DNA of 64,000 nt from Eledone cirrhosa. Its lineage: Eukaryota. Below are positions 1 through 64,000 of the stretch, piece by piece; within the stretch, counting starts at the first letter, position 1; every line of letters begins with the position of its first letter. The notes below the pieces were generated by a model. It made no database searches. It saw only the letters and a list, made by a program, of their open reading frames with translations, and had not been told where the DNA came from. A program made the position numbers and the translations under genes. The DNA lies in contig CAXHJY010001693.1 of NCBI GenBank assembly GCA_964016885.1, positions 1 to 64,000 of the forward strand, read 5' to 3'.

Positions 1-3000
1 CTCATAAAGGACTAAAATGACTCTAAAATGGCTAACACTGCCTCATAAAGGACTAAAATGACTCTAAAATGGCTAAAACAGCATCATAAATGACTGAAAT
101 GACCCTATAAATGGCTAAAACGGTATATAAATTATGAAAATGACTCTATATTGGATAAAACGGCATGAGAAATGACTAAAATGAATATTAGATGGCTAAA
201 ACAGCATCTTAAATGACGAAAATGACTCTAAAATGGCTGAAACAGCATCATAAATGACTAAAATAACTCTAAAATGGTTAAAAGCGCCTCATAAAGGACT
301 AAAATGACTCTAAAACGGCTAAAACGGCATCATAAATGACTAAAATGACTCTAAAATGGCTGAAACAGCATCATAAATGACTAAAAAGACTTTAAACTGG
401 CTAAAGCGGCATCATAAACGACTAAAATGACTCTAAAATGGCTAAAAAGGCATCATAAATGACTAAAAATGACTCTAAAATGGCTAAAACCGCCTCATAA
501 AGGACTAAAATGACTCTAAAAGGCCTAAAACGGCATCATGAATGACTAAAATGGCTCAAACGGCATCATAAATGAATAAAATGACTCTAAAATTGCTAAA
601 ACCGACTCATGAATGACTAAAATAACTCTAAAATGGCTAGAACGGCAAAGTAAATGAATATATGCCTCTAAAAGGCCTAAAACGACATCATAAATGACGA
701 AAATGACTCTAAAATGGTTAAAACCGCCCTATAAAGGACTAAAACGACTCTAAAATGGCTAACACTGCCTCATAAATGACTAAAATGACTCTAGAATGGC
801 TAAAACAGCATCATCAATGACTGAAATGACCCTATAAAAGGCTAAAACGGTATATAAATTATGAAAATGACTCTATATTGGATAAAACAGCATGAGAAAT
901 GACTGAAATGAATATTAGATGGCTAAAACAGCATCTAAAATGACTAAAATGACCCTAAAATGTCTAGAACGGTGTATAAATGACGAAAATGACTCTAAAA
1001 TGGCTAAAACCGCCTCATAAATGACTAAAATGACTCTAAAAGGGCTAAAACGACATCATGAATGACTAAAATGGCACAAACGGCATCATAAATGAATAAA
1101 AGGACTCTAAAATGGCTAAAGCGCATCATAAACGACTAAAATGACTCTAAAATGGTTAAAAGCGCCTCATAAATGAATGAAATGACTCTAAAATGGCTAA
1201 AACCACGTCATAAAGGACTAAAATGACTCTAAAATGGCTAAAACAGTAAAATAAATGAATATATGCCACTAAAATGCCTAAAACGACATCATAAATGACG
1301 AAAATGACACTAAAATGGTTAAAACCGCCCTATAACAGACTAAAATGACTCTAAAATGGCTTAAACTGCATCATAAATGACTAAAATGGCTAAAACTGCA
1401 TCGTAAATGATTAAACGACTCTAAAATGGCTAACACTACATCATAAAGTACTAAAATGACTCTAAAATGGCTAAAACAGCATCATAAATGACTAAAATAA
1501 CTCTAGAATGGCTAAACAGCATCATTAATGACTTAAATCACCCTATAAATGGCTAAAACGGTATATAAATTATGAAAATGACTCTATATTGGATAAAACG
1601 GCATGAGAAATGACTAAAATGAATATTAGATGGCTAAAACAGCATCTTAAATGACTAAAATGACCCTAAAATGTCTAAAACGGTGTATGAATGACGAAAA
1701 TGACTGTAAAATGGCTAAGACCGCCTCATGAATGACTAAAATGACTCTAAAATGGCTAAAACGGCATCATGAATGACTAAAATGGCACAAACGGCATCAT
1801 AAATGAATAAAATGAATCTAAAATGGCTAAAGCGGCATCATGAACGACTAAAATGACTCTAAACTGGTTAAAAGCGCCTCATAAAGGACTAAAATGACTC
1901 TAAAAGGCCTAAAACGGTATATGAATGACTAAAATGGGCTCAAACGGCATCATAAATGAATAAAATGACTCTAAAATGGCTAAAACCGACTCATAAATGA
2001 CTAAAATGACACTAAAATGGCTAAAACAGCATCATAAATGACTAAAATGACTCTAAAATGGTTAAAACCGCCCTATAATGGACTAAAAGGACTCTAAAAT
2101 GGCTAAAACGTCATCATAAACGACTAAAATGACTCTAAAATGGTTAAAAGCGCCTCATAAATGAATAAAATGACTCTAAAATGGCTAAAACCGCCTCATA
2201 AAGGACTAAAATGACTCTATAATGGCTAAAACAGTAAAATAAATGAATATATGCCTCTAAAATGCCTAAAACGACATCATAAATGACGAAAATGACTCTA
2301 AAATGGTTAAAACCGCCCTATAACGGACTAAAATGACTCTAAAATGGCTAAAACTGCATCATAAATGACTAAAATGGCTAAAACCGCGTCGTAAATGACT
2401 AAAACGACTCTAAAATGGCTAACACTACCTCATAAAGGACTAAAATGACTCTAAAATGGCTAAAACAGCATCATAAATGACTAAAATGACCCTAAAATGT
2501 CTAAAACGGTGTATAAATGACGAAAATGACTCTAAAATGGCTAAAACCGCCTCATAAATGACTAAAATGACTCTAAAAGGGCTGAAACAGCATCATCAAT
2601 GAATAAATAACTCTAAAATGGTTAAAAGCGCCTCATAAAGGACTAAAATGACTCTAAAATGGCTAACACTGCCTCATAAAGGACTAAAATGACTCTAAAA
2701 TGGCTAAAACAGCATCATAAATGACTGAAATGACCCTATAAATGGCTAAAACGGTATATAAATTATGAAAATGACTCTATATTGGATAAAACGGCATGAG
2801 AAATGACTAAAATGAATATTAGATGGCTAAAACAGCATCTTAAATGACGAAAATGACTCTAAAATGGCTGAAACAGCATCATAAATGACTAAAATAACTC
2901 TAAAATGGTTAAAAGCGCCTCATAAAGGACTAAAATGACTCTAAAACGGCTAAAACGGCATCATAAATGACTAAAATGACTCTAAAATGGCTGAAACAGC

Positions 3001-6000
3001 ATCATAAATGACTAAAAAGACTTTAAACTGGCTAAAGCGGCATCATAAACGACTAAAATGACTCTAAAATGGCTAAAAAGGCATCATAAATGACTAAAAA
3101 TGACTCTAAAATGGCTAAAACCGCCTCATGAAGGACTAAAATGACTCTAAAAGGCCTAAAACGGCATCATGAATGACTAAAATGCTCAAACGGCATCATA
3201 AATGAATAAAATGACTCTAAAATTGCTAAAACCGACTCATGAATGACTAAAATAACTCTAAAATGGCTAGAACGGCAAAGTAAATGAATATATGCCTCTA
3301 AAAGGCCTAAAACGACATCATAAATGACGAAAATGACTCTAAAATGGTTAAAACCGCCCTATAAAGGACTAAAACGACTCTAAAATGGCTAACACTGCCT
3401 CATAAATGACTAAAATGACTCTAGAATGGCTAAAACAGCATCATCAATGACTGAAATGACCCTATAAAAGGCTAAAACGGTATATAAATTATGAAAATGA
3501 CTCTATATTGGATAAAACAGCATGAGAAATGACTGAAATGAATATTAGATGGCTAAAACAGCATCTAAAATGACTAAAATGACCCTAAAATGTCTAGAAC
3601 GGTGTATAAATGACGAAAATGACTCTAAAATGGCTAAAACCGCCTCATAAATGACTAAAATGACTCTAAAAGGGCTAAAACGACATCATGAATGACTAAA
3701 ATGGCACAAACGCATCATAAATGAATAAAAGGACTCTAAAATGGCTAAAGCGGCATCATAAACGACTAAAATGACTCTAAAATGGTTAAAAGCGCCTCAT
3801 GAATGAATGAAATGACTCTAAAATGGCTAAAACCACGTCATAAAGGACTAAAATGACTCTAAAATGGCTAAAACAGTAAAATAAATGAATATATGCCACT
3901 AAAATGCCTAAAACGACATCATAAATGACGAAAATGACACTAAAATGGTTAAAACCGCCCTATAACAGACTAAAATGACTCTAAAATGGCTTAAACTGCA
4001 TCATAAATGACTAAAATGGCTAAAACTGCATCGTAAATGATTAAACGACTCTAAAATGGCTAACACTACATCATAAAGTACTAAAATGACTCTAAAATGG
4101 CTAAAACAGCATCATAAATGACTAAAATAACTCTAGAATGGCTAAAACAGCATCATTAATGACTTAAATCACCCTATATATAATGGCTAAAACGGTATAT
4201 AAATTATGAAAATGACTCTATATTGGATAAAACGGCATGAGAAATGACTAAAATGAATATTAGATGGCTAAAACAGCATCTTAAATGACTAAAATGACCC
4301 TAAAATGTCTAAAACGGTGTATGAATGACGAAAATGACTGTAAAATGGCTAAGACCGCCTCATGAATGACTAAAATGACTCTAAAATGGCTAAAACGGCA
4401 TCATGAATGACTAAAATGGCACAAACGGCATCATAAATGAATAAAATGAATCTAAAATGGCTAAAGCGGCATCATGAACGACTAAAATGACTCTAAACTG
4501 GTTAAAAGCGCCTCATAAAGGACTAAAATGACTCTAAAAGGCCTAAAACGGTATATGAATGACTAAAATGGCTCAAACGGCATCATAAATGAATAAAATG
4601 ACTCTAAAATGGCTAAAACCGACTCATAAATGACTAAAATGACACTAAAATGGCTAAAACAGCATCATAAATGACTAAAATGACTCTAAAATGGTTAAAA
4701 CCGCCCTATAATGGACTAAAAGGACTCTAAAATGGCTAAAACGTCATCATAAACGACTAAAATGACTCTAAAATGGTTAAAAGCGCCTCATAAATGAATA
4801 AAATGACTCTAAAATGGCTAAAACCGCCTCATAAAGGACTAAAATGACTCTATAATGGCTAAAACAGTAAAATAAATGAATATATGCCTCTAAAATGCCT
4901 AAAACGACATCATAAATGACGAAAATGACTCTAAAATGGTTAAAACCGCCCTATAACGGACTAAAATGACTCTAAAATGCTAAAACTGCATCATAAATGA
5001 CTAAAATGGCTAAACCGCGTCGTAAATGACTAAAACGACTCTAAAATGGCTAACACTACCTCATAAAGGACTAAAATGACTCTAAAATGGCTAAAACAGC
5101 ATCATAATGACTAAAATGACCCTAAAATGTCTAAAACGGTGTATAAATGACGAAAATGACTCTAACATGGCTAAAACCGCCTCATAAATGACTAAAATGA
5201 CTCTAAAAGGGCTGAAACAGCATCATCAATGAATAAATAACTCTAAAATGGTTAAAAGCGCCTCATAAAGGACTAAAATGACTCTAAAATGGCTAACACT
5301 GCCTCATAAAGGACTAAAATGACTCTAAAATGGCTAAAACAGCATCATAAATGACTGAAATGACCCTATAAATGGCTAAAACGGTATATAAATTATGAAA
5401 ATGACTCTATATTGGATAAAACGGCATGAGAAATGACTAAAATGAATATTAGATGGCTAAAACAGCATCTTAAATGACGAAAATGACTCTAAAATGGCTG
5501 AAACAGCATCATAAATGACTAAAATAACTCTAAAATGGTTAAAAGCGCCTCATAAAGGACTAAAATGACTCTAAAACGGCTAAAACGGCATCATAAATGA
5601 CTAAAATGACTCTAAAATGGCTGAAACAGCATCATAAATGACTAAAAAGACTTTAAACTGGCTAAAGCGGCATCATAAACGACTAAAATGACTCTAAAAT
5701 GGCTAAAAAGGCATCATAAATGACTAAAAATGACTCTAAAATGGCTAAAACCGCCTCATGAAGGACTAAAATGACTCTAAAAGGCCTAAAACGGCATCAT
5801 GAATGACTAAAATGGCTCAAACCACATCATAAATGAATAAAATGACTCTAAAATTGCTAAAACCGACTCATGAATGACTAAAATAACTCTAAAATGGCTA
5901 GAACGGCAAAGTAAATGAATATATGCCTCTAAAAGGCCTAAAACGACATCATAAATGACGAAAATGACTCTAAAATGGTTAAAACCGCCCTATAAAGGAC

Positions 6001-9000
6001 TAAAACGACTCTAAAATGGCTAACACTGCCTCATAAATGACTAAAATGACTCTAGAATGGCTAAAAACAGCATCATCAATGACTGAAATGACCCTATAAA
6101 AGGCTAAAACGGTATATAAATTATGAAAATGACTCTATATTGGATAAAACAGCATGAGAAATGACTGAAATGAATATTAGATGGCTAAAACAGCATCTAA
6201 AATGACTAAAATGACCCTAAATGTCTAGAACGGTGTATAAATGACGAAAATGACTCTAAAATGGCTAAAACCGCCTCATAAATGACTAAAATGACTCTAA
6301 AAGGGCTAAAACGACATCATGAATGACTAAAATGGCACAAACGGCATCATAAATGAATAAAAGGACTCTAAAATGGCTAAAGCGGCATCATAAACGACTA
6401 AAATGACTCTAAAATGGTTAAAAGCGCCTCATAAATGAATGAAATGACTCTAAAATGGCTAAAACCACCTCATAAAGGACTAAAATGACTCTAAAATGGC
6501 TAAAACAGTAAAATAAATGAATATATGCCTCTAAAATGCCTAAAACGACATCATAAATGACGAAAATGACACTAAAATGAGTTAAAACCGCCCTATAACG
6601 GACTAAAATGACTCTAAAATGGCTTAAACTGCATCATAAATGACTAAAATGGCTAAAACTGCATCGTAAATGATTAAACGACTCTAAAATGGCTAACACT
6701 ACATCATAAAGTACTAAAATGACTCTAAAATGGCTAAAACAGCATCATAAATGACTAAAATAACTCTAGAATGGCTAAAACAGCATCATTAATGACTTAA
6801 ATCACCCTATAAATGGCTAAAACGGTATATAAATTATGAAAATGACTCTATATTGGATAAAACGCATGAGAAATGACTAAAATGAATATTAGATGGCTAA
6901 AACAGCATCTTAAATGACTAAAATGACCCTAAAATGTCTAAAACGGTGTATGAATGACGAAAATGACTGTAAAATGGCTAAGACCGCCTCATGAATGACT
7001 AAAATGACTCTGAAATGGCTAAAACGGCATCATGAATGACTAAAATGGCACAAACGGCATCATAAATGAATAAAATGAATCTAAAATGGCTAAAGCGGCA
7101 TCATGAACGACTAAAATGACTCTAAACTGGTTAAAAGCGCCTCATGAAGGACTAAAATTACTCTAAAAGGCCTAAAACGGTATATGAATGACTAAAATGG
7201 CTCAAACGGCATCATAAGTGAATAAAATGACTCTAAAATGGCTAAAACCGACTCATAAATGACTAAAATGACACTGAAATGGCTAAAACAGCATCATAAA
7301 TGACTAAAATGACTCTAAAATGGTTAAAACCGCCCTATAACGGACTAAAAGGACTCTAAAATGGCTAAAACGTCATCATAAACGACTAAAATGACTCTAA
7401 AATGGTTAAAAGCGCCTCATAAATGAATAAAATGACTCTAAAATGGTTAAAACCGCCTCATAAAGGACTAAAATGACTCTATAATGGCTAAAACAGTAAA
7501 ATAAATGAATATATGCCTCTAAAATGCCTAAAACGACATCATAAATGACGAAAATGACTCTAAAATGGTTAAAACCGCCCTATAACGGACTAAAATGACT
7601 CTAAAATGGCTAAAACTGCATCATAAATGACTAAAATGGCTAAAACCGCATCGTAAATGACTAAAACGACTCTAAAATGGCTAACACTACCTCATAAAGG
7701 ACTAAAATGACTCTAAAATGGCTAAAACAGCATCATGAATGACTAAAATAACTCTAGAATGGCTAAAACAGCATCATTAATGACTTAAATCACCCTATAA
7801 ATGGCTAAAACGGTATATAAATTATGAAAATGACTCTATATTGGATAAAACGGCATGAGAAATGACTAAAATGAATATTAGATGGCTAAAACAGCATCTT
7901 AAATTACTAAAATGACCCTAAAATGTCTAAAACGGTGTATGAATGACTAAAATGACTCTAAAATGGCTAAAACGGCATCATGAATGACTAAAATGGCACA
8001 AACGGCATCATAAATGAATAAAATGACTCTAAAATGGCTAAAGCGGCATCACGAGCGACTAAAATGACTCTAAACTGGTTAAAAGCGCCTCATGAAGGAC
8101 TAAAATGACTCTAAAAGGCCTAAAACGGTATATGAATGACTAAAATGGCCCAAACGGCATCATAAATGAATAAAATGACTCTAAAATGGCTAAAACCGAC
8201 TCATAAATGACTAAAATGGCTAAAACAGCATCATAAATGACTAAAATGACTCTAAAATGGTTTAAACCGCCCTATAACGGACTAAAATGACTCTAAAATG
8301 GCTAAAACGTCATCATAAATGATTATATGCCTCTAAAATGCCTAAAACGACATCATAAATGACGAACATGACTCTAAAATGGTTAAAACCGCCCTAAAAA
8401 GGACTAAAACGACTCTAAAATGGCTAACACTGCCTCATAAAGGACTAAAATGACTATAAAATGGCCGAAACAGCATCATGAATAACTAAAATGACTCTAG
8501 AATGGCTAAAACAGCATCATAAATGACTGAAATGACCCTATAAATGGCTAAAACGGTATATAAATTATGAAAATGACTCTATATTGGATAAAACGGCATG
8601 AGAAATGACTAAAATGAATATTAGATGGCTAAAACAGCATCTTAAATGACGAAAATGACTCTAAAATGGCTGAAACAGCATCATAAATGACTAAAATAAC
8701 TCTAAAATGGTTAAAAGCGCCTCATAAAGGACTAAAATGACTCTAAAACGGCTAAAACGGCATCATAAATGACGAAAATGACTCTAAAATGGCTAAAGCG
8801 GCTTCATAAATGACTAACATGACTCTAAAATGGCTAAAACCGACTCATAAAGGACTAAAATGACTCTAAAATGGCTAAAGCGGCATCATAAATGACTAAA
8901 ATGACTCTAAAAGGGCTAAAACGCATCATGAATGACTAAAATGGCACAAACGGCATCATAAATGAATAAAAGGACTCTAAAATGGCTAAAGCGGCATCAT

Positions 9001-12000
9001 AAACGACTAAAATGACTCTAAAATGGTTAAAAGCGCCTCATAAATGAATAAGATGACTCTACAATGGCTAAAACCGCCTCATAAAGGACTAAAATGACTC
9101 TAAAATGGCTAAAACGGTAAAATAAATGAATATATGCCTCTAAAATGCCTAAAACGACATCATGAATGACGAAAATGACTCTAAAATGGTTAAAACCGCC
9201 CTATAACGGTTTAAAATGACTCTAAAATGGCTAAAACTGCATCATAAATGACTAAAATGGCTAAAACCGCCTCGTAAATGACTAAAATGACTCTAAAATG
9301 GTTAAAAGCGCCTCATAAATGAATAAAATGACTCTAAAATAGCTAAAACCGCCTCATAAAGGACTAAAATGACTCTAAAATGGCTAAAACGGTAAAATAA
9401 ATGAATATATGCCTCTAAAATGCCTAAAACGACATCATAAATGACGAAAATGACTCTAAAATGGCTAAAACCGCCCTATAACGGTTTAAAATGACTCTAA
9501 AATGGCTAAAACTGCATCATAAATGACTAAAATGGCTAAAACCGCATCGTAAATGACTAGAACGACTCTAAAATGGCTAATACTACCTTATAAAGGACTA
9601 AAATGGCTAAAACAGCATCATAAATGACTAAAATAACTCTAGAATGGCTAAAACAGCATCATTAATGACTTAAATCACCCTATAAATGGCTAAAACGGTA
9701 TATAAATTATGAAAATGACTCTATATTGGATAAAACGGCATGAGAAATGAGTAAAATGAATATTAGATGGCTAAAACATCATCTTAAATGACTAAAATGA
9801 CCCTAAAATGTCTAAAACGGTGTATGAATGACGAAATTGACTCTAAAATGGCTAAGACCGCCTCATGAATGACTAAAATGACTCTAAAATGGCTAAAACG
9901 GCATCATGAATGACTAAAATGGCTCAAAGGGCATCATAAATGAATAAAATGAATCTAAAATGGCTAAAGCGGCATCATGAACGACTAAAATGACTCTAAA
10001 CTGGTTAAAATCGCCTCATGAAGGACTAAAAGGCCTAAAACAGCATCATAAATGACTAAAATGACTCTAAAATGGTTAAAACCGCCCTATAACGGACTAA
10101 AAGGACTCTAAAATGGCTAAAACGTCATCATAAACGACTAAAATGACTCTAAAATGGTTAAAAGCGCCTCATAAATGAATAAAATGACTCTAAAATGGCT
10201 AAAACCGCCTCATAAAGGACTAAAATGACTCTATAATGGCTAAAACAGTAAAATAAATGAATATATGCCTCTAAAATGCCTAAAACGACATCATAAATGA
10301 CGAAAATGACTCTAAAATGGTAAAAACCGCCCTATAACGGACTAAAATGACTCTAAAATGGCTAAAACTGCATCATAAATGACTAAAATGGCTAAAACCG
10401 CGTCGTAAATGACTAAAACGACTCTAAAATGGCTAACACTACCTCATAAAGGACTAAAATGACTCTAAAATGGCTAAAACAGCATCATAAATGACTAAAA
10501 TGACCCTAAAATGTCTAAAACGGTGTATAAATGACGAAAATGACTCTAAAATGGCTAAAACCGCCTCATAAATGACTAAAATGACTCTAAAAGGGCTGAA
10601 ACAGCATCATCAATGAATAAATAACTCTAAAATGGTTAAAAGCGCCTCATAAAGGACTAAAATGACTCTAAAATGGCTAACACTGCCTCATAAAGGACTA
10701 AAATGACTCTAAAATGGCTAAAACAGCATCATGAATGACTGAAATGACCCTATAAATGGCTAAAACGGTATATAAATTATGAAAATGACTCTATATTGGA
10801 TAAAACGGCATGAGAAATGACTAAAATGAATATTAGATGGCTAAAACAGCATCTTAAATGACGAAAATGACTCTAAAATGGCTGAAACAGCATCATAAAT
10901 GACTAAAATAACTCTAAAATGGTTAAAAGCGCCTCATAAAGGACTAAAATGACTCTAAAACGGCTAAAACGGCATCATAAATGACTAAAATGACTCTAAA
11001 ATGGCTGAAACAGCATCATAAATGACTAAAAAGACTTTAAACTGGCTAAAGCGGCATCATAAACGACTAAAATGACTCTAAAATGGCTAAAAAGGCATCA
11101 TAAATGACTAAAAATGACTCTAAAATGGCTAAAACCGCCTCATGAAGGACTAAAATGACTCTAAAAGGCCTAAACGGCATCATGAATGACTAAAATGGCT
11201 CAAACGGCATCATAAATGAATAAAATGACTCTAAAATTGCTAAAACCGACTCATGAATGACTAAAATAACTCTAAAATGGCTAGAACGGCAAAGTAAATG
11301 AATATATGCCTCTAAAAGGCCTAAAACGACATCATAAATGACGAAAATGACTCTAAAATGGTTAAAACCGCCCTATAAAGGACTAAAACGACTCTAAAAT
11401 GGCTAACACTGCCTCATAAATGACTAAAATGACTCTAGAATGGCTAAAACAGCATCATAAATGACTGAAATGACCCTATAAATGGCTAAAACGGTATATA
11501 AATTATGAAAATGACTCTATATTGGATAAAACAGCATGAGAAATGACTGAAATGAATATTAGATGGCTAAAACAGCATCTAAAATGACTAAAATGACCCT
11601 AAAATGTCTAGAACGGTGTATAAATGACGAAAATGACTCTAAAATGGCTAAAACCGCCTCATAAATGACTAAAATGACTCTAAAAGGGCTAAAACGACAT
11701 CATGAATGACTAAAATGCACAAACGCATCATAAATGAATAAAAGGACTCTAAAATGGCTAAAGCGGCATCATAAACGACTAAAATGACTCTAAAATGGTT
11801 AAAAGCGCCTCATAAATGAATAAAATGACTCTAAAATGGCTAAAACCACCTCATAAAGGACTAAAATGACTCTAAAATGACTAAAACAGTAAAATAAATG
11901 AATATATGCCTCTAAAATGCCTAAAACGACATCATAAATGACGAAAATGACTCTAAAATGGTTAAAACCGCCCTATAACGGACTAAAATGACTCTAAAAT

Positions 12001-15000
12001 GGCTAAAACTGCATCATAAATGACTAAAATGCTAAAACCGCGTCGTAAATGACTAAAACGACTCTAAAATGGCTAACACTACCTCATAAAGGACTAAAAT
12101 GACTCTAAAATGGCTAAAACAGCATCATAAATGACTAAAATGACCCTAAAATGTCTAAAACGGTGTATAAATGACGAAAATGACTCTAAAATGGCTAAAA
12201 CCGCCTCATAAATGACTAAATGACTCTAAAAGGCTGAAACAGCATCATCAATGAATAAATAACTCTAAAATGGTTAAAAGCGCCTCATAAAGGACTAAAA
12301 TGACTCTAAAATGGCTAACACTGCCTCATAAAGGACTAAAATGACTCTAAAATGGCTAAAACAGCATCATAAATGACTGAAATGACCCTATAAATGGCTA
12401 AAACGGTATATAAATTATGAAAATGACTCTATATTGGATAAAACGGCATGAGAAATGACTAAAATGAATATTAGATGGCTAAAACAGCATCTTAAATGAC
12501 GAAAATGACTCTAAAATGGCTGAAACAGCATCATAAATGACTAAAATAACTCTAAAATGGTTAAAAGCGCCTCATAAAGGACTAAAATGACTCTAAAACG
12601 GCTAAAACGGCATCATAAATGACTAAAATGACTCTAAAATGTCTGAAACAGCATCATAAATGACTAAAAAGACTTTAAACTGGCTAAAGCGGCATCATAA
12701 ACGACTAAAATGACTCTAAAATGGCTAAAAAGGCATCATAAATGACTAAAAATGACTCTAAAATGGCTAAAACCCGCCTCATGAAGGACTAAAATGACTC
12801 TAAAAGGCCTAAAACGGCATCATGAATGACTAAAATGGCTCAAACGGCATCATAAATGAATAAAATGACTCTAAAATTGCTAAAACCGACTCATGAATGA
12901 CTAAAATAACTCTAAAATGGCTAGAACGGCAAAGTAAATGAATATATGCCTCTAAAAGGCCTAAAACGACATCATAAATGACGAAAATGACTCTAAAATG
13001 GTTAAAACCGCCCTATAAAGGACTAAAACGACTCTAAAATGGCTAACACTGCCTCATAAATGACTAAAATGACTCTAGAATGGGCTAAAACAGCATCATA
13101 AATGACTGAAATGACCCTATAAATGGCTAAAACGGTATATAAATTATGAAAATGACTCTATATTGGATAAAACAGCATGAGAAATGACTGAAATGAATAT
13201 TAGATGGCTAAAACAGCATCTAAAATGACTAAAATGACCCTAAAATGTCTAGAACGGTGTATAAATGACGAAAATGACTCTAAAATGGCTAAAACCGCCT
13301 CATAAATGACTAAAATGACTCTAAAAGGGCTAAAACGACATCATGAATGACTAAAATGGCACAAACGGCATCATAAATGAATAAAAGGACTCTAAAATGG
13401 CTAAAGCGGCATCATAAACGACTAAAATGACTCTAAAATGGTTAAAAGCGCCTCATAAATGAATAAAATGACTCTAAAATGGCTAAAACCACCTCATAAA
13501 GGACTAAAATGACTCTAAAATGACTAAAACAGTAAAATAAATGAATACATGCCTCTAAAATGCCTAAAACGACATCATAAATGACGAAAATGACACTAAA
13601 ATGGTTAAAACCGCCCTATAACGGACTAAAATGACTCTAAAATGGCTGAAACTGCATCATGAATGACTAAAATGGCTAAAACTGCATCGTAAATGACTAA
13701 AACGACTCTAAAATGGCTAACACTACATCATAAAGGACTAAAATGACTCTAAAATGGCTAAAACAGCATCATAAATGACTAAAATAACTCTAGAATGGCT
13801 AAAACAGCATCATTAATGACTTAAATCACCCTATAAATGGCTAAAACGGTATATAAATTATGAAAATGACTCTATATTGGATAAAACGGCATGAGAAATG
13901 ACTAAAATGAATATTAGATGGCTAAAACAGCATCTTAAATGACTAAAATGACCCTAAAATGGCTAAAACGGCATCATGAATGACTAAAATGGCACAAACG
14001 GCATCATAAATGAATAAAATGAATCTAAAATGGCTAAAGCGGCATCATTAACGACTAAAATGACTCTAAACTGGTTAAAAGCGCCTCATAAAGGACTAAA
14101 ATGACTCTAAAAGGCCTAAAACGGTATATGAATGACTAAAATGGCTCAAACGGCATCATGAATGAATAAAATGACTCTAAAATGGCTAAAACCGACTCAT
14201 AAATGACTAAAATGACACTAAAATGGCTAAAACAGCATCATAAATGACTAAAATGACTCTAAAATCGTTAAAACCGCCCTATAACGGACTAAAATGACTC
14301 TAAAATGGCTAAAACGTCATCATAAATGACTAAAATGACTCTAAAATGGCTAAAACGGCAAAATAAATGAATATATGCCTCTAAAATGCCTAAAACGACA
14401 TCATAAATGACGAACATGACTCTAAAATGGTTAAAACCGCCCTATAAAGGACTAAAACGACTCTAAAATGGCTAACACTGCCTCATAAAGGACTAAAATG
14501 ACTATAAAATGGCCGAAACAGCATCATAAATGACTAAAATGACTCTAGAATGGCTAAAACAGCATCATAAATGACTGAAATGACCCTATAAACGGCTAAA
14601 ACGGTATATAAATTATGAAAATGACTCTATATTGGATAAAACGGCATGAGAAATGACTAAAATGAATATTAGATGGCTAAAACAGCATCTAAAATGACTA
14701 AAATGACCCTAAAATGTCTAGAACGGTGTATAAATGACGAAAATGACACTAAAATGGCTAAAACAGCATCATAAATGACTAAATGACTTTAAAATGGTTA
14801 AAACCGCCCTATAACGGACTGAAACGACTCTAAAATGGCTAAAACGTCATCATAAACGACTAAAATGACTCTAAAATGGTTAAAAGCGCCTCATAAATGA
14901 ATAAAATGACTCTAAAATGGCTAAAACTGCCTCATAAAGGACTAAAATGACTCTATAATGGCTAAAACAGTAAAATAAATGAATATATGCCTCTAAAATG

Positions 15001-18000
15001 CCTAAAACGACATCATAAATGACGAAAATGACTCTAAAATGGTTAAAACCGCCCTATAACGGACTAAAATGACTCTAAAATGGCTAAAACTGCATCATAA
15101 ATGACTAAAATGGCTAAAACCGCATCGTAAATGACTAAAATAACTCTAGAATGGCTAAAACAGCATCATTAATGACTTAAATCACCCTATAAATGGCTAA
15201 AACGGTATATAAATTATGAAAATGACTCTATATTGGATAAAACGGCATGAGAAATGACTAAAATGAATATTAGATGGCTAAAACCGCATCTTAAATGACG
15301 AAAATGACTCTAAAATGGCTGAAACAGCATCATAAATGACTAAATGACTTTAAAATGGTTAAAACCGCCCTATAACGGACTGAAACGACTCTAAAATGGC
15401 TAAAACGTCATCATAAACGACTAAAATGACTCTAAAATGGTTAAAAGCGCCTCATAAATGAATAAAATGACTCTAAAATGGCTAAAACTGCCTCATAAAG
15501 GACTAAAATGACTCTATAATGGCTAAAACAGTAAAATAAATGAATATATGCCTCTAAAATGCCTAAAACGACATCATAAATGACGAAAATGACTCTAAAA
15601 TGGTTAAAACCGCCCTATAACGGACTAAAATGACTCTAAAATGGCTAAAACTGCATCATAAATGACTAAAATGGCTAAAACCGCATCGTAAATGACTAAA
15701 ATAACTCTAGAATGGCTAAAACAGCATCATTAATGACTTAAATCACCCTATAAATGGCTAAAAACGGTATATAAATTATGAAAATGACTCTATATTGGAT
15801 AAAACGGCATGAGAAATGACTAAAATGAATATTAGATGGCTAAAACCGCCTCATAAAGGACTAAAATGACTCTAAAACGGCTAAAACGGCATCATAAATG
15901 ACTAAAATGACTCTCAACTGGCTAAAGCGGCATCATAAACGACTAAAATGACTCTAAAATGGCTAAAAAGGCATCATAAATGACTAAAAATGACTCTAAA
16001 ATGGCTAAAACCGCCTCATGAAGGACTAAAATGACTCTAAAAGGCCTAAAACGGCATCATGAATGACTAAAATGGCTCAAACGGCATCATAAATGAATAA
16101 AATGACTCTAAAATTGCTAAAACCGACTCATGAATGACTAAAATAACTCTAAAATGGCTAGAACGGCAAAGTAAATGAATATATGCCTCTAAAAGGCCTA
16201 AAACGACATCATAAATGACGAAAATGACTCTAAAATGGTTAAAACTGCCCTATAAAGGACTAAAACGACTCTAAAATGGCTAACACTGCCTCATAAATGA
16301 CTAAAATGACTCTAGAATGGCTAAAACAGCATCATAAATGACTGAAATGACCCTATAAATGGCTAAAACGGTATATAAATTATGAAAATGACTCTATATT
16401 GGATAAAACAGCATGAGAAATGACTGAAATGAATATTAGATGGCTAAAACAGCATCTAAAATGACTAAAATGACCCTAAAATGTCTAGAACGGTGTATAA
16501 ATGACGAAAATGACTCTAAAATGGCTAAAACCGCCTCATAAATGACTAAAATGACTCTAAAAGGGCTAAAACGACATCATGAATGACTAAAATGGCACAA
16601 ACGGCATCATAAATGAATAAAAGGACTCTAAAATGGCTAAAGCGGCATCATAAACGACTAAAATGACTCTAAAATGGTTAAAAGCGCCTCATAAATGAAT
16701 AAAATGACTCTAAAATGGCTAAAACCACCTCATAAAGGACTAAAATGACTCTAAAATGACTAAAACAGTAAAATAAATGAATATATGCCTCTAAAATGCC
16801 TAAAACGACATCATAAATGACGAAAATGACTCTAAAATGGTTAAAACCGCCCTATAACGGACTAAAATGACTCTAAAATGGCTAAAACTGCATCATAAAT
16901 GACTAAAATGGCTAAAACCGCGTCGTAAATGACTAAAACGACTCTAAAATGGCTAACACTACCTCATAAAGGACTAAAATGACTCTAAAATGGCTAAAAC
17001 AGCATCATAAATGACTAAAATGACCCTAAAATGTCTAAAACGGTGTATAAATGACGAAAATGACTCTAAAATGGCTAAAACCGCCTCATAAATGACTAAA
17101 ATGACTCTAAAAGGGCTGAAACAGCATCATCAATGAATAAATAACTCTAAAATGGTTAAAAGCGCCTCATAAAGGACTAAAATGACTCTAAAATGGCTAA
17201 CACTGCCTCATAAAGGACTAAAATGACTCTAAAATGGCTAAAACAGCATCATAAATGACTGAAATGACCCTATAAATGGCTAAAACGGTATATAAATTAT
17301 GAAAATGACTCTATATTGGATAAAACGGCATGAGAAATGACTAAAATGAATATTAGATGGCTAAAACAGCATCTTAAATGACGAAAATGACTCTAAAATG
17401 GCTGAAACAGCATCATAAATGACTAAAATAACTCTAAAATGGTTAAAAGCGCCTCATAAAGGACTAAAATGACTCTAAAACGGCTAAAACGGCATCATAA
17501 ATGACTAAAATGACTCTAAAATGGCTGAAACAGCATCATAAATGACTAAAAAGACTTTAAACTGGCTAAAGCGGCATCATAAACGACTAAAATGACTCTA
17601 AAATGGCTAAAAAGGCATCATAAATGACTAAAAATGACTCTAAAATGGCTAAAACCGCCTCATGAAGGACTAAAATGACTCTAAAAGGCCTAAAACGGCA
17701 TCATGAATGACTAAAATGGCTCAAACGGCATCATAAATGAATAAAATGACTCTAAAATTGCTAAAACCGACTCATGAATGACTAAAATAACTCTAAAATG
17801 GCTAGAACGGCAAAGTAAATGAATATATGCCTCTAAAAGGCCTAAAACGACATCATAAATGACGAAAATGACTCTAAAATGGTTAAAACCGCCCTATAAA
17901 GGACTAAAACGACTCTAAAATGGCTAACACTGCCTCATAAATGACTAAAATGACTCTAGAATGGCTAAAACAGCATCATAAATGACTGAAATGACCCTAT

Positions 18001-21000
18001 AAATGGCTAAAACGGTATATAAATTATGAAAATGACTCTATATTGGATAAAACAGCATGAGAAATGACTGAATGAATATTAGATGGCTAAAACAGCATCT
18101 AAAATGACTAAAATGACCCTAAAATGTCTAGAACGGTGTATAAATGACGAAAATGACTCTAAAATGGCTAAAACCGCCTCATAAATGACTAAAATGACTC
18201 TAAAAGGGCTAAAACGACATCATGAATGACTAAAATGGCACAAACGGCATCATAAATGAATAAAAGGACTCTAAAATGGCTAAAGCGGCATCATAAACGA
18301 CTAAAATGACTCTAAAATGGTTAAAAGCGCCTCATAAATGAATAAAATGACTCTAAAATGGCTAAAACCACCTCATAAAGGACTAAAATGACTCTAAAAT
18401 GACTAAAACAGTAAAATAAATGAATATATGCCTCTAAAATGCCTAAAACGACATCATAAATGACGAAAATGACACTAAAATGGTTAAAACCGCCCTATAA
18501 CGGACTAAAATGACTCTAAAATGGCTGAAACTGCATCATGAATGACTAAAATGGCTAAAACTGCATCGTAAATGACTAAAACGACTCTAAAATGGCTAAC
18601 ACTACATCATAAAGGACTAAAATGACTCTAAAATGGCTAAAACAGCATCATAAATGACTAAAATAACTCTAGAATGGCTAAAACAGCATCATTAATGACT
18701 TAAATCACCCTATAAATGGCTAAAACGGTATATAAATTATGAAAATGACTCTATATTGGATAAAACGGCATGAGAAATGACTAAAATGAATATTAGATGG
18801 CTAAAACAGCATCTTAAATGACTAAAATGACCCTAAAATGGCTAAAACGGCATCATGAATGACTAAAATGGCACAAACGGCATCATAAATGAATAAAATG
18901 AATCTAAAATGGCTAAAGCGGCATCATTAACGACTAAAATGACTCTAAACTGGTTAAAAGCGCCTCATAAAGGACTAAAATGACTCTAAAAGGCCTAAAA
19001 CGGTATATGAATGACTAAAATGGCTCAAACGGCATCATGAATGAATAAAATGACTCTAAAATGGCTAAAACCGACTCATAAATGACTAAAATGACACTAA
19101 AATGGCTAAAACAGCATCATAAATGACTAAAATGACTCTAAAATCGTTAAAACCGCCCTATAACGGACTAAAATGACTCTAAAATGGCTAAAACGTCATC
19201 ATAAATGACTAAAATGACTCTAAAATGGCTAAAACGGCAAAATAAATGAATATATGCCTCTAAAATGCCTAAAACGACATCATAAATGACGAACATGACT
19301 CTAAAATGGTTAAAACCGCCCTATAAAGGACTAAAACGACTCTAAAATGGCTAACACTGCCTCATAAAGGACTAAAATGACTATAAAATGGCCGAAACAG
19401 CATCATAAATGACTAAAATGACTCTAGAATGGCTAAAACAGCATCATAAATGACTGAAATGACCCTATAAACGGCTAAAACGGTATATAAATTATGAAAA
19501 TGACTCTATATTGGATAAAACGGCATGAGAAATGACTAAAATGAATATTAGATGGCTAAAACAGCATCTAAAATGACTAAAATGACCCTAAAATGTCTAG
19601 AACGGTGTATAAATGACGAAAATGACACTAAAATGGCTAAAACAGCATCATAAATGACTAAATGACTTTAAAATGGTTAAAACCGCCCTATAACGGACTG
19701 AAACGACTCTAAAATGGCTAAAACGTCATCATAAACGACTAAAATGACTCTAAAATGGTTAAAAGCGCCTCATAAATGAATAAAATGACTCTAAAATGGC
19801 TAAAACTGCCTCATAAAGGACTAAAATGACTCTATAATGGCTAAAACAGTAAAATAAATGAATATATGCCTCTAAAATGCCTAAAACGACATCATAAATG
19901 ACGAAAATGACTCTAAAATGGTTAAAACCGCCCTATAACGGACTAAAATGACTCTAAAATGGCTAAAACTGCATCATAAATGACTAAAATGGCTAAAACC
20001 GCATCGTAAATGACTAAAATAACTCTAGAATGGCTAAAACAGCATCATTAATGACTTAAATCACCCTATAAATGGCTAAAACGGTATATAAATTATGAAA
20101 ATGACTCTATATTGGATAAAACGGCATGAGAAATGACTAAAATGAATATTAGATGGCTAAAACAGCATCTTAAATGACTAAAATGACCCTAAAATGTCTA
20201 AAACGGTGTATGAATGACGAAAATGACTCTAAAATGGCTAAGACCGCCTCATGAATGACTAAAATGACTCTAAAATGGCTAAAACGGCATCATGAATGAC
20301 TAAAATGGCACAAACGGCATCATAAATGAATAAAATGAGTCTAAAATGGCTAAAGCGGCATCATGAACGACTAAAATGACTCTAAACTGGTTAAAAGCGC
20401 CTCATAAAGGACTAAAATGACTCTAAAAGACCTAAAACGGTATATGAATGACTAAAATGGCTCAAACGGCATCATGAATGAATAAAATGACTCTAAAATG
20501 GCTAAAACCGACTCATAAATGACTAAAATGACACTAAAATGGCTAAAACAGCATCATAAATGACTAAAATGACTCTAAAATCGTTAAAACCGCCCTATAA
20601 CGGACTAAAATGACTCTAAAATGGCTAAAACGTCATCATAAATGACTAAAATGACTCTAAAATGGCTAAAACGGCAAAATAAATGAATATATGCCTCTAA
20701 AATGCCTAAAACGACATCATAAATGACGAACATGACTCTAAAATGGTTAAAACCGCCCTATAAAGGACTAAAACGACTCTAAAATGGCTAACACTGCCTC
20801 ATAAAGGACTAAAATGACTATAAAATGGCCGAAACAGCATCATAAATGACTAAAATGACTCTAGAATGGCTAAAACAGCATCATAAATGACTGAAATGAC
20901 CCTATAAACGGCGAAAACGATATATAAATTATGAAAATGACTCTATATTGGATAAAACGGCATGAGAAATGACTAAAATGAATATTAGATGGCTAAAACA

Positions 21001-24000
21001 GCATCTAAAATGACTAAAATGACCCTAAAATGTCTAGAACGGTGTATAAATGACGAAAATGACTCTAAAATGGCTAAAACCGCCTCATAAATGACTAAAA
21101 TGACACTAAAATGGCTAAAACAGCATCATAAATGACTAAATGACTTTAAAATGGTTAAAACCGCCCTATAACGGACTGAAACGACTCTAAAATGGCTAAA
21201 ACGTCATCATAAACGATTAAAATGACTCTAAAATGGTTAAAAGCGCCTCATAAATGAATAAAATGACTCTAAAATGACTAAAACGGCATCATGAATGACT
21301 AAAATGGCACAAACGGCATCATAAATGAATAAAATGAGTCTAAAATGGCTAAAGCGGCATCATGAACGACTAAAATGACTCTAAACTGGTTAAAAGCGCC
21401 TCATAAAGGACTAAAATGACTCTAAAAGGCCTAAAACGGTATATGAATGACTAAAATGGCTCAAACGGCATCATGAATGAATAAAATGACTCTAAAATGG
21501 CTAAAACCGACTCATAAATGACTAAAATGACACTAAAATGGCTAAAACAGCATCATAAATGACTAAAATGACTCTAAAATGGTTAAAACCGCCCTATAAC
21601 GGACTAAAATGACTCTAAAATGGCTAAAACGTCATCATAAATGACTAAAATGACTCTAAAATGGCTAAAACGGCAAAATAAATGAATATATGCCTCTAAA
21701 ATGCCTAAAACGACATCATAAATGACGAACATGACTCTAAAATGGTTAAAACCGCCCTATAAAGGACTAAAACGACTCTAAAATGGCTAACACTGCCTCA
21801 TAAAGGACTAAAATGACTATAAAATGGCCGAAACAGCATCATAAATGACTAAAATGACTCTAGAATGGCTAAAACAGCATCATAAATGACTGAAATGACC
21901 CTATAAATGGCTAAAACGGTATATAAATTATGAAAATGACTCTATATTGGATAAAACGGCATGAGAAATGACTAAAATGAATATTAGATGGCTAAAACAG
22001 CATCTTAAATGACGAAAATGACTCTAAAATGGCTGAAACAGCATCATAAATGACTAAAATAACTCTAAAATGGCTAAAACGGCATCATAAATGACTTAAA
22101 TGACTCTAAAATGGCTAAAACGGCATCATAAATGACTAAGAATGACTCTAAAATGGCTAAAACCGCCTCATGAAGGACTAAAATGACTCTAAAAGGCCTA
22201 AAACCGCATCATGAATGACTAAAATGGCTCAAACGGCATCATAAATGAATAAAATGACTCTAAAATGGCTAAAACTGACTCATAAATGACTAAAATAACT
22301 CTAAAATGGCTAGAACGGCAAAGTAAATGAATATATGCCTCTAAAAGGCCTAAAACGACATCATAAATGACGAAAATGACTCTAAAATGGTTAAAACCGC
22401 CCTATAAAGGACTAAAACGACTCTAAAATGGCTAACACTGCCTCATAAATGACTAAAATGACTCTAGAATGGCTAAAACAGCATCATAAATGACTGAAAT
22501 GACCCTATAAATGGCTAAAACGGTATATAAATTATGAAAATGACTCTATATTGGATAAAACGGCATGAGAAATGACTAAAATGAATATTAGATGGCTAAA
22601 ACAGCATCTAAAATGACTAAAATGACCCTAAAATGTCTAGAACGGTGTATAAATGACGAAAATGACACTAAAATGGCTAAAACCGACTCATAAATGACTA
22701 AAATGACTCTAAAAGTGCTAAAACGGCATCATGAATGACTAAAATGTCACAAACGGCATCATAAATGACGAAAATGACTCTAAAATGGCTAAAACCGCCT
22801 CATAAATGACTAAAATGACACTAAAATGGCTAAAACAGCATCATAAATGACTAAAATGACTTTAAAATGGTTAAAACCGCCCTATAACGGACTAAAAGGA
22901 CTCTAAAATGGCTAAAACGTCATCATAAACGACTAAAATGACTCTAAAATGGTTAAAAGCGCCTCATAAATGAATAAAATGACTCTAAAATGGCTAAAAC
23001 CGCCTCATAAAGGACTAAAATGACTCTATAATGGCTAAAACAGTAAAATAAATGAATATATGCCTCTAAAATGCCTAAAACGACATCATAAATGACGAAA
23101 ATGACTCTAAATGGTTAAAACCGCCCTATAACGGACTAAAATGACTCTAAAATGGCTAAAACTGCATCATAAATGACTAAAATGGCTAAAAACCGCATCG
23201 TAAATGACTAAAATAACTCTAGAATGGCTAAAACAGCATCCTTAATGACTTAAATCACCCTATAAATGGCTAAAACGGTATATAAATTATGAAAATGACT
23301 CTATATTGGATAAAACGGCATGAGAAATGACTAAAATGAATATTAGATGGCTAAAACAGCATCTTAAATGACTAAAATGACCCTAAAATGTCTAAAACGG
23401 TGTATGAATGACGAAAATGACTCTAAAATGGCTAAGATCGCCTCATGAATGACTAAAATGACTCTAAAATGGCTAAAACGGCATCATGAATGACTAAAAT
23501 GGCACAAACGGCATCATAAATGAATAAAATGAGTCTAAAATGGCTAAAGCGGCATCATGAACGACTAAAATGACTCTAAACTGGTTAAAAGCGCCTCATA
23601 AAGGACTAAAATGACTCTAAAAGGCCTAAAACGGTATATGAATGACTAAAATGGCTCAAACGGCATCATGAATGAATAAAATGACTCTAAAATGGCTAAA
23701 ACCGACTCATAAATGACTAAAATGACACTAAAATGGCTAAAACAGCATCATAAATGACTAAAATGACTCTAAAATGGTTAAAACCGCCCTATAACGACTA
23801 AAATGACTCTAAAATGGCTAAAACGTCATCATAAATGACTAAAATGACTCTAAAATGGCTAAAACGGCAAAATAAATGAATATATGCCTCTAAAATGCCT
23901 AAAACGACATCATAAATGACGAACATGACTCTAAAATGGTTAAAACCGCCCTATAAATGACTAAAACGACTCTAAAATGGCTAACACTGCCTCATAAAGG

Positions 24001-27000
24001 ACTAAAATGACTATAAAATGGCCGAAACAGCATCATAAATGACTAAAATGACTCTAGAATGGCTTAAAACAGCATCATAAATGACTGAAATGACCCTATA
24101 AACGGCTAAAACGGTATATAAATTATGAAAATGACTCTATATTGGATAAAACGGCATGAGAAATGACTAAAATGAATATTAGATGGATAAAACAGCATCT
24201 AAAATGACTAAAATGACCCTAAAATGTCTAGAACGGTGTATAAATGACGAAAATGACTCTAAAATGGCTAAAACCGCCTCATAAATGACTAAAATGACAC
24301 TAAAATGGCTAAAACAGCATCATAAATGACTAAAATGACTTTAAAATGGTTAAAACCGCCCTATAACGGACTAAAAGGACTCTAAAATGGCTAAAACGTC
24401 ATCATAAACGACTAAAATGACTCTAAAATGGTTTAAAAGCGCCTCATAAATGAATAAAAATGACTCTAAAATGGCTAAACCGCCTCATAAAGGACTAAAA
24501 TGACTCTATAATGGCTAAAACAGTAAAATAAATGAATATATGCCTCTAAAATGCCTAAAACGACATCATAAATGACGAAAATGACTCTAAAATGGTTAAA
24601 ACCGCCCTATAACGGACTAAAATGACTCTAAAATGGCTAAAACTGCATCATAAATGACTAAAATGGCTAAAACCGCATCGTAAATGACTAAAATAACTCT
24701 AGAATGGCTAAAACAGCATCATTAATGACTTAAATCACCCTATAAATGGCTAAAACGGTATATAAATTATGAAAATGACTCTATATTGGATAAAACGGCA
24801 TGAGAAATGACTAAAATGAATATTAGATGGCTAAAACAGCATCTTAAATGACTAAAATGACCCTAAAATGTCTAAAACGGTGTATGGATGACGAAAATGA
24901 CTCTAAAATGGCTAAGACCGCCTCATGAATGACTAAAATGACTCTAAAATGGCTTAAAACGGCATCATGAATGACTAAAATGGCACAAAACGGCATCATC
25001 AATGAATAAAATGAGTCTAAAATGGCTAAAGCGGCATCATGAACGACTAAAATGACTCTAAACTGGTTAAAAGCGCCTCATAAAGGACTAAAATGACTCT
25101 AAAAGGCCTAAAACGGTATATGAATGACTAAAATGGCTCAAACGGCATCATGAATGAATAAAATGACTCTAAAAGGGCTAAAACCGACTCATAAATGACT
25201 AAAATGACACTAAAATGGCTAAAACAGCATCATAAATGACTAAAATGACTCTAAAATGGTTAAAACCGCCCTATAACGGACTAAAATGACTCTAAAATGG
25301 CTAAAACGTCATCATAAATGACTAAAATGACTATAAAATGGCTAAAACGGCAAAATAAATGAATATATGCCTCTAAAATGCCTAAAACGACATCATAAAT
25401 GACGAACATGACTCTAAAATGATTAAAACCGCCTTATAAAGGACTAAAAACGTCTCTAAAATGGCTAACACTGCCTCATAAAGGACTAAAATGACTATAA
25501 AATGGCCGAAACAGCATCATAAATGACTAAAATGACTCTAGAATGGCTAAAACAGCATCATAAATGACTGAAATGACCCTTATAAATGGCTAAAACGGTA
25601 TATAAATTATGAAAATGACTCTATATTGGATAAAACGGCATGAGAAATGACTAAAAATGACTCTAAAATGGCTAAAACCGCCTCATAAAGGACTAAAATG
25701 ACTCTAAAAGGCCTAAAACCGCATCATGAATGACTAAAATGGCTCAAACGGCATCATAAATGAATAAAATGACTCTAAAATGGCTAAAACCTGACTCATA
25801 AATTGACTAAAATAACTCTAAAATGGCTTAGAACGGCAAAGTAAATGAATATATGCCTCTAAAAGGCCTAAAACGACATCATAAATGACGAAAATGACTC
25901 TAAAATGGTTAAAACCGCCCTATAAAGGACTAAAACGACTCTAAAATGGCTAACACTGCCTCATAAATGACTAAAATGACTCTAGAATGGCTAAAACAGC
26001 ATCATAAATGACTGAAATGACCCTATAAATGGCCAAAACGGTATATAAATTATGAAAAAAACTCTATATTGGATAAAACGGCATGAGAAATGACTAAAAT
26101 GAATATTAGATGGCTAAAAGAGCATCTAAAATGACTAAAATGACCCTAAAATGTCTAGAACGGTGTATAAATGACGAAAATGACTCTAAAATGGCTAAAC
26201 CGCCTCATGAATGACTAAAATGACTCTAAAAGGGCTAAAACGGCATCATGAATGACTAAAATGTCACAAACGGCATCATAAACGACTAAAATGACTCTAA
26301 AATGGTTAAAAGCGCCTCATAAATGAATAAAATGACTCTAAAATGGCTAAACCGCTCATAAAGCACTAAAATAACACTAAAATGGCTAAAACGGAAAAAT
26401 AAATGAATATATGCCTCTAAAATGCCTAAAACGACATCATAAATGACGAAAATGACTCTAAAATGGTTAAAAACCGCCCTATAAACGGACTAAAATGACT
26501 CTAAAATGGCTAAAACTGCATCATAAATGACTAAAATGGCTAAATCGCATCGTAAATGACTAACACGACTCTAAAATGGCTAACACTACCTCATAAAGGA
26601 CTAAAATGACCCTAAAATGTCTAGAACGGTGTATAAATGACGAAAATGACTCTAAAATGGCTAAGACCGCCTCATGAATGACTAAAATGACTCTAAAATG
26701 GCTAAAACAGCATCATAAACGACTAAAATGACTCTAAAATGGTTAAAAAGCGCCTCATAAATGAATAAAATGACTCTAAAATGGCTAAAACCGCCTCATA
26801 AAGGACTAAAATGACTCTATAATGGCTAAAACAGTAAAATAAATGAATATATGCCTCTAAAATGCCTAAAACGACATCATAAATGACGAAAATGACTCTA
26901 AAATGGTTAAAACCGCCCTATAACGGACTAAGAGGACTCTAAAATGGCTAAAACGTCATCATAAACGACTAAAATGACTCTAAAATGGTTAAAAGCGCCT

Positions 27001-30000
27001 CATAAATGAATAAAATGACTCTAAAATGGCTAAAACCGCCTCATGAAGGACTAAAATGACTCTATAATGGCTAAAACAGTAAAATAAATGAATATATGCC
27101 TCTAAAATGCCTAAAACGACATCATAAATGACGAAAATGACTCTAAAATGGTTAAAACCGCCCTATAACGGACTAAAATGGCTAAAACTGCATCATAAAT
27201 GACTAAAATGGCTAAAACCGCATCGTAAATGACTAAAATAACTCTAGAATGGCTAAAACAGCATCATTAATGACTTAAATCACCCTATAAATGGCTAAAA
27301 CGGTCTATAAATTATGAAAATGACTCTATATTGGATTAAAACGGCATGAGAAATGACTAAAATGAATATTAGATGGCTAAAACAGCATCTTAAATGACTA
27401 AAATGACCCTAAAATGTCTAAAACGGTGTAATGAATGACGAAAATGACTCTAAAATGGCTAAGACCGCCTCATGAATGACTAAAATGACTCTAAAATGGC
27501 TAAAACGGCATCATGAATGACTAAAATGGCACAAACGGCATCATAAATGAATAAAATGAGTCTAAAATGGGCTAAGCGGCATCATGAACGACTAAAATGG
27601 AATCTAAACTGGTTAAAAGCGCCTCATAAAGGACTAAAATGACTCTAAAGGCCTAAAACGGTATATGAATGACTAAAATGGCTCAAACGGCATCATGAAT
27701 GAATAAAATGACTCTAAAATGGCTAAAACCGACTCATAAATGACTAAAATGACACTAAAATGGCTAAAACAGCATCATAAATGACTAAATGACTCTAAAA
27801 TGGTTTAAAAACCGCCCTATAACGGACTAAAATGACTCTAAAATGGCTAACACTGCCTCATAAAGGACTAAAATGACTATAAAATGGCCGAAACAGCATC
27901 ATAAATGACTAAAATGACTCTAGAATGGCTAAAACAGCATCATAAATGACTGAAATGACTCTATAAATGGCTAAAACGGTATATAAATTGTGTTAATGAC
28001 TCTATATTGGATAAAACGGCATGAGAAATGACTAAAATGAATATTAGATGTCTAAAACAGCATCTTAAATGACGAAATGACTCTAAAATGGCTGAAACAG
28101 CATCATAAATGACTAAAATAACTCTAAAATGGTTAAAAGCGCCTCATAAAGGACTAAAATGACTCTAAAACGGCTAAAACGGCATCATAAATGACTAAAA
28201 TGACTCTAAATGGCTAAAACGGCATCATAAATGACAAAAAAATGACTCTAAAATGGCTAAAACCGCCTCATGAAGGACTAAAATGACTCTAAAAGGCCTA
28301 AAACCGCATCATGAATGACTAAAATGGCTCAAACGGCATCATAAATGAATAAAATGACTCTAAAATGGCTAAAGACTGACTCATAAATGACTAAATAACT
28401 CTAAAATGGGCTAGAACGGCAAAGTAAATGAATATATGCCTCTAAAAGGCCTAAAACGACATCATAAATGACGAAAATGACTCTAAAATGGTTAAAAACC
28501 GCCCTATAAAGGACTAAAACGACTCTAAAATGGCTAACACTGCCTCATAAATGACTAAAATGACTCTAGAATGGCTAAACAGCATCATAAATGACTGAAA
28601 TGACCCTATAAATGGCTAAAACGGTATATAAATTATGAAAATGACTCTATATTGGATAAAACGGCATGAGAAATGACTAAAATGAATATTAGATGGCTAA
28701 AACAGCATCTAAAATGACTAAAATGACCCTAAAATGTCTAGAACGGTGTATAAATGACGAAAATGACTCTAAAATGGCTAAAACCGCCTCATAAATGACT
28801 AAAATGACTCTAAAAGGGCTAAAACGGCATCATGAATGACTAAAATGTCACAAACGGCATCATAAACGACTAAAATGACCCTAAAATGGTTAAAAGCGCC
28901 TCATAAATGATAAAATGACTCTAGAAGGCCTAACACGGTATATGAATGACTAACAGGCTCAAACGGCATCATGAATGAATAAAAATGACTCTAAAATGCT
29001 AAAACCGACTCATAAATGACTAAAATGACACTAAAATGGCTAAAACAGCATCATAAATGACTAAAATGACTCTAAAATGGTTAAAACCGCCCTATAACGG
29101 ACTAAAATGACTCTAAAATGGCTAAAACGGCAAAATAAATGAATATATGCCTCTAAAATGCCTAAAACGACATCATAAATGACGAACATGACTCTTTAAA
29201 TGGTTAAAACCGCTCTATAAAGGACTAAAACGACTCTAAAATTGCTAAACACTGCCTCATAAAGGACTAAAATGACTATAAAATGGCCGAAACAGCATCA
29301 TAAATGACTAAAATGACTCTAGAATGGCTAAAACAGCATCATAAATGACTGAAATGACCCTATAAATGGCTTAAAACGGTATATAAATTATGAAAATGAC
29401 TCTATATTGGATAAAACGGCATGAGAAATGACTAAAAATGAATATTAGATGGCTAAAACAGCATCTTAAATGACGAAAATGACTCTAAAATGGCTGAAAC
29501 AGCATCATAAATGACTAAAATAACTCTGAAATGGTTAAAAGCGCCTCATAAATGACTAAAATGACTCTAAAACGGCTAAAAACGGCATCATAAATGACTA
29601 AATGACTCTAAAATGGCTAAAACGGCATCATAAATGACTAAAAATGACTCTAAAATGGCTAAAACCGCCTCATGAAGGACTAAAATGACTCTAAAAGGCC
29701 CAAAACGGCATCATGAATGACTAAAATGGCTCAAACGGCATCATAAATGATAATAAAATGACTCTAAAATGGCTAAAACCGACTCATAAATGACTAAAAT
29801 AACTCTAAAATGGCTAGAACGGGAAAGTAAATGAATATCTGCCTCTAAAAAGGCCTAAAACGACATCATAAATGACGAAAATGACTCTAAAATGGTTAAA
29901 ACCGCCCTATAAAGGACTAAAACGACTCTAAAATGGCTAACACTGCCTCATAAATGACTAAAATGACTCTAGAATGGCTAAAACAGCATCATAAATGACT

Positions 30001-33000
30001 GAAATGACCCTATAAATGGCTAAAACGGTATATAAATTATGAAAATGACTCTATATTGGATAAAACGGCATGAGAAATGACTAAAATGAATATTAGATGG
30101 CTAAAACAGCATCTTAAATGACTATAAAATGACCCTAAAATGTCTAAAACGGTGTATGAATGACGAAAATGACTCTAAATGGCTAAGACCGCCTCATAAA
30201 TGACTAACACGGCAAAATAAATGAGTAAATGCCTCTAAAATGCCTAAAACGACATCATAAATGACGAAAATCTCTCTAAAATGGCTAAAACCGCCACATA
30301 AAGGACTAAAATGACTCTAAAATGGCAAAGGCGGCATCATAATTGACTAAAATGAGTCTAAAATGGCTAAATACGACTCATAAAGGACTAAAATGACTCT
30401 AAAATGGCTTAAACAGCATTATAAATGACTAAAATGGCTAAAACCGCATCGTAAATGACTAAAACGACTCTAAAATGCTAAAACTGCCTCATAAAGGACT
30501 AAAATGACTCTGAAATGGCTAAAACGGCATCATAAATGAATAAAATGACTCTAATAAGGCTAAAACCGGATCATAAATGACTAAAACGGCACCATAAACG
30601 ACTAAAATGACACTAAATGGGCTAAAACCGCGTCATAAATGACTAAAACGGCAAAATATATGAATAAATGCCTCTAAAGTGCCTAAAACGACATCATAAA
30701 TGACGAAAATGACTCTAAAATGACTAAAACTGCATCATGAATGACTAAAACGGCAAAATAAATGAATATATGCCTCTAAAATGCCTAAAACGACATCATA
30801 AATGACTAAAATGACTCTGAAATGGCTAAAACCGCATCATAAATTACTAAATGGCTAAAACCGCATCGTAAATGATTAAAAGGACTCTAAAATGGCCTAA
30901 AACAGCATCATAAATGAAGAAAATGACTCTAAAATAGCTAAAACGGCCCCATAAAGGACTAACATGACTCTAAAATGGCTAAAACCGCATCATAAATGGC
31001 TAAAATGGCTTAAAAGGCATCATGAATGACTGAAATGACACTAAAATGGCCAAAACCGCTGCGTAAATGACTAAAACGGCAAAATAAATGAGTAAATACC
31101 TCTGAAATGCCCAAAACGACATCATAAATGATGAAAATGACACTAAAATGGCTAAAAACACCTCACAAAAGACTAAAATGACTCTAAAATGGCTCAAACG
31201 GCATCATGAATGACTAAAATGGCTCAAACAGCATCATAACTGAATAAAATGGCTCTAAATGGCTAAAACCGCCCGATAAAGTAAAAAAGGACTCTAAAAT
31301 GGCTAAAACAGCATCATAAATGACTAAAATGAGCGTAAAAATGGCTAAAACGGTATATAAATGATGAAAATTACTCTAAAAGGGATAAAACGGCATCAGA
31401 AGTGACTGACATGACTCTTAGATGGCTAAAACAGCATTGTAAATGAATAAATTACCCTAAAATGTCTAAACCGCTGTATAAATGACGAAAATGACTCTAA
31501 AATGGTTATAAGCGCCTCATAAAGGACTAGAATATCTCTAAAATTGCTAATACCACATCATAAATGACTAAAATGGCTAAAACAGCATCATAAATAACTA
31601 AAATGGCTAAAACCGCATCGTAAATGAATAAAACAACTCTAAGATGGCTAAAACTGCCTCATAAAGGACTAAAATTACTCTAAATGGCTAAAACCGCCTC
31701 ATAAAGGACTAAAACGACTCCAAAATGGCTAAAGCGGCATAATAAATGACTAAAATGACTGAAAAGTGGCTAAAACCGCCACATAAATGAGTACAATGAC
31801 TCTAAACTGGCTAAAACAGCATCATAAATGACTAAAATGACTCTAAAACGGCAAAATAAATGAATATATGCCTCTAAAATGCCTAAAACGACATCACAAA
31901 TGATTAAAATGACCCTAAAATGGCTAAAACCGCATCATACATGACTAAAATGGCTTAAACCGCATCATAAATGACTAAAACCTCTCTAAAATGTCTAAAA
32001 CCGCCTCATAAAGGACTAAAATGACTCTAAAATGGCTAAAGCGGCATCATAAATGACTAAAATGACTCCAAAATGGCTAAAGCGGCATCATAAATGAATA
32101 TAATGACCAAAAGTGGCTAAAACCGCCTCATAAATGACTAAAATGACTCTAAAAGGGCTAAAACCGCATCATAAATGACCTAAACGACAAAATAAATGAA
32201 TATATGCCTCTAAAATGGCTAAAGCGGAATCATAAATTACTAAAATGACTCTAAAATGGCTAAAACCGACTCATAAAGGACTAAAATGACTCTAAAAAGG
32301 CTAAATCCACATCATAAATGACTAAAACGGCAAAATAACTGAGTAAATGCCTCTAAAATGCCTAAAACGACATAATAAATGACGAAATTGACTCTAAAAT
32401 GGCAAAAACCGCCCTATAAAGGACTAAAATGACTCTAAAATGGCTAAAACGGTATCATAAATGACTAAAATGGCTAAAACCGCATCGTAAATGACTAAAA
32501 TGACTCTAAAATGGCTAAAGCGGCATCATAAACGACTAAAATGACTCTAAAATGGCTCAAACCGACTCATAAATGCCTAAAATGACTCTAAACTGGCTAA
32601 AACAGCATCATAAATGACTAAAATGACTCTAAAATGGTTAAAAGCGCCTCATAAAGGACTAAAATGACTCAAAAAGGGCTAAACGGCATCATAAATGACT
32701 AAAATGACGCTATAATGGCTCAAACCGCCCCATAAAGGACTAAAATGATTCTAAAATTGCTAAAACCGCCTCATAAAGGATTAAATGACACTAAAATGAC
32801 TAAAACGGTGTATAAACGACTAAAATGACTCTAAAATTGCTAAAAAAGCATCATAAATGACTAATATGACCCTAAAAATGGCTAAAACGATATATAAATG
32901 ATAAAAATTACTCTAAAATGGATAAACCTGGCATCAGAAATGACTAAAACGACTCTTACATGGCTAAAAGAGCATCGTAAATGACTGAAATTACCTTAAA

Positions 33001-35782
33001 ATGTCTAAATCGGTGTATAAATGACTAAAATGAATCTAAAATGGCTAAAACAGCCTCATAAATGACTGAAATGACTCTAAAATGGCTAAAACGGCATCAT
33101 GAATGACTAAAATGGCTCAAACGGCATCATAACTGAATGAAATGACTCTAAAATGGCTAAAACGCCCCATAAAGGACTAAAATGACTCTAAAATGGCTAA
33201 AATGGCATCATAAATGACTAAAATGAACGTAAAAATGGCTAAAACAGCATTGTAAATGACTAAAATGACCCTAAAATGTCTAAAACGGTGTATAAATGAC
33301 GAAAATTACTCTAAAATAGCTAAAACAGCATCGTAAATGACCAAAATGACCCTAAATTGCCTAAACCGGTGTATAAATGACGAAAATGACTATAGAATGG
33401 TTAAATGCGCCTCATAAAGGACTAAAATGACTCTAAAACTGCTAAAACCGCATCATAAATGACTAAAATGGCTAAAACAGCATCATAATTGACTAAAATG
33501 GCTAAAATCGCCTCGTAAATGACTAAAACAACTCTAAAAGGGCTAACACTGCCTCATAAAGGACTAAAATGCCTCTAAAAGGGCTAAAACGGCATCATGA
33601 ATGAGTAAAATGGCTCAAACTGCATCATAAATGAATAAAATGACTCTAAAATTGCTAAAACCCCCTCATAAAGGACTAAAATGACACTAAAATGGCTTAA
33701 ACAGTGTATAAATGACTAAAATGACTTTAAAATTTCTAAAAAAGCATCATAAATGACTAAAGTGACCCTCAAAATGGCTAAAACGATATATAAATGATGA
33801 AAATTACACTAAAATGGATAAAACGGCATCAGAAATGACTAAAATGACTCTTAGATGGCTGAAACAACATCGTAAATGACTAAAATAACCTTAAAATGTC
33901 TAAATTGGTGTATAAATTACTAAAATGAATCTAAAATAGCTAAAACCGCCTCATAAAGGACTAAAATGACTCTAAAATGGCTAAAGCGGCTTCATAAATG
34001 ACTAAAATGACTCTAAAATGGCTAAAACCGACTCATAAAGGACTAAAATGACTCTAAAATGGCTAAAGCGGCATCATGAATGACTAAAATGACTCCAAAA
34101 TGGCTAAAACCGCCTCATGAAGGACTAAAATGAATCTAAAATGGCTAAAACCGCATCATGAATGACTAAAACGGCAAAATAAATGAATATATGCCTCTAA
34201 AATGCCTAAAACGACATCACAAATGACGAAAATGACTCTAAAATGGCTAAAGCGGCTTCATAAATGACTAAAATGACTCTAAAATGGCTAAAACCGACTC
34301 ATAAAGGACTAAAATGACTCTAAAATGGCTAAAGCGGCATCATAAATGACTAAAATGACTCCAAAATGGCTAAAACGGCCTCATGAAGGACTAAAATGAA
34401 TCTAAAATGGCTAAAACCGCATCATGAATGACTAAAACGGCAAAATAAATGAATATATGCCTCTAAAATGCCTAAAACGACATCACAAATGACGAAAATG
34501 ACTCTAAAATGGCTAAAACCGCCACATAAAGGACTAAAATGTCTCTAAAATGGCTAAAACGGCATCATGAATGACTAAAATGGCTCAAACGGCATCATAA
34601 CTGAATAAAATGACTCTAAAATGGCTAGAACCACCCCATAAAGGACGAAAATCACTCTAAAATGGCTAAAATGGCATCATAAATGACTAAAATAACCGTA
34701 AAAATAGCTAAAACGGTATATAAATGATGAAAATTACTTTAAAATGGATAAAACGGCATCAGAAATGACTAAAATGACTCTTAGATGGCTAAAACAGCAT
34801 TGTAAATGACCAAAATGACCCTTAAATGTCTAAAACGCTGTATAAATGACGAAAATTACTCTAAAATGGCTAAAACAGCATTGTAAATGACCAAAATGAC
34901 CATAAGATGTCTAAACCGGTGTATAAATGACGAAAACGACTCTAAAATGGTTAAAAGCGCCTCATAAAGGACTAAAATGACTCTAAATTGTCTAAAACGG
35001 CATCATAAAGAACTAAAAGGACTCTAAAATGGCTAAAACAGCATCATAAATGACTAAAATGACCCTAAAAATGGCTAGAATGGTATATAAATGATGAAAA
35101 TTACTCATAAATTGATAAAACAGCATCATAAATGACTAACATGACTCCAAAATGGCTAAAGCAGCATCATAAATGACTAAAATGACTCTAAAATGGCTAA
35201 AACCGCCTCATAAAGGACTAAAATGACTGTAAAATGGTTAAAACGGCATCAAAAATAACTAAAATGACTCTAAATTGACTAAAACCGCATCATGAATGAC
35301 TCAAACGGCGAAATAAATGAATATATGCCTCTAAAATGCCTAAAACAACATCATCAATGACGAAAATGATTCTAAAATGGCTAAAATCGCGACATAAATG
35401 ACTAAAATGACTCGAAAATGGCTAAAACAGCCTTATAAAGGACTAAAATGACTCTAAAATGGCTAAAACGGCACCATAAATGACTAAAATGACACAAAAA
35501 GGGTTAAAACCGTCCCATAAAGGACTAAAATAGTTAAAACCGCATCATAAATGATTAAAATGGCTAAAAAGGCATCATGAATGACTCAAATGACACTAAA
35601 AGGGCTAAAACCGCATCATCAATGACTAAAACGGCAAGATAAATGAATAAATGCCTCTAAAATGCCTAAAACGACATCATCAATGACCAAAATGACTCTA
35701 CAATGGCTAAAACGGCATAAAAAATAACTAAAATGACTCTAAAAGGGCTAAAATCACATCATAAATGACTAAAATGGTTAAA
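1..35782 (+). repeat. Major satellite array, 41-bp monomer (AAAATGACTCT-AAAATGGCT-AAAACGGCATC-ATAAATGACT) with 30-bp variants and higher-order repeats
   Basis: CTCATAAAGG recurs at 1 and 42 (41 bp). The opening block recurs at 2632 and 5262. Same orientation throughout; runs off the left edge of the window. Confidence 0.98.
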
Positions 35783-36800
35783 ATAGTGGTGTATATGTAA
35801 TATTTAATACAGAAAAGGCTTCTACAGGACTAAAACTCATTAATATGAGGTGTATTAGTACATTATATGCCATATTTAGTACAGAAATGGCCTCTAAATG
35901 CAGTAAAGTCTTTAATTCGAATCAAATAGTAGTATATATGCAATATTTAATACAGAAATGGCTCCTACAAGACTAAAACTCATTAATATAACGGGTATTC
36001 GTAGTATATATGCCATATTTAATAAAGAAATGGCTTCTAAATTCAGCAAACTCTTTAATTCGAAGCAAATAGTAGCGTATATGCAATATTTAATACAGAA
36101 ATGGCTTCTACAGGACTAAAACTCATTAATATGAGGCGTATTAGTACATTATATGCCATATCTAGTACAGAAATGGCTTCTAAATGCAGTAAAGTCTTTA
36201 ATTCGAATCAAATAGTAGTATATATGCAATATTTAATATAGAAATGGCTTCTACAAGACTAAAACTCATTAATATAAGGGGTATTCGTGGTATATATGCC
36301 ATATTTAATACAGAAATGGCTTCTAAATGCAGTAACCCTTTAATTTGAATCAAATAGTAGCGTATATGCCATATATAATACAGAAATGGCTTCTAAATGC
36401 AGTAAACTCTTTAATTCGAATCAAATAGTTACATATATGCCATATTTAATACAGATATGGCTTCTACAGGTCTAAAACTCATTAATATGAGGAGTATTAG
36501 TACATTATATGCCATATTTAGTACAGAAATGGTTTCTAAATGAAGAGAACTCTTTCATTCGATGGAAATAGTGGTGTATATGCAATATTTAATACAGAAA
36601 TGGCTTCTACAACACTAAAACTCATTAATATGAGGGGTATTCATAGTATATATGCCAAATTTAATACAGAAATGGCTTCTAAATGCAGTAAACTCTTTAA
36701 TTTGAATCAAATAGTTGCATATATGCAATATTTAATACAGAAATGGCTTCTACGGGATTAAATTCATGAATATAAGGCGTATTAGTAGATTATATGCCAT
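35783..36800 (+). repeat. Second satellite: ~14 units of 71/72 bp forming A/B dimers of 143 bp
   Basis: Constant block TATATGCMATATTTAATACAGAAATGGCTTCTA; its ACAGAAA falls at about 35809, 35881, 35952, 36024, 36095, 36167 ... 36737, followed alternately by two types of ~40-bp segment. Confidence 0.95.
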
Positions 36801-38140
36801 CATACATGACTAAAACGGCATCATACATGACTAAAACGTCATCATAAATGACTAAAATGGCATCATACATGACTAAAACGGCATCTTAAATGACTAAAAT
36901 GACTCTAAAATTGCTAAAACGGCATCATCAAAGCCAAAAACATCATCATAAATGACTAAAACGACTCTAAAATGACTAAAACGTCATCATAAATGACTAA
37001 AACGACATCATAAATGACTAAAATGGCATCTTAAATGACTCTAAAATGGCTAAAACGTCATTATAAATGACTAAAATGGGTAAAACGGCATTATAATTGA
37101 CGAAAATGAGTCTAAAATGGCATCATACATGACTAAAACGTCATCATAAATGACTAAAATGGCATCATAAATGACTAAAATGACTCTAAAATGGCTAGAA
37201 CGGCATCATAAATGACTAAAATGGTTACAACGGCATCATAAATGATGTAAATGACTCTAAAATGGCTGAAACGGTATCATAAATGACTAAAATTGCTAAA
37301 ACGGCGTCATAAATAACTAAAATGAGCCTAAAATGGCAAAAACCGCATCATAAATGACGAAAATCACTAAAGCGACGTCATAAATGACTCTTAAACTGCT
37401 TATGCGGCATCATAAATAACTAAAATGACCCTAAAATGGCTAAAACCGCATCATAAATGACTAAAGCGACGTCATAAATGACTAAAACGGCATACTAAAT
37501 AAATAAAATGACACTAAAATGGCTAAAACGGCATCATAAATGACTAAAATTACTTTAAAATGGCAAAAACGGTATCATAAATCAAGAAAATGACACTTAA
37601 ATGCCTAAAACGGCATCATAAATGACTAAAACGACTCTAAAATGGCTAAAACGTCATCATAAAACGACATCATAAATGACTCGAAAATGGCTAAAACAGA
37701 ATCTTAAATGACTTTAAAATGGCTAAAACGTCATTATAAATGACTAAAATCGGTAAAACGGCATTATAAATGACGAAAATGAGTCTAAAATGGTTAAAAC
37801 GGCATCATACATGACTAAAACGTCATCATAAATGACTAAAATGGTTACAACGGCATCATAAATGATGTAAATGACTCTAAAATGGCTGAAACGGTATCAT
37901 AAATGACTAAAATGACTCTTAAATTGCTAAAACGGCATCATAAATAACTAAAATGGCAAAAACCGCATCATAAATGACTAAAGCGACGTCATAAATGACT
38001 AAAACGGCATACTAGATAAATAAAATGACACTAAAATGGCTAAAACGGCATCATAAATGACTAACATTACTTTAAAATGGCAAAAACGGTATCATAAATC
38101 AAGAAAATGACACAAAACGGCATCATAAATGACTGACATC
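36801..38140 (+). repeat. Terminal diverged block of the major satellite, rich in 21-bp half-monomers
   Basis: AAAACGGCATCATAMATGACT units. Internal duplication: ATGGTTACAACGG at ~37221 and ~37841. Confidence 0.93.
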
Positions 38141-39176
38141 ATATATATACTTTTATATATATATATCCATATATATATATATGTGTATATATATATATAT
38201 GTACATGTATATATATATTTGTATGTATATATGGACATACATATATGTATATATATATAAATGTACATAAATATATACGTACAACTATATATATATGTAC
38301 ATATATATATACATACATATACACATATATATGTACATATATATATATACACACATATATATATGTACATATAATATATATATACATAAATATGTAGATA
38401 TATATATGTACATAAATATATATACATATATATGCCCATATATATATATATACATATATATGTATGTATATATATATACATGTACATATATATATTATAT
38501 GCACATATATATGTATACATGTACATATATGTGTGTATATATATATATGTGTATATGTATGTATATATATATATGTACACATATATAGTTGTACGTATAT
38601 ATATATATACATATATATATATGTGCATATATATATACATTTATATATATATACATATATATGTATATATATATATGTACATATACATATATATATATCT
38701 AAATATGTACATATGTATATATATGTGTACATATATATATATGTACACATATACATACACATGTGTATATGCACATATATATATATATGTATATATATAC
38801 ATATCTGTATATATGTACATATATATGTGTATATATATATGTATAGATATGTACATGTGTGCATATATATGTGTACATATATGTATATATATATGTGTAC
38901 ATATATATATGTATATATATATGCGTATATATATATATATATATATAGAAATGTGTACATATATATATGTATCTGTATATGTAGTAATGTGTACATATAT
39001 ATATATATATGTACATATATATATGTATTATATATATACATGTATATATATATATATACATATATTTATATAAATATGTGTATGTACATATATGTATAAT
39101 ATATATGTATGTATATATATATATGTATGTATATATATATATATGTATGTGTATATATATATATATACATACATAT
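38141..39176. repeat. ~1-kb compound (TA)n/(TG)/(CA) alternating purine-pyrimidine tract
   Basis: Almost uninterrupted RY alternation; source of the spurious Tyr/Ile ORFs in the ORF track. Confidence 0.97.
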
Positions 39177-39514
39177 TATCATCATTTCATTTTACGTCTG
39201 CTTTTTCCCTGCTTGCAAGGGTGGGACGGGAACTGATTCTGGCTTGATTTCTACAGCTGGATGCCCTTCCTAACACCAACCTCATTTACGGTGAGTGCTG
39301 GGTGCTTTTCTGCCGTGGCACCTCCACGAACACTTTGCAGTGGAATGATAGGGACCCCAGTCTCTATCATCTCATCTCTACAGCTGAGTAAACTAGAGCA
39401 ATGTGAAATAAAGTGTCTTGTTTAAGGACACAACACATCACTCGGTCTGAGAATTGAACTCACAGCCTTTCGATTGCAAGGCCAATGCTCTAACCACTAA
39501 GCCATGTGCCTCCA
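39177..39514 (-). mobile_element. tRNA-derived SINE, family A, full length
   Basis: Minus-strand head TGGAGGCACATGGCTTAGTGGTTAGAGCA (A box) ... GAGTTCAATTCT (B box), a CORE-like middle, and a LINE-type tail ending in (GAT)n-like repeats. Several near-identical copies in the window. Confidence 0.92.
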
Positions 39515-39935
39515 CATATATGTATGTATATATATATGTATGTGTATATATATGTGTGTATATATATGTATATATATATATATATATTATGGAATACTGT
39601 TGGCTTTTTGCTACAATATTTTCTATACCTTTCATTTATATATATGTAGACGTATTCTTCCACCTCCTCTATTTCATCACCGCCAACCACCATCCGACAT
39701 GTTGGTACGTTGTCAGACCGCATGAACTTCGTTTATATGCGGTTCATCTTGAGGCCTACTGCAGAGCTTTTCGATGCCGAGCTCCGTCAGCATACGATTG
39801 GGACTACATGGATGAGGAAAGCATGATACACAGAGGAATGGACGGCGTGCTGTGACCAGCGGCGCTGAATGGACACCCGACAGACTGGTCGGTGAAGGTG
39901 AGATATATATGTATGTATATATATATATATGTATA

Positions 39936-39974
<39 letters not shown>

Positions 39975-40331
39975 TATGGAAGAAGTTATAGTTCACTTGA
40001 AGCATTGTGTAATGAGGTATAAACGTTTGAATTTGTAAAGCCAAACAATGCAGGTATGGACATAGAATAAAAAAATTGCAAATGATATTGTTGCCATGTC
40101 ATGCATGACTTGGCAAGCTATTTAGAACACTGGTTTAACCGCTTTACTTCCCTCCGAAGAAGAGATATTATCTTGAAAATTAAGGACATTTAAATAAATC
40201 TAAGGTAAAAGACTAATTGTCAACAATATCTTTTGCATTTTTTTTAATTTTATGTTCATACCGGTATTGTTTGGCTTTACAAATTCAATGTATATATATA
40301 TGTATATATACATGTATGTATATGTATATGT

Positions 40332-40360
<29 letters not shown>

Positions 40361-40362
<2 letters not shown>

Positions 40363-40704
40363 GAGGCACATGGCTTAGTGGTTAGAGCATTGGCCTTGCA
40401 ATCGAAAGGTTGTGAGTTCAATTCTCAGACCGGGTGATGTGTTGTTTCCTTGAGCAAGACACTTTATTTCACATTGCTCCAGTTTACTCAGCTGTAGAAA
40501 TGAGATGATAGGACTGGGGTCCATATCATTCCACTGCAAAGTGGTCGTGGAGGTGCCACGGCAAAAAAGCACCCAGCACTCACTGTAAATGAGGTTGGTG
40601 TTAGGAAGGGTATCCAGCTGTAGAAATCAAGCCAAAATCAGTTCCCGTCCCACCCTTGCAAGCAGGGAAAAAGCAAGGCCAATGCTCTAACCACTAAGCC
40701 ATGT
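40361..40704 (+). mobile_element. tRNA-derived SINE, family A, tail replaced by an inverted copy of its head
   Basis: Head starts at 40361; 40673-40704 is the reverse complement of 40368-40399. Confidence 0.92.
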
Positions 40705-40729
40705 ATATATATATGTATCATGTATTAAT

Positions 40730-41580
40730 TTATATATGTTAAAAATAATAAAATAAAACTTTCACAACGCCAACTTGAAATCGAAACCAAGTTACAAATG
40801 AAGCTGCTTGGTAAATACTGAAAGTGATATCTATATAAAGTATTAAAACCTTAAATTTATTTAATTAAACATAAATAAGCAAGCTACTGTAATGGAAAAT
40901 TAATTGATCTAATTATCTATTTATATAAAAGAAGGAAGAATTTGGCGAGAAATAAAAAAAAAAAATCTGCCTTCGTTAAGATAAAGAAAATTCAGCCATG
41001 AAATCTCCCATCATGCAACACAGCAGTCAATTATTTTGATACTTTAGCGACATCAGTTGAAAGAACCGAAGTCGCTAAAGTGTCAAATCTTGCCGCGTTG
41101 CATGAATGGAGGTATAATGGCTGCATTTTATTTATTTTTAATGACGGCGGATTTTTTTAATATCTTTCTCGCCAACTTCTTCCTTCTTTTATATAAATAA
41201 ATAATTAAAACAGTTAATTTACTCACTTCCTCTCTTTAATCTGAACATCAACTCACCCTGGCAGCACCTGGAGTGGTGAAGGTAAAGCAAGGCTAACATG
41301 GAGGCCATTAGCAACTAATTTTATACAATAATTCTCAACACAATGTCTGATATTATGATTATGTTTAAGTTTTATTAATCTTCCATTGCAGTACTTTCTG
41401 TATTTATAATTAAATAAATAAATTTAAGGTTTTAATGATTTTAATTAAAACTTTCAGCAAATTCCAGGCAGCTTCGTTGGGAGGAGAGTTGGCTGTTCAA
41501 TCTTTCGTAATGTGGTGAGAGGTTCGATCTCCAGCTGCAGAAATAATTTTATTTTATTACTTTAACAAACATATATAAAT
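40730..41580. mobile_element. Large imperfect foldback/MITE-like element
   Basis: Nested inverted matches around ~41060: TTTATATAAAAGAAGGAAGAA / TTCTTCCTTCTTTTATATAAA, CTTTAGCGAC / GTCGCTAAAG, ATTAAAACCTTAAATTTATTTA / TAAATAAATTTAAGGTTTTAAT. Confidence 0.75.
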
Positions 41581-41921
41581 ATACACATATATTATATACA
41601 TATACACACATATATATATATATACATGCATATTATATATATATACATATATATTATATGTATATATTCAATTTATTTAATATCATTGTATATGTATATA
41701 TGCATATATACATACATGTATGTATATATACATAATTATAGGAATAACCAAAGAGTGCTTAGAAATACATTGTTTTATTAGCTAACAGTGTTTCATCTAT
41801 ACCCCATGGCAGGAATCATCAGAGCCTATAAACAAGAGCAATATATCTGCGTGTCTGGGCATATTGATATATTTGTCAACGAAACTATGTATATATACAT
41901 ACATATATGTATATACTCTTT

Positions 41922-42458
41922 TACCTGTTCCAGCCATCCAGCTGAGGCCATGCTGGGGCACCGCCCTTGTTGCTACACATTTTATCTCCAGCCTGTATTG
42001 TTTGGCCACTGGTGCAAGAGGGAGTTTGTTGCTGCTGCCCTTAGGTTTCGCTTGTGCCTTGCTGTGGGCTCATCCAGGATCCTGGATAGCAAGGTGTCGA
42101 GATGTTTCTTGAAGACATCCAACTCCTCACCATGCAGATCTCTCAGATCCCTCGGCAGCTTGTTGAAGAGTTGAGGGTCCTTGAACCCCAGGCTATTGCA
42201 ATATCTGCTCCTTATTCTAGGTGTGGAAGACGAGGCCTTTGGCACCAGACAGTGACGTCCTGTTCGAGGGTTGGTCCAGCTCCCAATGCCAAAGTTTGGT
42301 GCTACTCCCTTCAGGATTTTCCACATGTAGATCACTGCGTATCTCTCCCGTCTTCGTTCCAAGGAGTAGAGGTTCAGTTCTTTTAGCCTCTCCCAGTAGC
42401 TTATCTCCTTCGTCGTGGCAATCCTCTTGGTGTAGCTTCGCTGGATTGCCAATGTCAC
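41922..42458 (-). mobile_element. 5'-truncated CR1-group LINE (ORF2 C-terminus and 3' end)
   Basis: IQRSYTKRI...SYWERLKELNLYSLERRRERYAVIYMWKIL...LFNKLPRDLR...FKKHLD is typical of the post-RT tail of CR1/L2-group ORF2. Confidence 0.85.
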
Positions 42459-42689
42459 TGGACCGAGATCTTTGGCGCTACACAGTAATACAGAAGACCC
42501 GCCTTACCTAAGTACAAAGTGAAACCTACTACAGTTAGTAGGCACCTATAACAAAATACACCCCCGTCCCACTACCCCCACCCCATCCACACCACCCCTT
42601 TCAATGTAAAGTTATGTTGGTACCACATCCAGTCCGAAACAAATGAGGTCATGTAGGTGTCACGACAAAAAAACACAGAGTCCACGCTG

Positions 42690-42896
42690 TAATGTGGCCG
42701 TGTAGGTAACACGGTAAAAACCTCCCAGTCCACACTGTAAACGTGGTTGGTGTTAGGAAGGGCATCCAGCCGTAGTAAACCCGCCAGACAGTTCTATGCG
42801 AGCAAGACAACCACTCTTGCCTCAAGTGGGAAAACTCCCCTCCAAACCCATGCAAGCGTGGAAGATGGCCGTTAAACGATGATGATGATGATGATA
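42690..42896 (+). mobile_element. SINE/LINE 3' tail fragment
   Basis: GGTTGGTGTTAGGAAGGGCATCCAGCCGTAG ... GTTAAACGAT(GAT)n, shared with the family A tail. Confidence 0.75.
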
Positions 42897-43307
42897 CATA
42901 TATATATATATGTACAGTTGAAAATTGCAAACTTGACTGTCACCACACAATATGAACCTGCAGATTGCGAAAGTATGAAAGTACTTGTTCAATTAACACT
43001 TAACATTTAATATTCTACCATACTATTTCATTCTAATACCATTATGAATTTTAAAGGATTGTAAATAAAACGAGTAAGTCAGACAAAGTTGGAATTCCTT
43101 TTATTAATATATACATATGTATATATACATATATATATATAGGTACATATATATACATTTATATGTACCTATATATACATATATATATAAAATATGTAGT
43201 TTAGAAAGCCACAACAATGCAGATGGGAAATCTCGAGGTAGGACGTGAGTGAGAAATAAATATATATATGTACAAGTATATACACATACATGTATATATA
43301 TATACAC

Positions 43308-43602
43308 TGAGGATGAAAAACTCAGAGCTGTACGGGAGCCTCCCAAAAGTCAGTTCAAAAGTGACAGAGGAGACTGAGGTTAGCTGGACATGCTCACCGA
43401 CATCCAGAGTTGACACTGCACTCAGTAGTCATGTGGGAGCCCCTGCATGGACACACTGGAAGAGGAAGACCAAGGTTAATGTATGTTGATGCCCTAAGGA
43501 CAGACATTGGTCTGTTGGAGACGCAGGACATGGCAGCGATAATGAGGGACAGAGACCACTGGAGAGAACCCGTCCATGGATCCCGGGAAGTTTACCCGCC
43601 CT

Positions 43603-43605
<3 letters not shown>
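43308..43605 (+). mobile_element. RTE-type LINE 3' fragment, frameshifted
   Basis: ELYGSLPKVSSK / RRLRLAGHAHRH / WEPLHGHTGRGRPRLMYVDALRTD...MRDRDHWR matches the RTE ORF2 C-terminal GH...RGRP...DR..WR pattern. Confidence 0.82.
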
Positions 43606-43638
<33 letters not shown>

Positions 43639-43640
43639 AC

Positions 43641-43781
43641 ATTGTTATACTTTGGGAGGGTCATGTTGCCAATAAGAAACACACGCACCAGTTGCTTTCA
43701 CTTCAATTTAATTTAATATATATAAAGCAACTGGTGCGTGTGTTTCTTATTGGCAACATGACCCTCCCAAAGTATAACAAT
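43641..43781. repeat. Perfect inverted repeat, 58-bp arms, 25-bp loop
   Basis: 43641-43698 is the exact reverse complement of 43724-43781. Confidence 0.93.
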
Positions 43782-44077
43782 ATCGGTTTCAACACACGAT
43801 TTCAGATAAAGAATCTTGCTAAACAAATTCAGAAACGAAATATATGTATACATATATATGTATATATATATAGTAATAATAATAAATTTGAAGACTAAAA
43901 TCCAAAGAGGGCTCGATAAGGATAAATATAAATCAAATATATAAGAACCGTAGAGCAGCGATTCTTTGCTTAAACTTTAATGTTATTTTAATAAATGTAT
44001 ATATATATATATATATACATACATACATACATATAAATATGTATATATATATACATGTCTATATACATATATATATA

Positions 44078-44274
44078 TAACTCTTCAACAAGCTGCCAAG
44101 AAATTTGAGAGATCTGCATGGTGTGGACTTGGATGTTTTGAAGAAACATCTCAACGCTCTGCTATCCAGGATCCCAGATGAGTCCACAGCAGGGTACGAA
44201 GGTAACCTAAGGGCAGAAGCAACGAACTCCCTCTTACACCAATGGCGGTGTCCGAGCATGGCTGGAACAGGTAA
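44078..44274 (+). mobile_element. Short CR1-group LINE 3' fragment, same family as 41922-42458, opposite orientation
   Basis: LFNKLPRNLRDLHGVDLDVLKKHLNALLSRIPDE...NLRAEATNSLLHQW matches the 42-kb copy. Confidence 0.85.
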
Positions 44275-44550
44275 TATATATATATATATATATAGTTAGA
44301 ATAATAATTAAATAAAACTAATTCTACAATCTCCAAGAGCGATTGTACCTGTAAACTACAGGACACCGGCAAATATAAGTCGAAAATAATGTATTAAAAC
44401 TTCAAATTTAATTATTTAAATAATTAGATACATATCTATAAAATTTCTGGAGTAGCAGTGGCTGAAACAGGGGAGACTACTCTGGAAAAAAAACCTATTT
44501 AGGATAAACTACTGTGAATAAAGAGGAAGAGACTGACAGGAATAGTCATA

Positions 44551-45195
44551 TATGTACTATATGTAGGATTGAGGAAGAATGTCATATATATATATGTACT
44601 ATATGTAGGATTGAGGAAAGAATGTCATATATATATATATACTATATGTAGGATTGAGGAAAGAATGTCATATATATATATGTACTATATGTAGGATTGA
44701 GGAAGAATGTCATATATATAAATGGAGGCACATGGCTTAGTGGTTCGAGCATTGGCCTTACAATCGAAAGGTTGTGAGTTCAATTCTTAGACCGGGTGAT
44801 GTGTTGTTTCCTTGAGCAAGACACTTTATTTCACATTGCTCCAGTTTACTCAGCTGTAGAAATGAGATGATAGGGACTGGAGTCCCTATCATTCCACTGT
44901 AAAGTGGTCGTGTAGGCGCCACGGAAAAAAAGCACCCAGCACTCACTGTAAATGAGGTTGGTGTTAGGAAGGGCATCCAGCTGTAGAAATCAAGCCAGAA
45001 TCAGTTCCCGTCCTACCCTTGCAAGCAGGGAAAAGCGGACGTAAAATGATGATGATGATGATGATGATATATACTATATGTAGGATTGAGGAAAGAATGT
45101 CATATATATATATATATATGTACTATAAGTAGGATTGAGGAAAGAATGTCATATATATATATATGTACTATATGTAGGATTGAGGAAAGAATTAG
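44551..45195 (+). repeat. ~42-bp minisatellite (TACTATATGTAGGATTGAGGAAAGAATGTCA(TA)n), about 7 copies, split by a SINE
   Basis: Four copies before 44722 and three after 45070. Confidence 0.9.
44723..45068 (+). mobile_element. tRNA-derived SINE, family A, full length with (GAT)n tail
   Basis: Head TGGAGGCACATGGCTTAGTGG; ends GTAAAATGATGATGATGATGATGATGAT. Confidence 0.93.
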
Positions 45196-45879
45196 TCATA
45201 CATACACACAAGTAGACATAGGTGTGACACCAATATAGCCTTATAGGTTAAATATATACCTACCCCTCTCTCTATATATGTTCATCCCAGGTTCAATCGG
45301 GTAACCACGTGTGTGTATATATATATATATACACACACACATATATACTCCTGAGTTCCTCCGCCCTTTTTTTTAATCCTGCAGGGTGTCCCAGAGACCC
45401 CCCTCCTCTCCTAACAAGGGTGCAGTCACCAATGATCCAAGCATGTGACAGGTTGTACTGGGTTACATGTTACCAGTAACACTGAACAGCGACCTGACAT
45501 AAACATACATACAATACCTTCATACTTTATATACATACAATATATATATATATACATACATTTTATACAAAACAGTAACAACTTGAAATATTTTTCTCAT
45601 ATAGTTCTTTATTTTTATCTGAAATTGAAATGAAGTATTTAGTGTTGTTGGAATCCAACCCCTTTTCAAAGACACATTTATAATGGTAGCCAGCACTTGA
45701 ACACAGAAAGTTTAACATTTTTATTACCATATTTCATACAACATACACTGTATTTAAATTAATTAATGGAGAATTTGGAGTTATTTAATAAAATTATAAT
45801 TATTTCATTATTAAGATAGTATTTGTAAGATAAAAATAGGTTTTTTTCCACAAAATTATGTTGCCAGGATTTAATTTAA

Positions 45880-46097
45880 CCCTTTAGCATTTAAACCTGT
45901 CATATCCAGCCAGAATTCTCTCACCTCTTTCTGTTCAAACCTGCCATAACTGGATATAACTGGCCACTCTTGCTGATTTTAAGGTATTGTTCTCAAAATA
46001 AATAATATAAAAATCACATAGATTCGATATTATGTGAGATTAAGCCTTTTCTGTGGAAATATAATAGTACATATAGAGTAATGTAAATGCTAAAGGG
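45880..46097. mobile_element. piggyBac-like MITE
   Basis: TTAA|CCCTTTAGCATTTA ... TAAATGCTAAAGGG|TTAA: 14-bp TIRs starting CCC, TTAA target duplication. Partial inverted copy at ~47466-47538. Confidence 0.8.
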
Positions 46098-47071
46098 TTA
46101 AATTGTATTTTTTTTATATGAACTGGTCACTCCCGGTGGAGTTGTAGAGGTGACATATTGCGTATCTTGGCAAGTTTAAACCTGGCGGAGCCGATTCCCG
46201 CTCCAGGTCTGAATACAGCTGATTTCTTGCAGAGAAGGTGAGTGAGATATAGAGAAGAATCAACCCCAGTTCAGGACTAGTACTATTTTTTTTATTGACC
46301 TCAGAAAACAGAACAACTCGAAGTATTCTATCTGATTCTGCCAATCTACCAACTTCTTTAATTTAAATAGAAACCCTTTAAAATAGGTGATTTCATTTCA
46401 TAGAACTGGAGCAGAGTTTCACCAAGTTGATATCAAAAGGGTTAAAGCTTTATCTTACAGATATTTAAGAAAAATATTGGTGGTGCAGATTGTTAATTAA
46501 AATGTTATTTTCTCAACACTTTTACCAGAAAGAATAAGACAGCCTATAATTTTCAATAATCAAGAATTTGGAGGGATTTAGTAATATAACTAAATTTCTC
46601 ATTATTAAGTTGGTGTTTGGAACATAACTTAACAAAGGTTCTCACATAAAATTATGATGGAAAAAGATTTTAAAATAAATATAAACATTTTAGTTATTTC
46701 ATTATAATATTTCTAATGAAAGACACTACTTTTGATTTTCAAAATAATCAAAAATTTTGGTGGGGATTTAGTGATATAACTAACTATTTCATTATTAAAA
46801 TTAAAGGTTCCCACAAAATTATAATTGGAGGTTTTTAAATAAATATAGACACTTAAAAATACAAACAATTATTGTATCATAGAACCAAGGGGGTCGAATT
46901 GGTCTGAAAAGAGTTAAATATTCTGTTGATGGCTGTTAGAGAATGGAAGGGGTGGTCAAGTGTAGGTAGGTATTTGTTCAACACTTGTTGATGTTCCAAG
47001 ATGAAATACTCAACTTACATACAACATGGATGTTGCCCTTAATTGTTTGTTTAGGTTTAGCATGGATGTTT

Positions 47072-47206
47072 TTAACTAGCTTTATTGTTGTTGGTGGTGG
47101 TACTCTTTAGTTCGAGACTATCCCAGCCAGATGAGTCAGCTTTGTGTAGCTTTATCTCAACTTTCTTTTCGGTTAATTCCACCTCACTTCGCAGTGGGTC
47201 AATTAT
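47072..47206 (-). CDS. CHORDC1: CHORDC1 coding exon 9 (end of CS domain, stop)
   Basis: tttctag|ATAATTGAC; IIDPLRSEVELTEKKVEIKLHKADSSGWDSLELKSTTTNNNKAS*; KVEIKL.K...W..LE is the CS/p23-like C-terminal motif. Confidence 0.93.
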   Translation of the reverse strand: MIDPLRSEVELTEKKVEIKLHKADSSGWDSLELKSTTTNNNKAS

Positions 47207-47584
47207 CTAGAAATAAAATAGAAAACAAAAGTAAAATAAAATGAAAAAAATTATAAGAACACATTGATATGCATATAGAAACTATGAAGTAGAACAGCTG
47301 TAGCCTGGTGCTGTCTGTCACATCCATACTAGAGAAGGAGGGCTGAGGTAGGACATGTTTGAATATAATTTATGGCTGGTGTAGTACAGGTATGGTGAGT
47401 GGGGTTGAATGTCGGATTATAAACTGTGCTTACATGAGATCATGGATAGCATCGGATTGAGCAGCTGGTTACAGCCGGTTTGAAAAGAAAGAGGTGAGAG
47501 AATTCTGGCCGGATATGGGTGGTTTAAATGTTAAAGGGTTAAAGGATGTACTGGGTGCATATTTACAGCAGAAAGCATACTTAC

Positions 47585-47767
47585 ACCACATAAGATAAGC
47601 TTCTTCTCAAAAGCAAACTTGCCGGCCTCGTACTTGAGGTAGATATCACATGCGACCCGATTCACGGAGATTGATGATTCATTTGGTAGAACTAACTTGG
47701 CATAAATGGTCAGAGTAACAGTTGTACCGGTCTGATGCCAATCAAAGCGGCATTCCTCACCATCAGT
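47585..47767 (-). CDS. CHORDC1: CHORDC1 coding exon 8 (CS domain)
   Basis: tag|ACT...GGT|gtaagt, 183 nt; TDGEECRFDWHQTGTTVTLTIYAKLVLPNESSISVNRVACDIYLKYEAGKFAFEKKLILCG. Confidence 0.95.
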
Positions 47768-49443
47768 CTAAACCACAAACAGAAGGAATATATATACACA
47801 TATATATATATAGTAATAATTAAATTCAAAGACCAAAATCCAGAGAGGACTTGATAATATATATATAAGCATATATAAATCTGTAGAGCAAGTATTTATC
47901 AGCACAGATTAAAAGTCTAAGTAAACAATTTGTTTTCACCCATAGCAAGAATTTCTTCTTCTCGCTCCACATAATGACGTAATTCTCCTTGTATATACTT
48001 CACTCATCTCAATAGAATGTCCTCACAAGCTACCATTAAGTTTTTCTGATTTCTAAAGGCAATATTTGGTTGTAATGTTTTTGAAATATTTATATATGAG
48101 CTCACAGATATATAAGGTACCAAACTAAATATGCCCAATATAAGTCCAAATATATTATCAATCAATAAATAATTCCCAGAAAGGTGTTAATGAACATATG
48201 AAAAAGTTTTTATAGGTAGTTAAATTAAATCTACAGATTGATTTTTCTCCATTTCAGAAGATCTCACTTAGGGCAAAAGCAGAAATTGTTTGCTTAAACT
48301 TTTAATATGTGCTAATATATACACACACACACCCATATACATATATATATATGCATATATATAATTATACACACACACACATTATATATATATATATATA
48401 TTATATATATATATATATTATATATATATATATATTATATATATAAGTAGTTGAAAGTGGAAAAGTCTACTCTACTCATATTTTAACAAGGTGCATTGAA
48501 GCTCAATATGTTATCCAGGTGAAATCATGCAGGAATCCATGGAGTACAACGCAGGTAGTTGAAGACAATGAAAGTCATAGAGTATACATATTTGATTCAG
48601 AATAACCAAGTTTTGATGGAAATATTGCATCTAATAATACCTTAAAGGTAATAGTAAGGAATTGGTGACTGGCCCCTTATATTATTACTGTTAATCATAA
48701 AGCTAACACTTATAATAGTAACAGTTTAACTAAAAAGAAGAGTAACAGCAATAAAGATATGAATAACAACAACAGACATATCAATGTAAGATCTTATAAA
48801 AATCATTCACTTCAGCTTCCACATTACACACATAGGGGGCCAAACCCTAATTTTTAATCTCCCAAAGTCTAGTAATAGTGAATCATGTAGCAATAATAAT
48901 GAACAAAACCCTAGTGCTCCACCAAATAACCTCTATCAATCAGTAAAAACTAATACTCCAACTCTCGGTAGAAAGACTAATTGTAGGAGGCAACATTTTT
49001 TAATGGTATACTAGAGAAAAATGTTTCCCAAAACCCATAATTATCATAAGTTACTAAATAAAAACACAAACTATCTTTGGACAATATTAATAACTCAGAC
49101 AGAGTTATTACATCGATGAGTTTGAATCGAGCTAACCTTAATCGGGGCGAATTCTCTTTGACTAACCAACAGGCACTTTAATAACATTTATATACTATTG
49201 TATTTTCACAGTAAAGGCTTTACCTCACATAATATCGAATCTACAAGATTTCTATTATGTCAGTATTCAAGCAAGACATATCTGACTTCCCATGTCCTCC
49301 CCTAATTTCTATTGTGTCTGTGTGTCACCCAGCTCTGATTCTCAAGTCAACTGAAGACAACTTGCGCAGCCAAGTGAATGAAATGGAAGAGAGACAAGAA
49401 AGTGGTATGTGTGTGTAGGGGTCTGACTGAATTTAATTCTCAC

Positions 49444-49546
49444 CTTTTTCTTCTTCCACACATGTTTGCCACTTTGACATCCCGGTTGATCGAGGAAAGA
49501 TGCAAAGTCTGATGTCTTAATTTCACAACATGACCAATACTTCATC
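49444..49546 (-). CDS. CHORDC1: CHORDC1 coding exon 7 (CHORD II, C-terminal half)
   Basis: tag|G ATG...AAG|gtgaga, 103 nt; [34 protein letters not shown]. Confidence 0.96.
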
Positions 49547-50056
49547 CTAAAACAACAATGTGTGTTAATCAAAATATAATATAATTAACAGTCTTTGGTC
49601 TTCTTTTCAATGTATATATATATATATATTTCTCGCTCTCGCACAGCTGATACATAAATGTAAGTATGCACATGTACACACATATAAAGGAACAGGCGAA
49701 GGCTTCAAAAACATCATCTTTGTCTATTCCCTTGTCGCTTTAGTTTGGATTGCCTCAAGAACTTAACCTTATTATGTAATGAAGCTGTCTGATGAGATCA
49801 TGGCACTGCCTCTATATATATATATAAAATACATTATGCTGAGCCCAACATCTTTGTTCAAGGTCAGAGGTTGAAGGTTGTTGATACATTTGTCTACTTT
49901 GATAGTACCTTTTGCAGAGATGCTTCATTGGACATAGTGAACTGGGTACTTTTTATTGTCACCAACAGAGACCCCTACTTGTAGAAAACATGCTACAAAT
50001 GAAGTAATTAATTTTAGTTAATTAAAATGGAATATATTAGAAAGTCAATGACTGAC

Positions 50057-50127
50057 CCTTCATGGAAAACAGCAGCTCCACTGTGGTATTTACAGACTTC
50101 CTCTTTCGATATTTCACCTTCATATAC
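50057..50127 (-). CDS. CHORDC1: CHORDC1 coding exon 6 (CHORD II)
   Basis: ccccag|GTA...GG|gtcagt, 71 nt; VYEGEISKEEVCKYHSGAAVFHEG. Confidence 0.95.
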
Positions 50128-50130
50128 CTG

Positions 50131-50430
50131 GGGAGGATAGGAAACAGATGTGGAGTGGTGTAGTGTGGTGGTGGTGTAATAGGGGAGGATAGGAAACAGA
50201 TGAGGAGTGGTGTAGTGTGGTGGTGGTGTAGTAGGGGAGGATAGGAAACAGATGTGGAGTGGTGTAGTGTGGTGGTGGTGTAATAGGGGAGGATAGGAAA
50301 CAGATGAGGAGTGGTGTAGTGTGGTGGTGGTGTAGTAGGGGAGGATAGGAAACAGATGTGGAGTGGTGTAGTGTGGTGGTGGTGTAATAGGGGGGAGGTC
50401 ATAGGAAACAGATGTGGAGTGGTGTGGTGG
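50131..50430. repeat. 52-bp intronic minisatellite, ~5.5 copies, followed by a GTG/GTA-rich tract
   Basis: GGGAGGATAGGAAACAGATG at 50131, 50183, 50235, 50287, 50339. Confidence 0.92.
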
Positions 50431-50576
50431 TAGTGGTGGCTTAGTGTGATGTAGTGTAGAGTTGAGTATAGGGGTGGTTGTGGTTCTGTAGTGGAGGTGT
50501 AATGTAATAGTGGTTGTGTAGTGTGGTGGTGATGTAGTGTAGTAGTAGTGTAGTGGTGATGTAGTGGTCTACTCAC

Positions 50577-50632
50577 CTTTCCACAGGAGGCGTTGGTACA
50601 ATTAGTTCCGACCATGATTTCCAAAGTATTTA
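50577..50632 (-). CDS. CHORDC1: CHORDC1 coding exon 5 (start of CHORD II; GAG acceptor)
   Basis: ttcatgag|TA...AAG|gtgagt, 56 nt; (V)NTLEIMVGTNCTNASCGK; phases match both neighbours. Confidence 0.85.
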
Positions 50633-51075
50633 CTCATGAAAAACAAAGAAAAACCCAAACATTAATTCACAAACAATCCACACAATTCTGGTCCTTAAAA
50701 CAACTGAAAAACTTCTATGATGTGCAACCTGGTTCCTAACTACACATGTAACGAGATAGATAGATGGAGAGATATATATATATATATAGAGAGATAGATG
50801 GAGAGAGATATAGAAAGATAGAGAGATAGATATATACTGTATATATATATATATAGAGAGAGAGAGGCAGATAGAGAGATATATAGAGATAGAGGGAGGG
50901 AGAGAGATATATAGCACAGTCTGTCATATGTAATTACTATATCTACTTCAACTACATAAAAAAAAAAAAAATATACAGACAGAAAAAGAGAGACAGAGAT
51001 AGATAGAGGGAGGGAGATAAATGATAGGGATATATATATATAGATATAGGTAGGGAGATAGATATATAGAGGGAG

Positions 51076-51115
<40 letters not shown>

Positions 51116-51148
51116 AAGAAAACTTTTTTCGCTCTACATGGCTGAATC

Positions 51149-51379
51149 GAGTTTTTCGAATATTAATAATAACATTCGATTCGTTTGCAATTATGCAAAT
51201 AAGCCTCAATTTTATAGCCATGTCAGTAGAATGAACCCTTCATTCTTGCTCTTGTGTTGGCATGTCAACAGAACAAGAGCAAGAATGAAGGGTTCATTAT
51301 ACTGCCATGGCTATAAAATTGAGGCTTATTTGCATAATTGCAAACGAATCGAATGTTATTATTAATATTCGAAAAACTC
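51149..51379. repeat. Near-perfect palindrome in CHORDC1 coding intron 4 (107-bp arms, 2 mismatches)
   Basis: 51149-51255 pairs with 51273-51379; the centre TGTTGGCA/TGTCAACA also pairs. Confidence 0.93.
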
Positions 51380-51433
51380 AGATTACATTTACTGTATGTA
51401 TATATATATAGAGAGAGAGATATATGTACTTAC

Positions 51434-51578
51434 CAGTTTGGTTTTCTTGAATATTAAGTTCTTCCATTCTCTTCTGTAAACTCTGGTGTAGACTGTCCCT
51501 AACAATCATCTTCAGGGGTATGATGGCTTCAGTTTCTGATGGACGTTCCACGGGTACAATACTCTTGGGGATAATAAT
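51434..51578 (-). CDS. CHORDC1: CHORDC1 coding exon 4 (inter-CHORD linker)
   Basis: tgtag|ATT...ACTG|gtaagt, 145 nt; IIIPKSIVPVERPSETEAIIPLKMIVRDSLHQSLQKRMEELNIQENQT. Confidence 0.9.
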
Positions 51579-51852
51579 CTACAGGGAGGGCACAGAACAA
51601 TCATCATCATCATCATCATGGGTGGACTTGCTATTTGTTGTACCACCCCTCCTGTGTCATCCCCACTAATCAACACAGCCAATCCCGTTCATATGTCCAC
51701 ACCAATTCCATCTGTATGTTCACACCACCATCACCACGGTCACCACTACCATCACCATCCCTCCCCACCAACATCACTACACCCACCCCCACACCACCAT
51801 CATCATCAATGAAATGTGTAAACAATATAAAAAAAAGTTATCCAGAACTTAC

Positions 51853-51924
51853 TTCTTTTTCTTCAGTTTTAGGTGTTTGAGGTTTCGGTGGAGGATTTGA
51901 GTTGTGTTGGCCTCTGGTGCACCC
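51853..51924 (-). CDS. CHORDC1: CHORDC1 coding exon 3 (end of CHORD I)
   Basis: ttgcag|GGG...GAA|gtaagt, 72 nt; GCTRGQHNSNPPPKPQTPKTEEKE. Confidence 0.94.
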
Positions 51925-51983
51925 CTGCAACACACAATATAGTATTAATCATAAGCATCACCATAATAATCTAAACTATAATA

Positions 51984-52180
51984 ATTGTTTCTACTTTTGG
52001 CACAAGGCCAGCAATTATCTGAGTGCATTACTGGTACTTTATTTTATCGACCCCGTAAGGATGAAAGGCAAAGTTAATCTCGGCGGGATTTGAAGTCAGA
52101 GTGTAAACGGCCGTAACTCCATGCTGCAAAGCATGGTGTCTGGTGTGCTACCGATACTGCCAATTTCTTTATTACTGGCC
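51984..52180 (-). mobile_element. SINE family B (Deu/Nin-domain-like core)
   Basis: Minus strand TTCAAATCCCGCCGAG...GCCTTTCATCCTTACGGGGTCGATAAAATAAAGTACCAG...GCTGGCCTTGTGCCAAAA. Related copies at ~56270-56394 (+), ~58914-59075 (-) and ~46255-46350 (-). Confidence 0.8.
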
Positions 52181-52407
52181 ACAAGGGCCGAACATAGAGG
52201 GCAATACAAAGTCGGGGACAGCTGGGGATGGGGGGGGGGGGGGTTATAATAATATCGAGTAAAAAAAAAACTAACAAAAAATACATCAACAACAGAATTC
52301 CCCAATGAAAGGGGGGATACAGCCCAGGGGTGACGTTGGGCACCCCACAAATCCCAACCCACCCTAGGATAACAGGTAATTAATGAATAGGTAAATACAA
52401 TACTTAC

Positions 52408-52514
52408 TGGGAGATCAAGAAAAACAGTGAAATTAACACTGGACTTGTTACAACAGGACCATTTCTTTATTCCTTCGTGAAATATTGGTACCCCAGGGTG
52501 GAACTGACAGGCTT
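52408..52514 (-). CDS. CHORDC1: CHORDC1 coding exon 2 (CHORD I)
   Basis: ccccag|AA...CCA|gtaagt, 107 nt; (E)ACQFHPGVPIFHEGIKKWSCCNKSSVNFTVFLDLP. Confidence 0.96.
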
Positions 52515-52766
52515 CTGGGGGAGAAAAAGGGAAAAGTTAAACTCAATGTCAACACATCAATCTACTGTTAACCAAATAGCAAGGAATTAGCATTTACTAC
52601 AAGACCCTGCATTTGCTACAGGCCCCTAAATTTGTGTGAGTGTATGTATGTATGTACAGGTGAATATGATCAATGAAATCAAGGTGGTGCCCCAGCATGG
52701 CCATCGTCTACCAACTGAAACAAAGTAATAAAGAATATACATACACATCTCTCTCTATATATATAT

Positions 52767-53079
52767 ATTCATTCATTCATTCCATTTTACGTCCGCCTTT
52801 TCCCTGCTTGCGAGGGTGGGACGGGAACTGATTCTGGCTTGATTTCTACAGCTGGATGCCCTTCCTAACACCAACCTCATTTACAGTGAGTGCTGGGTGC
52901 CTTTTTTGCCGTGGCACCTCCACGACCACTTTGCAGTGGAATGATAGGGACCCCAGTCTCTATCATCACATTTTTACAGCTGAGTAAACTGGAGCAATGT
53001 GAAATAAAGTGTCTTGCTCAAGGAAACAACACATCATCCGGTCTGAGAATTGAACTCACAACCACTAAGCCATATGCCT

Positions 53080-53082
<3 letters not shown>
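52767..53082 (-). mobile_element. tRNA-derived SINE, family A, with an internal deletion in the head
   Basis: Same body as the other copies; the GAGCATTGGCCTTGCAATCGAAAG segment is missing. Confidence 0.9.
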
Positions 53083-53131
<49 letters not shown>

Positions 53132-53285
53132 GTATATATACAGGGTCATCCCCAAAAAGTATACACACTTCAACAGCATTCTAATAAATATGGCCTGTAC
53201 AGGTAATCAAAGTGTGTATATATATATTTGGGGGGGGGGGGGGCATATATGTAATGTATGTACGATTAGAAAAGTGTAGATTTAC

Positions 53286-53346
53286 CTTCAGTATTGGAAT
53301 CTGGATCGAAATCCTGTCCACAAGTTTTGTTATAACATTTAGGCAT
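53286..53346 (-). CDS. CHORDC1: CHORDC1 coding exon 1 (cysteine and histidine-rich domain protein 1 / morgana, HSP90 co-chaperone)
   Basis: ctttacag|TGGACA ATG; MPKCYNKTCGQDFDPDSNTE|gtaaat. The nine exons sum to 933 nt = 310 aa + stop, with two complete C-x4-C-x13-C-x2-H-x14-CC-x15-C-x4-H CHORD domains and a CS domain. No melusin-type acidic tail. Confidence 0.93.
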
Positions 53347-53395
53347 TGTCCACTGTAAAGAAATAGAGATAGATATACAGTATATATACTGTGTA

Positions 53396-53431
<36 letters not shown>

Positions 53432-54246
53432 CCTACACATACCGTATATATACAGTATATATACTGTATATATATATATTTAAAGGTTAAACAAGGTTTA
53501 TACCTACACATACCGTATTATATATATACACAGTTCAAGAGTAACCAATCTTAAAGAGAGAGATGGAGATAGTAGAGGAGATATGAGAGGAGAGATTGGT
53601 GAGTTAGTTAGAAGCCAAAGCGTAAAGGCATGTGCTCAATGTGCAATATGCAGTAGAAAGCAGCTAGGTGACTGGGTTCATGCAGATCTCACACAATGCA
53701 GCCTCGACAGATGAATACTGCTTGATTATGGCTGACAACTGATGCAACCAAGACACCATAGTAAAAACCAATGTATGGAACATTATATTATGGAACATTA
53801 TATTATGTAACATTATCCCATTATTTTAATTTATATTCCTTTGAAGTTCCGATGAGCCACTCTGTTTTTTAAATATGTTAATTATTTTCAACTGAACCAG
53901 ATCAATTATGATATATAGTCATCTGATCCAGAAATATTATATGGAGTAGCAAAACAATTGTAAACGGACATTATTATTATTAATATTATTATTATTATTC
54001 TCTACATTCCTTACATCAAACTAAAATATGTTGACAATCTTTTAATAATGTCTTCCTTGTGAAATTTGTGGTCTTGTTTTGCTTAACTAATGAATAAGTA
54101 TATATATATATATATATTTAAAGGTTAAACAAGGTTCAATGAATAAAGTTTTACACTAGATTAGAAGCACTCCACAGTTAGGCTTTCCGGAGTTATTAAT
54201 ATTAATTCAAAATATTAACAAATATAGACATTCGTGTGATCAAGTA

Positions 54247-54313
54247 TATTTTATTATACATATTTCAGAGGTACTGAGCTATCTTCAACAGTACGTCCTC
54301 ATCAGATAAAATA
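54247..54313 (-). ncRNA. Minimal type I hammerhead ribozyme motif (mirror copy)
   Basis: Exact reverse complement of 54378-54444. Confidence 0.75.
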
Positions 54314-54377
54314 AGATGATGACTGCCATGACTGAATTATAACCATCTACTTAGTCAAGGTATGTCATGCATCATCT

Positions 54378-54444
54378 TATTTTATCTGATGAGGACGTAC
54401 TGTTGAAGATAGCTCAGTACCTCTGAAATATGTATAATAAAATA
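54378..54444 (+). ncRNA. Minimal type I hammerhead ribozyme motif
   Basis: Stem I TATTTTAT/ATAAAATA; core CTGATGA (54386-92); stem II GGACGTACTG/CAGTACCTCT; GAAA (54425-28); short self-complementary stem III ATATGTAT; cleavage triplet AUA (54434-36). Confidence 0.75.
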
Positions 54445-54927
54445 TACTTGATCACACGAATGTCTATATTTGTTAATATTTTCATATATATATATACCTA
54501 CACATACCGTATATATATAGTATCAACACATATATTTTTATTGTTTGACCCGAATTACTTGGTCGTTTTGATTTTGGCTGTGCGGATGATATGTTTAACC
54601 ATCATCTCAGTGTGTTTGGCCCTTAACGTATGTTGTAGCTCTGATTCATATGATTCATCGAGCGCTTGCCACACACATCGGACGTTGATTTTCGTTAATT
54701 CCTGAGCTGAAAACGATTCTCGCTAATTTATATTTATATATATATATATATATATATATAAACACATATATACATACAAACACATATATACATACACATA
54801 TATATATACGTATACATATACTGTATGTATATATATATATATATAGTTAAAAGAATAGAGGTGTAACACACAAGTTATTATATATATATATACTGTTGTC
54901 CACTGTGGTCCCCCCATACGAAACAAA

Positions 54928-55286
54928 GTATCATGGAAGTTGAAGCACCCCAAAGATCGATGGCATGACAGACCTTGACTGTTGGAGTCGATTAGAAAAG
55001 CTCAACCTTAATTCTCCCGTGAGAGCTACATTATCTGCATGATGTGGAAAATATTCCATCAGCTTAGCCCAAATGATGTTGGCATCACCTTTAGTGTACA
55101 CCCAAGGCTTGGGCCCCGTGCTATCCGCCCACGACAAAAATCTCACTCGCATCTCATAACAATAATACGTCACAATTATTTCACCACAATTGGCCCTGCT
55201 CTCTTTAACATTACACCAAAACACATCAAAGCAGAGACAGACCCCATCAAGTTAAAGAAGTCTTTGGAGAAATTCCTTCAAGAAAT
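54928..55286 (+). mobile_element. CR1-group LINE 3' fragment (second subfamily)
   Basis: RLEKLNL / ERYIICMMWKIF...HPRLG...FTTIGPALFNITPKHIK...LKKSLEKFLQEI, parallel to the 42-kb LINE tail. Confidence 0.75.
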
Positions 55287-55637
55287 ATATATATACAATG
55301 TTAGAACACTGGGAGGTTATATCACAGCCAGTAGAGCACCCAGTCCACAGGACGAGTCCTGTATAAAGTTAGTTTCACAACAAATTAGCAAAACAAAATC
55401 CGTGAAAACGTATCCTCGAAGATGGTTTGATAATACATTGTGGAACTTTATATATATATATACACATATATATACACACACATATATATATAAACACACA
55501 CACATATAAACACACACATATATATATATATAAACACACATGAATGTATGTACATTATATTTGACAATATAATGTATGTTTAAATAAAAACATTTAGAAA
55601 TACTATACATACATTCATATATATATATATATATATA

Positions 55638-55799
55638 TAGGAAAAGGTATGACCCTGACGGCAGTCCAGAAATAGCTGTCGAAACGGCTTGAGCTCTGCC
55701 GTCGGGGTCTTGAACATTTTCCTATTATCTACTCTACTACCCTAAGTATTGAGTACTCTGGTGCGTTATGGTTCACCTGGTTCCTTACCACAATTCCTT

Positions 55800-55800
<1 letters not shown>
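55638..55800 (+). mobile_element. Dispersed repeat with a hammerhead-like 3' half (possible Penelope-like terminal repeat)
   Basis: TAGCTGTCGAAACGGC...GCCGTCGGGGTC; pieces recur at ~55845-55955, ~56925-56985 and ~62720-62762 (-). Confidence 0.55.
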
Positions 55801-55836
<36 letters not shown>

Positions 55837-56051
55837 AAAGTTGAGGACCTCGACGACTGAGTTCCGGCCACTAGATCATATCACCCACTCTACTACCCCA
55901 AGTATTAAGTACTCTGGTGCGTAATGGTCTAACTGGGTTTTACCGCCTCTATTCTGATATATATATACACACACATGTATATATATATATACACACACAC
56001 ATATATATATATAAATATCCGTCTAACCCATGCTAGCGTAGAGAAATTGAG

Positions 56052-56092
<41 letters not shown>

Positions 56093-56269
56093 TATATATA
56101 TGTACACACACACACACACACACATATATATACATACATACACACACATATATATATATATATATATACATACATACATACACATACACATATATATACA
56201 TATATACATACATACACATATATATATATATAAGATCAAAAGATGGTTAAAAGAGTTCCACAGCCGAAA

Positions 56270-56394
56270 TTCGATCTGGCTGAGTTCAAATCCCACCGAG
56301 GTTAACTTTTCCTTTCATCCTTACAGGGTCGATAAAATAAAGTACCAGTAATACACTGGTATTTGCTGGCCTTGTGCGAAAAGTAGAACCAATT
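56270..56394 (+). mobile_element. SINE family B fragment
   Basis: GAGTTCAAATCCCACCGAGGTTAACTTTTCCTTTCATCCTTACAGGGTCGATAAAATAAAGTACCAG. Confidence 0.8.
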
Positions 56395-56984
56395 ATATAT
56401 ATATATATATATATATAGACATATATCCATGTCTGGTCGGATCACTAACCTCTACTATAGTTACAGGTGTAACGATAGTAGAGGAGACTAGCTTTCTATC
56501 CTTCGTACATTTATATATACATACATATATTTATATATATATACACAAACATATATATATATACACACACATACATATATACACACAAACATACATATAT
56601 TTATATATATAAATATACACAAACATATATATATATACACATACACAAACATATATATATACACATACACATACACAAACATACATATATATATATACAC
56701 ACACACAAACATACATATATTTATATATATACACACACAAACATACATATATACACACACACATATATATATACACAGAAACATACATATATATATATGT
56801 ATATACACACTCAAACATACATATATATATATATACACACAAACATACATATATACACACACACATATATATATACACAGAAACATACATATATATATAT
56901 GTATATACACACTCAAACATACAAAGTTCGGAACTAGCTGTCGAAACGGCCGGAGCTCAGCCGTCGGGGTCCTGACTATTTTCC

Positions 56985-57023
<39 letters not shown>

Positions 57024-57479
57024 ATATACTAAACACATGGAACCGATCAACAAAACTATGAGTGTATATATATATATATATACATATAGATAGATGTGTC
57101 TCTATAAATACACACATATATATATGTGTGTATTGAGACATATCTATATAATATACATATAGATAGTAGTTCCACAACAGTTAGTTCACCATACCGGGAA
57201 TCAACTGTTTCACCTTATTTATATATATACACACTATATATATATATATAGTGTATATACACTGGATATATATAAGAAAACGTGTAGATATTGAGACACC
57301 CGACCAATATCAATATTTAAACCTATAGTATGTATAATAAATATACACATACACGTCTCTCTCTCTATATATATATTATATACAACGCTCTATGGGTGTA
57401 TATAGTCCTGTATATAACTGTATATATCTACCTGGAAGGTGTAGACGACGACGTCTCTCCTCCTAAAGTTGTTATTGTC

Positions 57480-57494
57480 GTTCCAGAAAATTCT
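57480..57494. promoter_or_regulatory. Canonical three-unit heat-shock element
   Basis: gTTCcaGAAaaTTCt matches nTTCnnGAAnnTTCn. It lies in a unique, CpG-containing patch upstream of CHORDC1, ~50 bp from a candidate donor (CAG|GTAGAT at 57432/57431, minus strand). Confidence 0.55.
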
Positions 57495-57833
57495 AACTAT
57501 ATCCAAGGGAGATAATCACCTTTAACACGATTCTCTCTTCTTATTTTTCACTCTCCTGTCTTTTTCTATCGATTATTTCCTTTTTTTTTTTTTTACTGTA
57601 CCCACTTAATACATATTTTATTTTATATACCCACTTTATACATACATAAACACCCACTTCATATATATTATATATACGCACACACACAGATATATATACC
57701 CACTTTATATATACATACATACATAGACACACACACATATATATACCCACTTCATACATACATACACACATATACCCACTTCATATATATACAATATATT
57801 AATAAATGGAAACTATGTTTATAAAACCATATT

Positions 57834-57901
57834 TATTTTATTATATATATATTTCAAGGGCAACCAGGGCAAATTATGGTGCACTTTCATCAGATAAAAT
57901 A
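57834..57901 (-). ncRNA. Minimal type I hammerhead ribozyme motif
   Basis: Minus strand: TATTTTAT-CTGATGA-AAGTGCACCA-loop-TGGTTGCCCTT-GAAA-TATATAT-ATA-ATAAAATA. Confidence 0.68.
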
Positions 57902-58087
57902 CAGATTTGTTTTATAAATAAATATTGACATACCCGGAAAAAGACAACCTTAACGGTTGGAGCTTCCTGGATAGGAAATTAAATATAACTTCTGCATATA
58001 TATATATATACATACACACACACACACACATATATACCCACTTCATACATACATACATACACACATACACCCACTTCATATAAATAC

Positions 58088-58575
58088 ATATACCATCTTG
58101 CTCTGGGTCTCCTGCTGGTTGGTTTTGCCTGTAAAGTCTGTCCAGTGATTCTTTCCCCGAGACATTCTAACCACATGTCTGTAGTATCAGAGCTGTGATC
58201 TCTCAATTCGGAGAAGTAGCAGCTCTACCTGGAGTGACTCTCTCATCTCTGAGTTACCAACTCTATCAAGTAATGTTACCCGAGGAACCCCATTTCAGTC
58301 ATTATCCAAGATTCATGACCATAGGTTAGGGTTGGCATGAATACCAAATTGAAGATAGTGAGTTTGGCTTTTACATCCACCTCCCTTCTCATTTCTGAAT
58401 GCTGAAGCATTACTGCACCAACTCCTGCAATTCCTGCACTTAATTCAACCTTCTGCCTTCTATTACTCGTGGACACAGCCCCACGATACTTGAACTTCTC
58501 TACCTGCTTCAGTGGAACTCCATTCATATGTAGAGTGCATGGTGCAGGCTTTCTTGAGAGGATGAGTGTGTCAGT
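58088..58575 (-). mobile_element. Decayed RTE-type LINE fragment (end of RT and C-terminal region)
   Basis: NGVPLKQVEKFKYRG...KAKLTIFNLVFMPTLTYGHESW...EMGFL and downstream RRPRARW are RTE ORF2 motifs. Confidence 0.82.
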
Positions 58576-59669
58576 TATGTAACAACAATAACAATAAAAG
58601 TAATAACAACAGTAACAATAACAACAATAACAACAACAATAAACAGTTAAAATTAAATTGTTTTATTAAATAGAGCATCTCTAACATGAATATGGTTAAT
58701 ATTTTTGAATGAATAAAAAATAATTTGTCATGTAGTTCTCCCTAAGTAAATGACTTTAATAATAGTTCATCAATAATAGTGGTGGTATCTTCTATCTCAC
58801 ACACCATCACAAGACCAGTTTCACACACCACCACCACCACTACTACTACTATCACCATCACACATTACAGCAAACACATTCACCACCATCCTTACACACA
58901 CTACCACCACCAGTTTGGCACAAGGCCAGCAATTTGGAGGAAATTCGACTAAATTGACCCCTGATACTTAACTGGCAGCTTGTTTTACTGAACTTAGCAG
59001 GATTTGAACCCCTCGAAATGTAGAACATCACGCCCGAAAACAGCACAGCATATATACCCGATGCTCTACCAATTCACTGAAGCAGTTAAATAAAAATAAG
59101 TCAGCTCTATGCACAACAAAGCTTTGGAGGACTCCCTAGCTTAGGATGATCCCAGCTTTGGATAATCCCAGCTTAGGTTGACCCCCCTCCCTCAGCATAG
59201 GATGACCCCAGCCTTATTGAACAAGAGCAAGAAGTGTCAACCTCTTCAGTGCCGTAGATGAGATAACTCGTCCAAACATGTTTGAACCCTTTCCCAGCAG
59301 TTCATAACTTCAAAGCTAGATGGCGTTCCTAGTTTATTAAAGTGACGTTAGTCAAGAATTCAGACGTTTGTTTAAAAAAAAAAGTAATTTTACTGCCCCC
59401 CCCCCCCCGTACAATAACTGTAGCCTTGTAAAATATACGCAGGAGTCAATAGGTTAAATAATAATAAATAGAAATTTAAGCAACCAGAGAGCATCTAAAT
59501 GTCACATAACATTGATTAAATTAGCCAATCAGGGAGCTTCAATGCATGTCACATGATCTATTAAAGGGCTGGAAAGACTCGCTTGAGGGAGTGCTTCTTC
59601 TCTGAAGACCTGTTGTCCAGCTCTCCTCGGAGTTTCTTACTACCATTTTTATATATATATATTTACTGT

Positions 59670-60088
59670 ATCATCATCATTTTACTTCCGCTTTTCCCTA
59701 CTTGCAAGGGTGGGACGGGAACAGAGTCTGACTTGATTTCTACAGCTGGATACCCTTCCTAACACCAACCTCATTTACAGTGAGTGCTGGGTGCTTTTTT
59801 GCCGTGGCACCTCCACGACCACTACAGCTGGATGCCCTTCCTAACACCAACCTCATTTACAGTGAGTGCTGGGTGCTTTTTTGCCGTGGCACCTCCACGA
59901 CCACTTTGCAGTGGAATGATAGGGACCCCAGTCCCTATCATCTAATTCCTACAGCTGAATAAACTGGAGCAATGTGAAATAAAGTGTCTTGCTCAAGGAA
60001 ACAACACATCACCCGGTCTGAGAATTGAACTCACAACCTTTCGACGATTGCAAGGCCAATGCTCTAACCACTAAGCCATGTGCCTCCA
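59670..60088 (-). mobile_element. tRNA-derived SINE, family A, with an internal 82-bp tandem duplication
   Basis: CTACAGCTGGAT...CCACGACCA at 59740 and again at 59822. Confidence 0.92.
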
Positions 60089-60386
60089 TATATATGTATA
60101 TATATACATACATACACACTTTTCTAAAAAAGTATATCATACTTAAAATGCCAACATCAACAGTTTTCCAAGAGATGGCAACATGAATGGGTGTTATTTT
60201 TTTCCAATTCCAACCTGCAAGTCCCTTCAATCTTTCTAATTTCTCATTTATTCTTCTGACGAAGGAGTAGCGTCGGAAACTTTAGGGCGCCTCCCTGCTA
60301 TTTCAAGCATTAAACTAATATATTCCTTCCATATACTGTACTGTTTGTGTTGTTATTTCTGTTTATCTTTTACATACATATATATA

Positions 60387-60628
60387 TTTATTTCACATTG
60401 CTCCAGTTTACTCAGTTGTAGAAATGAGATGATAGGGACTGGGGTCCATATCATTCCACTGCAAAGTGGCCGTGGAGGTGCCACGGCAAAAAAGCACCCA
60501 GCACACACTGTAAATGAGGTTGGTGTTAGGAAGGGCATCCAGCTGTAGAAATCAAGCCAGAATCAGTTCCTGTCCCACCCTTGCAAGCAGGAAAAAAGCG
60601 GACTTAAAACGAAATGATGAAATGATGA
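60387..60628 (+). mobile_element. 5'-truncated SINE, family A
   Basis: Begins at TTTATTTCACATTGCTCCAG and ends in a GAT tail. Confidence 0.88.
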
Positions 60629-61128
60629 TATATATATATATGGTAATGCCGTGATAAGACAAGCAGTTAATATATATATATATATAGATAGATATAGATC
60701 GTGGGTATGTTGCCCCATGGTTAGTATCAAATACAACATCGAAAAACTAATAAACATGTCCTGTTATCGTTTGTCATACAAAATGTTTGCCTTCATCAAA
60801 GGATCACAGGAGAAAAATATGATAAAATAGAATGGAGATAAAAATATATATACTAACCGGACACCAACCACATTTACAGCGCATGTCGAGCGCTTTTTGT
60901 CGCGTAAGAGTCAAGACAAAAAGCACCTAGTCCACACTGTAAATGAGACTGGCGTTAGGAAGGGCATCCAGCTGTAGAAACCAGCGAAAATTGGCTCTAA
61001 ATGAGCAAGACATGGTAATGTGACCTGGCATTTCTCACACCAGGACAACTCATCTAACCAAGGCCAGCGTGGAAAAATGGACATTAAACGGTGATGAGGA
61101 TATCATGATGATGAAATATAATCCATCT

Positions 61129-61556
61129 GGTCTGGAGGCCAACATTTTACATCTGGCCTAGGCCTATTACAAGGTCTGGAGGCCAACATTTTACAACTGG
61201 CCTGGGCCTATTACAAGGTCTGGAGGCCAACATTTTACAACTGGCCTGGGCCTATTACAGGGTCTGGAGGCCAACATATTACATCTGGCCTGGGCCTATT
61301 ACAGAGTCTGGAGGCCAACATATTACATCTGGCCTGGGCTTATTACAGAGTCTGGAGGCCAACATATTACATCTGGCCTGGGCCTATTACAGGGTCTGGA
61401 GGCCAACATATTACATCTGGACTGGGCCTATTACAGGGTCTGGAGGCCAACATATTACATCTGGCCTGGGCCTATTACAGGGTCTGGAGGAACATATTAC
61501 ATCTGGCCTGGGCCTATTACAGGGTCTGGAGGCCAACATTTTACATCTGGCCTGGG
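61129..61556. repeat. 44-bp minisatellite, ~9.7 copies
   Basis: GGTCTGGAGGCCAACATATTACATCTGGCCTGGGCCTATTACAG at 61129, 61173, 61217, 61261 ... Confidence 0.95.
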
Positions 61557-61780
61557 GGTCCTTACATCTTCAGCGCAATAGAAAACATCTCATAAGTTAC
61601 TGCTATATACTTTTACAGCCCATGGGCCCATGGTGTGTGGCCAAGCTGGAGCAGACTGATTTTGTTTTCTTAACCTCCTGAAGCTATATATTGCCATACA
61701 CAAAAAAAATCCCATTTTCTATTATACATAGGGATTTAGTACTCATTTAACCAACACAAGGAGATAGAAAAAAAAAACCG

Positions 61781-61952
61781 AGTACCAGTTACATGCTGGT
61801 GCAGAGATGGGAATGGGAGTTGGGGCTAGTACCAGTTATATGCTGGTGCAGAATTGGGAATGGGAGTTGGGGCTAGTACCAGTTATACGCTGGAGCAGAG
61901 ATGGGAATGGGAGTTGGGGCTAGTACCAGTTATACGCTGGTGAAGAGATGGG
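61781..61952. repeat. 47-bp G-rich minisatellite, ~3.6 copies
   Basis: AGTACCAGTT at 61781, 61828, 61875, 61922. Confidence 0.92.
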
Positions 61953-62968
61953 GAGAGAGGAGGACGAGATATTTCTCCTGCCACAAACAGCAAAGACTAC
62001 CTGTCATGGTGGAATGTTAATTAATGTGAAGATTTGTTAATTGAGTAGCATATCCATATTTGGTACGTTTGGTGAAGAAGTGGAGGTTTTATAATTGGTT
62101 GGTTGGACAGCGTTCACTTCGTTGACTATTGTTTGCATTGAACAAGGAACGTTTACTCCACACTGTTTCTCCTCGATTGATTCTGACATTGAATAAAAAG
62201 GAAGAAAATTAATATATATCTAAACTATAATAAAGTAAGGAGTGAAGGACTGCGTACGGTTTATAGTTTTTTATCCCGTTAGTAAAATAAGTTGGATTAC
62301 TTTGAATAAATAATTAATGAATATTACATAATTTATCTACTAAATTTCGTGGCTGTTCATTAAATATATTTTATTACTTATTTTAAGATTCACTTCTTTA
62401 AAATTTTCAAATGTCAACACTTCCGGTTGGCCATCGCTTAAATAAACATTCATATATTTCCATCACTAATTTTCTCCTAATGCAGTTTATATTTAATATC
62501 GTCTTTTTTTAATGTATCATGGATTATGTTACTGATTACAGAAGACAGTGTAACACAGTCTTTGTTCAATTTCTGTGTATATTGTCAATTACGATGTTAT
62601 TTGATGTATCATATCTACATGTATATGTACCTGCGTATAATATCAATATGCACACTACACATGCTAGCAGAAAACCACCTGAAGGGTAGTTTTTCTGCCA
62701 GTATATATAAATATGAAAAGAGACAGGACCCCGACGGCTGACCTCTGGCTGTTTCAATAGCTATATATATATAAGTGAGCGAAGGAGAAGGGTGTGATTT
62801 GGGGGAGATTTCTATACTATTTCCACCTGGTGTGTCTGAATGTATGTGTAACAATTCTATATGACTGAGACACGGTCATCCAACCCAACTTGCCTCAAAT
62901 GGGACAAACCCATCTAACCCATGCTAGCATGGAAGATAGACGTTAAACGATGATGTGTGTGTCTATGT

Positions 62969-63767
62969 CAGTGATTCTCAACCAGTGTGCCGCGACATCT
63001 TCCTAAGTGTGCAAAGAAATTTTGACTAAGAAATGCGAATAGTTTGAATCATTCTATGTGTCTATGACTGGTCTATGTCTACAGTTGTATACCGTCTATG
63101 ACTGGTCTATGTCTACAGTTGTATACCGTCTATGACTGGTCTCTGTCTACAGTTGTATACCGTCTATGACTGGTCTATGTCTACAGTTGTATACCGTCTA
63201 TGACTGGTCTATGTCTACAGTTGTATACCGTCTATGACTGGTCTATGTCTACAGTTGTATACCGTCTATGACTGGTCTATGTCTACAGTTGTATACCGTC
63301 TATGACTGGTCTATGTCTACAGTTGTATACCGTCTATGACTGGTCTATGTCTACAGTTGTATACCGTCTATGACTGGTCTATGTCTACAGTTGTATACCG
63401 TCTATGACTGGTCTATGTCTACAGTTGTATACCGTCTATGACTGGTCTATGTCTACAGTTGTATACCGTCTATGACTGGTCTATGTCTACAGTTGTATAC
63501 CGTCTATGACTGGTCTATGTCTACAGTTGTATACCGTCTATGACTTGTCTGTGTCGACGGTTGTATACCGTCTATGACTTGTCTGTGTCGACGGTTGTAT
63601 ACCGTCTATGACTTGTCTGTGTCGACGGTTGTATACCGTCTATGACTTGCCATGTTTTTATTTTGTAAAATTCAAATATTTTTCATATATATATTTGGCC
63701 AGGTGTGCCGCTATTTTTTTATGCGTTCCAAGGTGTGCCGTTGGCAAAAAAAGGTTGAGAACCACTG
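62969..63767. mobile_element. Non-autonomous hAT (Charlie-like) DNA transposon
   Basis: TIRs CAGTGATTCTCAACC / GGTTGAGAACCACTG; 8-bp target duplication GTCTATGT (62961-68) / GTCTATAT (63768-75). Confidence 0.85.
63060..63649. repeat. 34-bp minisatellite (~17 copies) inside the hAT element
   Basis: GTCTATGACTGGTCTATGTCTACAGTTGTATACC; the last three copies are a variant (GACTTGTCTGTGTCGACGG). Confidence 0.96.
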
Positions 63768-64000
63768 GTCTATATGTATATACGTTTGTATGAAGTGAAC
63801 CCACTGGAAGGAGTGTCTGAGGCCTCTTCTCCCACGACCCTCTCAGGAATAAGTGGGCAAAGAAGAAGGTTTTGTTTGACAAGCCAATCCTGTTTTCACA
63901 GGGTTCATCTCAAGAGCCCCTACATTGTTCAATCTGGGCTTTAGATACTTACTTTTGGCAAATATGATTATTTTATCCACTGACCACCTCATTGAAGGAT

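What the first reader, a model, noticed from the sequence alone, without database searches (positions are those of the whole stretch)
54209..54482. Hammerhead ribozyme duplicated as a perfect inverted repeat just 5' of the CHORDC1 start codon
Seen: each 113-bp arm holds a full type I hammerhead (8-bp stem I, CUGAUGA, 10-position stem II with one mismatch, GAAA, minimal self-complementary stem III, AUA triplet). Known: minimal hammerheads with reduced, palindromic stem III occur in Penelope-like retroelement termini and cleave as dimers, and these elements often leave inverted ends. Inference: from either strand the antisense arm is transcribed first, so the ribozyme would be trapped in long dsRNA, a self-silenced state that could let it persist in the probable 5'-UTR intron. 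Both arms share the stem II mismatch, implying recent inversion or arm-to-arm conversion.
Basis: partly seen in the sequence, partly recalled or inferred. Interest (0 to 1): 0.75.

Follow-up and report, generated by a model that had tools for sequence, protein, structure and literature searches.

The report
Penelope retroelement stub with mirrored hammerheads
This mirror-image repeat is two short end-pieces of a very common Penelope-type jumping gene joined head to head in a TA run near the CHORDC1 start codon, each carrying a predicted self-cutting RNA fold, and it is most likely an ordinary insertion footprint rather than a device that regulates the gene.

Summary
In detail: two 113-nt arms are identical, and each holds a type I hammerhead fold. 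The feature is larger than reported (54117-54482). It is a head-to-head pair of 5'-truncated terminal repeats (pLTRs) of a Hydra-type Penelope-like retroelement, inserted in (TA)n; only one arm has the 3' tail. The same pLTR flanks RT/GIY-YIG ORFs elsewhere in the genome. The exact 67-nt ribozyme has 448 copies, and a looser pattern has 36,102 matches (control 0). Helices covary across families.

The stem II mismatch is conserved across families (67 of 72 variants), so it does not show arm conversion. The orientation belongs to the insertion mechanism (13 of 14 close pairs), not to selection at CHORDC1. The long hairpin would indeed trap the ribozyme, but lone copies are common and lone minimal hammerheads barely cleave. 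Copies end at two fixed 3' sites, often begin at a fixed 5' site, and almost never begin at the cleavage site, so the template was likely uncleaved RNA. Opposite-strand hammerhead pairs are in print, and the scan found this architecture before on other DNA of this genome. No Rfam hammerhead hit; the 5'-UTR intron is unproven.

The parts
54322..54482 (+). Right copy: pLTR from the family's fixed 5' start to 10 nt short of the first fixed 3' end; no tail
   Evidence: 88-97% identical to pLTRs beside RT ORFs in most of L051-L070 (74-81% in three more distant loci); 5' extension 64 nt from the core, the commonest value
54117..54321 (-). Left (main) copy: pLTR truncated 16 nt before the core, running through the 3' tail to the second fixed end; same strand as CHORDC1
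54378..54444 (+). Type I hammerhead fold, predicted cleavage after 54436
   Evidence: covariation; 448 exact genomic copies
54247..54313 (-). Mirror-image hammerhead fold, predicted cleavage after 54255
54322..54369 (+). Apparent spacer: 5' end of the pLTR with a predicted hairpin; candidate transcription start at 54322 (inferred)
54117..54198 (-). One-sided tail between the two fixed 3' ends; in full-length elements it is followed by the start of the ORF; holds a predicted hairpin whose stem resembles one in another family
54099..54116 (.). (TA)n target, left side
54485..54496 (.). (TA)n target, right side
53283..53352 (-). CHORDC1 exon with the ATG (53346), preceded by an acceptor-like site; host context, not part of the element
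   Evidence: single match in the genome

Best explanation
This is a young insertion of a Hydra-type Penelope-like retroelement in a (TA)n run, made of two 5'-truncated terminal-repeat copies joined head to head, and it was likely produced in one event in which both strands of the cut DNA primed reverse transcription of uncleaved element RNA. Shown: family identity, target, asymmetry (one arm with the tail, one without), fixed ends, conserved fold. Inferred: the element's RT starts at two internal sites just downstream of the hammerhead, one per DNA strand, runs to or near the RNA's 5' end (54322-equivalent), and the two cDNAs are joined at their ends. The hammerhead is a passenger here: it would need a second tandem copy to build stem III, and in any transcript through both arms it would be locked in a 113-bp duplex. 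No host role is needed to explain it.
For: pLTR, tail, ORF, about 1.9 kb, pLTR order in L051, L052, L058 and others; ORF of 750 aa with SDKT, YRDD and a C-terminal YIG motif. 3' ends are bimodal: 71 of 116 distinct copies at the first end, 41 at the second. In 18 of 20 other head-to-head pairs one arm has each end, against about 46% expected (p 5e-5). 5' ends pile up 60-69 nt before the core in 42 of 116 copies; 219 genomic copies of a sister subfamily start exactly there. Of 1,255 copies of the 23-mer just 3' of the cleavage site, 1,193 have the element's G 12 nt upstream, and about 10 of the other 62 could begin near the cut (by eye). PMC11167929 showed both-strand cleavage and extension, two internal RT starts bounding the tail, and no need for hammerhead cleavage in vitro.
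Against: The right arm stops 10 nt short of the usual first end. The tail (82 nt) is longer than the 30-40 nt in print. Loci were chosen partly for being near-identical or paired, so fractions are not genome-wide estimates; three pairs (L134, L135, L137) were dropped because only one arm matched the motif. Two convergent neighbour pairs occurred (L010, L156). The window's tail is only about 75-83% identical to tails beside the ORFs fetched, so the exact source element was not found. No empty allele was seen. Nothing was tested at the bench.
Confidence: 0.85

Rival explanations
1. One reading: the inverted partner silences an otherwise harmful ribozyme, and this is why the insertion is tolerated in a CHORDC1 5'-UTR intron.
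For: The full hairpin abolishes the ribozyme fold in calculation. The main copy is sense to CHORDC1. An acceptor-like site precedes the ATG exon.
Against: The orientation is general (13 of 14 close pairs). The arm sequence has 20 exact copies among the other fetched loci, so the insertion is young and shows no long persistence. A lone arm also favours other folds (stem I probability 0.005-0.06), and a monomeric minimal hammerhead did not cleave in PMC4209133. No intron was demonstrated.
Confidence: 0.07
2. The palindrome arose after insertion, by fold-back repair or arm-to-arm gene conversion of a single copy.
For: The arms are identical; arms of other pairs share subfamily variants (11 shared differences from the reference in L110).
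Against: A local fold-back would not give one arm at each of two fixed 3' ends in 18 of 20 pairs. Shared variants follow equally from one RNA source. Arms differ at 1-9 of 109 positions in 13 of 20 other pairs, so homogenisation is not strong.
Confidence: 0.05
3. It is a non-autonomous circular-RNA retrozyme, or a MITE-like DNA element.
For: Short, non-coding, hammerhead-bearing, with terminal inverted repeats in a TA target.
Against: No tandem unit; the same sequence is the pLTR of ORF-bearing elements; spacers vary (core-to-core 26-276 nt) and the ends are asymmetric. A fixed 5' end is not expected of a circle.
Confidence: 0.03

Closest known systems
Hydra clade of Penelope-like elements (Craig et al. 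2021, PMC8557442; passages, section 11 and part 2 of the supplement read), e.g. Penelope-13_HM and Hydra-1_Obim
   Same: C-terminal GIY-YIG-type domain, DKT, CxCX5C linker, RW[R/K] motif, (TA)n target, hammerhead in the pLTR. Penelope-13_HM is listed with a 5'-truncated inverted copy and its hammerhead on both strands.
   Different: Unit about 4.5-4.7 kb with a 1.9-kb 3' region (published: generally under 3 kb). Hammerhead with a long stem II, a conserved C.Y mismatch at its fourth position, mostly an R-U first pair and a shorter stem III; its sequence differs from the Hydra-1_oBim ribozyme in the supplement (compared by eye).
Minimal pLTR hammerheads of metazoan PLEs (Cervera and De la Pena 2014, PMC4209133; parts 1-2 of 4 read)
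   Same: Type I fold, palindromic minimal stem III, long helix II, mostly dispersed single copies; dual motifs 100-700 bp apart on opposite strands are stated there.
   Different: G10.1-C11.1, described there as highly conserved, is A-U or G.U in 61 of 72 variants here (G-C in 9); stem I is 8 bp against 4-5 in Schistosoma. The 36,102 matches exceed the 9,000 reported for Xenopus tropicalis, but are below the 120,000 of axolotl retrozymes (PMC7229834, passages).
PAc (Poseidon, Anolis) internal RT initiation (Frangieh et al. 2024, PMC11167929; parts 1-2 of 4 read)
   Same: Two RT start sites at the pLTR-ORF junction bounding the tail; AT-rich target; unprocessed RNA as template.
   Different: Other clade; tail 30-40 nt and inside the ORF there, about 82-95 nt and upstream of the ORF here; shown in vitro there, inferred from copy ends here.

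Membership tests
Type I hammerhead ribozyme | Core CUGANGA, GAAA and NUH | tested here: met
   core invariant apart from N7 in 24 representatives, but these were selected by a core descriptor
Type I hammerhead ribozyme | Helices I-III with compensatory changes | tested here: met
   93.7% of cells paired against 81.8% shuffled and 34-57% slid; 13 of 20 pairs change on both sides, 8 of 9 in stem II. Sequences were picked by a pairing descriptor and are related, which inflates this; stem I covariation rests on 2 sequences.
Type I hammerhead ribozyme | G10.1-C11.1 first pair of stem II | tested here: not met
   G.U in the window; AU 31, GU 30, GC 9 of 72. A one-base shift gives G-C with an extra base on each side.
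Type I hammerhead ribozyme | Match to an Rfam hammerhead model | tested here: not met
   the 32-nt stem II region may be the reason (inference)
Type I hammerhead ribozyme | Self-cleavage | not testable with these tools
   needs in vitro transcription
Minimal (dimer-type) PLE hammerhead | Palindromic stem III | tested here: met
   fully self-complementary (G.U allowed) in 72 of 79 distinct motifs, with AU/GC swaps
Penelope-like element (EN+) | pLTRs flanking one RT plus GIY-YIG ORF | tested here: met
   RT and endonuclease are called from motifs and from homologues (one carries PF00078); Pfam gave no significant hit on the ORF itself.
Penelope-like element (EN+) | Inverted 5'-truncated copy and one-sided tail | tested here: met
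   window and 18 of 20 other pairs
Hydra clade | DKT instead of DKG; CxCX5C linker; RWK motif | tested here: met
   SDKT in 10, C.CRN...C in 12, RVRW[RKG] in 4 of 20 loci; DK[TS] in 106 and DKG in 0 of 120 homologues. The motif reads RWR/RWG rather than RWK; the L051 copy has lost the last Cys.
Hydra clade | Insertion into (TA)n | tested here: met
Hydra clade | CCHH motif absent from the endonuclease | not tested
   no alignment against CCHH-bearing clades was made
Hydra clade | Phylogenetic placement with named Hydra elements | not tested
   no named reference proteins were held as tool data
Non-LTR retrozyme | Tandem 170-400 nt hammerhead units without an ORF | tested here: not met
   no tandem array at the site; the sequence is the pLTR of an ORF-bearing element

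The most novel reading that the evidence does not exclude
The short copies record the whole 5' end of the element's RNA: two reverse transcriptases start at two fixed internal sites, one on each strand of the cut DNA, and copy uncleaved RNA back to a capped start 64 nt before the hammerhead core, sometimes copying the cap as an extra G; and these genomes keep a hammerhead variant with an R-U base pair and an obligatory C.Y mismatch in stem II that Rfam misses in tens of thousands of copies.
Probability: 0.45. Interest if true: 0.5.

Novelty: new member of a known kind. Interest (0 to 1): 0.2.

Why it matters
The locus itself is ordinary: one of many such stubs. The family offers statistics on an open question, how Penelope-like elements form inverted ends and a one-sided tail, and whether their hammerheads take part in insertion. 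The copy ends say the ribozyme is bypassed for these insertions. The conserved stem II mismatch gives a simple mutational test of a hammerhead variant. A 113-bp perfect duplex in a pre-mRNA would be a likely ADAR or Dicer substrate (general knowledge, not tested).

Tried and rejected
Rfam scans gave only hairpin-driven miRNA and snoRNA matches below gathering scores; rejected as artefacts of the palindrome.

Expression: no RNA holder was listed. Contigs of three guessed RNA runs from other organisms and one unlabelled run laid on 53560-54715 gave only short pieces and no usable joint; no evidence either way on transcription, the intron, or RNA ends at 54436. No laying spanned the ATG exon and the element together, so the intron remains open.

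A candidate upstream exon at about 54560-54700 was dropped: it is deeply covered in the unlabelled run, like a repeat. No second CHORDC1 copy with an empty site was found.

Cap-derived G: G precedes the fixed start in 21 of about 51 non-source-context copies of the window's subfamily (by eye), but in the sister subfamily T leads (T 57, G 33, A 10 of 100 listed non-C copies, by eye), and an internal CATG-ACT repeat could give the same letter by slippage; kept as a lead only.

Literature searches: octopus + hammerhead ribozyme (4 listed, only the Craig paper relevant); Penelope + untemplated G + cap (0 papers); extra G + cap; Penelope promoter + pLTR. Subscription papers and bioRxiv supplements are not covered. 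A sequence look-up in earlier findings returned two unrelated phage notes.

Full report
Observation. The arms 54209-54321 and 54370-54482 match at 113 of 113 positions. CHORDC1 lies on the minus strand with its ATG at 53346; two downstream exons hit Pfam CHORD above cutoff and the ATG exon weakly. The palindrome is 863 nt upstream. An acceptor-like site sits 6 nt before the ATG, but no upstream exon was located. Rfam has no hammerhead match here. The host is a 3.0-Gb animal genome; a cephalopod is my guess from its make-up and was not tested.

It is a repeat family. One arm gave 399 candidates, 40 of them scored, with matches mostly 98-100% identical. The exact 67-nt ribozyme occurs 448 times. 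A pattern that fixes only the core and five pairs of stem I occurs 36,102 times against 0 for the reversed control.

The parent element. Locus L013 had an inverted RT fragment next to the repeat. Searching with it gave 150 scored matches out of 26,756 candidates. In 20 ten-kb stretches chosen from these, the order pLTR, tail, ORF, about 1.9 kb, pLTR appears in L051, L052 and L058, and partial forms in the others; 18 of 20 hold a match to the window's right copy, mostly 88-97% identical. The longest open frame is 750 aa. Motifs named for the Hydra clade in PMC8557442 (section 11 read) are present: SDKT in 10, the CxCX5C linker in 12 and RVRW[RKG] in 4 of the 20 loci; among 120 homologues DK[TS] occurs in 106 and DKG in none. 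Pfam did not recognise the ORF, and no tree was built.

True anatomy. Compared with other copies, the right copy starts at 54322, so the spacer is element sequence. The left copy starts 16 nt before the core and runs through an 82-nt tail to 54117. TA runs flank both sides. Among 116 distinct copies, 71 end at a first fixed site about 107 nt after the core start and 41 at a second about 95 nt further on. Of 20 other head-to-head pairs, 18 have one arm of each kind (expected about 46%, p 5e-5); 11 of these regions were picked because both arms held the exact ribozyme, and three pairs were dropped because one arm missed the motif. Among the first 100 pattern hits, neighbours within 300 nt are minus-then-plus in 13 of 14 cases. 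The layout is thus the family's insertion footprint. It is in print: an inverted 5'-truncated copy and a one-sided tail (PMC8557442, passages), Penelope-13_HM with its hammerhead on both strands (same paper, supplement part 2), and dual minimal hammerheads on opposite strands 100-700 bp apart (PMC4209133).

The ribozyme fold is conserved. Across 24 hand-picked representatives, 93.7% of cells pair, against 81.8% in shuffles and 34-57% in slid controls; 8 of 9 stem II pairs change on both sides (anchored test 140 of 144 against 116). These sequences were found with a pairing descriptor and are related, so the figures overstate the case. Position 4 of stem II, which the descriptor did not force, is C.C or C.T in 67 of 72 distinct stems while its neighbours covary. 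The mismatch is therefore a feature of the motif and says nothing about conversion. Stem III is self-complementary in 72 of 79 distinct motifs, as the dimer model of PMC4209133 expects. The first pair of stem II is mostly A-U or G.U instead of G-C.

Is the ribozyme used in insertion? Of 1,255 exact copies of the 23 nt just 3' of the cleavage site, 1,193 have G at the element's upstream position (99 of the 100 listed show element context) and about 10 of the other 62 could start near the cut (by eye). Instead, 5' ends cluster 60-69 nt upstream of the core (42 of 116). About 51 of 65 listed copies of the window's subfamily lose the source context within a few bases of that point (by eye); in a sister subfamily 219 start exactly there while 938 run on (both patterns restrict the first letter). 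This fits uncleaved linear RNA with a start inside the pLTR, as for the internal promoter of Drosophila Penelope (PMC2377424, passages) and the unprocessed template of PAc (PMC11167929). An extra G from the cap is known for L1 and SVA (PMC3287187, passages); here the evidence is mixed (see Tried and rejected).

The trapping idea. In the full element the hairpin folds at about -203 to -209 kcal/mol and ribozyme helices have probability 0.0; forcing them costs about 103 kcal/mol. The physics is right, but it follows from the geometry of every such pair. A single arm is also poorly folded in calculation (stem I probability 0.005-0.06), and a monomeric minimal hammerhead did not cleave in PMC4209133. 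Nothing points to selection at CHORDC1; the enrichment test needs an annotation that was not available.

Verdict. A real hammerhead fold in an ordinary, young, head-to-head pLTR insertion of a Hydra-type Penelope-like family. The scan has noted the same architecture many times on other DNA of this genome; those notes are unchecked and served only as leads. What I tested here agrees with them. The bioRxiv paper on retrozymes (10.64898/2026.07.22.740005) was read in part 1 of 5 only, and PMC13282606 in passages (no mention of ribozymes or Hydra in its main text).

Noticed in passing
window 57836-57901 (-): A third hammerhead of a sister family (same stem I, different stem II, stem III lengthened by one TA) in a solo pLTR stub ending in a TA run; related copies at 82-96% in many loci.
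   Followed up: partly
window 53479-53498: A 20-nt piece identical to the end of the element's tail, next to a TA run, between two copies of a short motif that also follows the right arm at 54497; possibly a second, extremely truncated insertion.
   Followed up: partly
window 51149-51379: A second inverted repeat (107-nt arms, 98%, 17-nt spacer) inside a CHORDC1 intron, with no hammerhead core; copies in several fetched loci, MITE-like.
   Followed up: partly
window 1-35776: A 41-nt satellite (about 874 copies, 123-nt higher-order unit) with strong AT skew fills more than half of the contig; a 143-nt repeat follows at 35781-36752.
   Followed up: no
window 54520-54712 and 53560-53990: Both flanks are deeply covered in the unlabelled run and seem to be other repeats.
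   Followed up: no
window 55012-55300 (+): A 165-codon open stretch that resembles the C-terminal end of a LINE ORF2 (resemblance recalled, not tested).
   Followed up: no
L052, L058 (G000 C3, C4): Full-length units are about 4.5-4.7 kb with a 1.9-kb non-coding 3' region, longer than the under-3-kb Hydra elements in print.
   Followed up: partly
L118 (G000:C1:13822093-13822358): Two hammerheads of this family in direct tandem 206 nt apart, a layout that could form the dimer.
   Followed up: no
L066:7406-7466 and L080:2269-2329: A more distant hammerhead family with a GC-rich stem I and a G-C first pair that still keeps the C.C mismatch at stem II position 4.
   Followed up: partly
window 50130-50439, 59740-59905, 61129-61556, 63060-63647: Minisatellites of 52, 82, 44 and 34 nt.
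   Followed up: no
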